A DNA stretch of 64,000 bases, taken from assembly GCA_963745075.1 (NCBI GenBank), contig CAVUWV010000001.1, positions 256,001-320,000 on the forward strand, in the 5' to 3' direction. Every line of letters begins with the position of its first letter. Positions within the stretch are counted from its first letter, which is position 1. Source of the stretch: Candidatus Hydrogenedentota bacterium (lineage in GTDB: Bacteria; Hydrogenedentota; Hydrogenedentia; Hydrogenedentales; SLHB01). The translations under genes and the position numbers were made by a program. The notes under the pieces are model-generated. The model had not been told where the DNA came from and ran no database searches. It saw only the letters and a list, made by a program, of their open reading frames with translations. Positions 1 through 64,000 of the stretch are shown one piece after another.

Positions 1-1
1 C

Positions 2-601
2 AGACTGGGCACGTCCGTTCACGTTTGGGATTTGAAAACCGGGCAACGCGTCCGTTCTACCGAAACGGAATCGGGACGCATCCGCGAGATCGATATCGCC
101 GCCGATGCGGAGCACTGGGTGATCGTTTACGAGAGCGGGATATCCCAATTCTACTCCATCACGAGCGGAGAATGTGGGGATGAATTCCGCGCGCTGCATG
201 GGGACGCAAGTGCTGCCGCGATTACGCGGGACGGAGCGATGCTGGCAGTCGGCGGCTTGGATGGGTCGATTGAGATCTGGGGTCTTGATTGGGAAGTGGC
301 GTTCGAGAAACCAGGGGATTGGGAGCGGCGAATCGGACCGTATCTTGAATGCCTACTGCTTTCACAAATGAGGTCTGTCAGCTCTCGCACGAATCCGGCG
401 GCGCGACTTGCCGGCCTTCTCCGAAAGGTCACCGCACTTCCGTCCGGCTTAGACCATGAGCGCGTGAAGGTCGCGTTGGGGCTTGCGGGATATGGTTGGC
501 TCGTGCCACAAGATATTGAGCGCGCCACAAAAAATTGTCTGATCCATTTGAACGTTAGGCCAACCCGTCGGCACAGGAGACGTCGGAAACCAAGAACCTG
601 A
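2..601 (+). CDS. WD40-repeat protein, C-terminal part (5' truncated by window)
   Basis: Frame open from window start; WD40-like segments SVHVWDLKTG and LAVGGLDGSIEIWGL. Confidence 0.7.
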   Translation, partial: RLGTSVHVWDLKTGQRVRSTETESGRIREIDIAADAEHWVIVYESGISQFYSITSGECGDEFRALHGDASAAAITRDGAMLAVGGLDGSIEIWGLDWEVAFEKPGDWERRIGPYLECLLLSQMRSVSSRTNPAARLAGLLRKVTALPSGLDHERVKVALGLAGYGWLVPQDIERATKNCLIHLNVRPTRRHRRRRKPRT

Positions 602-613
602 GCGATTAAGACG

Positions 614-3547
614 ATGAGCCCATTTCTAGATTCCGATACCCACCCTGACGGAGATCCCATGGCCGTGCGTCGCAAGCATGCACTGCGGGAAGTGGCGCGC
701 GTCGCGATGGCGGAATGTGTCGGCGGATTTCATTTTGGTCGATATGAAGATGACGTCCGAATGCTTCAGCGTCTTCACCACCGGGTTCAAACCCTCAAAG
801 CAGAAGGACTTTCCCAGGAGGGGGACGCCATGAGGCGCGCCCGTTACGAGCGGGCACAGCAAGCCAGCTACGTTGCCGAATTGATTGTTGATGCCGACGG
901 AGAGATGGTCTTACCTTCGACGGTAAAGATAGCAGTGGCCCGATATCGGGCCATCGATCGTCCCCAGCCCGAAGAGACCAGGGAACCAGTATCGACATCA
1001 CAGGGCGTGGTTGCTCTCTCATCGAATTCGTTCGAAGAAGTGGACGCCGCCGATGAGTCCGAAGACATGCCGACAGTGGCTTATGACGAAGCGGCGACTC
1101 GTATCCATGGGCTGGAATCCATCCCCGCGTGTGGCGCACCGCTCCCGGTTTTTGCCGTGTCGAAGTTGCCGGAAACATTGCAGGAACGAATCGAGAATCG
1201 ATTTGATAATGCCGATTATTGGTACTCCGAGCATCGACGAGCTGCAATCGGGATCGCGGGGATAGTGGCCGTCGCACTCCTGGCGGCCAACTTTACCGCA
1301 GCCATTTACATCGGCACTCATGAGCGCGATTACCTATCCGCACCGCACATCGGTGTCACTGCAGGTGGCGTGGAATTGACGCAGGGACAGGGGGCAGGCC
1401 AGGTATTGGAATCCACGGAGTCGCCTCCCCGGGATGAGGCAGGAAACAGGAGCTATCTCTTGTTTCAGATCTCTATCTTGGTCGCGCTGGCAGGTCTTCT
1501 CGGCTTCGTCGCATATCGCTCCCGACTAAAGAAGATTGACTTCATGGGACAATACTCACTGCGCATGGTAAAGGCCATCATGGTGCCGGTCAACGTCAGC
1601 GTGAAGCGTAGATTCACTCCGCTCCAACGTGCGCGATTCTACGACGATCCCGAGAACCTAATACCGGTTCGGTCCTTGACTTCGTTTGAACGCCGGGTAC
1701 GGGCTGCTCAAGTCGCAGCCTTGGTTCTACTTACTGTTGCGCTTTTCGTCCCGCAGGTCATCCGGATGGTCCAGGCTGCCAACCTATCCGTGCAATCAAC
1801 GGAAGTGAACACGACAAACGGAAGTAGCACCGAGCTTCATGCGTCCTACGCTACGGAGTCCGAGCCGGTGGACGAGGGAATACGTGACCAGCTCCGTTCT
1901 CAATATGCCCGGCTTACAGCCCTGATTATTCTCACTCTCCTCATGCTTTTCGTGGCCTACTTGTTGCGGAGGTTTCACCGGGCAAGCCGCAACTATATCC
2001 AAGGATTTGATCCCTCGCGGCACCATCAATATACGTCGGGAAGACTACCCGCCGAACCAAAACCGTGGGCACGCGCGGAATCGGAGCAGGAGCCACCAAT
2101 CGATCATGAAGACCCGTACAGCGCCAAAGTGCGAAAAATTGCCGATCAAGCAAAGGAGCTCTCCTTTGCAAAGCAATTCAAGATTGAGGCGATGATCGCG
2201 TGGTACCGCATTTTCAACAAGTGGCGTGTACTGAGCATTTTCGTACTGCTTGTCGACAATACCCTCCGATTTATGGGCGTGATCGTTTTCGGCGCCATGC
2301 TTGTACTTAGCGTAGTCATGCCGCTTATGGTACTCGTCATGTTTCAGGATGGTAACGGCCCGCAAGCAGTTGCGCTTCGGTCTTTTGCTGAAGAAATGTT
2401 TCCCGAAATGTACCCCGACAAACCGTCTGAAGAAGAGAGTATAACTGGTGAGGAAAAAATCGCAGGTTCTGCCGAGGAACTTACAGCTCAGGGGCGGCTA
2501 AACCTGGAGGTCCCCGAACCTGTCGAAATTCAACCAAAAGACCGGTGGGTCTTGCCTTACGTCTTGGTGCTGACGGGTATTGCGGGTATTAACCTGTTGT
2601 TGATGGGGTTGCGTCTGCTCGCTCGCCGGCGGACCGAGCTGCGCGTTGCGGGCACCAATTTGCGACTGACAACGGAAGCCGCAATTTCGTCGCTGGTTGT
2701 TATTGCAGCCCTTTGGCTTTGGGACCGCAACCCCGGCTATGCGATGGTCCAGGAAGTGTCCGAACAGGTACATGCCCTGCCCTACCGCACGCCGCTCGAT
2801 CCGTCGCGCGTTCAGGTTCTCACGGAGGGGAAGTTTTTTGCGCAATACTTCCTACCGGAGTCGACGTTTTCAGACGTATGGTATGTCGACCGTAGTAGCC
2901 CGGGTCCGCTGTGTGATGGGCAGTCGTGGAACACGGCTTACCACACGATTGAGGAGGGAGTACTTGCGGCAGCGTTTGCCGGTGGGGGTGAGGTGTGGGT
3001 GGCGAAAGGCTACTACCGGCCTAAACCGTTCTCAATATCGGGCTCGGAAGGGCTCGTGGCCGGCTTAGGGGTTCCAAATAATGTGCATGTCTTTGGCGGG
3101 TTCGGCGGGTCGAATCCTGGCGGGCACGAAGAATCACGGCTGGAGCGCAACTGGGACGCAAATGTAACTGTGCTGGACTTTCGGCCGGACGATTCGATGG
3201 AAGCTCGGTCAACGTGGATTTATGGGTTCGGCAACTGGACGTTGGATGGGCTTGTGGTCGTTGGAGGTCGCATCGTGGCCGATTCTGCGGCACGGAGTTG
3301 GGACGGCAGTCCACACGTGAACGGCGTTATTGGCAATGTGCAACTGGTGTATCCGGGCGTTCCGACTGCCTGCGCTATAGCCGGGGCTGACGACCAGCTT
3401 ATATTTCATCACACGATTCTCGTTGGTTCGGAAGGGGTGGTTCCGATGAAGTTCGAGGCGCGCATGACGTATCCGGGCATCTGGGATCCGGAAATTCGTC
3501 AACCCGCAATTGGTCCCCCGAGGCAACTGGCGTTATTCTCGAGGTGA
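614..3547 (+). CDS. Large multi-pass membrane protein with C-terminal beta-helix (pectin-lyase-like) start motif
   Basis: 977-aa ORF with about 8 hydrophobic segments; C-terminal VWYVD...DGQSWNTAYHTI...GGGEVWVAKGYY motif typical of secreted beta-helix proteins. Confidence 0.7.
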   Translation: MSPFLDSDTHPDGDPMAVRRKHALREVARVAMAECVGGFHFGRYEDDVRMLQRLHHRVQTLKAEGLSQEGDAMRRARYERAQQASYVAELIVDADGEMVLPSTVKIAVARYRAIDRPQPEETREPVSTSQGVVALSSNSFEEVDAADESEDMPTVAYDEAATRIHGLESIPACGAPLPVFAVSKLPETLQERIENRFDNADYWYSEHRRAAIGIAGIVAVALLAANFTAAIYIGTHERDYLSAPHIGVTAGGVELTQGQGAGQVLESTESPPRDEAGNRSYLLFQISILVALAGLLGFVAYRSRLKKIDFMGQYSLRMVKAIMVPVNVSVKRRFTPLQRARFYDDPENLIPVRSLTSFERRVRAAQVAALVLLTVALFVPQVIRMVQAANLSVQSTEVNTTNGSSTELHASYATESEPVDEGIRDQLRSQYARLTALIILTLLMLFVAYLLRRFHRASRNYIQGFDPSRHHQYTSGRLPAEPKPWARAESEQEPPIDHEDPYSAKVRKIADQAKELSFAKQFKIEAMIAWYRIFNKWRVLSIFVLLVDNTLRFMGVIVFGAMLVLSVVMPLMVLVMFQDGNGPQAVALRSFAEEMFPEMYPDKPSEEESITGEEKIAGSAEELTAQGRLNLEVPEPVEIQPKDRWVLPYVLVLTGIAGINLLLMGLRLLARRRTELRVAGTNLRLTTEAAISSLVVIAALWLWDRNPGYAMVQEVSEQVHALPYRTPLDPSRVQVLTEGKFFAQYFLPESTFSDVWYVDRSSPGPLCDGQSWNTAYHTIEEGVLAAAFAGGGEVWVAKGYYRPKPFSISGSEGLVAGLGVPNNVHVFGGFGGSNPGGHEESRLERNWDANVTVLDFRPDDSMEARSTWIYGFGNWTLDGLVVVGGRIVADSAARSWDGSPHVNGVIGNVQLVYPGVPTACAIAGADDQLIFHHTILVGSEGVVPMKFEARMTYPGIWDPEIRQPAIGPPRQLALFSR

Positions 3548-3938
3548 TCGGAGCGAAAGAACGTGTTTGTGGAGCGACATACCGGACGTTTGGCGCGAGC
3601 CGACTCGACCGGCGGCAGACATTTGAAAGCCATATCTGAAGATCCCATGGTTAGCGACATGAATGTCCACCCAACGGCCATCATCATCTGTCCTGTGCGT
3701 GATTAGAGTGTGTACCACTGGGGCGTGGCGGCAATCAAACCGTTGATGTGGTTCTTGCGCGTCTTGCAGGCAATTTGGCCCTGTCGCGGATTAACAAGGG
3801 AGCTGCGGACTGCCGCAGCGGTTTAGGCTATACTACCGCAAAACCTGAGAAAGGCCGGCGCAAAGTACATCCTATGATTCCTGTTCAGCATCCAAATGGG
3901 CCCCGAAGCTGTGCATGCACTTGGTTTGGAGGACACGC

Positions 3939-5961
3939 ATGGCTCGTTTCCTAAACTTGACGTTACTACGCGGTGATCAGCCCGTTTTCGGTGGGGGGAA
4001 TGCGAACGACGCTGGATCCATCCAAGAGGTCGCGGAGTTTACGCGTCGCGCAAAACGGGGTGACACGGAAGCGCAGTATCAGCTGGGTTCTCTCTATTGC
4101 CAAGGACTGGACGTTCCCAAGGATTACGCGGAGGCTGCGCGCTGGTATCAAAAGGCTGCAGAGCAAGGGGAACTGCGGTCTCAATTCAACCTCGGGGCAC
4201 TTTACTATTTTGGACAGGGCGTCCCACAAGATCGTGCCATTGCCGCGACATGGTTCGAGAAAGCCGCCGAACAGGGAGACCGGAGAGCCCAATACAATCT
4301 GGGAGCAATGTACTATCGCGGAGAGGGCGTTCCGACAAACTTTATCGCGGCCGCCAAGTGGTTTCAGCACGCTGCCGAGCAGGGGGAACCGAGGGCCCAA
4401 CTGAATCTGGGGGTGTTGTACCATTACGGGCAAGGTGTAACGCAGGACTCTCACGAAGCTGCGAAGTGGTACCGTGCGGCCGCGGACCACAACGATCCAA
4501 ACGCCCAATTGAGCCTGGGTCTCCTGTATTACGGCGGTAAAGGCATCCCGCGCGACTATGCAGAAGCGTTTTCGTGGTATCTGAAAGCTGCGTATCAGGG
4601 TGTAGCCAAGGCTCAACTCAACGTTGGGGTGATGTACCATCGAGGGGAAGGTGTTGTCCAGGATTTCGCGGAAGCCGCCAAGTGGTACCGTAAAGCATCC
4701 GAACAAGGAAGTGCACAGGCGCAGTACAACCTCGGATCCCTGTACCGTCGAGGACAGGGCGTGCCCCAGAGTTTTACCGAGGCCGCCAAGTGGTGCCGTA
4801 AGGCCGCTGACCAGGGCTTTGCGCTGGCTCAGTGTTACCTGGCAACCTTGTACCTTCAGGGTCGCGGGGTAAGCCAAGATTACGCAGAAGCTCTTCAGTG
4901 GTACCGGAAAGCGGCCGAGCAATCCAACGCAAAGGCCCAGTGTTACCTCGGCTACATGCACGAACGAGGCAAGGGCGTTCCACAGGATCTTGCCCTGGCC
5001 ATTAAGTGGTATCGTCAAGCGGCGAAAAAAGGATTTGCGAAGGCTCAATGCAGACTCGGTTCCATGCGTGCGAATGGAAAAGGGCTTGACCAAGACTTCG
5101 CTAAAGCGATGGTGTGGTATCGGAAGGCCGCCGAGCAGGACTTGGCCGAAGCCTTTTACTATATTGGATTGATGTACGCTGGGGAAGGGGGTCCAACAGG
5201 ACGACGCGAAGGCGATGTCTTGGTATCGCAAAGCTGCCGACAAAGGATTTCCCTTGGCCCAGGAGACCCTCGGGAGGGCGTGCCTTCACGGAAAAGCGAT
5301 CCAACAGAACTTCACCGACGCGGCCAAGTGGTTTAGGCGGGCGGCCGAACAAGGGGTTGCCAGCGCGCAATGCAGCCTCGGTCTGTTGTACGCGGAAGGG
5401 ACGGGTATTCCCCAGGACTATTCCCAAGCAGCCAAGTGGTTTAGGCGGGCGGCCGAACAAGGAATTGCCAGCGCGCAATATAACCTAGGTCTGCTGTACG
5501 CGGAAGGGAAGGGCATCCCTCAGGACTATTCGCAGGCGGTTAAGTGGTTTCGGGAAGGTACTCAGGGGGGCGACTACCGGGCCTGCTATCAACTTGGCGT
5601 TTTGTACGCCGAGGGTTTAGGTGTACCACAGGATTGTGCAGTGGCGATGGGCTGTTTTCGTCAAGCCGCGGAGCGTGGAGATCCTCGAGCGCAGCTTAAG
5701 CTTGGTGTCCTTCATCGAAATGGAACCGGCGTATTGCAGGATTACGTCGAAGCTTACGTGTGGTTTAACTTGGCGGCGGCACGGGGGGACAAGCAAGCCA
5801 TGCAATGGAGGGACGACATGGCACCGATGATGACAAGAGATGCCGTCGCAGAAGCCCAAAGTCGTTGCGCAGACTGGAACAAGAGAATTGAGGAAACCAA
5901 TTCTGGCCCTTCCGCAGTCGTGGCAATGGACACTTCGGCTCACGATTTTGAATCCACGTAG
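3939..5961 (+). CDS. Sel1-like repeat protein (~16 repeats), split by one frameshift near 5187-5191
   Basis: GGAGG RBS before ATG 3939; 36-aa AQYNLGxxYxxGxGVxQDxxxAxxWYxKAAEQG repeats continue in the 5215..5961 frame after a G5 run. Confidence 0.9.
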
Positions 5962-6125
5962 TGGATGGGTAAGTCACAGTTTTTCAATGTCTTATGCCGC
6001 CTCAATGAAGCTCGATGTCTGGACTTTCGCCAGCGGTCGGCCAGCCGTCTGCCAAAGGGAATTCAACGGCTGCCGCGAATTCACCTTTGGCGCACGTTCA
6101 CCGTTGGTAGTTGGGGATTTCTGGG

Positions 6126-7370
6126 CTATCTGGGTCCCCATCCTGCCATTGAAAGAAGGGTCGGCCCAATTGAACTGGCTGTCAGCCAAAAGAGATACGC
6201 TAGCATCGCGAGCCCCACGATACCCAAGCCAATACTCACCGGGCCGTTCCGCAGGTCCCCCATGGTCTTCTTGCTGGACGTGATGACGAGAAGGACGATC
6301 CCCGCAAGCGGCGCAGCAATAAGCGTCGAGGCTTGAGCCAACAGGACCGAGGTCGTGTTCCCGGCGCTGAAAACTAATGTCGTGATGCCGATGACGCATC
6401 CAATCACCATGCACAGCGCCGCGAGCATCCGAGCCGGCTTTCCGTCCAGCCGCGAGTCCAGACCCAGTCCGTCGGCGAGGATCGACCCCCCCGCGCAAGC
6501 GTTTACGATGAACGACGAGAACGACGCCGCGCCCAATCCCAGGCAGAACACCAGATTCGCAAAGGGTCCAAGCAGATCGCCGAACTGATTGGCAAGATCG
6601 CCCGCGGACTGGAAGCTCGCGCCGGTTGCATGGAGGGTCTGCGCCGCGCCGATCATGATGACGATGACGATGGTTCCCAACACCGCAATGCCGGTCCACG
6701 CGTCGCCGACGGCATTGGACAGGTTCTCCCGGTTCCAGCCCTTGGCGCGTACGAGGTAAGCCTGATACAAGGCGGCGATCACCGAGAAATTCGTCGCCAG
6801 CATGGCCGCCGCGATGGTCGTCTGTTCCTTGGTCAACCGCGGAACCAGTCCCGCCGCGAGTTTCGGCACGCTCACGCCGGTGAAGAACAGGTTCGCCGCG
6901 AAACAGACGATCATGATGGCGACCAAGGCCATCATCCCGCGTTCCAGCACTACGTAAAGGTGGCGGGCAAAAAACAGAAACGCCAACGACAGCCCGGTGA
7001 ATACCAGCGGCCAGACCCACAAGGGCGTCTTCGTGACCCCACTCACGGCGAACGCAACACCCAGATTGTTGCCGAACTGGAACCCCGCGCATACGAAGAA
7101 GGCCGATAGGCCCACCAACACCGACAGGACTTTCCCGCGATGTTCCGCGAGATACTCCAGCGGCGTGGTGTCGAGCGCGCATCCCAGCCGCGCACCCATG
7201 GCCGTATACGTCGCCATAAGTATGGCCGCGGCGACCACCACCCAGACCAGTCCGTAGCCCGCTTCGGCCCCCGCCCGGCTCGACGCGATGATGCTACCAG
7301 GCCCAAGTACCACCGAAGCCGTGATCAATCCAGGACCCACCCTGCGCAGGAATTGTCGGAGGAGATTCAT
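6126..7370 (-). CDS. NRAMP-family (MntH-like) divalent cation transporter
   Basis: N-terminal GPGLITASVVLGPGSI...GAEAGYGLVW motif; about 11 TM segments. Confidence 0.8.
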   Translation of the reverse strand: MNLLRQFLRRVGPGLITASVVLGPGSIIASSRAGAEAGYGLVWVVVAAAILMATYTAMGARLGCALDTTPLEYLAEHRGKVLSVLVGLSAFFVCAGFQFGNNLGVAFAVSGVTKTPLWVWPLVFTGLSLAFLFFARHLYVVLERGMMALVAIMIVCFAANLFFTGVSVPKLAAGLVPRLTKEQTTIAAAMLATNFSVIAALYQAYLVRAKGWNRENLSNAVGDAWTGIAVLGTIVIVIMIGAAQTLHATGASFQSAGDLANQFGDLLGPFANLVFCLGLGAASFSSFIVNACAGGSILADGLGLDSRLDGKPARMLAALCMVIGCVIGITTLVFSAGNTTSVLLAQASTLIAAPLAGIVLLVITSSKKTMGDLRNGPVSIGLGIVGLAMLAYLFWLTASSIGPTLLSMAGWGPR

Positions 7371-7607
7371 GGGCAGCGATATTGACGGGACGGGGATGCG
7401 ATGTCAAGGAATGGGATTCGATTCCAGCGGCGCGTAAAGATGCACCTAATCTGTCGACTTTACTGTATAATGCCGCCCGAAGTTCGCTTACGGGGCGCGT
7501 TCCAATGAGATACAGGCGCTTTGCCACTCGCATGCTGGGAGATTCCGAAATGGGCGGCCGGCATAGTGCCGGGCCATCGGGGCGCGCCGTCAGGGAGTGA
7601 ACTTGGC

Positions 7608-9050
7608 ATGAATGAACTCTATGCGGTCGTAACCTTACTCGTGCTCAGCGCGGGGCTGGCCGGGTTTCTCGTCTGGTACGCGTGGCGGCACCGGAGCACC
7701 AGTGGCAGTTGCTACTTTTCCTTCCTGACACTTTCACTCGCATTGTACGCGCTCACGGTCGCCGTGGAACTCCTGTCCCGCGACGTCTCCACCAAAATCC
7801 TGCTCTCCAAATGCCAGTATCTCTTTAACGGAAATCTGGCGCCGCTCTGGATGTTATTTGCCCTGAGCTATGCCGAAATGGATCGATGGATAACCCGCCC
7901 CCGCGTGATCCTTCTCTGGGTAGTCCCGGTCTGCGTACTCGCGCTGGTCTGGACCAATGAGTGGCACCACCTCGCGTGGCCCTCGGTTACCCCCATCCCC
8001 GGTCATCCGGCCGGCCTGGTGTTATACGAACACGGACCGGCGGTGTGGACGCTGGCCGTATACTCCTACCTGCTGATGTTTATCGGTACCGTGATTCTCG
8101 TGGCCGCCGCCCTTCGATCTCCCCGACTGTACAAGAGCCAGATTGTGGCGCTGATCGTTGGAGCCGGTTTGCCGTGGGTCGGGAATATGCTCTACATGAG
8201 CGGGCTGAGTCCGCTGCAAGGGTTCGATCTGATGCCGGTCTTCTTCGCCTTGTCCGGCGGTTTCCTGGGCTGGGGCGTGTTCCGTTACCACCTGTTCGAG
8301 ATGACCCCGATCGCGCTCAACACGGTCCTATCCAACATGTCCGAAGGCGTCATTCTGGTGGATTCCGCGCATCGCATCATCAACATCAATCCGTCCGCGC
8401 GCAAGCTTCTGGGGGTAACACGCAGCGCCATTGGCGAATGCCTGGAATCCCTCGGGGCCTTCGGCGCTTCGTTGGCCGCCATGAAGGAGCGCACGAGACT
8501 TCACAAGTTGAATGCCGCGTTCCCCGGCGTCAACTTGCCGATGTGGATGGAAGTCACGATGCGGACCGTGGCGTCACCCCGCAGGGGACCCGAAACACGG
8601 CTGATTCTCATACGTGACGTCACCGCGAATAGGTTGGCCGAGGAGGCCCTGAACCGCGAAATCCGATTCAGCCGGCTGGTTATTGAAAACGTGGCCGAGG
8701 GGCTATGCGTATGCCACGCAATAGACGATTTTCCGCATCTGGAGTTCCGGCTCTGGAACGAGCGCATGACCGAATTGACGGGCTACACCATGGACGAAAT
8801 CAATCGTCTGGGCTGGTACCAAAGCCTCTATCCCGATCCGGAATTGCAGAACAAGGCCATGGAGCGGACCGCACGCCTGCGAGAAGGCGAACACCTGGTA
8901 TCAGAAGAGTGGCCGATCACCCGGAAGGACGGCCAGCGCCGGATCTTTTCCATATCCACCTCCGCCGTCCGCGGCGAGAACGACGAAATCCACGTCCTGG
9001 CATTAATAACCGACATCACCGGGCGTGGCCAATCGTCGCAGACGACGTGA
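7608..9050 (+). CDS. HisKA_7TM-type membrane sensor with two PAS domains and no output domain
   Basis: 7 TM N-terminus with WTNEWHHLAW motif; PAS motifs MSEGVILVD...INPSA...IRDVT and WNERMTELTGY...ITDIT. Confidence 0.8.
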   Translation: MNELYAVVTLLVLSAGLAGFLVWYAWRHRSTSGSCYFSFLTLSLALYALTVAVELLSRDVSTKILLSKCQYLFNGNLAPLWMLFALSYAEMDRWITRPRVILLWVVPVCVLALVWTNEWHHLAWPSVTPIPGHPAGLVLYEHGPAVWTLAVYSYLLMFIGTVILVAAALRSPRLYKSQIVALIVGAGLPWVGNMLYMSGLSPLQGFDLMPVFFALSGGFLGWGVFRYHLFEMTPIALNTVLSNMSEGVILVDSAHRIININPSARKLLGVTRSAIGECLESLGAFGASLAAMKERTRLHKLNAAFPGVNLPMWMEVTMRTVASPRRGPETRLILIRDVTANRLAEEALNREIRFSRLVIENVAEGLCVCHAIDDFPHLEFRLWNERMTELTGYTMDEINRLGWYQSLYPDPELQNKAMERTARLREGEHLVSEEWPITRKDGQRRIFSISTSAVRGENDEIHVLALITDITGRGQSSQTT

Positions 9051-9128
9051 GGAATCGGGGCAGTCTGGCAAATCGCGCCGTGTTCCCATCGTCGGCTCCG
9101 GCGCGCCCTACCAATCGGCAGTTTTACA

Positions 9129-9137
9129 TGCTATAAT
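9129..9137 (+). promoter_or_regulatory. Extended -10 promoter element for cysC
   Basis: TGCTATAAT about 55 nt upstream of the cysC start. Confidence 0.5.
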
Positions 9138-9192
9138 CCCGTTTCTTACCCGATTTTCTCGATTACGTAACCAAATCTTTATGGAGTGAGGA

Positions 9193-9804
9193 ATGGCTGA
9201 CAAAGTAAAAGCAACCAATATCACCTGGCACCACGCGGACATCACGAAAGAAGACCGCGAGAAGCAAAACGGCCACAAGGCTGCGGTCATTTGGTTTACG
9301 GGGTTGTCCGGTTCGGGCAAGTCTACCCTGGCCCATGCCGTGGAAAACGCCCTTTTCGAGGCGGGCTGCCGCACCTTCGTGCTCGACGGTGACAACGTCC
9401 GCCACGGGCTGAATAAGGACCTGGGCTTTTCGCCCGAAGATCGCGAGGAAAACATCCGCCGCATCGGCGAAGTGGCTCATTTGTTCACCCAGGCCGGCGT
9501 CATCGCCATGACGGCGTTCATTTCTCCCTATCGTGCCGACCGGGACAAGGCCCGTGCCATCGCCGGCGAGGGCAACTTCATCGAAGTCTTTCTGAAGTGT
9601 GCGTTGGAGGTGTGCGAGGAACGGGACCCCAAGGGCCTTTACAAGAAGGCCCGGGCCGGCGAGATTCCCGAGTTCACCGGTATCTCGGCGCCCTATGAGG
9701 AACCGAACAAGCCCGAGATCATCGTCGACACCGGCGCGCAGACGTTGGAGGAATCGGCGCAAGCGGTACTGGCCGCGCTCCGCGAACGCGGAATTATCGA
9801 GTAA
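9193..9804 (+). CDS. cysC: Adenylyl-sulfate kinase
   Basis: [13 protein letters not shown]-loop; [25 protein letters not shown] and FTGISAPYE motifs. Confidence 0.97.
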
Positions 9805-9905
9805 CACCGGTCTCCCATTGGGGCGGATTCATTGAACCTATCTTGCGGGGCTTGCGGAGTTTGAATCCATTCCCTTGGGGGTGGACTCAACTTTCAACCC
9901 CAACG

Positions 9906-9944
9906 CCACAATATATTGCGTGTCGCAGGGCGTTGTGCTACAAT
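9906..9944 (+). promoter_or_regulatory. Sigma70-type promoter with NrdR-box-like palindrome overlapping the -35
   Basis: TTGCGT(9916)-N17-TACAAT(9939) with TG extension; CACAATATATTGCG at 9907-9920. Confidence 0.55.
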
Positions 9945-9970
9945 CTACCCTCAAACAGGGGTAAAGCACC

Positions 9971-12365
9971 ATGCGGTTTGGCAAGCGAAGCAAAAATCCA
10001 CTGTCCTGGGGTTGGCGCAGCACAAATGCCGTTCAAGCAGAGCCGGAGGGGGTTGTCGAGGAGCCCGAGGCAGAACCGTCCGTCGTTTCACTTGAAGAAT
10101 TCGTCGTTCGCAGTCCCGAACCGCCGACTGACCTGCCTCGCTCCGAAACGGGAGACCGCGTCGTGACCAGTGACCCAACGCAACGGCTTTTGACCTCACT
10201 CGGACGTTTCCAACGACACTTCATGAAGGCGCGTGAAGGCGCCTCGCAGGACCTATGGTCCGACGAATGCATGAATCACCTCATTCACGGCGTGGAAATC
10301 GCGCTCGAGCAGGATTGGGGGGATTCTGGTCGAAGCGTTGACCGAAACCGGCCGCATTCTCCAGAGTTATGAAGACGCGGGCCGCGCCAACGACTGCGTA
10401 CCGTTCCTCGCAGACAGTTACGAAATCCTTTGTTTAATGGTCGGCGACCTTATCGTCGACAAGGTCCGTCCCGGCGTACTGCGCAAGTGGCACGATTGTT
10501 ACGAACGGGCGCTGGATGACTTGGCCGCCCAAGGACTCGCGCTCGTCCAGGATGAAGACAGCGAATACCGCCGTCTGCAACGCCAGGCGGCCGAGTCTCC
10601 CAATCCCGAAGCGGCTGCACCGCCGGAGATTCCCGGGCATGCCGTCGCCTCGCCTTCGGAAGCGCCGGAAGGTTTTGAGCCGCCGGATCTTGGTCAGCTT
10701 CACGAACTCCCGCCCCTGACTCCCCTGGAAGGAAGCCCGTCGCACGACATTCCCGAGATGCCCCATTCACTCGGGAATGCGACGGACGCAGAAGAGTCGC
10801 CCTTCGATTCGGCAGACTTCGATGCGGAGACCGGTTCGTTTTCGGAGGAGGCCCCGGATTTGGCGCCTCCCGATTTGGAGACGCATATCGAAACCGGCGA
10901 CGCTTCCCTTCCGGAAGAGCCTGCGGCTGAGCCTCCGGAAGCTATCGAGACGACGTCCCCCGAGCCGCCCGTGGGTACTACGGGTCTGGACACCGAAAGC
11001 GCCGAGATCCTGGACATGCTTTGCGACGGTCTGGCACGAATCGAGAACGATCCCGAAGGGGCGCGCGGCACCGTGTTTCTCGCCATCGACGACGGTCTCA
11101 ACACCCTTCACCAGGGGGCGGCCCAGCGTGAATGGCACGGTTCGCTGCGCGCGTGCGAGGCCATGTCGCGTCTCTGCGAGGCCGCCGCCGCCTTCGACGG
11201 GCAGATGGGCGACCGCTTCTTTGAAACAGCCTACGCCTTTGGCGGCGTCTACGGGGAAGCGCAAGATCAAGCCGACGACGACAACCTGGTGAATTGGGTC
11301 TCCGAATGCGATGCGTTAATCGAGGAATGGCGTGCCGAGCCCGCGACCGCCGAATCGCCGGCCGGGGACTCGGAAGAATTGCCCTTTGAACTGCCCGCGA
11401 TGGACGATTCCTCCGGGAATGAACTCGAAGTGGAAGTGCCGTCGTTGGAGGAATCGGCTATGGAGATTACGCCGCCCGAACTTCCCGCGGAGACTTCCGC
11501 AAGCGAAACCGGAGCGGAAGAAGCGAGCACGGCGCTTGCCCCCGTGGAAACCCCTCAGGACAGCGCCGTCGTGGTGGGGCCCGACGAGGTCGTCGCCGGA
11601 GACGAAACCGAACCTGTCCAAGCCGGCGCGGAATACGTCGAGATTTCCTCGGCCGAGCCGCCTGCACCGGCGAAACGTCCCGAAGACGACCCGGCGACGC
11701 AATTCCTGGAGACGGCCCGGCTGGCCATGGGTACGGGAGCGTCTGCAGACGCCAAGTTGTTCGCCATGCAGGCCGCTGCCAGTATTGCCCAGGCGCAGGT
11801 AAAGGATGCCGAATCCCGCGTGCGCCAAGCCGAGATCCGGTTGCAGGAAACCGTTAAGTCCATCGAAAGCGCCCGCGCGCACGTCAAGAACGCAGAGGTG
11901 CAAGTCGAAGACGCTGAAGTGCACGTCGAGGAGGGGAAAGAAAACCTCGCGGACCGCGGGCGCCATACCCACGGCGTTATGGGAAGCCTGGAGGGCATCC
12001 GATCGCGTATAACCGACCTTGACCGCCGCATTCAGGAACTTCAGGCCCAGCGCGACGAAGCGAGTCGCCAGCAGTCGGCGGCCGAAGAGGCCCTCAATGA
12101 GGCGCGACAGCAGGAAAGCGAGACGAAAGAGCACCTCGACGCACTCAAAAATGCCGAGCAGATGGCCCGGGTCCAACTCGAGGATTGCCGCAGCCAGGTC
12201 AAGCTGCTTCAGCGTAAACAGGGCGAAATCGAGGCCTTGATGGAACGCGCGCGGGACACCCTGACGCGGTATCGCGAATCTATGGCGGATATCGACCGGA
12301 CCATCGAACTCATTCGGAACGCGGAATCCGGTCAAACCATCGAAGGCGACGAACTGTTGTTTTAG
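9971..12365 (+). CDS. Large acidic protein with helical domains and C-terminal coiled coil; frameshift at G6 run 10317-10322
   Basis: Removing one G joins 9971..10372 and 10338..12365 (EQDWGILVEALTETGR); E/P-rich linkers; heptad-rich C-terminal ~190 aa. Confidence 0.75.
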
Positions 12366-12476
12366 GTGCCGGGCGGGCCACCGGCCCGTAATCCCCGGAA
12401 ACAACCGTTCGTCTGCCGAGGATACGTGGGGGCTCGCCCGTGTCTCGATACTACACGATAAAACCAGGGACTCAGT

Positions 12477-13760
12477 GTGCGGAATCGCGGTGAAATTGTC
12501 GGTGTTGTCGACCTCGGATCCAGGGCGATTCGTGTGCTCATCGCGCGCCGGGAACCGGACGGCACGGTTCAAATCATCGGCCACGGCACGGCCCCCGGTC
12601 ACGGGTGCGTATCCCAAGGCGTCATTCAAGATCGCACTGCCGCACAGCTCGCCCTCAAACGCGCTCTCGCCGACGCCGAACGGGAAGCCCGGATCCGGGT
12701 GAGTTCGCTCTTCTGCGGCGTGAACGGTAAGAACGTGGACACCTTCATCCGCGAAGGCAACGTTAAAGTCGACCGCGAGGTCGTCGAACTCACCCACATG
12801 ACCGAAGCGCGCGATATCGCGTCCCGCGACATTCTGGCGGCAGGCAAACGGATCACCTCCTCCATCAGCGCGCAGGAATGGTACGTCGACGACATGCGGG
12901 TTATCGATCCCCTGGGCATTCGCGGGCAGGTCCTCAAGACGCGGGTTCACTTTGCCCGGATTCCGGGCGTCATCGAGGACAATCTCGTCGCCTGTATCGA
13001 ATCCCAGAGCCGCGAGCTGGAGGATATGATTTTTGTCCCGGTCGCGTCGGCCTTGGGGTGTCTGACACCGGAAGATATGGAACTTGGCGTAGCGGTCCTC
13101 GATTTGGGCCGCAGCATCAGCGGTCTCGCCGTGTACCGTGATTTCCGGATTCTGGGGACGAATTGCTTCGAGTGGGGCGGCTATCACATCACGCGCAACG
13201 TCGCGGCCGGCCTCCAAGTCAATTTCGAGGAAGCGGACGACCTGATTCTCGAATATGGGATTTCACAAGCCTGTATCAACGAAGAGTTTGCCGAGTCCAT
13301 GGCGGTCGCCATGCAAGTCAACGACGAGCGAACCGCGCGGGTCAAACTGAAATCGGCCGTGCCCGGCGCGCCGCCCATCGTCGATCGCGGCGACCTGGAC
13401 ATGATCGTCTTCGAACGTGCCAAGGAACTTCTCATCAAAGTTCGGCAATATCTCCATTCCCGTGGACTGACCAAGAACCTCGTGCGGGGTATCGTGCTTA
13501 CCGGTGGGGCAAGCCGTATCAAAAACTACACCGCACTGGCAGAGGCCGTGTTTCAGGTCCCGTGCCGCGTCGGTCTGCCGAACTCCGTCGAAATTCGGCC
13601 CCAGGCGGTCCAGGCCCCCGAATATTCAGCGGCGGTGGGCATCGTGCGCCATGCATTCGAGTACCGTGCCGCCGCGCGCAACGGCCGCGTGGAACCGCGA
13701 GGCGCGGTCGTCTCCCTGTCGAGGCGACTGGCGCGCTTTTTCAAACGCTACTTCTTGTAA
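12477..13760 (+). CDS. ftsA: Cell division protein FtsA (actin-like ATPase), outside a dcw cluster
   Basis: DLGS phosphate-1 motif, SHS2-like insert, LTPEDMELGVAVLDLG, VLTGGAS adenosine motif, VGLP, C-terminal amphipathic helix LSRRLARFFKRYFL. Confidence 0.9.
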   Translation: MRNRGEIVGVVDLGSRAIRVLIARREPDGTVQIIGHGTAPGHGCVSQGVIQDRTAAQLALKRALADAEREARIRVSSLFCGVNGKNVDTFIREGNVKVDREVVELTHMTEARDIASRDILAAGKRITSSISAQEWYVDDMRVIDPLGIRGQVLKTRVHFARIPGVIEDNLVACIESQSRELEDMIFVPVASALGCLTPEDMELGVAVLDLGRSISGLAVYRDFRILGTNCFEWGGYHITRNVAAGLQVNFEEADDLILEYGISQACINEEFAESMAVAMQVNDERTARVKLKSAVPGAPPIVDRGDLDMIVFERAKELLIKVRQYLHSRGLTKNLVRGIVLTGGASRIKNYTALAEAVFQVPCRVGLPNSVEIRPQAVQAPEYSAAVGIVRHAFEYRAAARNGRVEPRGAVVSLSRRLARFFKRYFL

Positions 13761-13969
13761 GTGTCGAATTACGGGGGACCGCTCGAGCCGCGACCGGTCG
13801 CAATCCGGGCCGGGCATCTGCTAGTATCTCCGCTTATGGGGTTGGGGTGATTCGTTATCGACGCCCTTTCCCCGTACCTGATTTGTGAGTTGAAATGCCA
13901 ATGGGCCAAGATTTGGCCGACACCCGTTCGCCTCGCCCGGGCACGAGACGGACCGGCAAGGAATCGACT

Positions 13970-16528
13970 ATGCCGAAAGTATGTACGTACACCGTTGTTC
14001 CCAAGATTCCACCCCGCCTCGAGCGGCTCCGTGACATTGCCAACAACGTCTGGTGGTGCTGGGACCACGAGGCCATCGAGCTTTTCTACCGTATCGACCG
14101 CGATCTCTGGGATCGGACCGGGCAAAATCCCGTCAGTACCCTCGGCGAAGCGACCCAGGCTCGCCTGGAAGAGTTGGAGCACGACGAAGGCTACTTGACG
14201 CAGTTGGATCGCGTCGCGGCCCGCCTTGATGATTACCTCACCAACAACCCGTGGCGGGAGCGAAATCCGGAGTCTCCCGAGGGGTTTAATGTTGCGTATC
14301 TTTCCGCAGAGTTTGGCCTGCACGAGTCCATCTCGATCTACTCGGGCGGTCTCGGGTTGTTGGCGGGGGACCATCTGAAGAGCGCCAGCGATTTGGGATT
14401 GCCCCTGGTCGGCGTCGGGTTGTTGTACCGGGAAGGTTACCACCGTCAATACCTGAATGCCGATGGTTGGCAACAAGAACGGTATCCCCACAACGACGTC
14501 TACAAAATGCCCATGGTGCTCATGCGAGACCAGAGCGGGGCCCCGCTCTTGGTCGCGGTCGAGTACCCCGAGCGCACGGTCAAATCGCGGGTCTGGAAAT
14601 GCCAGGTGGGTCGGGTGCCCCTGTATCTGCTCGACACCGATTTTGACGGCAACGACCCCGATGACCGGGAGATTACCGCGCGGCTGTACGGTGGCGACCG
14701 CGACATGCGCATTCGTCAGGAAATCCTGCTCGGCATCGGCGCCGTGAAGTTGCTCCACGCCATCGAAGTGTTCCCAACCGTGTATCACATGAACGAGGGT
14801 CACGCGGCCTTCATGACGCTCCAGCGCATCAAAGAGCTGATTCTACAAGAAGGTCTCACCTTCGAGCAGGCCGTCGACTCGGTCAAGGCGGCCAGCGTCT
14901 TCACGACACACACGCCGGTTTCCGCCGGCAACGACATGTTTTCGCCCGAGATGGTCGAGCATTACTTCCGTTCCTACTGCGAAGAGACCGGTATCAACAT
15001 CGACCAATTGCTGGCCCTCGGCCGTCAAGATCCCAACGACTCCCGTGAACCGTTCTGCATGACCGTCCTGGCGTTGAAAGTCTCCGCGGCCGCCAACGGC
15101 GTCAGCAAACTCCACGGTGAAACGGCGCGCAGCATGTGGTCGCGCACGTGGCACGGCATACCCGAGGACGAGGTCCCCGTTACATCAATCACCAACGGTG
15201 TACACACCAACTTTTGGGTTTCACGGGATCTCGGCGAACTGTACGACCGCTATCTCGGACCGGGGTGGGTGTCCAATCCCGCCGACAACGGCATCTGGTC
15301 CAGGATGAATGATGTGCCGGATGCGGAACTGTGGCGCACCCACGAACGCCGCCGGGAACGCCTCGTAACCTTCGCCCGGCACCGGTTGGTGCGCAGCCTG
15401 ACCAACCGCGGCGCGTCCAATGCCGAGATTGCCGCCGCAGGAGAAGTGTTGGATCCGGAAGCGTTAATCATCGGTTTCGCCCGGCGATTCGCAACGTACA
15501 AACGCGCGAACCTGTTTCTTACGGATCCCGAGCGGTTCGTGCGGCTTCTGAAAAACGATGGCCGCCCCGTTCAAATGCTCATTGCAGGAAAGGCCCATCC
15601 GCAAGACAACCAGGGCAAGGAACTGATTCGGAATATCATTCATTTCGTGCGCCGGTACGACGTGCGCAACCAGGTCGTGTTTCTTGAAGACTACGACATC
15701 AATGTGGCCCGCTACATGGTGCAGGGGGTGGACTGCTGGCTGAATACGCCGCGCCGTCCCATGGAAGCCAGCGGTACCAGCGGTATGAAAGCGGCAGCCA
15801 ACGGCGTCCTGAACATCAGTATCTCCGACGGATGGTGGTGTGAGGCCGAAGTCCTCGGGGAGAACGGGTGGACCATCGGCCATGGCGAGTCCTATGCCAA
15901 CACCGACGAGCAAGATCTGGTCGAGAGCCAGATGTTGTACGAACTTCTCGAACGGGAAATCGTCCCCGCCTTCTACGATCGTGGCCGCGATGGCTTGCCC
16001 CGCGAATGGATCCGCCGCATGAAGACGGCGATCCAGACGATCGCCCCGTATTTCACCACCCATCGCATGGTCCAGGAGTACGCGGACCGTTTCTATATCC
16101 CCTGCACCGTGCGCCGCAATGCCCTTCGGGAAGACAAACGCGCCCGGTCCCTCGCGCTGACAAAGTGGAAGCAGAAGATTCGCGCCGCGTGGGACAAAGT
16201 CCACTTCCTCGAGGTCGAATCGGGGCCGACCGAGGGCCTTCTGTACAGCACGAGCCTCCCGGTGAAAGCCGACTTGCGCCTGGACAAGCTCAAGGATACG
16301 GATGTCACCGTCGAGATGTATTATGGCGACGTGGATCCGTTCGAGCGCATCACGAACGGACGCACCGCGGAGATGAAGTGCACGGGCAAATTAGACGGCA
16401 GCATCTACCGTTTTGAAGGTGAAATCTACTGCGACAAGACAGGCGAGCAGGGGTTTACCGTTCGGGCGATACCCACGCATCCCGATTTGCATAACAAACA
16501 CGAGATGGCCCTCATCGTTTGGGCGTAG
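13970..16528 (+). CDS. glgP: Alpha-glucan (glycogen/starch) phosphorylase
   Basis: YSGGLGLLAGDHLKSASDLG, HMNEGH, FARRFATYKRA and EASGTSGMKA PLP-lysine motifs. Confidence 0.95.
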   Translation: MPKVCTYTVVPKIPPRLERLRDIANNVWWCWDHEAIELFYRIDRDLWDRTGQNPVSTLGEATQARLEELEHDEGYLTQLDRVAARLDDYLTNNPWRERNPESPEGFNVAYLSAEFGLHESISIYSGGLGLLAGDHLKSASDLGLPLVGVGLLYREGYHRQYLNADGWQQERYPHNDVYKMPMVLMRDQSGAPLLVAVEYPERTVKSRVWKCQVGRVPLYLLDTDFDGNDPDDREITARLYGGDRDMRIRQEILLGIGAVKLLHAIEVFPTVYHMNEGHAAFMTLQRIKELILQEGLTFEQAVDSVKAASVFTTHTPVSAGNDMFSPEMVEHYFRSYCEETGINIDQLLALGRQDPNDSREPFCMTVLALKVSAAANGVSKLHGETARSMWSRTWHGIPEDEVPVTSITNGVHTNFWVSRDLGELYDRYLGPGWVSNPADNGIWSRMNDVPDAELWRTHERRRERLVTFARHRLVRSLTNRGASNAEIAAAGEVLDPEALIIGFARRFATYKRANLFLTDPERFVRLLKNDGRPVQMLIAGKAHPQDNQGKELIRNIIHFVRRYDVRNQVVFLEDYDINVARYMVQGVDCWLNTPRRPMEASGTSGMKAAANGVLNISISDGWWCEAEVLGENGWTIGHGESYANTDEQDLVESQMLYELLEREIVPAFYDRGRDGLPREWIRRMKTAIQTIAPYFTTHRMVQEYADRFYIPCTVRRNALREDKRARSLALTKWKQKIRAAWDKVHFLEVESGPTEGLLYSTSLPVKADLRLDKLKDTDVTVEMYYGDVDPFERITNGRTAEMKCTGKLDGSIYRFEGEIYCDKTGEQGFTVRAIPTHPDLHNKHEMALIVWA

Positions 16529-16558
16529 GGCGATGTAAGCCCCCTGAAGCCAAGCGTT

Positions 16559-16588
16559 TTGCGTTGGTTCCCTCCCCGGCGGTATACT
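16559..16588 (+). promoter_or_regulatory. Putative sigma70 promoter for aroF-scpB
   Basis: TTGCGT-N18-TATACT about 46 nt upstream of ATG 16635. Confidence 0.4.
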
Positions 16589-16634
16589 TCGCCGGCTGGT
16601 TCTCATTTCATCCAATCAACAAGGATAACGTGCC

Positions 16635-17651
16635 ATGATTATCGTTATGGCCTCCCGCGACCGGGAGGACATAAACCGGGTCGTCCGGAAAGTCGAAGAA
16701 TTCGGCTATCAGGCGCATCTCATCGAAGGCGTCGAACGCACCGTTATCGGCGCAGTGGGCGACGAACGCACCAAGCAACAGTTGCTGTCCCTCGAGTCGA
16801 TGCCGGGTGTCGAAGCGGTGATGCCCATTCTGAAGCCGTTCAAGTTGGCCGGCCGGGAACTTCGCCCCGATCCCAGCGTCGTCGAGGTCGGCCCGGTGCG
16901 AATCGGCGCAGGCCATTTCTGCGTGATCGCAGGTCCGTGTTCGGTGGAAAGTCGCGAACAGATTCTCGAAACGGCCCGAGCCGTCAAGGAAGCGGGCGGA
17001 AACATGCTCCGTGGAGGGGCCTACAAGCCCCGGACGTCTCCCTATAGCTTTCAAGGGCTCGAAGAAGAAGGCTTGAAACTGCTACACGAAGCGAGCCGTG
17101 AAACGCGTTTGCCCTTCGTTACCGAGGTGATGACGCCCGAGCAGGTTCCGCTTGTGGAATCCTATGCCGACATGCTGCAAGTGGGCGCCCGCAACATGCA
17201 AAACTACGGGCTGTTGAAGGCTGTCGGAAAAGCCGGCAAACCGGTCTTTCTCAAACGCGGCATGATGTCGACGATAAACGAACTGCTGATGTCGGCGGAA
17301 TACATCATGTCGGAAGGTAACCCGGACGTCGTGTTGTGCGAGCGGGGGATTCGTACGTTCGAAACCGAAACCCGCAACACCTTCGACATCTCGGCGATTC
17401 CGGTGCTCCGCAAGCTGAGTCATCTCCCCGTCGTCGCCGATCCCAGTCACGCGACCGGTCATTGGGATATGGTGATTCCCATGGCAATGGCAGCGCTAGC
17501 GGCCGGAGCCGACGGGCTCATGGTGGAAGTCCATCCACGCCCTATGGAAGCATTCTCGGATGGTGCCCAATCCTTGAAACCGAAACGTTTCCGTGAATTG
17601 ATGGACGGCGCTCGACGTTATCTGGACGTGGCCGGCAAGACATTGGGGTAA
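16635..17651 (+). CDS. aroF: DAHP synthase type I-beta with N-terminal regulatory domain
   Basis: [41 protein letters not shown] and SDGAQSL motifs. Confidence 0.95.
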
Positions 17652-17653
17652 CG

Positions 17654-18241
17654 ATGGCAGATCAGGAACTGGAAGAAGACCTCGAGTCTGGCGACAACGA
17701 GCCGATTGAAAGCCTCGGGCGCGACGAAACGCGTCAGGCCTTGCACGCGCTCCTTTTTGTGAGCGATCGGCCGCTGAGCGCGGATCGATTGGCCGAGGCC
17801 CTGGGCGACATCGATCGAGACGTGGTGGCGACCCTCCTGGACGAGTTGCGCGAAGACCTGGACGAGAAAGGCGCCCCCTACGTGTTGCGCGAAATCGCGG
17901 GCGGGTATCAACTGACCACCAAGGGCGCCTACGCGCCGTACATCCGGCGGCTTCTGCAAATCAAAAAGAGCAACCGCCTTTCGCGCGCGGTGCTCGAGAC
18001 GTTGGCGATCATTGCATACAAACAACCCGTCACCCGTTCGGAGGTCGAGGCGGTTCGCGGCGTCAGTGTATCGCACGCCTTCGACATTCTTCAGGAAAAG
18101 CGCCTGATCAAGGTGGCCGGCATCGCCGAAGTGCCGGGACGGCCTCGCTTGTATCGCACCACGGAAGAATTCCTCGTGCACTTCGGGATCAAAAGCCTCA
18201 AAGAGCTTCCCAGCATCGAGGAATTGCGTGAGATGATGTAG
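17654..18241 (+). CDS. scpB: SMC-Scp complex subunit ScpB
   Basis: LSRAVLETLAIIAYKQPVTRSEVEAVRGV and GRPRLYRTTEEFL motifs. Confidence 0.95.
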   Translation: MADQELEEDLESGDNEPIESLGRDETRQALHALLFVSDRPLSADRLAEALGDIDRDVVATLLDELREDLDEKGAPYVLREIAGGYQLTTKGAYAPYIRRLLQIKKSNRLSRAVLETLAIIAYKQPVTRSEVEAVRGVSVSHAFDILQEKRLIKVAGIAEVPGRPRLYRTTEEFLVHFGIKSLKELPSIEELREMM

Positions 18242-18329
18242 TCCTCGCCAAGGCTTCCGCCCGTCAAAAGGAAATGATTGTAGATCACCCCTCATGTCGA
18301 TCGTGTGAGGAAAACCGGGTTGTCTCGTC

Positions 18330-19082
18330 ATGCGCCTCCAACAATTCATAGCCACCTGCGGGCTTGCGTCGCGCCGGCGCGCGGAAGAACTCATCGTCGA
18401 GGGACGCGTAACCGTAAACGGAGTAATCGCGCAACTTGGCGCACAGGTCGATCCTCTTACGGATAAGATCGCGGTGGACGGACGCACGCTCGAACCGGAA
18501 ACTTCAGTCTATATTCTTCTCAACAAACCCCGGGGAGTCGTTACCACGGTGCGGGACACGCACGGCCGAGGTACCGTAATGGACTGCCTGGCAGCGCTTG
18601 ATGCACGCGTGTTCCCGGTCGGTCGGTTCGATCGGGACGTCGACGGTGCTTTGCTCCTGACCAACGACGGTGAATTGGCATTTCGACTCACGCACCCGAG
18701 GTTCGAAGTGACGAAGACGTACCGCGTATGGGTCACAGGCGATATGTCGGTGGAGACGGCCGCCCGCTTGGCCAGGGGGGTCATGCTCGACGACGGCCTG
18801 ACGGCCCGATGTCAGGTGAAGATCCTGTCGCGCATGCGCGGACGCACCCAAATCGAACTTGTCCTGCATGAGGGCCGAAACCGCGAGGTCAAGCGTATGT
18901 GCAATGCCGTCAACCACCCCGTGAAGCAGTTGTCGCGTATCGCATTTGCCGGCCTAACCGTGAGAAACCTCAGCGCAGGCGAATGGAGGCAGTTGGACTC
19001 GGAAGAAGTCGCGTCTTTGCGCAAACGTGTCGGACTGGAAGATCTGAAACCAGGATCACAAGGTATCGACCATGACGAGTGA
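18330..19082 (+). CDS. rluB: RsuA/RluB-family rRNA pseudouridine synthase
   Basis: S4 domain (SRRRAEELI), NKPRG, catalytic VGRFDRD, EGRNREVKRM; follows scpB. Confidence 0.85.
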   Translation: MRLQQFIATCGLASRRRAEELIVEGRVTVNGVIAQLGAQVDPLTDKIAVDGRTLEPETSVYILLNKPRGVVTTVRDTHGRGTVMDCLAALDARVFPVGRFDRDVDGALLLTNDGELAFRLTHPRFEVTKTYRVWVTGDMSVETAARLARGVMLDDGLTARCQVKILSRMRGRTQIELVLHEGRNREVKRMCNAVNHPVKQLSRIAFAGLTVRNLSAGEWRQLDSEEVASLRKRVGLEDLKPGSQGIDHDE

Positions 19083-20028
19083 GACGGCGAAAATCGACGA
19101 CTCGTCTCCGTTGCAGCCGGGCCATACTCGCGAGGCGCTTTGGCAACGTCGCATACGCTTGGAGCGCGCGTTCCAGCGTGCCCGCGAAGCGGGCGAGGGC
19201 GATCTGGGGGATCGATTGTCCCGTTCGCGCGTGCCGGAATGGATCCTGCGCGGTGTCGGTTTATGGAACCGCGGTATTCGGAACGCCCTCCGGCCGCGTC
19301 TGGTCGAGCGCGATCTACCCGTTCCCGCGTTGCCGGACCATTTGCAGGGATTCCGTCTGCTGCACGTCTCAGATTTCCATTTCAACGCACAGTTTCCCCA
19401 GTTTGCTCGAATTGTCCGCGACCTTTTATCTGGCGTCGAGGCAGACCTGTGTGTGTTTACGGGGGACTATCAGTTCTCGCATCGCGGGAACTACGATCGC
19501 GTCCTGCGCGATATGGCCATTGTGATGAAAGGGATATCGGCACGCCACGGAGTCCTCGGAATTCTCGGTAACCATGATCTCTCGGTGTTCGTGGAACCCT
19601 TTCGGGAATTGGGCATCGACATGTTAATCAACGAAAACCGCCGCATCCGGGCTGCAAATGGCGGACTTTGGATCGCGGGGGTTGACGACCAGCACCGCTA
19701 CCACTGCGAAAGTCTTGCACTTGCGACCGAAGGCATCCCTCCCAATGCCTTCACGATACTCTTGGCCCATTCTCCCGAACTTGCCATGAGCGCCCCAGGC
19801 TACGGCATTCGCGTGTACCTGTGCGGGCACACGCATTGGGGGCAGGTCCAGTTGCCGGGGGTGGGCGCGCTGACGTACAACTCGCGGTGCGCTTCCCGCT
19901 TCTGTGAAGGATCGTGGCAGGTGAATTCTATGGCCGGCTACACGACGGCGGGAATCGGCACGACCGACCTGCCCCTCCGCTTTAACTGCCCCTCGGAAGC
20001 GTGTGTCCTAACCCTGGTACCGGCCTGA
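19072..20028 (+). CDS. Calcineurin-like metallophosphoesterase
   Basis: SDFH, TGD, GNHD, LAHSP and GHTH motifs. Confidence 0.9.
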   Translation: MTSETAKIDDSSPLQPGHTREALWQRRIRLERAFQRAREAGEGDLGDRLSRSRVPEWILRGVGLWNRGIRNALRPRLVERDLPVPALPDHLQGFRLLHVSDFHFNAQFPQFARIVRDLLSGVEADLCVFTGDYQFSHRGNYDRVLRDMAIVMKGISARHGVLGILGNHDLSVFVEPFRELGIDMLINENRRIRAANGGLWIAGVDDQHRYHCESLALATEGIPPNAFTILLAHSPELAMSAPGYGIRVYLCGHTHWGQVQLPGVGALTYNSRCASRFCEGSWQVNSMAGYTTAGIGTTDLPLRFNCPSEACVLTLVPA

Positions 20029-20943
20029 CTCTTCGGTCATGTCCGGCTTCCAGACGAGAACTTTCGCCTTTCCCTCATTCTTGGATCGATACATGGCCGA
20101 GTCGGCCCGAGCGCACAATGTTTCAAAATCGCTTCCGTCGCGGGGGGCTTCAACCAGACCCGCGCTGAAGGTCAGCAGGCGGGATCCCTCTTCCTCGGAA
20201 AGCTGCTTGAACGTCGCGTGCATACGCTCGACGATTCGCAATCCAATATCCTCGGGCGTTTCGGGGAAATACAGGACAAACTCCTCGCCGCCATACCGGC
20301 CGACGATGTCGACGGTCCGGATGTCCTTGGTCAGCGCGGCCGCCAGTTGCTTCAAAGCGTGATCGCCCGCGGCATGGCCGAACTCGTCGTTCACCCGTTT
20401 GAACTCATCAATATCGAGAAACACCAAGGTCGCCACCGCCGGATAGCGCTTGATGCGCTCCAGTTCGCGCTCGATTTCACGTTGCAGCGTTTGCCGGTTC
20501 AGCAGCTTCGTGAGCGGATCCAGGCGCGCGACACGCGCAAAATTCTCGTGCCGCCGCAGCACGGCGTGCACCCGGGCCAGCAAGACTTCCGGATCGAAAG
20601 GCTTCGTGATGTATTCGTCGGCTCCGGTGGACAATCCGTGAATCTGATCTTCGGCCGTCGTCTTTGCGGTCAGGAAGATAAAAGGAATCTCACGGAGGAC
20701 GGGGTCGTCGTTGATGCGCTCCCGAAACGTAAATCCGTCCATTTCCGGCATCATCACATCGCACACAATGAGGTCCACGGTGACAATATCGAGCTTGTGG
20801 AGGGCGCTTACACCGTCTTCCGCGCTGAATACCTGGAAGCCCGCTTCCGAGAGATTGTAGGCAAGCAGCTCCGAGGTGTGCGGATCGTCCTCGACGACAA
20901 GCACGGTATACGTTCTCGGGTCTTCAGTGATGGCGTTGTCCAT
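20008..20943 (-). CDS. Response regulator-diguanylate cyclase (REC-GGDEF)
   Basis: REC motifs VEDD, DVMMPEMDG, KPF; GGEEF active site with RTVD I-site. Confidence 0.93.
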   Translation of the reverse strand: MDNAITEDPRTYTVLVVEDDPHTSELLAYNLSEAGFQVFSAEDGVSALHKLDIVTVDLIVCDVMMPEMDGFTFRERINDDPVLREIPFIFLTAKTTAEDQIHGLSTGADEYITKPFDPEVLLARVHAVLRRHENFARVARLDPLTKLLNRQTLQREIERELERIKRYPAVATLVFLDIDEFKRVNDEFGHAAGDHALKQLAAALTKDIRTVDIVGRYGGEEFVLYFPETPEDIGLRIVERMHATFKQLSEEEGSRLLTFSAGLVEAPRDGSDFETLCARADSAMYRSKNEGKAKVLVWKPDMTEESGRYQG

Positions 20944-20949
20944 TCCGAA

Positions 20950-23244
20950 TCAGGATTCCCCAGGGTTGTCCGGTGTTGGGGCCGCGAATGGAAGACGAAC
21001 GGCGAATGTAGTCCCCCGGTCCACCTCGCTCTTAACCGTGATACTGCCTCCGTGGAGTGTAACCATTTCTTTCACCAAGAACAATCCGAGCCCCGCGCCA
21101 GCGGATTTTCGCGTGCCGCCCTTCACCTGATAGAAACGTTGGAAAATGTTATCGAGGTGCTCGGCCGGAATTCCAATGCCCGTGTCCGTGACCTCCAACA
21201 CCAACTCGTCGTTGTCGCGGTGTGCGCGGACGCTCACCGCACCACCCGGTGGCGTGAATTTCACCGCGTTTTCCAGCAGATTGCAGACAATCGTGTGGAA
21301 CTTCGTCGCGTCGGCGGACAGGGGCGGAAGATCGGGTTCAAGATCGCGTGCAAACTGAACCTGCTTGGCGGTCATCGCCGCGTTAAGCGATCCCGCGGCG
21401 CTGGCAATCTGGTCGGAAACTTCCACCATGGTGCGATTCATCACCGCACGGCCAGACTCGATCGATCCAATTTCCAGCACTTCTTCAATCAGTTTCATGA
21501 GCCGCTCCGCCTCCTCGTCAATGATGCGAAGAAAGTGCTCTCGTTTTTCTTGTTGCATAACGGGATTGCGCAATAGCGTGTTCACGAATCCCTTGATCGA
21601 CGTCATCGGCGTGCGCAATTCGTGCGAAACTCCCGACACAAAGTCGGTCTTCATCTGGTCGATCTCACGCTCCTTCGTCACGTCGTGCAGGATCGTTACG
21701 TAGCAGTCCTCCCCCTGAATCAATTCGGGGATACGCGAGCGCGTGACCGAAAGGGTACGACGGCTGGGTCCGCTTAGATGCACGTCAGCTTTCGTGATAT
21801 CGCTCCCGGCCTCTGCGGTCTCCCTCCACATGGCGCTGAATCGCTCATCTTCCAGGAGCCCGAGAAAATCCGTCGCCAATGGCTCGCGGTCGGAAAATCC
21901 CAAAAGATGCTGGGCCGTGTGATTCATCATGAGGACGCGGTCGCGCGTGTCCGTGAGCACCACGCCTTCACCAATTCCGCGCAAGATCGTTTCCAATCGA
22001 TTGCGTTCCTGGGCCAGGATCACAGCCTTGCGCCGGTTATCGGCCTCGATCTCGCGACGCTCCACCGCCTCGCCCAGCGTTCGGGCCACCGCGTCGAGGA
22101 GTTTGCGTTCCGAGGCCAGAAAGGGCTCCCCCGGCGACGTGGTGCGTACGTCTTCGATGTAGAAGACCTGCACCATTCCGCGTGCTCTTCCTTCAACGAC
22201 GATCGCGGCGGATTGCCCCCATTGCGTTTCCTTGAATCGTTTGCTCGTGTATTCCGTTCCGTCGAGGATGATTCTCGTGCGGGCGAGATCCGGATAGCGC
22301 CAGGCGGGAGGTATCAACAGCACCAAGTCCTGGCAGATCTCCTCCACGGACTCGCGTGTCCGAAGCGATTCGGCCAAACCATAGATGCAGGACAGTTCTT
22401 TCAGTTGCTGTTCGAACGTCACGAGAACGCGTTGAAACCGGGTTTCCGCCTGGCGGCGCTGCAGTTCGCCCGCCGCACACGCCGCGAAGAGGCGCAGGAG
22501 GATGTCCCGCGAGGAAGCCTCGTCGAAGGGTTCGGGATCGTAGAGGGCGAGAAATGCGATGCGTTCGCCTTCCCCATGCTCGACCGTTATGCCGATAAAA
22601 CTCTGCGCCTTGAGGCGTTTGGCCACGGCGCAGGCCGGATACCGCTTGGCCACCCCCGCCCGGACCGTCAATACCGCAGGCGTCCCCTGCAATACGTCGC
22701 TCAGCGGCGTACCCTCAAGCGCGAACTCCGGCTCGTCGACGAACAACCCGTCGCGCCACGTTGCAATGGGGATGGCATGGCCGCCGCGTGCCTCGTTGTA
22801 GGTTGCGACCGTCGCGTACTGCATGCCGCATGACTGGGCAAGGTTCCGGACCAACGCGTTAAAAAAGTTCTCCTGGGTGAGGGCGCGAGTGACTTCGAGA
22901 AGCGCGCGCAAGTCGGTGTGGGCGAGATGGACCTCCGAGATATCCTGTACGTAGGCGTAGCCGCAATCCTCGCGCGGCGCCCCCTGGAGAAGGAACCGGT
23001 AGAGGTGGTCGTCGAGTTGCGCGCACAACCAAGTCTGCCGGCCTTCCCGAATACACGCGGCAAGATCGAGATGGCCCGCGCCTGGGAGAATCGCCGTCAG
23101 CGAATTGCCCACGTCTTCGTGAAATGCGGTTCGGGCGGCCGCGTTGACGCCGATCAGAATTCCAGACGCGTCGAAGACGAAAATCGGGCTCGGATTGAGT
23201 TCATCGATGGTTCCCAATCGGTTTGGCTCAGTCTTTTGCGCCAT
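20950..23244 (-). CDS. Cytoplasmic PAS/GAF sensor histidine kinase
   Basis: SHELRTP H-box, NAVKFT, DTGIGI and GAGLGL motifs; PAS and GAF-like N-terminus. Confidence 0.93.
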   Translation of the reverse strand: MAQKTEPNRLGTIDELNPSPIFVFDASGILIGVNAAARTAFHEDVGNSLTAILPGAGHLDLAACIREGRQTWLCAQLDDHLYRFLLQGAPREDCGYAYVQDISEVHLAHTDLRALLEVTRALTQENFFNALVRNLAQSCGMQYATVATYNEARGGHAIPIATWRDGLFVDEPEFALEGTPLSDVLQGTPAVLTVRAGVAKRYPACAVAKRLKAQSFIGITVEHGEGERIAFLALYDPEPFDEASSRDILLRLFAACAAGELQRRQAETRFQRVLVTFEQQLKELSCIYGLAESLRTRESVEEICQDLVLLIPPAWRYPDLARTRIILDGTEYTSKRFKETQWGQSAAIVVEGRARGMVQVFYIEDVRTTSPGEPFLASERKLLDAVARTLGEAVERREIEADNRRKAVILAQERNRLETILRGIGEGVVLTDTRDRVLMMNHTAQHLLGFSDREPLATDFLGLLEDERFSAMWRETAEAGSDITKADVHLSGPSRRTLSVTRSRIPELIQGEDCYVTILHDVTKEREIDQMKTDFVSGVSHELRTPMTSIKGFVNTLLRNPVMQQEKREHFLRIIDEEAERLMKLIEEVLEIGSIESGRAVMNRTMVEVSDQIASAAGSLNAAMTAKQVQFARDLEPDLPPLSADATKFHTIVCNLLENAVKFTPPGGAVSVRAHRDNDELVLEVTDTGIGIPAEHLDNIFQRFYQVKGGTRKSAGAGLGLFLVKEMVTLHGGSITVKSEVDRGTTFAVRLPFAAPTPDNPGES

Positions 23245-23442
23245 CGGTCAGGTTTGGTCCTTTCCAGCATCCAGCTCTGTAAGAACTGTACCCGAAATGG
23301 ATTGGCGGCGGCGAATTTGCGCGGTACTTTGGACGATGAGGCAGATCCGACGCGGTGTGTATGCAATTGCCCGCCTTCGGGTTGCGGGGACTCGACTCAC
23401 CACATGTCGCCGGTTTCGGCGCGTGTCAACACGGCTGGATAC

Positions 23443-25032
23443 TCACGCCGCCCTGCGGTTGCGCCGCCGCGCGCGCACGCCCAACCCAAGAAGCGTCGAG
23501 ACAGTAAGGCCAAGCATGAGAACGTCGCCGACCCCAGCGCGCGACGCTTTAGCGCCGCCCTTGGGTGAAACCCGATTAAAGCAGGACTGAACCGGGCGAA
23601 CGTCACGCCGGAACGGTGTCGCTTCCGAATTTGGATTCCCCGCCAGGTCGGTGCATACGTTGGCGTGTATATCCGCCCCGACGGTTCCAAGGGTGGTCAA
23701 CGGCGTGATGGTGAAATAATAGACATTATCCGATCCGCTGAATCCGCCCAAGTCGCCGTTCAGCGCCGTGATATCCGACAGATCGAACCCGGTAACGGAA
23801 CTACTGAAGGTGACTGTAACCGGTATCACGGTGATGATATTGGTCGGGTCCGGCGTGCTCGAGGTCATGGTTACGGTGGGTCCGACGTTGTCGAAATCGC
23901 GGCTGAACGTCTGTGCCTCGGTATTGCCGTTGCCCGCGGCGTCTTGCGCCACACCGGCTGCGATGTCTGCATTGACGGTCCCGACGCCCGCCGGGGTAAG
24001 GTCAAAAGAATACGACGCCCCGCTCCCGTCAAAGTTGGTCACCGTCGCGTTGGTGGGCACGATATCCGTCACGTCGAAACCGATAACGACCTCACTGAAC
24101 GTCACGGTCACGGGGATCGGCGTCACGTTGGTGGGATTGTTCACCGACGACGTCATCGTGACCGTCGGCGCGATCAGATCGAAGTTCTTGATGTACTGGC
24201 GCTCCGCTTCCGCGATGCAGGCAAGCGCGTTGGCCGCAAGTCCGGTCAACTCCTGACACTTGTTCCGCGCCGCGACCTTGCTCGGCTGGCCGGTGACATA
24301 GTTCATGAGGGCGCAGGTTTCACCGGGGCCCAAGGTGAGTTCGTACTCCCAGAAAGGGGCGTCACTTCCGGACACGAATACGATGTCCTTCAGGCCAACT
24401 TGGCGGTTGGGCCCTTGAAACACATGGCCAAGGCGCGGCGACGGCGACGTGCCGCCGCTATAGTCTTCGAAACTCACGGCCCAGTTGTCCGCCGTCGTCG
24501 CGGCTGCCGGAGGGTTGGACGTTTCAGCGAGGACGGTATCGGTGCCGGAGCCCAAGTTGCTGTAAATGATTACGGAGACGGTTTCGGTCGCCCCGCCAAT
24601 ATTCTCGAACGTGTTGATCCAGCGGCAGAATTCGTCGTTGTCGGGCACGAACACTTTCCGGTTCACCACAATGTTGCCGATGGTCTGGTCGGCAAAGATA
24701 AACTGCCGATTCGAACAAGCGCCATCGGGCGACGTGCCGCCGTTCATGTTGTACACAACACCGTTCACGAACAGATTGTTGTATCCGTCGAAAGCGTTTG
24801 ACAATACGGCCGGCGTCGTGCCGCCGCCGCTCGTCGTCGCAGCGACGGAGGTCGTGTAGGCCGCGTCGCTCACGGCGCCAGATGCCATGGAACTGGTCGA
24901 GAACGTGACATCGGAATTGATGAAATACTCCAACCCCGACGCGTCCACCAGGGAGAGACTCCCCACGCCGGCCATCGCGGTCTGCGCTACCGTTATCGCT
25001 GCGATTCCTACCAGAACGCCAATCCGCTTCAT
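23443..25032 (-). CDS. Secreted surface protein with two Ig-like repeats and a C-terminal TM anchor
   Basis: Signal peptide ending AMA; two PTVTMTSS..IPVTVTFS..GFD..DI..D.AGN.N repeats; C-terminal hydrophobic helix plus RARRRNRR. Confidence 0.85.
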   Translation of the reverse strand: MKRIGVLVGIAAITVAQTAMAGVGSLSLVDASGLEYFINSDVTFSTSSMASGAVSDAAYTTSVAATTSGGGTTPAVLSNAFDGYNNLFVNGVVYNMNGGTSPDGACSNRQFIFADQTIGNIVVNRKVFVPDNDEFCRWINTFENIGGATETVSVIIYSNLGSGTDTVLAETSNPPAAATTADNWAVSFEDYSGGTSPSPRLGHVFQGPNRQVGLKDIVFVSGSDAPFWEYELTLGPGETCALMNYVTGQPSKVAARNKCQELTGLAANALACIAEAERQYIKNFDLIAPTVTMTSSVNNPTNVTPIPVTVTFSEVVIGFDVTDIVPTNATVTNFDGSGASYSFDLTPAGVGTVNADIAAGVAQDAAGNGNTEAQTFSRDFDNVGPTVTMTSSTPDPTNIITVIPVTVTFSSSVTGFDLSDITALNGDLGGFSGSDNVYYFTITPLTTLGTVGADIHANVCTDLAGNPNSEATPFRRDVRPVQSCFNRVSPKGGAKASRAGVGDVLMLGLTVSTLLGLGVRARRRNRRAA

Positions 25033-25175
25033 GTGTGCTTCTCCCAACCGGATAAGATCTTGCCCCGTCCCACTTCTTGCTGCTACCAGCGGTGCTCTCC
25101 TCGGCGCCTCGCCGCCCCCGTCACGCCACTACCTAACACTATACACAAAAGCGCCACCCGTTACGCCCGGACGCG

Positions 25176-26534
25176 CTAACAGGAGGATTCACCGTCTGTT
25201 ATCGACTTCAACACATCCTCCGGCGTCATCTCGGGCCCCATGTCATTCACACCTTCCCAATGACCCGGTTGCACGCGTTCTCCCAACTCCCGGAAGAACG
25301 TATTCTTCTCTCTCGCGCCGGCGAATCGGGAGCGCGCCCAGGCGCTCGTGTACCCCATACCGCAGCGAGACTGCAGAACTGTGTGGCCGTACATGAGTAG
25401 GGCGCCTTCCAACGCCGGTGCGACAAGGGGGGCCATTTCCGGCGCGTCGAAGTCGTCGACAAGCCGTTGGCCGTACGCGTTCATTTCCGTGCCCACCAGC
25501 ATCGGCAAATTCCGTTCGACGGCCAGCGCAACGATGCGGTGCAATTCGGCCACCTTCTTGGCTTTGACGTCGCGATCGGTGACGTTCCAGTTCCGGTCGG
25601 GGATGACATTGATCGCCGCGACCCCCTCGGCCATCGCCACGTCCAGCAACTCCTCGATATCGCGTTCGCCCCCGCTCGTACCGTCCAGCCATCCGTAGGT
25701 GGGAATGGCGCCGGCTTCCAGGATGAACTCGGTGACCGCCTTAAACGCGGGAAAATCCGGACCCTCTGGCTTGACGTAGCCCACCCCGCCCGCCTTCATG
25801 ACTTTCGAGCGGAAGTACGCCTGAAATACGGGCGGTTCTTCGAACATTTCCTTGATGGTCGCTCCGTCGCCTCCAAGCCGTTCCGCCCAGAAGACCGCCC
25901 GCTGACCGTCATCCGGCATGAGTTCCCGGGACTTCCGGTCGAAGGCCACGCATATATGCCGTTCCGTTGCGTTCCCATTGGGCGACAAGGGCAATACGTC
26001 CCCCTCGTAGTCGACCCGCACGGACCCCATATGCGGGTTAATCCTCGCCAACATGGATTGGTTCCGTTGCTGCGCGGTTTCTTTGAGTTGTGGAAGGAGC
26101 CCCGGAGTCGTAAGTCCTGACGCGGTAAAGCCGGCACCGATATGGTACGCAATGCCCGGCTCGCCTGGCGAATTGATTTCCCGCGTCGAAAACTCCGGCA
26201 AGTAGACCCGCGTCTCCAATCCCGTGCAGGCCCGCAATCCCAAAAGACGGCACGCATCCAGGAATTCGTCCACTCCGTCAAGCACGTCGAAATCAATTAA
26301 TCCCACCGCCGCGAGACCCATGCAACGCGCTTGCCAGGCAACTCGGGCCGGGGAATAGCCGTACCCGTTGAAGGAAAAGAAAGAGTGGCAATGGAGGTTC
26401 ACCGCACTTCCGGTCTCCGGCAGTTCAATGCTACCGGCGCGCGCAAGATCCCAGAGTTGCTCCAGCGCGGTCCACCGCATCCGCGGATCAAAATCGTTCA
26501 ATTGTGCTTCCAGCACGCCTTGGGTCGGCGACAT
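25176..26534 (-). CDS. PHP-domain protein of unknown function
   Basis: NLHCHSFFS, GLIDFDVLDG and GLETRV motifs; GGAG RBS before ATG 26534. Confidence 0.7.
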   Translation of the reverse strand: MSPTQGVLEAQLNDFDPRMRWTALEQLWDLARAGSIELPETGSAVNLHCHSFFSFNGYGYSPARVAWQARCMGLAAVGLIDFDVLDGVDEFLDACRLLGLRACTGLETRVYLPEFSTREINSPGEPGIAYHIGAGFTASGLTTPGLLPQLKETAQQRNQSMLARINPHMGSVRVDYEGDVLPLSPNGNATERHICVAFDRKSRELMPDDGQRAVFWAERLGGDGATIKEMFEEPPVFQAYFRSKVMKAGGVGYVKPEGPDFPAFKAVTEFILEAGAIPTYGWLDGTSGGERDIEELLDVAMAEGVAAINVIPDRNWNVTDRDVKAKKVAELHRIVALAVERNLPMLVGTEMNAYGQRLVDDFDAPEMAPLVAPALEGALLMYGHTVLQSRCGMGYTSAWARSRFAGAREKNTFFRELGERVQPGHWEGVNDMGPEMTPEDVLKSITDGESSC

Positions 26535-26673
26535 ATCGTAGAACTCCAACAATTCGGTTATGGCTTCTGTCTTCCGGCACGCGGCCGCGTGCCTGCGGCA
26601 GGCACTCGTCCCCCCTTGCGGTAATAGTACCGACCATGCGTCTCAATACCAAACTCAGCGCCACATTCGAGCG

Positions 26674-26699
26674 GTGTGGCACAGCCGCCCTCGGCTGTG
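26674..26699 (+). repeat. REP-like hairpin family A (GTGTGGCACAGCCGCCCYCGGCTGTG)
   Basis: Further copies at 34845(-), 34971 (variant), 44370, 61098 (-, variant), 61225, 61454, 61683, 61912. Confidence 0.85.
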
Positions 26700-26784
26700 T
26701 ATTCTTGCCGGGAAAACTTGGTAGGCTAAGCTAAACGTTTAGCCGGAGTTATCGATTCTCCAGAAATACTCGAAGGGGATTGCC

Positions 26785-27952
26785 ATGCAATACCACATTA
26801 CCCGCCGCGATTTCTTCAAACACAGCCTCGTTGTTGGCGCGGGGATGGCTGCCATCGGCTGCGCGACGACGACCACGCCTACCCGGCAGTCGATTGCCTG
26901 GAGTCCCACGCTGGAAACGTATCGCGACGAGAAGACCGGCGCGTTGGTGCGCCGTCTGACGAGCGGTCCCTCGAAGGACGAGGTGATCTATCAGACCCAT
27001 CCCATGTGGGTAAACGGGATGGAATACCTGATATTCCGGTCAGACCGGTCCAGCGGGGGAATGAAACCGCACATCCTGGAATCGCGCACCGGGATCATCC
27101 GCCCCTTGTCGGGAGATCCTGTAGACGACTACGTCGTGGCGCGCCAAAGTGCCGCGGTGTATGTGTTCCGCGACAATGCAATCTGGGACTGCGACGTAGT
27201 GCGGGCTTTTCATGATGGCGCGCCGGGCAAATGGGTGGCCGATTGGCCGCAAGAGTTCATGGGTCACCTCGGCATGATGTCCCTCGACGCAACCGAGCGC
27301 GTCCTCTATGCGGGCTTCTCCTACAACCGCGACAAGAAGTACGGAATCCTGGCCATCGACCTTCCTTCAGGCAAAAGCAAGCCCATCACCACGGTCGATT
27401 TTCAGGTCGGCCACGTCCAGGCAAACCCCGTGATCACCGGTCTCGTCAGCTTCTGCTGGGAGACCGGCGGGGACGCCCCGCAGCGCACGTGGGTGGTCGA
27501 TGTGAAGGACGGCATCGCCCGCCCGTTCTACATAGAAACCTACGAGGAGTGGGTGACCCACGAAGTCTGGTGGGGAGCGGACCGGATGCTCTTCACCATT
27601 TGGCCGTACGACGACACCCACAAGGCCCAGCCCCACGGCGTCGCCGAGGTGGACTATCCCTCCGGCGATCACCGCATCATCTACCAGATGCCCGCATGGC
27701 ACACGGCGGGAAGTCCGGACGGCCGCTGGGTCATGGCCGACGATTTCCAGCGCAACCTCTGGCTCATCGATCCCAACACCGGTGAGCGCCGTTTGCTCAC
27801 CCAGGGCCACAACACGAAAGGCGTCGACACCCATCCCCACGCCTCCTTCACACCGGACAGCAAGGGGATCGTCTTCACTTCCAGCAAATTCGGCAACGCC
27901 GGATGTGTTTCTCGTCGAAATCCCGGATTGGGACTCATTGCCCGTCGAATAG
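26785..27952 (+). CDS. Tat-exported oligogalacturonate-lyase-family (beta-propeller) lipoprotein; frameshift near 27901
   Basis: TRRDFFK Tat motif, AIGC lipobox, DEKTGALVRRLT, GHVQANP, THE, HPHASFTPD; removing one G gives GNADVFLVEIPDWDSLPVE-stop. Confidence 0.8.
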
Positions 27953-27996
27953 TGTCAGTACAACTTCCCACGATCTACGATGCACGTTGCAAGAGA

Positions 27997-28172
27997 AACA
28001 TCCCCCTCGACCCTCCGGGTCTGCCCCCTTCAAAGGGGGAGAGGCTTACCCGCGCTTCGCCTGGCGGCCGCGCCGGACCGATACTTGCGAGTTGTCTGTA
28101 CACCGACGTGCTTATCGAAAGCGGGGGTTCGCAAAACTCCCCCTTTGAAGGGGGATCAAGGGGGATGTTCTT
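27997..28172. repeat. Inverted pair of REP-like family B elements between convergent genes
   Basis: CCCCCTTCAAAGGGGGAG / CTCCCCCTTTGAAGGGGG...AAGGGGGATGTT; third copy at 48525-48560. Confidence 0.8.
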
Positions 28173-28217
28173 CGGGTGATGCACCCATCGCGGAGTGTTC
28201 TCCTTCTGTACGCGTAC

Positions 28218-28904
28218 TTAGTCGTCGATGCCGAAGGCTTCCTCATGCAATCGCCACCGGACCGTGTGCGCTTCACGTAGATCGTCGAACCGCACGAACG
28301 GGCGATAGCCGCCGCTGACCACCGTGGCGCGGTTCGCCGGTTCGGCGCTAATGATTTCGGTGTTCGGCGGAAACACCATCGATACGGTGTTCTCCCGCCC
28401 CAGCGCCGTATTGTTCCGAAACACCCAGTCCCCGTTCTCCTCCTGGTAAAGACCCCACTTCTGGTCTTTGACCGTCGATGACTTGGGCTCCATGTCGTGA
28501 AGCCATACCGTGTACCGAACCCAGTCGCCCTTGTCAACCGGCGTTCGCAATTCGGCTTCGTAGCGCCACATGGTGGAGCCGACTTTGATTTTTTCCCAGT
28601 CCAATTCATTGCCGTACGCGTCGTACCACACCATGTCCTCCTGTGGGAACTCGACGCCGTCATAAAGATGCACGGTGCGATCCGGAATCTTGCTCCAATT
28701 CTTCTCCTCCACGTGAAACGCGCTCGTCATCTTCCCGTCCGGAGCGAACCAGTACGTGGCCTCCGAGCGGCCGTCGAAGATCCCCCGGGCAAAGTGCCAC
28801 GCCCAGGTCTCCGCAGCCACGACGGCGGGTACAATGATCGCCACCGAGCAAATGCGCCCCAACGTCTTAAACGACACGCGGTTCAACATTCTACGCATCA
28901 ACAT
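28218..28904 (-). CDS. Hypothetical exported or membrane-anchored protein
   Basis: GGAGGT RBS before ATG 28904; N-terminal hydrophobic segment; third gene of an ECF operon. Confidence 0.65.
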   Translation of the reverse strand: MLMRRMLNRVSFKTLGRICSVAIIVPAVVAAETWAWHFARGIFDGRSEATYWFAPDGKMTSAFHVEEKNWSKIPDRTVHLYDGVEFPQEDMVWYDAYGNELDWEKIKVGSTMWRYEAELRTPVDKGDWVRYTVWLHDMEPKSSTVKDQKWGLYQEENGDWVFRNNTALGRENTVSMVFPPNTEIISAEPANRATVVSGGYRPFVRFDDLREAHTVRWRLHEEAFGIDD

Positions 28905-29310
28905 CGTGTGTACCTCCGTTGCCTTCGCCGTTCTCCGACGACAACGCTTCCAGCCGCGCGGAAACCTGCGCAAGCCGCAGTTCCACCTGCTTGATTTCCT
29001 TTGACGTCGCCATGCGGCTGTCGACGATCCAATACCAGAGCTTCATCAGCACGCTGGATTCGAGGCCCAGCATCATCATGAAAAAGCCCAGCAGCATCTC
29101 CCGCGTGTCGCCCGCCTTGGCAATCCACCACGCGCCGAAGAACAACAAGGCCAAACACCACAACACGCCGGTCGTCAGCTTGACCATCATCAACTTGCGG
29201 CCGTAGTCAAACTCCTCGACCACCTTTCGGCGCATGTCCTCATCGGGGGCATCTTCAATTTCCATCACGCCCCAGATGAAGTCGTGCAATCGCCGTTCTC
29301 CGTTTTTCAT
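28891..29310 (-). CDS. Two-TM membrane protein, probable anti-sigma partner
   Basis: Overlaps the ECF sigma stop; 2 TM segments followed by KLWYW...KEIKQVELRLA. Confidence 0.7.
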   Translation of the reverse strand: MKNGERRLHDFIWGVMEIEDAPDEDMRRKVVEEFDYGRKLMMVKLTTGVLWCLALLFFGAWWIAKAGDTREMLLGFFMMMLGLESSVLMKLWYWIVDSRMATSKEIKQVELRLAQVSARLEALSSENGEGNGGTHDVDA

Positions 29311-29852
29311 GGGGTCGATTCCTCCATGTGCCGGCGCAATTGTTGCCGGCAGTGGTACAGGCGGGACTTCACCGTGCCCGGGGAAATCCCCAGCACGTCC
29401 GCAATCTCCGCCACGCTCAACTGTTCGTAGTAAAAAAGGCCCACCATCGCGCGCTGTTCTGCCGACAACGACTGGAGCGCGGTCTCCAATGCCACGTCTT
29501 TGCCGTCCGCACGAGACGGCGGAGGCGGCGCATTAGCCATCTCCTCGAACGAACGGTCCCGCTTGCGCCGCCGTTGCCGTTTTCGGACCCAGTCGATGGC
29601 CTTCCGATGCAGCACACGAAACGCCCACGCCGGAAACGCCACCGGGTCGTCCAACCGGCCCAAGCCACGGACCATGGCGATCCAGGCCTCCTGCGCCACG
29701 TCCCGCGCCGCTTCCCCGTCATTCGTCAACGCAACGGCCTGCCGCACCAGCCGCGGATGCCAGCGGCGCACCAATTCATCCAACGCCCCTGCGTCCCCCG
29801 CCTGGCTCCGTGCCACGAGCCACTCGTCATACAGCTTTTCCCGCTGGTCCAT
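29307..29852 (-). CDS. ECF RNA polymerase sigma factor
   Basis: ARDVAQEAW region 2 and SVAEIADVLGISPGTVKSRL region 4. Confidence 0.93.
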   Translation of the reverse strand: MDQREKLYDEWLVARSQAGDAGALDELVRRWHPRLVRQAVALTNDGEAARDVAQEAWIAMVRGLGRLDDPVAFPAWAFRVLHRKAIDWVRKRQRRRKRDRSFEEMANAPPPPSRADGKDVALETALQSLSAEQRAMVGLFYYEQLSVAEIADVLGISPGTVKSRLYHCRQQLRRHMEESTP

Positions 29853-29862
29853 ACACATAAAG

Positions 29863-29887
29863 GTCGCCCGACAAGGTGGATCGGTTC
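29863..29887 (-). promoter_or_regulatory. Putative autoregulated ECF promoter
   Basis: GAACC-N16-CGAC about 10 nt upstream of the ECF start (minus strand). Confidence 0.4.
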
Positions 29888-30235
29888 AACCTAGAATCGG
29901 CCGTTGAATCTCGCCTTGGCGCTTCTCGTGCTCGTAATCGTTATCGTAATCGAGTTGTGGACATGCAACGTCCTCACGAACGAAGACCTTCGGGGAGACG
30001 ATTCACTCAAAAGGTGACGAGCAAGAATCCGGTAAGCCACGGAACTGCTCAATCATGGGGACCAAGCATCGGGCTTAACTGCCGTTTTGAGGTTCAATGC
30101 GAGGTGCTTGGTATACGAGCAGTTGCTGGATCGGCATACTGGCCTGACTCCTGCGGGCCGGTACTCATGGGCGCGTGCGAAGGTGGTCCAGTATGGGTGA
30201 TCCGGTGTGGGACCGGCGCCCCTGCCGGTCAACCC

Positions 30236-30321
30236 AGCGGATGTAGCGCAGGCGTCCTCGCCTGCAAATCTGAGACACAACCCCAAAGAATGCAGGCGAG
30301 GACGCCTGCGCTACATCCGCT
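30236..30321. repeat. Perfect 31-bp inverted repeat of GTAG-type REP hairpins
   Basis: AGCGGATGTAGCGCAGGCGTCCTCGCCTGCA at 30236-30266 and its reverse complement at 30291-30321. Confidence 0.85.
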
Positions 30322-30401
30322 CGTTCGCTACCCCAGATTTGGGCGAATTACCCCGCCGCGGGAATCTTCCAGTAGAGTAACCACTACGAAGGACACGCCC
30401 C

Positions 30402-33400
30402 ATGAACGCCAACGACGCCATCTACCTCGAACGCTGGATCCACCACCGCGAACCTGACGCGTTCCGCGAGATCGTCACCCGCTACGCAGGCATGGTTTAC
30501 GGCGCCGCCCGCCGCGTCCTCGGCGGCGCCGACGGCGCGGAAGACGTTGCCCAGGAGTGTTTCCAGACCCTTGCGACCGCCGAGAAAACTCCGTCCTCTT
30601 ACCTTGGCCCCTGGCTCCACCGTGTCGCGACAAACCTGGCACTCAAACGCGTACGCACCGATACCCGCCGCCGCGCGCGCGAAGAAGCGTACATCGCCGC
30701 ACAAACCACATCGGTCCAACCCACATGGGACGACATCTACGACCACGTGGACGAAGCCATCGCCTCATTGCCGGACGAAATGCGCGAACCCATCGTAGCC
30801 CATTACCTCGAGGGGTACAGCCAAACCGAGATCGCACGGGCACTCGCCATCCCCCGCCAAACCCTCACCAACCGCATCCACAAAGGCATCGACGAAATCC
30901 GAAAGACGCTCCGCCGACGCGGCATCGAAGTCGGAGGGGCGGCGTTAGGTACCCTGTTCGCAGCGCATCTCGCCGAAGCGGCGGTCGCGCCGGCGTCGCT
31001 ACGTGGGGCTGCCGGGAAAATCGCGTTGTCCGGCGCGCATCCGTCGGCAGCGGCAGCACCGGTGCGAAGGTTGCGGCCGCGGTCTCCGCGAAGTGGGTTG
31101 TTGGACTCGCGGCCTCGCTCGTTGTAGGGGTAGCTACGCTGACGTTGTTACCGAGATCACGTGCGTGGTTCTCGAATGAAACCGTACGGCCGGTAACCAC
31201 GCAATCGGATAGCTCCTCAGGGATTGCTGCTGAAACCGCTGACGTGTCACGGAGAGCGCTGGTGCAACCGCAAAAGGCGCCGGAAACTGTAGTAACGGCT
31301 GCGGCCCGCTCGCTTACTCAGGGTACTGTGTCGGGGAAGGTCTACGACGCCCAAACCGAATCTCCGATTGCCGGAGCATACGTGGTGCTTCGACGCTCCG
31401 ACCCCACGGGCGATAAGCCGCCGCTCACGGAAACCGGCAAGAATGGCGAATTCCGGTTCGACGGACTGCCGCTGGGCACATACACGTTGAATTACGCCAT
31501 GCTCGGTCTTCGAGAGCCCCCATCAAGCGAAGCCAAGACCATTCGCCTGACGCCCGATGAAAGCGCCGCGGCCATCGATTTTCCGGTAGTCATGGGGCCT
31601 CACCTCCACGGGCGCGTTGTCGATCCGGAGGGGCATCCGGTAGCCAAGGCGATGGTCTTTGGCATACGCAATCTAGGCAAGATCTCCGGACTCATCGTGC
31701 AAGACCTCTCCGCTGCCGATGGCACATTCGACCTCTACTTCGGCCACCAGCCTGAGCAGGTCCAATTGTTTGCCGGAACACACCCCGATCTCGGCGCGCA
31801 AGGCGACCGCTTGGCAAGCGATATCGTGGGGCCGTTCTATCCGAATGAAGACGGCACACCTGAAATCGAACTCAAGCTCCGTACAACGGCGACGATTTCC
31901 GGCACCGTTCTGGATACCGACGGTGTGCCGGTGGCGAATGCGCGTGTGATACCCCGAAGCAAGGGGGCGGGCGAGGGGACGGAAATGTGGCGACCCGCCG
32001 AAACCGGAGAGGACGGGGCATTCACGCTTTCCGGCTTACTTGCGGGCTCGTACGACTTGGATTTGATGCCGCCCGATACCGAGCGTTTCATTCATCCATT
32101 GCCTCCCAACGACCGGCTTGACGTGGTTTGGGGGGAGACCAGATCGGGGCTTCAATTGGTTTTGGACCTCGGGATCTCCATATCCGGCACGTGTATGACC
32201 GTGCGGGCCAGCCGATAGGGGACGCTTATGTGCAAGGTGGAGGAAGCTACGCGCGAACGAAGGGCGACGGTTCGTACCAACTCACGGGACTGACTCCTGA
32301 CCGCTGTGAAATCTCGGTTCGCCATGATGAATACGTTGACAACAGGTTACCCCAAGTGGCGGCGGGCAGCACCGGCATCGACTTCATACTGGAGCGCCGA
32401 GGCGCGATTGAAGGTCAGGTTATCGACGCCTTGACGGGGCAACCTATCGAGCGCTTCAGAATTACGCATTTCCCCGAGCCATACACGCCCTTCTATCCCG
32501 GTTGGGAACGAGACCTGAAGGAACAGTCCGACCCGAACGGTGCGTTTCGCATCGCCAACGTCACTCCCGGAGCGGCGAAGGTCGTCGTTCTGGCGGAGGG
32601 CTACCTGCAAGCCGATGTCGATGTGGAGAAGGTGCTCACCTGGACAGACCGTGAAGGATGTCGTAATCCGCCTACAGCCAGGACTGACCCTGGAAGGCCG
32701 CGTCGTCGATACCAACGGCCGTCCCCTCTCAAACGTCGGGATAATCCCAAGTACGGTGCGCCCAGGATTTCCGATACCGCCAACCATCACTACGCGAACC
32801 GGCGATGACGGAACATTTGTCTTGACGGGCTTGTCGGAAGAGACTATGACAGTCGCAGCCGTACTGCCCGGGATACGCGCCCTCTGTTGAATCCGTCTCC
32901 GTCGCGCCGGCGCGAATGAACCGACGTGACGATTACGTTGGCTTCAGGGGCAGCCATTCACGGCACGATGTACGTTAACGGGGTGCCGTCGCCGGAAAAG
33001 TCGTCCGAATTGCACGCGTCTGCGCAGATCGGTGATGCACCGCAGACGACAACAACTTCAAACGGCGGCTACCACTTCGCTGAAGTTCCCCCCGGAGAGG
33101 TGATTGTTTTGGCGACCCTTGACGGCGATTTGACGCAACCGTTGACTCAATATCGCACGCTCAGCCAAAGAGCAATAGTCTCGGACGGACAGTCCTTGAT
33201 TTTGGATTTCCGCTATACCGCTGGCAACGCGTCAGTCGAAGGAGGTCGTAACCGATAGAGCTGAGCCCATCGCAGTGCGCAGGTCACACTCCTCGTGGAT
33301 ACCTCGTCTGGGAAGGAGGAGCATTCATACGGACGATGAACCCGGAAGACAACAGGCATTTCCGATTCGCTGGTTGTACCCGCAGGATCCGCTCAGCTCA

Positions 33401-33830
33401 ACGGTCACCGAACAAGTGGACACAATAACCGGCGCAGTTCTTTCGACATAGGCAAAGGCGAGGCCGTCACAAAAGATATCGACTTCGCTGAAGGCCGCGC
33501 AAGTATTCAGGCCAGGGTTACCGGCCTGCAACCCGAGGAGAAGATGATGCTCGTGGCGATCCGGGGCGAAATCGAGGCCGGCGAGTATACGGAGTCCCTG
33601 TCGGAAGTGTTGCGGCGGTACGGTCCTCAAACCGCCGGGCGAAAGTCAACAAGTCGAAAACGGCGACTGCGACTGGTACGGACTCGAGCCCGAGTCGCTA
33701 CACCATCGTCTCCGCGGTTTCCACGGGCGTTTCCGGCGCCATTCTGGTTGACGCCACGACTCCCTTTACCCTCGTTCCCATCGAGGTCGATGGCAAGACA
33801 ACGCAATTGATTGACATTGCCGCGCGGTAG
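30402..33830 (+). pseudogene. ECF sigma factor fused via a TM helix to carboxypeptidase-regulatory-like repeats; at least 6 frameshifts (pseudogene or assembly errors)
   Basis: Sigma regions 2 and 4 in 30402..31050; repeated GxVxDxxGxPVxxA motifs hop frames near 31050, 32200, 32640, 32870, 33250 and 33630; likely stop TAG at 33830. Confidence 0.75.
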
Positions 33831-33910
33831 CGCCGGACTAGTGCCCTGAGTTTCAAGTTCCTTCCCAATGATCCCGCGCCATGGGCAATCGAAAGTTCCC
33901 CTTGGAGGAC

Positions 33911-34080
33911 GGGCCGACAAAAGTGAAAAGACTGCGGGACACGGACAATTCAGTGTGAACCGAAAACGCTGTAGTCGTCGGCACGGCGGCAAAACTACGA
34001 CCATTTCGGCACATATTGTCTCTGGAGGTCCTTGCTGTCCCTACTGTCTCTGAAACGCCCGGCCAGACTTCTGTCGGCCC
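33911..34080. mobile_element. Putative MITE or IS remnant, 170 bp with 14-bp terminal inverted repeats
   Basis: GGGCCGACAAAAGT at 33911 and ACTTCTGTCGGCCC ending at 34080 (13/14 match); no transposase. Confidence 0.5.
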
Positions 34081-34799
34081 TATCGTTGAAAGGGATTCAG
34101 GGGGTTGTTCCCATCCAATCGTCGATGTGGCGTATAGAACGGACTAGGAACCGGTCTCATAATCTTCGCCAACATCCCCTCAAAATCCGCGCGCCACGAC
34201 GCAGACAAACCATCAACGCGCAGCACCTTCTCGATGCCCTCCCGATTGCCATTGTCGAAAAACCGTACGTGATTGGCGAATTGAACCGTGACTTGTTCCG
34301 GGTCGAGTCGCATGAGTTCGATGGGATCGCCCGCGGCGAGTTCGCCTTCTTCCACGACGCGGAGGTAGAAGCCGGAGCGTTCGCTTTCGAGGAAGAGTTT
34401 GACGATCTCGGGCATGCCCATGCGGATGCCGAGTTTGAAACAGGGCTGGCGCGGTTGCGTGACCTGGACCACGGCGGTTCCGACGCGAAAAACGTCGCCG
34501 ATATGGACCTCCGTTTCGAGCAGGCCTTCGGTTGTAAGGTTCTCCCCGAACTGGCCAAAGGTGAAATCGCTGCGGTCCAGTTGCTCGCGCCAATAGGCGT
34601 AGTGTTCGTAGGGATAGGCGTAGACAGCCTTGTCCGCGCCGCCGTGGTAGCGCGGGTCGGCCTGGCCGTCGCCGTCGAGATTATGCTTGGGCAGCGTGAT
34701 TCGGCCCGACACCGGGCTCTTGAAGATGCCGGTCATAACCGGTCCCTTCGGGCCCTCTACTTCACGGGGCGTGCCGACGTTTAGTGATACCAGGTGCAT
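34080..34799 (-). CDS. MOSC-domain protein (YiiM-like)
   Basis: GDGQAD..HGGADKAVY, FGENL, QPRQPCFKL and SGFYLRV motifs. Confidence 0.9.
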   Translation of the reverse strand: MHLVSLNVGTPREVEGPKGPVMTGIFKSPVSGRITLPKHNLDGDGQADPRYHGGADKAVYAYPYEHYAYWREQLDRSDFTFGQFGENLTTEGLLETEVHIGDVFRVGTAVVQVTQPRQPCFKLGIRMGMPEIVKLFLESERSGFYLRVVEEGELAAGDPIELMRLDPEQVTVQFANHVRFFDNGNREGIEKVLRVDGLSASWRADFEGMLAKIMRPVPSPFYTPHRRLDGNNPLNPFQR

Positions 34800-34844
34800 G
34801 TTGTAAATCCGTTAGGTGGTTTAATCTCTCAATTCAAGAGAATA

Positions 34845-35002
34845 CACAGCCGAGGGCGGCTGTGCCACACTCGCTTGTCCAATAGTCAATCTTTCGGTTA
34901 CCTGTCGCTGTGATTGGTTAGGCCAGTACCTCTGACGGAATGGGATTGCACGACGTATTTACACTAAGACGTGTGGCACAGCCACGCCACGGCGTGACTG
35001 TG
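34845..35002. repeat. Divergent doublet of REP family A hairpins
   Basis: Minus copy at 34845-34870 and extended-stem plus copy at 34971-35002, 100 nt apart. Confidence 0.75.
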
Positions 35003-35045
35003 GTCTTTGAGGCATGAAATTCAATTCCGACCGTGGTTCCTTGAC

Positions 35046-35815
35046 TCACTCCATCTCCACATACCGGCGTGCCCACGCGGCAATCACTTCGCCGGCGTAC
35101 CGGGCATCGGCCTCTTTGCTCAACAGAGTGGTCGGCCGTGTCCAGACTCACAAAACTCTTCGGATGCCGCGCCGCCTCGAAGAGCTTCGCCCGCGTTATC
35201 GATGTGGACCGTCGTGTCCTCCGGCGAATGCAGGATCAGCAAAGCCCGGCCAAGATTCGCGACTACTTCATTCCAGTTGTCGTGGCGCAGGCTCTCCAGG
35301 AATTCCCGCCGGATCGTATACGTCTGCCCACCGATGGTGACTTCCGCCGCACCCGTCTTCTCGATGTCCTCATTCACCCGCGACAAGAGGTCGGCGAGAC
35401 TTCCCGGGCTATGCGGCGCCGCCAAGGTAACGACGGCCGTGCACGCCGGGATGAACTCCGCCGCCTGCAACACCGCCGCTCCTCCCAGCGAATGCCCCAG
35501 CAACAGGTTGGGCGCGGCGTAGTGCTGCTCCATGTACCGGGCTGCCGCCAACAGGTCCTCCACATTCGACGTAAACGTGGTCTCCTCGAATTCGCCGCCG
35601 CTTTGTCCAAGCCCGGTAAAGTCGAAGCGGAACACGCCCCACCCACGGTCGGTCAACGTCCGCGCGATGTTCACGAGGCCTTTGTAGTCCTTCGAACAGG
35701 TGAAGCAGTGGGCGATGAGCGCGTAGGCGCCCGGGTCCCCTGAGTCGGGATGGTCGATACGAGCGGCCAGTGCATGCCCATCGCTGCCTGCGAATTCTAT
35801 GGAGGTTGTCTTCAT
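35046..35815 (-). CDS. Alpha/beta hydrolase (type found fused to OsmC); frameshifts near 35180 and 35127
   Basis: AHCFTCSKD, RFDFTGLGQS, GHSLGG nucleophile, HSPED; corrected end HPKSFVSLDTADHLL...WARRYVEME-stop. Confidence 0.8.
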
Positions 35816-36249
35816 ATTATCTTCCGCCTAACCAGAACGATTCCCCAGTAGGAATTCGTATGTCTGTCAAAAATCCGTCAAGCGAAAACATCCCGTGGTC
35901 CCCAGGGTTTCGAGAATTTGGAATTGGGCTCACGTGATGCGAAACGCGAATTCAACGGTTTCGTTCCCGTGAAACGCTTGATAATCGGTGGTTTGATCCC
36001 GACGAATTCGCAATTGCATTCGGGCAATTCCAAGGAATGACACTCCGTCATTTCCTCCCACTCTAAGCAGTTCGTCGAGGACAATTATTGACGGCATAAA
36101 CTCAAGCATCACGTTTGTTTCTCTTTCAGTATCGTCTATATGCGCCTGCGATTCCGCAGCACAGACGTTGATATACTCCTCCTCACAGATGCCGGCGGCT
36201 GGTCACAGCCTTTGTGCCGGGGCCAACCATAACACAAGGAAACGCTGCC

Positions 36250-37236
<987 letters not shown>

Positions 37237-37330
37237 GGCGCCTTCGGGTATCCCCGTTTAACGGGCATAATCTTGACCGATCCGGCGTTGTCAATGCAGA
37301 GTATTGACCGTATTGGGGTCTTTCCCCCGC

Positions 37331-37360
37331 TTGAATGAAGCCGGGAATTTGGCCTACAAT
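37331..37360 (+). promoter_or_regulatory. Putative sigma70 promoter for the pyruvate dehydrogenase operon
   Basis: TTGAAT-N18-TACAAT. Confidence 0.4.
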
Positions 37361-37547
37361 ACCGTTTTTCCAAGCGTAACCGATTTCATTGCAAGGCACG
37401 CGGAGAAAGTCGGGCGCCGGCGAGGGGCCAGGTCGTGAGTACCGAGGCATACCCGGCGCAGGGCAGATAGTCAGACGCGGTACCGGGTCCCGTCGGTAGG
37501 CGTCCGTCCTCGGACGCACCCAAATTCCCCTATGAGGTGAGCGAATC

Positions 37548-40229
37548 GTGGCAACCAACGTAGAAGAATACGATGTAGACGAGATTGTCGAGGCCGAGAC
37601 ACGCGAGTGGCTCCAATCCCTCAATTACGTCATCGAGAACGAGGGTGCGGACCGGGTAATCCATATTCTGCGTCAGTTGCAGATTCGAGCCCAGGCCGCC
37701 GGGGTCAAGTTTCCATTCACGGCCAACACGCCCTATGTAAACACCATTCGGCCCGAAGACCAGCCATCGTATCCCGGCAGTCGCGAAATCGAGCGGCGGA
37801 TCAAGAGCATCATCCGATGGAACGCCATGGCCATGGTCGTGCGGGCCAATCGCGAGGAACACGGCATCGGCGGTCACATTTCGACGTACGCGTCCGCCGC
37901 GACGTTGTACGAAGTCGGTTTCAACCACTTCTTCCGGGGCACCGGCAAGGATCACAGCGGCGATCAGGTCTACTTTCAGGGCCATGCCTCCCCCGGGATC
38001 TATTCGAGGGCCTTCCTCGAAGGCCGATTGTCCATCGAGCAACTCGAAAACTTCCGGGCGGAGTTGCAGCCGGGTGGAGGATTGTCATCCTATCCGCACC
38101 CCTGGCTCATGCCCGAGTTCTGGCAATTCCCGACGGTCTCCATGGGGCTGGGTCCCATCATGGCCATTTACCAGGCCCGCTTTAACCGCTATCTCGAAGA
38201 CCGGGGTCTCAAAAAGGACAACGGGAACAAGGTCTGGGCGTTCCTCGGCGACGGCGAAACCGACGAACCGGAAACCCTGGGCGCGATTACGTTGGCCGCG
38301 CGCGAGAAACTCGACAATCTAATCTTCGTCATCAACTGCAATCTCCAGCGCCTGGACGGCCCCGTCCGCGGGAACGGAAAGATCATTCAGGAATTGGAAG
38401 CCATCTTCCGCGGCGCCGGCTGGAACGTCATCAAGGTGGTCTGGAGCAGCGAATGGGATCCCCTGCTGTCCCAGGATACCCAGGGGCTCCTCGTGAAGCG
38501 GATGGGCGAAGTCGTTGACGGCCAGTACCAGAAATATACGGTCGAAGACGGAAAATACATTCGCGAACATTTCCTCAACGGCGATCCGCGGCTGCTCAAT
38601 CTCGCCCGGGGTCTCACGGACGAACAACTCCGCAAAATCAAACGCGGCGGTCACGATCCCGAGAAGGTCTACGCCGCGTATCACGCCGCCGTTAACCATC
38701 AGGGTCAGCCGACGGTCATTCTCGCGAAGACGATTAAAGGCTACGGCCTCGGCGAGAGTGGTGAAGGCAAGAACATCACCCATCAGCAGAAGAAACTGAA
38801 CGAAGACGAACTGCGCGAATTTCGTACCCGCTTCGGGATTCCGATTTCCGATGAAGACGTGGCCCGCGCGCCCTTCTACCGGCCCGCCGAGAACAGCCCC
38901 GAAATGGTCTACCTTCGCGAGCGGCGTGATTCGTTGGGCGGGTACATGCCCACGCGTGCCACCTCATGTCAGCCCTTCGAGATGCCCGACCCCGCTGCCT
39001 TCGAAGAGTTTCACGAGGGTTCCGACGACCGCACCTTCTCCACAACCTTCGCATTCGTGCGGATATTGGCGAAGCTGCTCCGCGATAAGAAGATGGGCAA
39101 ATACGTCGTGCCGATCGTTCCGGACGAGGCGCGCACGTTCGGGATGGAATCCCTGTTCCGCCAGGTTGGCATCTACGCGCACGGGGGACAACTCTACGAG
39201 CCGGTCGATTCCGACAGCCTCATCTATTACAAGGAAGCCAAGGACGGACAAATCCTCGAAGAAGGGATTACCGAGGCCGGTTCCATGTCGTCATTCATCG
39301 CCGCGGGCACGGCCTATTCAACGCACGGCATTCCCATGCTTCCGTTCTTCATCTTCTACTCCATGTTCGGATTTCAGCGCATCGGCGACCTGATGTGGGC
39401 AGCGGGAGATACCCGCTGCCGGGGATTTCTGCTGGGCGCCACAGCGGGCCGCACCACGCTCGCCGGCGAAGGCTTGCAGCACCAGGACGGCAACAGCCAC
39501 CTGCTGGCCAGCACCATTCCGAATCTCGTCACCTACGACCCCGCGTTCGCCTACGAACTGGCGGTCATCCTGAAAGACGGTATCCGCCGCATGTACCAGG
39601 AACAGGAAAGCATCTTCTACTACATCACCGTCGGCAACGAGCCGTATGCAATGCCCGCCATGCCGGAGGGGTGCGAAGATGGCATCCTCAAAGGCATGTA
39701 CAAATTCCGCGCGGCAACGGACAAAAAGACCAAGTTGAAGGCGCAGATTCTCGGCAGTGGTTCCATTATGAACGAGGCGTTGAAAGCCCAAGAGATCCTC
39801 GCCGCGGACTACGGGGTCGCGGCCGATGTATGGAGCGTCACGAGCTACAAGGAACTGCGCCGCGACGCACTGGAATGCGAGCGCTGGAATATGCTGAATC
39901 CCGGCGCGAAAAAACAGAAACCCTACGTGGCCGAATGTCTCGAGGGCGAACAGGGCGTGGTGGTCGCGGCTTCGGACTACGTGCAGGCGCTGCCGGACAT
40001 GCTGGGCCGATGGGTTCCCCAGCGGCTCGTTTCTCTCGGCACGGATGGATTCGGCCGCAGCGAATCGCGCCGCGCGTTGCGCGATTTCTTTGAGGTCGAC
40101 GCGCGGTTCATCACGCTCGGGACCCTTCACGGTCTCGCGCAAGAGGGCAAGATCAAGCCGGACGTGCTGCAAAAGGCAATCAAACAACTCGAAATCGACC
40201 CCAAAAAGCCCAATCCCTTGCGCGACTAA
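37548..40229 (+). CDS. aceE: Pyruvate dehydrogenase E1, homodimeric type
   Basis: GGHISTYAS, FQGHASPG, SSYPHP, GDGETDEPE, NCNLQRLDGPVRGN and GEGLQHQD motifs. Confidence 0.97.
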   Translation: MATNVEEYDVDEIVEAETREWLQSLNYVIENEGADRVIHILRQLQIRAQAAGVKFPFTANTPYVNTIRPEDQPSYPGSREIERRIKSIIRWNAMAMVVRANREEHGIGGHISTYASAATLYEVGFNHFFRGTGKDHSGDQVYFQGHASPGIYSRAFLEGRLSIEQLENFRAELQPGGGLSSYPHPWLMPEFWQFPTVSMGLGPIMAIYQARFNRYLEDRGLKKDNGNKVWAFLGDGETDEPETLGAITLAAREKLDNLIFVINCNLQRLDGPVRGNGKIIQELEAIFRGAGWNVIKVVWSSEWDPLLSQDTQGLLVKRMGEVVDGQYQKYTVEDGKYIREHFLNGDPRLLNLARGLTDEQLRKIKRGGHDPEKVYAAYHAAVNHQGQPTVILAKTIKGYGLGESGEGKNITHQQKKLNEDELREFRTRFGIPISDEDVARAPFYRPAENSPEMVYLRERRDSLGGYMPTRATSCQPFEMPDPAAFEEFHEGSDDRTFSTTFAFVRILAKLLRDKKMGKYVVPIVPDEARTFGMESLFRQVGIYAHGGQLYEPVDSDSLIYYKEAKDGQILEEGITEAGSMSSFIAAGTAYSTHGIPMLPFFIFYSMFGFQRIGDLMWAAGDTRCRGFLLGATAGRTTLAGEGLQHQDGNSHLLASTIPNLVTYDPAFAYELAVILKDGIRRMYQEQESIFYYITVGNEPYAMPAMPEGCEDGILKGMYKFRAATDKKTKLKAQILGSGSIMNEALKAQEILAADYGVAADVWSVTSYKELRRDALECERWNMLNPGAKKQKPYVAECLEGEQGVVVAASDYVQALPDMLGRWVPQRLVSLGTDGFGRSESRRALRDFFEVDARFITLGTLHGLAQEGKIKPDVLQKAIKQLEIDPKKPNPLRD

Positions 40230-40302
40230 TATTGCGGATGAATGCAGTGGAAGCAGAGGGCCCACGAATCGGAAGAGGTTCCAACGACCATAGGATAGAC
40301 TG

Positions 40303-41673
40303 ATGGCTACAGAATTCAAATTGCCGGCACTCGCCGAAAACGTTGACGAAGTCAACGTGACGAAGATATTTGTCTCCGAAGGCGACGAAATCCAAAAGGA
40401 TCAGCCCGTACTCGAGATCGAAACGGATAAGGCCGCCGCCGAAGTTCCGTCCGACGTGAGCGGCACGATTTCCGAGATTCGTGCGAAAGAAGGTTCTCCC
40501 CTGCGCGTGGGGGACGTGGTCCTCGTCGTGAAGGATGGGGCCGGCGCAAAGAAGAAAGACGAGGCCCCTGCCAAAGAGGAACTCAAAGAAGAGGAACCGA
40601 AGGCGGTAGAGCGAAAGCCGGAAGAACCCAAGGCCAAACAAGAGAAACCGAAACCGGCGGCCGAGGAGCCCCCAAAACAGCCCGAACCGCAAGCCGCTGA
40701 AGAGGCCCCGGCCGAACCGGAGCCGCCCCAAGAAACCCCTCCGGCGCCCGCGCGCCGTGCCGGTAGCGGTCCCGTGCCGGCAGCGCCGAGTGTGCGCCGT
40801 TTGGCCCGCGAGATCGGCGTGGACGTTACCGAGGTGCCGGGTTCCGGTCCTGGCGGTCGCATCTCCATGGACGACGTCAAGAACTACGCGCGTCGCGTCA
40901 ATACCGACGTGCGCGGTCTCTCCGGCGGCGTAGTTTCGATTCGCACGCCCTTGCCGGATTTCACCCGGTGGGGTGAAGTCGAGCGTCAGGCGATGAACAG
41001 CGTGCGCCGACGCACCGCCGAAAACATGGCCACTTCGTGGTCGACGGTTCCGCACGTGACGCAATTCGACAAGGCCGACGTGACCCAGCTCGAGGAACTG
41101 CGGAAGCGCTATGGCAAACGCGTCGAAGCGCAGGGCGGAAAACTGACCGCAACGGCTATCCTCGTGAAGGTCTTGGCCAGCGCGCTGAAGAAGTTTCCCC
41201 AGTTCAACGCCAGCATCGACCTCGCGAACAACGAAATCGTCTACAAGCAGTATTACAACATCGGTGTCGCGGTGGATACGGACCGCGGACTGTTGGTCCC
41301 CGTCATTCACAACGCCGACCGAAAGAACATCGTCGAGATCGCGGTCGAACTCAGCGGCCTCGCCGAGCGCGCGCGGCAGCGCAAAAGCAAGATCGAAGAA
41401 ATGCAGGGCGGCACGTTTACCGTCAGCAATCTGGGCGGCATCGGCGGTACCGCGTTTACGCCCATCGTCAACCCTCCCGAAGTGGCGATTCTCGGTGTGT
41501 CGCGATCCACGGTCGAGCCGGTCTTTGTAGATGGCGCATTCATCCCGCGCACGTTGCTTCCGTTATCCTTGTCCTACGATCATCGCGTGATCGACGGGGC
41601 CGACGGCGCGCGGTTCCTGCGTTGGGTAATTGAAGCATTGGAGCAACCCTTCCTCCTGTTCCTGGAGGGGTGA
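40303..41673 (+). CDS. aceF: Dihydrolipoamide acetyltransferase (E2) with one lipoyl domain
   Basis: ETDKA lipoyl site, PSVRRLARE binding domain, SYDHRVIDGA catalytic motif. Confidence 0.95.
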   Translation: MATEFKLPALAENVDEVNVTKIFVSEGDEIQKDQPVLEIETDKAAAEVPSDVSGTISEIRAKEGSPLRVGDVVLVVKDGAGAKKKDEAPAKEELKEEEPKAVERKPEEPKAKQEKPKPAAEEPPKQPEPQAAEEAPAEPEPPQETPPAPARRAGSGPVPAAPSVRRLAREIGVDVTEVPGSGPGGRISMDDVKNYARRVNTDVRGLSGGVVSIRTPLPDFTRWGEVERQAMNSVRRRTAENMATSWSTVPHVTQFDKADVTQLEELRKRYGKRVEAQGGKLTATAILVKVLASALKKFPQFNASIDLANNEIVYKQYYNIGVAVDTDRGLLVPVIHNADRKNIVEIAVELSGLAERARQRKSKIEEMQGGTFTVSNLGGIGGTAFTPIVNPPEVAILGVSRSTVEPVFVDGAFIPRTLLPLSLSYDHRVIDGADGARFLRWVIEALEQPFLLFLEG

Positions 41674-41850
41674 CGAATATCACTTCTATGCGCGCGCCTG
41701 CGTGCGAATTGACCCTCTTCGAGTTCCGTCAATCCGCCGGGCAAAAGACCGGGCGCGCGGTACTGCATACTGGCAAGGTCGTTCAGCAATCGCTGAACGC
41801 GACCGGCGCGACGCGGCACTGCCGCCCGCCGCGCTACAGCGGGATACACT

Positions 41851-43287
41851 ATGAGTGACACGAACGGAAAACACGGGAAGAAAGTGACGGTTATCGGCGG
41901 CGGCCCCGGTGGGTACGCTGCCGCATTCAAGGCAGCCGATCTCGGGCTCGACACGACCATCGTTGACTTGGAGCCGAATCCCGGCGGCGTCTGCCTCTAT
42001 CGCGGGTGCATCCCCTCCAAGGCGCTGCTGCACGTCGCCGAGGTCTTGACCGATGCGCGCGAAGCCGAGTACTGGGGCATCAAGTTCCAGAAACCGAAAA
42101 TCGACCTCGACAAAATGCGCGCGAGCAAGGACGCCGTCGTCGGCAAGATGACGGGCGGGCTCGGCCAGCTTTGCAAAGCCCGGAAAATTACCTTCGTTCA
42201 AGGCCGGGCCAGCTTCGAGGATTCCAATACGATCAAAGTGACGGATGACAAGGGCAAGGAACAAATCCTGAAGACGGATTACACCATCCTTGCCGCCGGC
42301 TCCCGACCGGCATCGTTGCCCGATCTCTATCTCGAATCCGATGCCCTTCTAAACTCGACGACCGCCCTCCAGATTGAAACTATCCCGAAAACCATGCTGG
42401 TCATTGGCGGCGGGTACATCGGCCTCGAACTGGGCTCCGTGTACGCCGCACTCGGCAGCAAGGTCACCGTCGTCGAGATGACCGGCTCGCTCCTACCCGG
42501 CGCGGACACCGACCTCGTCGCCGTCTTAAACAAGCGAATGGAGAAAGTCTTCCAATCCATCCTCCTCAACACGAAGGTCGCGGAATTGAAGCAAGTCTCG
42601 GGCGGCATCGCCGTCACGTTTACCTCGGAAGACGGCAAGGAACGGACGGAGACGTTCGAGCGCGTGCTGGTCAGTATTGGCCGCAAACCCAATTCCAGCG
42701 GTTTAACCCTCAACAATACCGGCGTCACCGTAAACTCTCGGGGATTCGTCGAAGTCGACGCGCAACGGCGGACCAACGATCCCGCCATCTTCGCCATCGG
42801 CGATATCGTGGGCGAGCCCATGCTGGCCCATAAAGCCTCCCACGAAGGCCGCGTCGCGGCCGAGGTCATTGCCGGACACAATGTCGCTTTCGAGCCCTTG
42901 GCGATCCCGGCGGTCGTGTTTACCGATCCCGAGTTAGCGTGGTGCGGTCTCACCGAGAAACAGGCCCAGCAGCAAAACCGGAAAGTGCACATCGCCCGGT
43001 TCCCCTGGGGCGCGTCGGGCCGGGCCTCGACCTTGCATCGAGACGACGGACTCACCAAAATCATTACAGACCCGGATACGGATCAGGTCCTGGGCGTGGG
43101 GATCGTCGGGCCGGGAGCGGGCGAACTCATCGCCCAGGGGGTGATCGCCATCGAGATGGGCGCGACGGCGGAAGACATCGGACTAACCATCCATCCGCAC
43201 CCGACGCTCAGCGAGACGATCATGGAATCCGCCGACCTGATCTTTGGTCAGGGCACGCACGTGTACCGGCCGGCTGGAAAGGACTAG
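41851..43287 (+). CDS. lpdA: Dihydrolipoamide dehydrogenase (E3)
   Basis: GGGPGGY, GGVCLYRGCIPSK and HPHPTLSE motifs. Confidence 0.97.
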   Translation: MSDTNGKHGKKVTVIGGGPGGYAAAFKAADLGLDTTIVDLEPNPGGVCLYRGCIPSKALLHVAEVLTDAREAEYWGIKFQKPKIDLDKMRASKDAVVGKMTGGLGQLCKARKITFVQGRASFEDSNTIKVTDDKGKEQILKTDYTILAAGSRPASLPDLYLESDALLNSTTALQIETIPKTMLVIGGGYIGLELGSVYAALGSKVTVVEMTGSLLPGADTDLVAVLNKRMEKVFQSILLNTKVAELKQVSGGIAVTFTSEDGKERTETFERVLVSIGRKPNSSGLTLNNTGVTVNSRGFVEVDAQRRTNDPAIFAIGDIVGEPMLAHKASHEGRVAAEVIAGHNVAFEPLAIPAVVFTDPELAWCGLTEKQAQQQNRKVHIARFPWGASGRASTLHRDDGLTKIITDPDTDQVLGVGIVGPGAGELIAQGVIAIEMGATAEDIGLTIHPHPTLSETIMESADLIFGQGTHVYRPAGKD

Positions 43288-43317
43288 AGTATTTTAACTT
43301 TTTCCGTGTCCTCTTAA

Positions 43318-43462
43318 TCGTACTTCGTACTCGGTCTCGTACTCGTACTCGAAGAGATGAAGAGTCTTGGCGCGGTGGAGAAACGACGTGTTGGGTCAGC
43401 CAAACCGCAACGTTTCTCGCCCGATGCTCCGAGTACGAGTACGAAGTACGAGAGCGAGTACG
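43318..43462. repeat. Inverted clusters of short TCGTAC/GTACGA tandem repeats
   Basis: TCGTACTTCGTACTCG..TCGTACTCGTACTCG at 43318-43351 and CGAGTACGAGTACGAAGTACGAG at 43430-43462. Confidence 0.7.
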
Positions 43463-43556
43463 TGAGGTCAGCGGCGCTTACGAGAAAACTCAAACTGCTC
43501 TAGTCCGAGACGGGTAGGGGCCATCGTTTCGAAGAAAAGCGTACGCGGGGTTGCCG

Positions 43557-44321
43557 ATGTATCAGGATAAGAAGGTGGTCGTCGTCATGCCCGCCTACAA
43601 CGCGGCAGCGACGTTGCGCAAGACCTACGACGAAGTAATGGCGCAAGGCATCGTCGATCTCGTCATCGTCGTGGACGACGCAAGTGGCGACGAGACGCTC
43701 GCCATTGCCGAATCGCTCCCCAACACCCAAGTGCACCGCCACGAACGAAACCGCGGCTACGGCGGCAATCAGAAGACCTGTTACCGGCTGGCGATGGACG
43801 CAGGCGGCGACATCATCATCATGGTCCACCCCGATTATCAGTACACACCGAAACTCATTCCCGCCATGGCGGCCATCATCGGCAACGGACTCTACGACTG
43901 CGTGCTGGGTTCCCGCATTCTCGGCGGCTACGCCCTGCGCGGCGGCATGCCCTATTGGCGGTACGTTGCCAACCGTTTTCTCACCTTCGCCGGCAACCTG
44001 ATCATGGGCGCTAAACTGTCGGAGTTTCACACCGGTTACCGGGCCTTTTCCCGCAAGTTGCTGGAAAACCTCCCGATTGACGTCAATTCCGACGACTTCG
44101 TTTTCGACAATCAGATGTTGGCCCAAATCCTCTGGCAAGGCTACGGAATCGCCGAAGTGACCTGCCCGACCCAATACTTCGCCGAAGCCTCGTCCATCAA
44201 TTTTGCCCGGAGCGTGAAGTACGGGTTCGGCTGCCTCGGCACGGCGATGCTCTACCGGCTGGCCCGCATGGGCTTGCTGCGCTCGTCCCTGTTTCCGGTC
44301 CGCGTGGATCGCGTCCCGTAG
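43557..44321 (+). CDS. Glycosyltransferase family 2 (DPM1-like)
   Basis: VMPAYNAA, VDDASGD, NRGYGGNQK, HPDYQY and HTGYRAF motifs. Confidence 0.92.
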   Translation: MYQDKKVVVVMPAYNAAATLRKTYDEVMAQGIVDLVIVVDDASGDETLAIAESLPNTQVHRHERNRGYGGNQKTCYRLAMDAGGDIIIMVHPDYQYTPKLIPAMAAIIGNGLYDCVLGSRILGGYALRGGMPYWRYVANRFLTFAGNLIMGAKLSEFHTGYRAFSRKLLENLPIDVNSDDFVFDNQMLAQILWQGYGIAEVTCPTQYFAEASSINFARSVKYGFGCLGTAMLYRLARMGLLRSSLFPVRVDRVP

Positions 44322-44369
44322 ACTTCCCGTCAGCCTTAACCTCTAACCCCACAGTCGGCGGAGCTAGAG

Positions 44370-44395
44370 GTGTGGCACAGCCGCCCCCGGCTGTG
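44370..44395 (+). repeat. REP-like hairpin family A copy
   Basis: GTGTGGCACAGCCGCCCCCGGCTGTG. Confidence 0.85.
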
Positions 44396-44539
44396 GTCTC
44401 TTCGAGTATCAAGCGTTCGGCAAATGATTTCGTGTACAATGTCTCCATCGGCGCAGGTTCACTGCCGCCGGGAATATTCCTGCTGTCTGGAACGTCTTTG
44501 TTCCTAACGGTTTAATTGACAGACATAAGGATCCCATTC

Positions 44540-46336
44540 GTGCTGAATTCCAGCCTGACGCATACAAATCACGGTCACGTTTTGTCCATTCTCCTGCTCC
44601 TGATGATTGCCGGAACGGCTCTCGCCGCCGATCCCAATCCGCCGACCATCCATTCCAATCAGGGCGCCTGGCCGATCCGCCGCCAGTGGAACGTCGCGGA
44701 GACCCACCACTACGCCCAGTGGGTGGAAAACATTTACCGGATGAAGACCAAGGGCAACGTGGAACAGCGGACCGCGAAGCTGGAACGCATTCTCACCGAT
44801 CCCGAGATGAATCTGCTCGAACAGCCGGAGTTTGCGGGGGAGGGGAGCAATCCCCAACTGCCGAAGAGCACCATCCGTTTCCTGCACGCGGTCACCGACT
44901 GCGCCAAACTTACGCAGACGCTGCCGGCCTACTACGCGTACCGCCGCGCCTTGCCCTGGATGATGACCTACGTCACACCGGTGAAGGGCGATCCGCGCAT
45001 TTCGCCCAACAACATCCCCGTCGGGTATGAGAGCAGCTTCACCAGCTCCTCACCCGATGCCTTCTTCAAAGCGGCCGTGGGCGGCTACGGTTCGGGCAAC
45101 TACCGCGTGGAACCGAATAACAAAAATTCCCAGTGGTCCGACTCCGTACCCGTCGCCATCAATCGCGAATACCTGTTGCCCGGATGCATGAACTACACCG
45201 ACGGCCACTGCCTGATCCTGGGCGAGGTCGACAAGTATGGCGAATTGAAATTCCTCAATGCCAGCACCACCGTTACCAAGGACATCTTCACGTACAACGG
45301 CATGAATACCGTGGTCGGCGTAACGCCCTTGAACCGGGACGACCCCGTCCATCCCCTGGAAGGCTGTTTCCAGGGCCTCCGCGTGATGCGGTATCCCATT
45401 GCCGAAACGGACAGTTCGGGCCGTGTCATCAAGGTGCGCCGCCGTACCGACGAGGAAATGCAGGAGTTCGGCATGTCCATCGAGGAATACGCGAAGGTCG
45501 CCGACATGGTGAACGGTCAAAAGATCGTCGAAGACGGCTATACCCTGCAAAGTTTCCACGAGTTCATCCGGTACCGCATGAAGACCGTCGATCGGATCTG
45601 TCCCGCGCAATTCATAAAAGAGTACACGGATGAAATGCTGGACATGTGGAAGGCCCGCGAGGTCTTCGTGCAAGAGGCCTGGCAGGACGTCCAGAAGAAC
45701 GGGCACATTGTCTATCCCGAGGAACGGTCAGACGAGAATATCTTCCAGGCCAAAGGACGATGGGAGACGTGGAGTTCCCCTTCGTCCGACGTTGACCGCC
45801 GCACCAAGTATTTCTATCTCGCCGACTGGATGGACAATGCCATTCGCTGGTTCGAGTCCCAGCCCCAGTTGGTCGATCTCACCGGTTTCGAAAAATACGA
45901 CATCAAGACCTCTTCGGATTTGGCGCTCGCGATTGTGAAAGAAAAGAATCGCCTTTTTGCCGAGCGCTCCATACAGTACACGAATTCCGTGGGGGAAAAG
46001 GTCACCCTGACCTTGACCGATATCGAAAATCGGCTCTACGACCTTTCCTTCGATCCGAACCATCCCCCGGAACTGCGCTGGGGCGCGCCAAAGGATAGCG
46101 AGGAACGTGCTACGGCGAAAGACTCATATACCCCGGTACCGGACGGGACCAAGATCCCCATGGAAGAATCGTATTACCTGGAAACGTACTACCGGACCGT
46201 CTGCGAGCGCGAGACGGAGATCAGTTGCCTGCGGGGCATGTTCACCGTCGGGTTTCCGGTTCGGGACAAATTCAACGCCCAGCTCGCCAAATGGATGGAC
46301 GATTCCGTGAAGGTGGAACAACTGGCGGCGCGATAG
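44540..46336 (+). CDS. Secreted protein of unknown function, paralog 1
   Basis: AAGGA RBS plus GTG; signal peptide ending ALA; full-length similarity to 46476..48365. Confidence 0.85.
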   Translation: MLNSSLTHTNHGHVLSILLLLMIAGTALAADPNPPTIHSNQGAWPIRRQWNVAETHHYAQWVENIYRMKTKGNVEQRTAKLERILTDPEMNLLEQPEFAGEGSNPQLPKSTIRFLHAVTDCAKLTQTLPAYYAYRRALPWMMTYVTPVKGDPRISPNNIPVGYESSFTSSSPDAFFKAAVGGYGSGNYRVEPNNKNSQWSDSVPVAINREYLLPGCMNYTDGHCLILGEVDKYGELKFLNASTTVTKDIFTYNGMNTVVGVTPLNRDDPVHPLEGCFQGLRVMRYPIAETDSSGRVIKVRRRTDEEMQEFGMSIEEYAKVADMVNGQKIVEDGYTLQSFHEFIRYRMKTVDRICPAQFIKEYTDEMLDMWKAREVFVQEAWQDVQKNGHIVYPEERSDENIFQAKGRWETWSSPSSDVDRRTKYFYLADWMDNAIRWFESQPQLVDLTGFEKYDIKTSSDLALAIVKEKNRLFAERSIQYTNSVGEKVTLTLTDIENRLYDLSFDPNHPPELRWGAPKDSEERATAKDSYTPVPDGTKIPMEESYYLETYYRTVCERETEISCLRGMFTVGFPVRDKFNAQLAKWMDDSVKVEQLAAR

Positions 46337-46475
46337 CGCCTTACGTTGTGTGCGGCGGTCCCGCGCACCACCATATTCGGTAGTAATCTAGGGTAATCTC
46401 TTGTCTTTTTGACGGTTTTCATTTACACTCGGATACAGGTTCGCGGATTCGAATTCATCGTCGGGGAACACACGC

Positions 46476-48365
46476 ATGTCGCATGCTGCACGCCTTATCG
46501 TTCTCACATGTTTTACTGGCCTGACCGCCTGCGCGGCGTTCGCCCAAACTGCCGACCCGAACCCGCCATCCATCCACAGTGACCATGGCGCCTGGCCCAT
46601 TTGCCGGCAATGGAATGTCGCCGAAACCCATCACTACGCGAAGTGGATCAATCACATCTACCAAATGAAAACCGAGGGAACCCCCGCCCAGCGCCGGGCC
46701 AAATTGGAGCGCGTCCTGACCGACCCCGAGATGAACCTGCTGCTGGACCCGGCGTTTGCGGGCGAACAGGCAAATCCGCAACTGGATCTCGGCGTCATCC
46801 GGGCCATGCACTCGATCTTGGATTGCGGCAAGTTGACGGTCGCGCTGTCCTCGTACTACTCGTATCGCCGGGGCCTTCCATGGTTGGTGTCGTACGTGCG
46901 GTCCAGCGGCGGGGACCTGCGAACCTCGGCCTACAACATCCCGATGGGCATCTACAGTTCGTTCGATTGCGATTCACCGGCGGAATTCTTTGTGAATGCC
47001 GTGACGGGCTTTTGCACCGGGAACTTCCGGGTCGAACCGTTCAACACGAACTCCGAGCTATCCGACACGGTGCCCGTCGCCATCGATCCCAAATACCTCA
47101 TTCCGGGCGCGCTCCAGTATCTCGACGGTCATGTGTTGATCCTGGCCGACGTAGACAAGCACGGCGAACTGCGTTTTATTGACGCGACCACCGCGGCGTC
47201 GCGCGACATCTACGCGTTTAACGGACTCAATGCGGTCATGGGAATTCCCGCGAAAAATTCCAACCGGTCCGGCAATGAATACGCGGGGTGCTTCCAAGGC
47301 CTTCGCGTTTTCCGGTACCCCATCGCGATCACCGACGAGACCGGGAAGGTGATCGGCGTGCGACGCCGCACCGACGACGAAATGAAAGCGTTCGGCTACT
47401 CGACCGAGCAGTACGATTACATCGAACGCATCGTGCGCCATGAGCCCATCGTCGAGAACGGCGTGGCGTTAACGAGTTTTCACGAGTTCATCGAGATGCG
47501 CATGCGGACTACGCAGCGCGTCGCGCCGGTCGAGTTTATCAAGTCGTATGCAGACGCGCTGCTGGACCTGTTCGCCATGCGCGAGACCTTCGTGCAGGAC
47601 GGCTGGCACAACGTCCTGGCCAACGGTCCCATCCCTTTTCCCGAGAAGAGCCGCACCGAGAATGTCTTCGACGCCGGCGGGCGCTGGGGCGCCTGGACCT
47701 CGGCGTCGTCGGACGTTGATTTGCGCACGCGCTACTACTACCTCGCGGACTGGATGGACAATGTCATCCGCTGGTACGAGCGTCAACCCGAATACGTGGA
47801 CTTGACGGGATTGGAGAAATACTACGTCGCGGATCAGGGCAATCTCGCCTACGCGCTCATGGCGGAGAAACGGCGTATTTTCAAAAGCCGAAAATTCACG
47901 TACACGAATTCGCAGGGCAACCCCGTGACCCTGACGCTCTACGACCTCGAAAAGCGATTGTACGACCTGTCCTTCGACCCGAATCAACCGCCCGAGCTGC
48001 GCTGGGGCGCCCCCATCGGCAGCGCGGAGTACCGAACGGCGCCTGAGATGTCCACGCCGCTTCCCGACGGCGGACAATTGGCCATGGCCGACGCGTACCG
48101 CCGGGAAGGGTACTACCGATCCCTCGGCCAGCGCGAGACGACCGAGAGCTATCTCCAGGACATGTTCACCTCAGGTTACCCCGTTCGAGAGAAATTCGAC
48201 GGCCAACTCGCCAAATGGACCAACATGGCGGAGCCTGTGCCGCCGCTCATTCCGTCCGGCGTGCGGATTGCCGAACTCCGCAAAGGCTGGGAGTCCCGGC
48301 AGCCCGGCCGCATTCGAGCCGCGTCCCGCGAAGGGCACTATCCGGCCGCCGCAACCGTGAACTGA
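46476..48365 (+). CDS. Secreted protein of unknown function, paralog 2
   Basis: Signal peptide ending AFA; shares ADPNPP.IHS..GAWPI.RQWNVAETHHYA and RLYDLSFDPN.PPELRWGAP with paralog 1. Confidence 0.85.
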   Translation: MSHAARLIVLTCFTGLTACAAFAQTADPNPPSIHSDHGAWPICRQWNVAETHHYAKWINHIYQMKTEGTPAQRRAKLERVLTDPEMNLLLDPAFAGEQANPQLDLGVIRAMHSILDCGKLTVALSSYYSYRRGLPWLVSYVRSSGGDLRTSAYNIPMGIYSSFDCDSPAEFFVNAVTGFCTGNFRVEPFNTNSELSDTVPVAIDPKYLIPGALQYLDGHVLILADVDKHGELRFIDATTAASRDIYAFNGLNAVMGIPAKNSNRSGNEYAGCFQGLRVFRYPIAITDETGKVIGVRRRTDDEMKAFGYSTEQYDYIERIVRHEPIVENGVALTSFHEFIEMRMRTTQRVAPVEFIKSYADALLDLFAMRETFVQDGWHNVLANGPIPFPEKSRTENVFDAGGRWGAWTSASSDVDLRTRYYYLADWMDNVIRWYERQPEYVDLTGLEKYYVADQGNLAYALMAEKRRIFKSRKFTYTNSQGNPVTLTLYDLEKRLYDLSFDPNQPPELRWGAPIGSAEYRTAPEMSTPLPDGGQLAMADAYRREGYYRSLGQRETTESYLQDMFTSGYPVREKFDGQLAKWTNMAEPVPPLIPSGVRIAELRKGWESRQPGRIRAASREGHYPAAATVN

Positions 48366-48524
48366 TTCCTGAGACGCGCGCCGGCGCGGCAATCCGAAGC
48401 GGTCGTCACCATTCCGCCATTGAAGATGCAACCGACAAGAGGCGCGGCTGCGATTGCTGCGCCGGAAGAGGAATGCAGACCTGGCCGAAAACCTGCAAAA
48501 ACACCAATCGATCCGGTCTCGCCG

Positions 48525-48560
48525 CTCCCCCTTTGAAGGGGGATTAAGGGGGATGTTCTT
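48525..48560 (+). repeat. REP-like family B copy
   Basis: CTCCCCCTTTGAAGGGGGATTAAGGGGGATGTTCTT, one mismatch to 28137-28172. Confidence 0.85.
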
Positions 48561-48606
48561 CACACGTCTTGACTTCTATAGACCCTGTCATTGAAGGAGG
48601 AAACCC

Positions 48607-49635
48607 ATGCGCCGTGTTTTGGCCTGTACGCTGCTCCTGGTGCTGTGCGCTGCATGCGCCCACCATCCCATCGACCATGCATCGCCCCGCAGCCTCTTCC
48701 CGACGCCGTCGAACAGCAAGCCGCGACCCGATTACTTCAACCAGTCGTACGGGCCCTACGAGCGCAATGTGCTTGACCTGTGGCAAGCGAAGTCCGACCG
48801 GCCCACACCCGTCATGATCTTCTTCCACGGCGGAGGCTTCGTTGGCGGAGACAAGTGGACGCTCGCCCCTCAGTATCTCCAGGACTGCCTCGATGCTGGG
48901 ATTTCCGTGGCGAGTGCCAACTACCGATTGGCCACGCAGGCGCCGTATCCCGCGCCAATGCTCGACGGCGCACGGGCCGTGCAATACCTTCGGTATCGCG
49001 CGAAAGACTGGAACCTCGATCCCAAGCGCATCGCCGTCTCCGGCGACTCCGCCGGAGCAGGCATTTCGCTTTGGATCGCCTTTCACGACGACCTCCGTCA
49101 GCCATGGTCCAAGGATCGGGTCTTGCGCAAATCAACGCGGGTCACCTGCGCGTGCGTGTTCGGCGCCCAGTCCTTCTACGACCCGCGCGTCATACGCCGC
49201 GAAATCGGCGGACGTTCCTACGAGCACCCCGCGCTCACGTCTTTCTACGGAATCACCTTGCAGGAACTGGACACGCCGTCGGCGTACCGGCTTTACGAAG
49301 ATGCGTCCGCCATCAACCACGTAACCGCGGACGACCCGCCGGTCATCATGTATTACTACGAAGACTGGGCCAAGCCGGTGCCCGGTCCGAACCCGAACGC
49401 CACGCTGTACTTCCCGGACTTTGGAAAGCCCATCAAGGGCTACGGCCGCCCCGGCGAACGGATCCATCACCCGCGATTCGGCACGGCGTTGAAGGAAGTT
49501 CTCGACCCCCTGGGTATCGAATGCATCCTGCTCCACCGGAACGATTTCCCCGACCCGCGCAAAGCCGAGGACGCCGCCGGCACCGAAATGGTGAAATTCA
49601 TGCTCCGGCAGTTTGGAATGATCGACTCCGGGTAG
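48607..49635 (+). CDS. Exported alpha/beta hydrolase (HSL-like esterase)
   Basis: HGGGF oxyanion motif, GDSAG nucleophile, N-terminal signal with possible lipobox. Confidence 0.9.
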   Translation: MRRVLACTLLLVLCAACAHHPIDHASPRSLFPTPSNSKPRPDYFNQSYGPYERNVLDLWQAKSDRPTPVMIFFHGGGFVGGDKWTLAPQYLQDCLDAGISVASANYRLATQAPYPAPMLDGARAVQYLRYRAKDWNLDPKRIAVSGDSAGAGISLWIAFHDDLRQPWSKDRVLRKSTRVTCACVFGAQSFYDPRVIRREIGGRSYEHPALTSFYGITLQELDTPSAYRLYEDASAINHVTADDPPVIMYYYEDWAKPVPGPNPNATLYFPDFGKPIKGYGRPGERIHHPRFGTALKEVLDPLGIECILLHRNDFPDPRKAEDAAGTEMVKFMLRQFGMIDSG

Positions 49636-49823
49636 GCCCCGTTCCCAGGCGTTAATCCGTTGCCAGTCGGTGGCTTATCGCACGGGACATGGGGGCCGCT
49701 ATCACCTTCCTTTCGCAGAATAATCCTGTTTCGATTATCAGCATTCTCTGCTAGAATATCAGACGGGTGCGTATACTCATTTTCAAGCCGAACTGATAGG
49801 CGTGTCGGCGACAACAATGTAGC

Positions 49824-50411
49824 ATGAGCGATATGACCCAAGTTCTTTCTCACATTGCATCGGGGGATCCGACTGCATCTGACCAACTCCTGCCCCTCGT
49901 CTACGCGGAACTGCGCCGTCTGGCCCGCGCGAGGCTCGCCCGGGAGCGGCCCGGGCATACCCTCCAGGCGACCGAGTTGGTGCACGAAGCCTACCTTCGA
50001 TTGGTGAACGTGGAGGATGCCGTACATTGGGACTCAAGGGGGCACTTCTTTGCCGCGGCTGCCGAAGCGATGCGCCGTATCCTGGTCGATCATGCACGCC
50101 GTAAGCAGCGGTTGAAGCACGGCCGGGGCCTTGAGCGTGTGGAGGGGGACAAAGTCGCTGCTCCGCAGCACGATTCGAGCGACGACCTCCTGAGCCTGGA
50201 CGAGGCGCTTGCCAAATTTGCGGCTGCGGACCCGAAGAAGGCGGAGTTGGTAAAGCTGCGGTTCTTTGCGGGGATGACCATTCCCGAAGCTGCGGAAATT
50301 CTCCACATCTCGCATGCCACGGCCGAACGATACTGGACTTACGCGCGCGCCTGGCTTTTCAGCGAACTCGGAGGTGGCGGGCGTCCGGAGGGGGAATCGG
50401 AGCACCACTGA
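49824..50411 (+). CDS. ECF sigma factor, TIGR02999 (planctomycete-type) family
   Basis: LLPLVYAELRRLA, HTLQATELVHEAYLRL and FFAAAAEAMRRILVDHAR motifs. Confidence 0.93.
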   Translation: MSDMTQVLSHIASGDPTASDQLLPLVYAELRRLARARLARERPGHTLQATELVHEAYLRLVNVEDAVHWDSRGHFFAAAAEAMRRILVDHARRKQRLKHGRGLERVEGDKVAAPQHDSSDDLLSLDEALAKFAAADPKKAELVKLRFFAGMTIPEAAEILHISHATAERYWTYARAWLFSELGGGGRPEGESEHH

Positions 50412-50474
50412 GGGGATTGGCGTCAATTCAGCGCATTATGTGTTGCCGGGCAATTTGAGGGGGGCCCGGGGACG

Positions 50475-53400
50475 ATGTCATCAGAAGATTCACACGTCGA
50501 GACCATCTTCTTCGCCGTACTCGAACGCCCTGAACCCGAGCGTGCAGCCTACCTGAGGGAAATGTGCGGCGCGGACACCGCCCTGCGACTCCGGGTCGAG
50601 GACTTGCTTCAGGCCCAGGCGCACCTGCAGGACTTCATGGAAACGCCCGCGGCAGACGGTATGCCCTTGGCCGATGTCGTGGACGCCGCCGACATACCCG
50701 CGTCCGCCGAAGAACCCGGCACCGTCATCGATCGCTACACCCTGCTCGAAGTGATTGGCGAAGGCGGCTTCGGCGTCGTCTATCTGGCCTCCCAAACGGA
50801 ACCCATTCGGCGGCTGGTCGCGTTGAAAATCATCAAGCCGGGGATGGACACCAAGGAGGTCATTGCCCGGTTCGAAGTGGAACGGCAAGCCCTCGCCCTC
50901 ATGGACCATCCGAATATCGCCCGCGTACTGGACGCGGGGACGACCGCCTCGGGCCGGCCGTATTTCGCCATGGACCTCGTCGAGGGGGTCGGGATCACCG
51001 AGTATTGCGACCAGTGCAATCTCGCCACGCACCAGCGTCTTGAACTCTTCATTCAGGTCTGCCGCGCCGTTCAGCACGCCCACCACAAAGGGGTCATCCA
51101 CCGCGACCTGAAACCCTCCAACATCCTAATCGCGATGCAGGACGGTCGCCCGGTTCCAAAGATCATCGACTTCGGCGTCGCCAAGGCCCTCAATCAGCGG
51201 CTCACCGAGCAGTCTCTCTTGACGGCCGGCACGGAGGTTCTCGGCACCCCCCTGTATATGAGCCCGGAACAGGCCGAACAACGGCCGCAGGATGTGGACA
51301 CGCGTAGCGACATCTATTCGCTGGGGGTACTCCTGTATGAACTACTCACCGGTACAACGCCATTGACGAAAGAGCAGGCGAAAGAGGCGAACTACGACGA
51401 ACTTCGACAGCTGATCCGCGAGGAACAACCGCCGACGCCCAGTTCACGCATCAGCACACTCGGAGCGACCGCACCGATAGTCGCTGAACGGCGCCGGACC
51501 GACCCGCGCAGTCTCTGGCAAATGGTCCACGGCGACCTCGACTGGGTTGTGATGAAAGCCTTGGAAAAAGACCCCGTCCGGCGCTACCAGACAGCCAATG
51601 CCTTGGCCGCCGATGTAGAGCGTTATCTTGACAGCATGCCCGTTGAAGCGCGTCCCCCTTCAGTCTGGTACCGGTTCCGCAAGTTCACACAGCGCAACAG
51701 CGGCGTGCTAAGCGCCGCCGTCGCCATTCTGATGACCGTCCTCATCGGGCTGACGGCGAGCACCATATTGGTCGTGCAGCAACGCAATATCGCGCGGGCG
51801 CAAGCCGCCCGGGCCAGCGCCGCCGCGGTGCGCGAAAGCGAGGCGGCGGATCGTGCCGAGTCGGCGGCCACCGAAGCCCATCGGGAACGGGAGCAGGCCC
51901 TACAAGCCCGCAATGTCGCGCTGGAAAACCTCTACTACGCGGACATGCACCTAGCGCTGCAAGACTGGTATGCGGGGAACATCGACCGCATGCGCGAAAT
52001 TGTCGATGCGCATGTCCCTAAACCGGAGGAGCCGGATCTCCGGGGTTGGGAGTGGTATTACCTTTCCGCGCTGTGCCATGCCGACACAGATACTCTTCGA
52101 GGGCACACTGCATCCGTGAACTCGATCGCCATGAGTCCAGACGGCAGCCGGTTGGCCTCCGCCAGCGCCGACGGCACCGTCCGTATATGGGACGTGGCAA
52201 CAGGACGTGAACTCGAGGACCAGCGTCTGCGCGAGGCTGGGGCGAGCTTTGTGGCGTGGCTCCCCGGCGGCAACACAGCCGTCGCGACCGCCGGAAGTGG
52301 GCGGGCCAACATCTGGGACCTGACCACAGGCGCCCCCCGCCAGGTTTTGGACTGTAAGCAGCATGTGCCCTGCATGGCTTTGAGTCCGAGCGGGCAGTAT
52401 CTGGCCGTCGCCGTTACCAAAGTTGGTGGAGAAATCAGTACAACTGCGACGGGACGTATATACATCTGGGACACGACCTCCGGCAAGCGCGTGCAGGATT
52501 TGGTGGGGAATGGTGCAATGGTCTGCTCTATGGCCTGGAGTCCCGAAGGCCATTACCTCGCCGTCGGCAGGAATTGGCCGGGATTCGTCGAGATCTGGGA
52601 ACCCACCACGTGGGAGCGGGTTGACTACACGCAGGTGCACGGCCACGGGGTCGGTGCCGTGGCCTGGAGTCCCGATGGCCGGTATTTAGCGTCAAGTAGC
52701 AATGATCAGACGATTAGCGTTCGGGAAGCCGGCACCTGGAAAACCCTCTACACGATTTCCGGGGCGCACCGGGGCGTCATCAATGCCCTGTGCTGGAGCG
52801 GCGACAGCACCCAGATCATGTCCGGAGGCGACGACGGGCTGTTGAAGATTTGGGATGGAGCGACGGGTCGTGCAGTGACTACCGTGCCTGCTCGGCAGCG
52901 TCCCATCAACTGTATCGTTTGGGATGACCAAAACCACGCCTTCTTGTATTCCGGCACTGAGGCCTGGATCGGCCGCTGCGACCCGGCAGTTGAACGCGAG
53001 AGCCGCACCGTCGCGGGTCGGGAATACCTCGGCTGGAGCCCCGACGGCAAGCTATTTGCCGCGTGGGGACCAGACCGGAATCCCGACACTCGAACCATAG
53101 ACGTTTTCGACGCCACGACAGGCCAGCGTCAGTTCAGTCTGCCGAACCATAGTCCAGGCGGCGTAGGCTTGGAATGGAGTCCGGATGGAACCAGATTAGC
53201 CGTAAACCACATGGGCGTGGTTGTGTGGGATCTGTCCACGCGGGAAAAATCTTTCCACGCGTTAGAGCGCGCCAGTCCCCGAGCTTCCGCGTGGCGGCCG
53301 GACGGGCGCGTGTTGGCGGTGGCCGGCCTGGACAATATCGTATATCTCCTCGACGCGATTTCGGGAACAACGCTGCACGAACTCCGCGGCCACACCATAG

Positions 53401-53900
53401 GCGTCACGGCGATCGTGTGGAAGCCGGACGGATCACTGATCGCATCGGGCGGGTGGACCGACGAAGTCAAGGTTTGGGATCCGGAGACGGGGCGGCTGGT
53501 GCTCGACCTGAAACGGCCGCACGTCGGCGCGGACGGCCACCACGGCGTCTGCTGGAGCCCTTCCGGAGACCGGTTGGCTTCCGGATGCTCGAATGGGGAA
53601 ATCCTGCTCTGGGACGCGGCGACCGGCGAAGAGCTGCACCGTTTACGAGGCCACACGTCAATGGTTCGGACGATTGCCTGGAGCCCGGACGGCACCCGCC
53701 TTGCCAGTGGAGGCTACGACCGCTACGTCAAGATCTGGGACCCGGCGACCGGCAGGGAGATGCTCAGTTTGCCCGGGCACGAAAGCTCGATCGATTCCAT
53801 AGCCTGGAGCCCGGATGGTCGGCAACTCGCCACTGGCGACATCCTAAAGCTTCGTATATGGGATGCTTCCGCCGGATATCAGTTGGCTAAGGAAAAGTAA
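50475..53900 (+). CDS. Ser/Thr protein kinase with one TM helix and C-terminal WD40 repeats
   Basis: IGEGGFG, VALK, HRDLKPSN, DFG, YMSPEQ; one TM; many GH..V..IAWSPDG..LAS repeats. Confidence 0.95.
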   Translation: MSSEDSHVETIFFAVLERPEPERAAYLREMCGADTALRLRVEDLLQAQAHLQDFMETPAADGMPLADVVDAADIPASAEEPGTVIDRYTLLEVIGEGGFGVVYLASQTEPIRRLVALKIIKPGMDTKEVIARFEVERQALALMDHPNIARVLDAGTTASGRPYFAMDLVEGVGITEYCDQCNLATHQRLELFIQVCRAVQHAHHKGVIHRDLKPSNILIAMQDGRPVPKIIDFGVAKALNQRLTEQSLLTAGTEVLGTPLYMSPEQAEQRPQDVDTRSDIYSLGVLLYELLTGTTPLTKEQAKEANYDELRQLIREEQPPTPSSRISTLGATAPIVAERRRTDPRSLWQMVHGDLDWVVMKALEKDPVRRYQTANALAADVERYLDSMPVEARPPSVWYRFRKFTQRNSGVLSAAVAILMTVLIGLTASTILVVQQRNIARAQAARASAAAVRESEAADRAESAATEAHREREQALQARNVALENLYYADMHLALQDWYAGNIDRMREIVDAHVPKPEEPDLRGWEWYYLSALCHADTDTLRGHTASVNSIAMSPDGSRLASASADGTVRIWDVATGRELEDQRLREAGASFVAWLPGGNTAVATAGSGRANIWDLTTGAPRQVLDCKQHVPCMALSPSGQYLAVAVTKVGGEISTTATGRIYIWDTTSGKRVQDLVGNGAMVCSMAWSPEGHYLAVGRNWPGFVEIWEPTTWERVDYTQVHGHGVGAVAWSPDGRYLASSSNDQTISVREAGTWKTLYTISGAHRGVINALCWSGDSTQIMSGGDDGLLKIWDGATGRAVTTVPARQRPINCIVWDDQNHAFLYSGTEAWIGRCDPAVERESRTVAGREYLGWSPDGKLFAAWGPDRNPDTRTIDVFDATTGQRQFSLPNHSPGGVGLEWSPDGTRLAVNHMGVVVWDLSTREKSFHALERASPRASAWRPDGRVLAVAGLDNIVYLLDAISGTTLHELRGHTIGVTAIVWKPDGSLIASGGWTDEVKVWDPETGRLVLDLKRPHVGADGHHGVCWSPSGDRLASGCSNGEILLWDAATGEELHRLRGHTSMVRTIAWSPDGTRLASGGYDRYVKIWDPATGREMLSLPGHESSIDSIAWSPDGRQLATGDILKLRIWDASAGYQLAKEK

Positions 53901-54241
53901 AGTGTGCTACCCGCGTTTCCGCGCGGTCACAAAATAGAAAAAGGCCGGTGAGTCCAAGGCCGCCAAGCAAAGCACTCACCGGCGCGGCCCAGCCCGGGCG
54001 CACATGCGCGCACCCGGCCCGAGGGCTTTGTACGTTCAGCGTAGCGCAGATGGGCCATTTCCTCAAGGAGAAAGGAAGACAGGAAAGAGTTTGAGACAAG
54101 ACTCGAACAGGCCGCTCTGCGTTCCATTTGATGATCCAGTTTACAGGAGTACCGATGGTTCGGAACTCACCCGATACTGCCATGCGTGGCAGCTTGCTCG
54201 ACGGCGGATAATCCGCGCCGAGACAAGAAAGGAGTAGGGAA

Positions 54242-55663
54242 TTGGATACGAAAGGAGATTTGACTAAAGGTCTGATCGTGCCGGTCATGGTCATCGCGGC
54301 AATATTGGGGACTTCCGTTGTCGAAGTGGCTCACGCCGAAGACTATCTGATCGTTGCCACGGGGGATGACCTCCCCAAGGGCCTCGAAGCGGCCGTCGAA
54401 GCTGCTGGTGGTGTCGTGAAGCACCGGATGGACAAGATCGGATTGGCCGTCGCCGAGTCGGAAAACCCCGGTTTTGCGGAAGCGGCCTCGGCCATACCGG
54501 GGCTTCAGTATGTGACGCCGGATATCGAGATTCAGGCTTGGGGGACGGAATTTGTGCCGGTTTCCGGTGGCCAGGAGAACGGGGCTCAAGACTACTCGAA
54601 CCTGCAATGGCCGTTGGATGCGATGCAGGTTCGGGAGGCTTGGCAAGCGCTTGAAGCAGCCGGAAATCCCGGAGCGCGCGGTGCCGGTGTCCGAGTAGCC
54701 GTCATAGACCAGGGCATCGATACCGATCACCCGGATTTGGCGCCGAACCTGAATCTGGAATTGAGCCGCAGCTTTGTCGACGAACCACTCGAGCATCAGC
54801 TCGGCGGCCCGGTTCCGTTCAGCCACGGCACCTTCGTGTCCTGCATCATCGCGGGGGCCGATGACGGGGCGGGCATTGTGGGCGTTGTTCCGGAAGCGGA
54901 ACTCGTCCATCTGAAGTGCGGCAGGGATCTCACGGGCACACTGCCGAGTTCGGCCGTCCTGGAGGGAATCTACTATGCAGCGAACATCGGTGCCGACGTC
55001 ATCAACATGAGCATCGCCGGCTGCTTTCTCAAGTCCGGATACTACTTTTCCTCCATCAACCCCTATCGTGGGTTTTACGTCCAGGCCAATACGGTTGCAG
55101 CGGTGGTAATCGCCGAAAAGCGGGCAATAGCATATGCCCAAAAGATGGGCGCGACGGTGGTGGCGTGTGCCGGTAACGATGCGGTGGACCGGGACAAAAC
55201 GTGGGACTTGGTCCTTTGGCCCGGCGATTTGCCCAATGTCATCGAGGTGTCCGCCACAGGACCTAGAGGATGGTTCTACGATCAAAACACCGACCTTGAC
55301 GTGCCGGCGGAGTATACGAACTACGGTCAGTCGGTCATCGATCTCGCCGGGCCCGGCGGCTCCTACTTCCCGTGCTGGGTATCCGCCGACGGTTATCCCG
55401 GGACCACGCCCTGGTGGGCCTACGACTTGGTCATCAGCGCCACCCACGACGACAGTTGGGGATGGGCGGGCGGCACCAGCTTCTCCAGCCCGTACGTAGC
55501 GGGTGTCGCCGCTCTGGTCATTGCGGCCAATGGCGGCAGTATGCACCCGGACCACGTCCGTACCATCCTCGAGCAATCCGCCGATGACCTCGGCAAACCC
55601 GGAAACGACGACTACTACGGCGCCGGTCGTGTCAACGCGCTGAAGGCGGTTACCTTGAAGTAA
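54242..55663 (+). CDS. Secreted subtilisin-like S8 serine peptidase
   Basis: Catalytic triad motifs VAVIDQGID, SHGTFV, GGTSFSSP; AGND oxyanion; signal peptide. Confidence 0.92.
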   Translation: MDTKGDLTKGLIVPVMVIAAILGTSVVEVAHAEDYLIVATGDDLPKGLEAAVEAAGGVVKHRMDKIGLAVAESENPGFAEAASAIPGLQYVTPDIEIQAWGTEFVPVSGGQENGAQDYSNLQWPLDAMQVREAWQALEAAGNPGARGAGVRVAVIDQGIDTDHPDLAPNLNLELSRSFVDEPLEHQLGGPVPFSHGTFVSCIIAGADDGAGIVGVVPEAELVHLKCGRDLTGTLPSSAVLEGIYYAANIGADVINMSIAGCFLKSGYYFSSINPYRGFYVQANTVAAVVIAEKRAIAYAQKMGATVVACAGNDAVDRDKTWDLVLWPGDLPNVIEVSATGPRGWFYDQNTDLDVPAEYTNYGQSVIDLAGPGGSYFPCWVSADGYPGTTPWWAYDLVISATHDDSWGWAGGTSFSSPYVAGVAALVIAANGGSMHPDHVRTILEQSADDLGKPGNDDYYGAGRVNALKAVTLK

Positions 55664-55825
55664 CGTCGAAGATACGTCGGCCCAGGTGCGTGGTAGGAGG
55701 ACAAGAACGGTCACGACAACAGATACACATCGTATACGCTGCCGCGCGATTTCGATTAATCGGGTGGAAACGCGGGGGGCAGGTTTAACGGAATTGCAAC
55801 GACCATTTCGAAAGGAGACGGAAAA

Positions 55826-57265
55826 ATGAAGAAACGTAGCTGTTGTATCATCGCGGCCGTTTCGGTGGCGGCCGCCTCACTCCTCTGTCTCACGCAAAGC
55901 GCGTGGGCAGCAGACATAACCGTGAACGCCGGCGACGACCTTCAAGCGGCCATCGACGCGGCGGCCTCCGGCGACACCCTCTACCTCGCGGCGGGGACAT
56001 TCCAAGGCGGATTCGTCGTCGCCGGTAAAACACTCACCATCGTCGGCACGGCGGCGGACGCGGCCAACTGGGACATCCAGACCGCTCTCGACGGCCAAGG
56101 CAGCCAGACCGTGATGATGGTCGCGCCCGGCGCCGACGTGACGCTCTGCGCGCTGGTGATCGAGAACGGGTTCAGCGCTCTTCCGGGCGGAGGCGTGTGG
56201 AACATGGGCACGCTGACCGTCTTGAAGTGTGAGTTCGATGGGTGCTACTCCAACCTCGCCGGCGGCGCGATCATGAACTCGGGCACGCTGCAGGTCGACG
56301 GGTGCGCATTCGTGTCCAACTCGGGCCGTGCCGGCGGTGCGATCTCCAACGGCGGCCAGTTCCCCGCACCCGCTCCCGGAATCGCCGCGGTGATCGCGAA
56401 CTCCGATTTCCGCGACGGTTTCGCGCTCCTCGGCGGCGCCATTTGGAACGTCGAGCAGCTTACCATGGCAAACGACGTGCTAATCGGGAACTCGGCCATC
56501 GCGTTCGGCGGCGGGCTTCTCAATGTGGGTGAAGGCGGCGTCTACAACTGCACGTTTACCTTGAACGGCGCCAATGTCGGCGGGGGCATCTGCAACGGCC
56601 TGGCGGGCTATGCGGCCACGCTGAACGCAGTGAACTGCATACTCTGGCAGGATACGGCGTCAACCGCTGCTCCTGAGGTCGGATTTCACCCGGATCCCTC
56701 CGTCGTCGGGACCGTCGCGTACAGCGACGTGCAAGGCGGAATCCCCATTGAAGCGACAGACGGCGGCGGCAACATTAACGCCGACCCGCAACTTGTCGAC
56801 TCGGTGTATCCGGTGTACACGTCTCCCTGCATCAACACCGGAGACGACTCCGTCGTCAGCGCCGCCAACGGCTACCCGCAAGTGACCGGCCAGTATGTCG
56901 ACATGCTGAACAACCCACGGATTTCGGGCGGCGTGGTCGACATGGGCGCCGTTGAGCTCCAGTCCGTGCTGACCGTCTCCGGCGTGAACGTCATGCCCCG
57001 CAATGACAAGGTCGTCACCGTCACCGTGCAGATCGGCAATCCCAACGAGGACACCGCCTATGACGTGACCGTGACCGCGGCCAGCCTCAACGGCTCGGAC
57101 ACCAACTCGCCACTACCGCTGGTCTACGGCGCGATCAAACCGGGAGACAGCAAGAAATGCACCCTCCAGTTCAAGGAGGTCCCCTCGGGCGATCAGCTCC
57201 TAACCGTTCGCGGCACGTCCTCGCTGGGCGCTTTCGTCGTCACGCAGACGGTGACAGTACCTTAA
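55826..57265 (+). CDS. Secreted beta-helix (GGAI-repeat) protein with C-terminal Ig-like domain
   Basis: Signal peptide; LQAAIDAA..GDT, repeated GGAI.N motifs, SPCINTG...PR...VDMGAVE tail. Confidence 0.85.
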   Translation: MKKRSCCIIAAVSVAAASLLCLTQSAWAADITVNAGDDLQAAIDAAASGDTLYLAAGTFQGGFVVAGKTLTIVGTAADAANWDIQTALDGQGSQTVMMVAPGADVTLCALVIENGFSALPGGGVWNMGTLTVLKCEFDGCYSNLAGGAIMNSGTLQVDGCAFVSNSGRAGGAISNGGQFPAPAPGIAAVIANSDFRDGFALLGGAIWNVEQLTMANDVLIGNSAIAFGGGLLNVGEGGVYNCTFTLNGANVGGGICNGLAGYAATLNAVNCILWQDTASTAAPEVGFHPDPSVVGTVAYSDVQGGIPIEATDGGGNINADPQLVDSVYPVYTSPCINTGDDSVVSAANGYPQVTGQYVDMLNNPRISGGVVDMGAVELQSVLTVSGVNVMPRNDKVVTVTVQIGNPNEDTAYDVTVTAASLNGSDTNSPLPLVYGAIKPGDSKKCTLQFKEVPSGDQLLTVRGTSSLGAFVVTQTVTVP

Positions 57266-57397
57266 CGCACGGAGCCACCGGTCTCAGCGGCGGAGGCCCG
57301 TACAACCGGATCCGCGCCCGGCCGCAGGTCCGCGCGACTGGCGCGGATGCCCAATGAAGCCTCGACGCGGACCGGAACAGATGAAAGGAGGCGTGTC

Positions 57398-57859
57398 ATG
57401 TTCAAGAAGAACACAGTGGGGTGGGCGGTCGTGTTGCTTGCCTTGGCTGCGGTTGTGGCGGCGGGTCCGTCAGCCGTGGGCAAGGGCTTCAAGAGCAACT
57501 GGCCTTCGAAAGCCAGCTGCAACCTGCTCCCAACGGCCGTGGAGCCTCACGCTTCAGGCCGGGCCAATGTCACTGACGTGACGTTTCCACCCCCGGATTG
57601 GTGGGCCCCTCCGTACGGAACGCTGGCGGTCACCGGCAGAGGTCTGACGCCCGGTGAAACCTACTCCGTAACGTACTGCGGCTACTACGGCTGGAACACG
57701 TACTACTCCGGAGACGCCGACAAGAAAGGCAATCTGTACCCGCCGGTGCAGTCCATCGATTTGGCCTACGTGGTCCCAGTGATCATTGCCAATGCCAATG
57801 GTGAAACTGTGCTCGAGGGAACGGTCGTCCTTCACCGGGACTTGCCGGAACCTTCCTGA
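57398..57859 (+). CDS. Hypothetical secreted protein
   Basis: AAAGGAGG RBS; signal-peptide-like N-terminus. Confidence 0.7.
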   Translation: MFKKNTVGWAVVLLALAAVVAAGPSAVGKGFKSNWPSKASCNLLPTAVEPHASGRANVTDVTFPPPDWWAPPYGTLAVTGRGLTPGETYSVTYCGYYGWNTYYSGDADKKGNLYPPVQSIDLAYVVPVIIANANGETVLEGTVVLHRDLPEPS

Positions 57860-58187
57860 GGAACGGGAGCGGCCGGGGAGGCCAAGGCGCCAACCCAGAC
57901 CCTCCCCGGTCGAAACAGCTCAAAAGAGTACCAGTTGTTGGGGGATTCTGATATTCATCGAGGGCACTTCCTGTCGCGACAATCACGACCCCATGTGGAT
58001 CGCTACCCAGTTCGAAATTCTTGCTTTAGGCTCGTTGACAAACTCGGCAATCGGCATGACACCTTCGTGCAATTGGACCGGGTTCCGGCTCCATCGTCCG
58101 GCCCGCCACGAAATGGTGCAATTCATGCTCCGGCAGTTTAAGATGGGCAATGCGGAATAGTACGGACTGCGTAATTAAGGAGGGGAT

Positions 58188-58928
58188 ATGCGTATTCAAG
58201 TGCACATGCTTTTGATGATGGGGGGCATGGTGACGGCGGCGGTGGTAATGGCGGCGCCCGCGCACGCGGAAGACCCGGGGCCGGTCAAATGTCTCATGAT
58301 GGGGATGGGCCCTCACGGCGAAGTCACGATGACCGACGTGTTGGCGGACATTAAAGCCAACTATCCGACGGTGGAGATCACCGCGACGGAAAACGTGGAC
58401 GATCTCAAGATCGAGAATCTCAAGAATTATGACGTATTGCTCATGGTCCAGATGAAGGTGGACAACAACCCGCCGGATTTCGTGAAAGAGTCGATCCCGC
58501 AGTTCTTGAAAGACGGCGGCGGTCTCGTCGTGACGCACTTCGCCGTGGCGAATGTGCAGGAGTGGCGGGACTCCATCGACATCTTCGGCGCGATGTGGGT
58601 GAACGGCAAATCGACCCACCTCCCGTATCACGAGTTCAGCGTCGATATAACGAACGAGGCCCATCCGATCCTGGAAGGCGTCAAGCCCTTTACGACGAAC
58701 GACGAACTCTATTTCAATCTCCTCATGCGCCCGGACATGAACGTGATCATGACGGCCGACGAGGAACGCTTCGGACACACGGTCGCCGAGCCCATGCTCG
58801 CGACGCACTACGTGGAAAACGCGCGCTGCGTGTATTTCGCTCTCGGCCATGACGTGAAGTCGTGCGAACCGCCCCAGTACCGGCAAATCCTCGTGCAGTC
58901 CATCGAATGGGCCGCGTGCCGCCGGTAG
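58188..58928 (+). CDS. Secreted ThuA-like (class I glutamine amidotransferase-like fold) protein
   Basis: GGGLVVTH, HPILEG, DELY and YFALGHD motifs; signal peptide. Confidence 0.85.
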   Translation: MRIQVHMLLMMGGMVTAAVVMAAPAHAEDPGPVKCLMMGMGPHGEVTMTDVLADIKANYPTVEITATENVDDLKIENLKNYDVLLMVQMKVDNNPPDFVKESIPQFLKDGGGLVVTHFAVANVQEWRDSIDIFGAMWVNGKSTHLPYHEFSVDITNEAHPILEGVKPFTTNDELYFNLLMRPDMNVIMTADEERFGHTVAEPMLATHYVENARCVYFALGHDVKSCEPPQYRQILVQSIEWAACRR

Positions 58929-59069
58929 ATTTCGACATATTGTTGGCATTGGTTGCGGCGGCGTCCGATTCTATTCGACAGGACGCCGCCGGTTTTTGAA
59001 ATGAGGGAACCGTCACGCGCGCGAGTGCGTCTCGATGTTTTTGAAGGCTGCTGCGAGGGATTTATCAAG

Positions 59070-59822
59070 TTGCTTGGCACGTTGGCACAAATCGCTATCG
59101 TTTCCGCGAGTCTTTGGCTTCTTATGTCGCACGGGTTGCCGGTTGAACCGGCCGCATTCGCTCCCACCCCCGAACTCGCGTATGCGTTGCAAACTCCCTT
59201 CGCCTCGGAGACGAAGGCAGAAAGCGCGGATCAGCTGAAACAACTCGGCATTGTGTTGAGGATGTTCGCGAACGAGAGTCGCGGTGAGGTGTTTCCGTCG
59301 CTCGATTCGCGCCCGGGAAACCTGATGATGCGGGCCTCGGAAATCTTTCCCGAGTATGTCGTGGACACGTCCGTTTTCGTGTCTCCTGCCTATCCGGACG
59401 CTGCCAGGCTCAAGGAACAAGCCGCGCAGAAACCGCTATCGCTAATCGACGACCGCAGCTATTGGTACCTTGGCTATGCGATACTCAATGAAGATCGGGG
59501 TCTTTCCTTCATTGAAGGCTATCGGAAAGCAGTCGAGGAAGAGGGCGTTCCCACGGATGATCTCAAGGCGTCCGGCGGCGCGATATACCGCCTTCGGGAA
59601 GGCGTCGAACGGATTCTCATTTCAGACATCAACAATCCGGACGCGGCGGCGCAAGTCCGCTCCCGGATCCCCGTTATGATCGAGCGTCCGGAACTCGAAG
59701 GCGGCGGTTCCAATGTGCTGTTTCTCGACGGACGCGTCGTGTTCATGAAGTATCCCGGACCGTTCCCCATGACGAAGAAGTTTATCGAGGCGCTGAAGTC
59801 ACTGGATGAATTGAAGCCGTGA
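59070..59822 (+). CDS. H-X9-DG-CTERM-like protein (start uncertain)
   Basis: LKQLGIVLRMFANE...FP, SYWYLGYA, IYRLREGVER and GGSNVLFLDG.V.FMKYP motifs. Confidence 0.7.
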   Translation: MLGTLAQIAIVSASLWLLMSHGLPVEPAAFAPTPELAYALQTPFASETKAESADQLKQLGIVLRMFANESRGEVFPSLDSRPGNLMMRASEIFPEYVVDTSVFVSPAYPDAARLKEQAAQKPLSLIDDRSYWYLGYAILNEDRGLSFIEGYRKAVEEEGVPTDDLKASGGAIYRLREGVERILISDINNPDAAAQVRSRIPVMIERPELEGGGSNVLFLDGRVVFMKYPGPFPMTKKFIEALKSLDELKP

Positions 59823-60709
59823 AATCTGCAAGTGCAGTGCTTTTCAACAGGAGAGCCACCGTGTTGACGACGATCCTGATCACGATGTTGTCCGTTCAAT
59901 CCGGCGCAGAACCGACCACCGAAGAACCTCCCGCACAGCCGATCCGGCTCGCGCTCATGCACGGCGTGCCGGTGAAGTGGGACGTGGACGCCAACTTCAA
60001 GGTTTTTCTTGGCTGTCTGGAGCAAGCCTCGTCCGATCGCGCCGACATCTTCATCACGCCGGAGTGCTGGCTGGACGGCTACGCTGCGCCGGACAAGACA
60101 TCCACCCCGGAGAAGCTGCGGACCATCGCCCAGGACATGGACGCCAGCCCCTTCATCCAGCGCGTCGCGAAAGAGGCCAAAGATCGTTCCATGATGATCT
60201 GCTTCGGATTCACCTCGCTGGAGGACGGCAAGATTTACAACACGTCCGGTCTTTGGGATGCCGAAGGCAACCGGATCGGCGTGTATCACAAGACCCATTT
60301 ACAGGCCCACGATCTGCAATTCAGTTTCGGACAGAGCATCCCGGTTTGGCCGTCGAAATACGGACCCCTCGGCATGATGATCTGCGCCGACCGCCGCTGG
60401 CCCGAAACGGTCCGCACCCTGCGCCTCGAAGGGGCGAAACTCATCCTAAACCCCACCTATGGCTTCCACGGCGACATGAACACGGCCATCATGCGGACCC
60501 GGTCTTTCGAGAACCAATGCTTCATCGCGTTCACCCACCCGGAAGAAAGCCTCGTAACGGGACCCAAAGGCCAGATTCTCGCCCAGTGGACGGGCTCCGA
60601 CCCCGGGGTCCTCGTCTGTGAAATCGACTTGTCCCTGGCCAAAGACGACAACCACCTCCACGACCGCCGCCCCGAACTCTACGGCATCATCACGCAACAA
60701 GGGAAGTGA
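59819..60709 (+). CDS. Carbon-nitrogen hydrolase (nitrilase superfamily), probably exported
   Basis: Glu-Lys-Cys triad in TPEC, YHKTHL and ICADR. Confidence 0.9.
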   Translation: MKSASAVLFNRRATVLTTILITMLSVQSGAEPTTEEPPAQPIRLALMHGVPVKWDVDANFKVFLGCLEQASSDRADIFITPECWLDGYAAPDKTSTPEKLRTIAQDMDASPFIQRVAKEAKDRSMMICFGFTSLEDGKIYNTSGLWDAEGNRIGVYHKTHLQAHDLQFSFGQSIPVWPSKYGPLGMMICADRRWPETVRTLRLEGAKLILNPTYGFHGDMNTAIMRTRSFENQCFIAFTHPEESLVTGPKGQILAQWTGSDPGVLVCEIDLSLAKDDNHLHDRRPELYGIITQQGK

Positions 60710-60752
60710 AGCCTAACCAGACTTGCAGAAAGTGCGAAAGGGTTCGAACTGG

Positions 60753-60773
60753 GGCACGGGCGTCTCGCCCGTG
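60753..60773 (+). repeat. REP-like hairpin
   Basis: GGCACGGGCG-TCT-CGCCCGTG. Confidence 0.55.
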
Positions 60774-60866
60774 TTCTTCATTTGAGAAACCCGCAATGTG
60801 CGATCGGAGAGTGACAGAACCCGAAGGAGTCGCAACAGAAAGCTCAGTTCCCGATCGTGAACTGTG

Positions 60867-60920
60867 GTCCATATCGTCCATACTGTCCATATCGTCCATA
60901 AGGTCCATAAGGTCCATAAG
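60867..60920. repeat. Six 9-bp tandem repeats GTCCATANN
   Basis: GTCCATA at 60867, 60876, 60885, 60894, 60903 and 60912. Confidence 0.9.
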
Positions 60921-61210
60921 AACCTTCCGACCCTGCACAAATCTGGCAGCCTCAACCGTGGGTAGGGAAAGACGAACGGGGCAGCGGACGCATCGCGGAG
61001 GGGCATGAGCAAGGACCACGCAGAACTACTGCGGCGATTCTATGAGTCCAACCGCGCCGAACGGGTAGCCGATCCCGCGCGTCAATGTCAGGCAGATCAC
61101 AGGTGGAGGCACCTGTGCAACACGGCAAACTGAACTTGTATGATTCCTGGATTATCGATCCGAATTTCTGACAATTCCAAAAGATGCTGATTGGAAAACC
61201 GGATACTCAA

Positions 61211-62038
61211 TGCTGACCCGAAACGTGTGGCACAGCCGCCCCCGGCTGTGGTCTTTCAAAAATCCCCGGGCATCCGCCTCGGATACTCGCTCAACTCCAG
61301 CAATGCATACAGCAACAGCCCAACCCCGTCCGTCGACTCGTAGTACGGTTTGACGACACCTATCCCGCACAACAGACGGAACGTTCCGTTCAAATCGCTG
61401 GCAATTCCGAATGCGTCAATTGTAAGACCCAAAACTTAGTGCTGACCCGAAACGTGTGGCACAGCCGCCCCCGGCTGTGGTCTTTCAAAAATCCCCCGGC
61501 ATCCGCTTCGGATACTCGCTCAACTCCAGCAATGCATACAGCAACAGCCCAACCCCGTCCGTCGATTCGTAGTACGGTTTGACGACACCTATCCCGCACA
61601 ACAGACGGAACGTTCCGTTCAAATCGCTGGCAATTCCGAATGCGTCAATTGTAAGACCCAAAACTTAGTGCTGACCCGAAACGTGTGGCACAGCCGCCCC
61701 CGGCTGTGGTCTTTCAAAAATCCCCGGGCATCCGCCTCGGATACTCGCTCAACTCCAGCAACGCATACAGCAACAGCCCAACCCCGTCCGTCGATTCGTA
61801 GTACGGTTTGACGACACCTATCCCGCACAACAGACGGAACGTTCCGTTCAAATCGCTGGCAATTCCGAATGCGTCAATTGTAAGACCCAAAACTTAGTGC
61901 TGACCCGAAACGTGTGGCACAGCCGCCCCCGGCTGTGGTCTTTCAAAAATCCCCGGGCATCCGCTTCGGGTACTCGCTCAACTCCAGCAATGCATACAGC
62001 AACAACCCAACCCCATCCGTCGACTCGTAATACGGCTT
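61211..62038. repeat. 229-bp tandem array (about 3.6 units) of gene 3'-end copies alternating with an invariant non-coding module
   Basis: Units start at 61211, 61440, 61669 and 61898; the last unit runs into the real gene end. Confidence 0.95.
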
Positions 62039-63450
62039 CGCCGGATGCCCCTTGAACCAGCCGTTCACGTACAACTTGTCGATGGCCTCATCCGCCAGAT
62101 CGATCGCCGTCTCCAAATCAGCCGGGTCCCCCGTCGCGTAATGCAAGTGCAGAAAAAACGAGATCGCCCGGCCGTAATTCTCCGCGTACGTGCCGCCCGT
62201 TTGTTCCGCTTCCGGCAGACATTCCAACAGTTCCTTCTTCCAGCGACGCCCGATCTGCGGCGGGAGGCTCTCGCGGATGTTCTCCGCCCAGTGCCGGGCG
62301 CTCTCCAATGCGTCCGGATCGCCGGTCAGTTCATACGCGTAGATCGACGTCTGCGCCGCGATCATCGGGAATTCATACGAAAACATCACCGTGCGCCAGA
62401 TGTCGATGTAGCCAACCGGCTTCCACAAGTCGTAATGATCGTCCATCTGCTGGTCCATCACCGGCGTCCCGTCGAGCGCCAGCATCGCCCGCCACTGATG
62501 CGCGTCCCCGTCCCAGCCGTATTTCAAGTAGGCCTTGATGTAGGCGAGAGCCACGTCTTGAAACCAGGGGTCGCCCGTCAACTCATACGCCCGCAACAAC
62601 GCCGCCGCATGGGGTCCCGTGATCGTCGTGAAGCAATGGTTCGCGTCGTACCGGTCGCCCGTGCTCGGTGCGTCGGGCGCCAGATTGGTTTCCGGATTGC
62701 GCGCGTTCCAGTGCCGGCCCGCCACGATCTTGCCCACGACAGATACTTCGGATCGCCTGTCTTGCCGTACATGAACGCGAAGGCCTGCAACATAGGATCC
62801 GCCCGCGAACGCAAAATCGCACCCCACGCTCTTGTCATCGTGGCGATTGAACAGGCCCGTCTCCTTGTCCACCACGTGCCATTCCCAGATCCCCTCGACC
62901 TCTTGGCGGAACAGGTCCGGCGTCACGCGCCACATCCGCTCCCATTCCGGCAGGAGCACCAGAATCTCGTGAGGACCCTTGCCGTCCTGGTCACCCCCGG
63001 GCGCGTCCGTGTACGCGTCGTAGAAGATATGCGAACCCCAGGCCAACATGCCGTTCTCTTTTCGCGAACGCTCGAAGAAGACGCGGACGTAGTCGTCACA
63101 GGCCTGCCGCGTACCGGTCGTCGCCCGGTGAGGTCGCTCAGCGCGTAAAGCGTCCGCAGCAAGGGCTGGTCTTCCCAAAGGTCGCTTCCCGCAGGATTTC
63201 GCCGATGCTGGCGCTCCTCACACCGGATATATCCGTCGAGGGGAAGTGGTTCCCGGGGCGATTCGCCCGTGCTCACGTCGATAATGCTCATGAAAAGCGG
63301 CGTGGAAAGGTCCCCATAATGATCGCGGCCGTATTCCAGCATATGGTCCGCCTGCGACTGGACGCAGGCTCGATACGTACCGGCCTTGTCCGCAGGGACC
63401 TGGCCCAAGACCGAAGCCCAGAGCAGTGCGGCGGCGACAGCGACGCGCAT
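61943..63450 (-). CDS. Secreted (alpha/alpha)-barrel protein resembling polysaccharide lyase family 2; frameshifts near 63115, 62790 and 62735
   Basis: GGAGGAG RBS and signal peptide; LLRTLYALSDLTG, GMLAWGSH, PHE, W..HVVD...RH and repeated YELTGDP motifs resemble PL2 lyases. Confidence 0.65.
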
Positions 63451-63776
63451 GGACGGAACTCCTCCCCGCAATTGGTGTTAAGTGTATTAGACCACACTCC
63501 AATCTTGTGATACCACGACTGCGCATACCGAAACGTTGTGGAAAGTAACAATCCTGGGGTAATTGACCGAATATGCGAGAACTTCCGAATGTAGAGAATG
63601 CTGTCAAACAAATGGCAGCTTTCGCCGTTCTATGCAGAAGCGTCAAACTTACAGGATCTTTAGCGATTCTCAACGCCGGTCCGTGACATAGATCGCAATA
63701 TAAGGGAAATTATAGATATTAGTTCTGGACAATCCCAGGCTCTTCTGATATGCTATCAGTAGAAAGGGTGTCAAAA

Positions 63777-64000
63777 ATGCCAAAGTACGATGTGAATGTA
63801 GCATGGGATGATCCGTTCGACCATCTGGCCAATCGACGCGAGTCGGAGCGGTTCGATTTCCGGATCAAAATGTCTATTGCCGTCGAGCAAGCGGGAACGC
63901 GTTCGAGGCTGGTGGGGCCCGGAATCGTGCGCAATATTTCTCTGTCCGGCGCCAGCTTGGTGACCAAGCACGCGCTTGCGCCACGCCAGCGTATCACACT
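63777..64000 (+). CDS. PilZ-domain (c-di-GMP-binding) protein, 3' truncated by window
   Basis: Manual translation MPKYDVNVAWDDPFDHLANRRESERF...VRNISLSGA contains RRxxxR and NxSxxG; not in the ORF track. Confidence 0.8.
   Translation, partial: MPKYDVNVAWDDPFDHLANRRESERFDFRIKMSIAVEQAGTRSRLVGPGIVRNISLSGASLVTKHALAPRQRIT

Follow-up and report, generated by a model that had tools for sequence, protein, structure and literature searches.

A tandem array of REPIN remnants and silently diverged gene ends behind a pectate-lyase-like gene of a Candidatus Hydrogenedentota bacterium

The end of a pectate-lyase-like gene in a Candidatus Hydrogenedentota genome is followed by a tandem array in which a non-coding REPIN remnant alternates with copies of the gene's own last codons that differ almost only at silent sites. 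The array was detected at positions 61211–62035 of the window (the whole 64,000-nucleotide stretch of DNA that was analysed), with a period of 229 bp, 3.6 copies and 97% matches, and each unit consists of a 133-bp non-coding module and a 96-bp copy of the last 32 codons of the gene (31 codons and the TGA stop). The explanation that we favour, with a probability of roughly 55%, is a single replacement of the 3′ end of the gene, joined at a REP hairpin and followed by unequal recombination.

Anatomy of the array and identity of the module

The host gene, similar to pectate lyase family 2 (61943–63450, minus strand; partial match to PF06917, E 4e-22; start inferred), extends beyond a 411-aa ORF, and its orthologues are open frames of 507–576 aa. 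Behind the gene's own last 31 codons and TGA (61943–62038, minus strand) we found module 3 (61810–61942), tail copy 3 (61714–61809), module 2 (61581–61713, REP hairpin at 61683–61708), tail copy 2 (61485–61580), module 1 (61352–61484, REP hairpin at 61454–61479) and tail copy 1 (61256–61351); the tails lie on the minus strand, no strand is assigned to the modules, and all three modules are identical over 133 bp. The 229-bp period, the three identical modules and the copies of the gene tail, all part of the original prediction, were confirmed by repeat analysis and alignment. What that prediction had described as a degenerate module end at ~61165–61210 is a complete distal REPIN (61094–61255, no strand assigned), made up of a REP at 61098–61123 (minus), a 101-bp spacer and a REP at 61225–61250 (plus). 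A convergent carbon–nitrogen hydrolase gene (59819–60709, plus strand; PF00795, E 1.7e-35) bounds the intergenic region. The units of repeat plus flank are nearly identical and stand head to tail, as in a tandem REP/REPIN cluster. Each module holds a weak terminator-like match; a promoter scan of the array stayed at chance level, and an Rfam search of it gave a single match, no better than chance.

Two further repeats were seen in the window. A 9-bp GTCCATA-type tandem repeat at 60866–60920, with similar stretches many times in five relatives (G003–G005, G016 and G034), probably represents another repeat family. A 17-bp inverted pair at 60754–60770 and 63256–63272 resembles a second REP-like family, and similar sequence was found in the insert behind the argS gene described below.

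The module is a truncated REPIN. Its gene-side 31 bp form a REP, in which GTGG stands directly 5′ of an 8-bp perfect hairpin, in agreement with the REP definition of GT(A/G)G before a palindrome as worded in the accessible part of PMC3686654. The intact REP (61912–61942 in module 3) is followed by a spacer of ~83 bp and by the decayed 5′ half of a second REP (61810–61828), and the module stops where the loop of the second REP would be. It aligns end to end with the distal REPIN save for a 17-bp deletion in the module's spacer; the 45 bp next to the tail are identical and, beyond these, 56 of 88 aligned bases match (~64%, that is, 36% diverged). The distal REPIN folds as a long hairpin (z −2.4). 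With its second REP cut and a z of −1.0, the module does not qualify as an intact REPIN and is therefore classed as a remnant. Since the half-REP is decayed, and its score against one REP variant is equalled by 1–2% of control 102-mers, its assignment to the second REP draws mainly on its position. The module's interior was not found elsewhere in the source genome (G000), nor in viral contigs.

The REP itself is widespread. A fuzzy scan of the source genome gave 51 matches, with 16 identical copies of the array's REP 26-mer outside the array, and 13 of 16 REP doublets were inverted pairs 94–103 bp apart, i.e. REPINs; 217 and 334 matches were found in the relatives G001 and G002. A RAYT ORF on contig C30 (60262–61243, L029; NF047646, 93 bits against a cut-off of 80) has one REPIN of the array's REP on each side and is, judged by these flanking REPs, the cognate transposase. 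The original prediction had missed the REP/REPIN identity of the module and this RAYT elsewhere in the genome, although it had named REP-associated tyrosine transposases as something to look for; its statement that no recombinase is nearby holds locally only. Nine REP clusters in G001 and G002 were chained REPINs or separate doublets, without capture of flanking DNA. At C1:114290–114575 of the source genome we observed a REPIN with four extra 32-bp tandem units inside, each a half REP plus 17 bp.

Variation of the tails and a probable founding event

Nine sites distinguish the gene end and the three tail copies, five of them with a state seen in the gene only and four varying among the copies; eight are synonymous and one is a K/R replacement, at a residue that also varies among orthologues. 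Exactly these sites had been listed in the original prediction, together with the mosaic pattern that we recovered. All four combinations of K/R and GAG/GAA are present (gene GAG/K, copy 1 GAG/R, copy 2 GAA/K, copy 3 GAA/R), so that recombination or repeated mutation is needed, and the exchange with the gene that had been proposed holds up in that the mosaic calls for recombination. At the four sites that vary among the copies, copy 1 reads GAG, GCA, R and CCC, copy 2 GAA, GCA, K and CCG, and copy 3 GAA, GCG, R and CCC. The differences from the gene number 8, 7 and 6 in copies 3, 2 and 1, from near to far; likeness to the gene is lowest in the copy that lies next to it, and the closest pair among the copies is 1 and 3. 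Three silent variants of copies 2 and 3 occur neither in the gene nor in copy 1, which requires a third source. Four of the five fixed gene-versus-copy differences lie within the 12 codons nearest the junction, and the AAG/AAA site, 2 bp from it, may belong to the junction itself. Eight silent sites of nine have P = 0.0014 under random mutation. That null is too lenient, since silent changes are all that the expressed gene contributes, and a fairer one that restricts the gene lineage to silent changes gives P = 0.042. Variable columns among the copies number 4 of 96 in the tail and 0 of 133 in the module (P = 0.03). All of these tests were post hoc.

How far these sites can be trusted depends on the assembly. 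Against three orthologues the gene carries four single-base indels, at ~63128, 63106, 62793 and 62731, and four indels in 1.5 kb suggest either an error-prone long-read consensus or a decaying gene, a choice that six private amino-acid changes in 260 residues leave undecided. Frame changes were counted in 14 of 166 orthologous genes of the source genome (17 rows minus 3 rows of tandem paralogues). The five gene-versus-copy differences, read three times over, are robust, whereas the four among-copy SNPs are individually tentative, local base accuracy being doubtful given the four indels in the gene. The array could thus be real and its four among-copy SNPs mere consensus noise, from mixed strains or long-read error, with only the five gene-versus-copy differences genuine. 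The frame changes and indels speak for this, as do the position of the CCC/CCG site of copy 2 at a C/G homopolymer border and the weakness of the among-copy sites taken by themselves (three of four silent, P = 0.10). Such noise should also have struck the 3 × 133 bp of module, however, and an array of 9.4 copies of a 75-bp unit elsewhere in the assembly (C8:264473–265178) is nearly invariant, with two variant columns. Each unit of that array begins with a stretch that may be a tRNA-gene fragment.

A sequencing run, X1, bears on the same question. Among the runs searched it alone contains part of the stretch, and no RNA run does. One X1 contig matches 61802–61939 exactly, with 0 differences over 138 bp, and spans a tail–module junction (8 bp of tail and 130 bp of module). 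A second X1 contig, REP plus tail, has two differences from the gene, one of them the copy-type CTG, and four from copy 2; it seems to be a fifth haplotype mixing the same states, its other difference being copy-type by subtraction. Copy-type states in a gene-type tail count against consensus noise, and we regard that explanation as quite improbable. The loose ends of the X1 contigs match other REP flanks of the source genome, so that X1 comes from the same or a closely related organism, and it may even be the source sample; the depth of its pieces is ~3 and the gene body is uncovered. That the whole array arose from strain haplotypes assembled in tandem was rejected as unlikely, since X1 contains the tail–module junction.

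The divergence of the tails was compared with that of the REPIN sequence beside them. Between the module and the distal REPIN, 20 of 55 sites of well-aligned spacer differ; between the gene and copy 1, differences were counted at 5 of 21 silent sites, a divergence like that of the spacer (Fisher P 0.41), and at 1 of 72 replacement sites. A dead tail copy, drifting for as long as the spacers diverged, should have gained ~15 replacement changes; no more than 1 was seen. With silent divergence like that of the spacer and replacement sites barely changed, the present gene end and the founding tail resemble a pair of functional alleles, both accompanied by a REPIN of their own. The original prediction had taken the tails for once-expressed alleles or converted copies and not drifted duplicates, and the silent and replacement counts agree with this. 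Judging from these substitutions, the founding tail was likely an expressed allele, and copy 1 is likely the displaced resident allele. Alternatively, each unit could be a small expressed gene under purifying selection, with a TTG-started frame of 58 codons running from the module into the tail. Such a frame is open in all three units, but no homologue was found among proteins of 31–102 aa, the first half of the frame is REPIN spacer, an open stretch of 28 codons is common by chance, and the states shared with the gene would be left unexplained; we give this possibility hardly any credence.

Orthologues of the gene are present in four congeners (G002–G005). In G005 one REPIN follows right after the stop and is homologous to both the module and the distal REPIN: the module scores 68–70 against these two and 22–47 against 17 other REPIN interiors. 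A REPIN lies ~70 bp after the stop of the orthologue in G002, and none was found behind the orthologues of G003 and G004. Tail copies of the gene were seen in 0 of 17 other genomes with an orthologue (132 searched), mostly fragmented assemblies in which an array could collapse. Judged by these comparisons, a stop followed by a single REPIN is likely the ancestral state. No conspecific or close locus was found among 40 relatives compared by DNA, and eight metagenome loci were 46–73% identical, none of them conspecific or close; this counts against the explanation favoured here, in which the tails are putative former expressed alleles.

According to the explanation that we favour, the gene end of a diverged strain, together with its own REPIN, would have recombined homologously inside the resident gene, and its other end would have been joined non-homologously, the hairpin of the second REP being linked to the resident gene at a point 96 bp ahead of its stop. 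The product would be new gene, module, old tail and old REPIN, in this order. The break at the REP could have been made by the cognate RAYT or by fragility of the hairpin, either being a candidate, and uptake of DNA is possible, given a ComEC-type gene in the genome. The 141-bp direct repeat so created (tail, REP and 14 bp) would then allow unequal crossing-over to multiply the module–tail unit, and the modules would be identical because they are young and were multiplied in this way. Crossovers with the gene and with the alleles of other strains would finally bring silent variants into the tails and spare the modules, which, unlike the tails, have no diverged homologous partners. The five sites common to all three copies are explained by one founding event plus amplification. 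A later conversion is also needed, since module and distal REPIN agree in all 14 bp that follow the REP. The copies of the array are probably by-products without function.

The array could instead descend from an old duplication made in place by slippage at the second REP hairpin, kept alike by conversion with the gene, which was itself later replaced by another strain's allele through homologous recombination. A join within the REP hairpin in both species (see below), the decayed half-REP and the 17-bp spacer deletion fit such a history; conversion would be at its weakest nearest the junction, where four of the five fixed differences are found, and clusters of REPs with flanking DNA occur commonly and in varying copy number. 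The module is nevertheless as far from the distal REPIN (56 of 88) as from that of G005 (62 of 88 matches), and the copy would have to be as old as the species split and under continual conversion; without conversion, the ~15 replacement changes expected stand against the one at most that was seen. We consider this course of events unlikely, while giving it some weight.

Another way to build the array, put forward in the original prediction and taken here with the RAYT as the enzyme, is by separate 3′-end replacements at a fixed junction in the REP, which would make it an ordered archive of past alleles. The mostly silent differences, the fixed junction, the cognate RAYT and the same build in G002 are in keeping with it, and in vitro TnpA-REP cuts and joins single-stranded DNA close to REPs, as reported in the accessible part of PMC3333891. 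An ordered archive should show polarity, and none is seen in the counts of 8, 7 and 6 or in the closeness of copies 1 and 3; independent donors should have brought module differences like the 36% that separate module and distal REPIN, and the modules are identical. The source genome moreover holds only 14 REP doublets of the array's type and one such array. The CRISPR-like archive by repeated replacement is thus not supported, all copies sharing five sites and no Cas1 being found in the 90%-complete genome, and we think it improbable that the array grew in this way.

Similar joins and displaced gene ends at other genes

A scan of GTDB genomes for direct REP pairs 202–232 bp apart gave nine loci, two of which hold a real gene tail (L073 and L081); the tail matches of L074 and L078 were rejected as frames running through the repeat. 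L073 is the same stretch as contig C145 of G002 (L122, 1–460), from a Candidatus Hydrogenedentota congener and at a different gene. There, 60 bp after the gene stop, come a REP, a spacer and the 5′ half of a second REP; a 5-bp GCGCC microhomology joins this half REP to a copy of the gene's last 10 codons, after which the module begins again, and the contig ends inside this second module. The tail differs at 6 of 30 bases and the module at 2 of 151 (Fisher P 3e-4), and four of the five changed tail codons are silent, with one P/Q replacement. The join in G002 thus has 5 bp of microhomology, and the array junction in the source genome has no clear one. In L081 (1301–1735), the last 46 codons of a Y1 transposase (RAYT) gene are duplicated in tandem together with a REP; five silent and five replacement codons in this duplicate count against the mostly silent pattern. 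No third case was found among seven relatives, where one of six half-REP candidates was a true tail join. Direct REP pairs at 141–171, 172–202 and 273–303 bp were found in none of the seven genomes, and two pairs at 304–334 bp were both without a gene tail.

Because the join lies inside the second REP hairpin, next to a silently diverged tail, in two species, a stronger reading suggests itself, in which the RAYT would splice an incoming gene end and its REPIN into the resident gene, the second REP hairpin would be a dedicated break point for allele exchange, and arrays would be its fossil record. We regard this as doubtful.

Displaced gene ends also occur in the source genome without the array's REP. 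A 92-bp 3′ end of argS (L103, C31:229284–230529) is duplicated 1154 bp downstream, with seven silent changes and one replacement (Q/E) and no REP of the array type; the gap is a patchwork of multicopy non-coding repeats without an integrase, and the four congener loci checked have one tail only. A 184-bp tail of a comM-like Mg-chelatase gene (L114, C31:187183–191643), likewise without the array's REP, is repeated 4277 bp downstream with nine silent and two replacement changes, and an IS1595 transposase and a PIN-domain ORF lie between the tails. The displaced-tail scan of this genome gave 22 rows, of which eight were checked and four of these were whole paralogues, and the control on 226 ORFs of G003 and G005 gave 0 rows. 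From the argS and comM-like tails, 3′-end replacement appears to be an ordinary process in this genome. We also observed an older-looking displaced end on C14 (L115, 130684, plus strand), where an 89-bp gene tail is repeated 1577 bp downstream with six silent and six replacement codons, and, at C20:152469–154422, a Y1 transposase-like gene with two tandem 183-bp copies of a related 3′ part ~700 bp behind it; a short palindromic motif, the same in both cases, stands before each copy.

Relation to known systems

Displaced gene ends are already known, and so are tandem REP clusters that include flanking DNA. In the literature searched, in which subscription journals were thinly covered, no account was found of a silently diverged gene tail joined to a REPIN that is cut within its second REP; similar cases may be held in Fig. 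S7 of PMC3116915, going by its legend, or in the SMAG locus tables. As far as the accessible part of PMC3337134 goes, no mechanism had been proposed for the formation of tandem REPIN arrays, and in the accessible part of PMC3333891 the in vitro work offers only models for it. As the captured flank is coding, the origin of the first unit, and the exchange of the tails with alleles, can be read from its silent and replacement sites. A join within the second REP, found at two genes in two congeners, gives a precise candidate site for cutting by the RAYT under natural conditions. Without a part for the RAYT, the array would be of modest interest, an ordinary by-product left by recombination between strains at a fragile palindrome, and also a caution for SNP calling near gene ends. 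We rate the interest as moderate because the coding flank records the start of a REPIN array and the join recurs in a second species.

The array resembles a CRISPR array in that a constant repeat alternates with inserts of equal length. It differs in that a single host sequence supplies all the inserts, as near-identical copies, the repeat has 133 bp instead of 24–48 bp, and polarity and Cas1 were not found; with inserts 97–98% alike, no Cas1 in the 90%-complete genome and no Rfam match beyond chance, a CRISPR array was rejected. Recombinase searches of the source genome gave four matches to tyrosine recombinases, none on contig C1, one broken reverse-transcriptase fragment on C19 and no serine recombinase of the resolvase type. 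An integrative element with att-site duplication was rejected, since only non-coding modules lie between the tails, no tyrosine recombinase is on C1 and no resolvase-type serine recombinase was found.

Displaced gene ends with silent differences are described for icd and icdC flanking prophage e14 (PMC13626634, accessible part). There too a 3′ gene fragment with silent changes was left downstream, and the icd fragment is able to recombine back into the gene. Unlike at e14, we found no prophage or integrase at the array, and the insert is a 133-bp REPIN remnant that has been amplified. Displacement of C-terminal parts by homology-facilitated illegitimate recombination was proposed for Rhs orphan tips and Vibrio T6SS immunity arrays (in the available text of PMC5361080). 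A homologous anchor in the gene with a non-homologous join, an old 3′ part left behind and the GC-rich 5-bp microhomology at the G002 join are in common with that process. The tails of the present array, in contrast, encode the same peptide and therefore offer no toxin or immunity diversity to select, and its growth looks like the amplification of a single event.

Tandem REP/REPIN units with flanking DNA have been described in Pseudomonas fluorescens SBW25 (PMC3116915), in the SMAG arrays of Stenotrophomonas (PMC2613905), in a survey (PMC3733652) and in PMC8049555, and models of RAYT cleavage, strand transfer and amplification in PMC3333891 and PMC8266576, as judged from the available portions of these papers. 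The array shares with the SBW25 and SMAG clusters a REP of GTGG plus hairpin, inverted doublets, a cognate RAYT, head-to-tail repetition of repeat and flank, and a place between convergent genes. It is unlike those clusters, as the same portions describe them, in that its REPIN is cut inside the second REP and its flank is coding DNA with hardly any but silent differences from the gene. The array thus belongs to the tandem REP/REPIN clusters with flanking DNA, and it works like the displacement of gene ends at icd/icdC and in the Rhs and T6SS systems.
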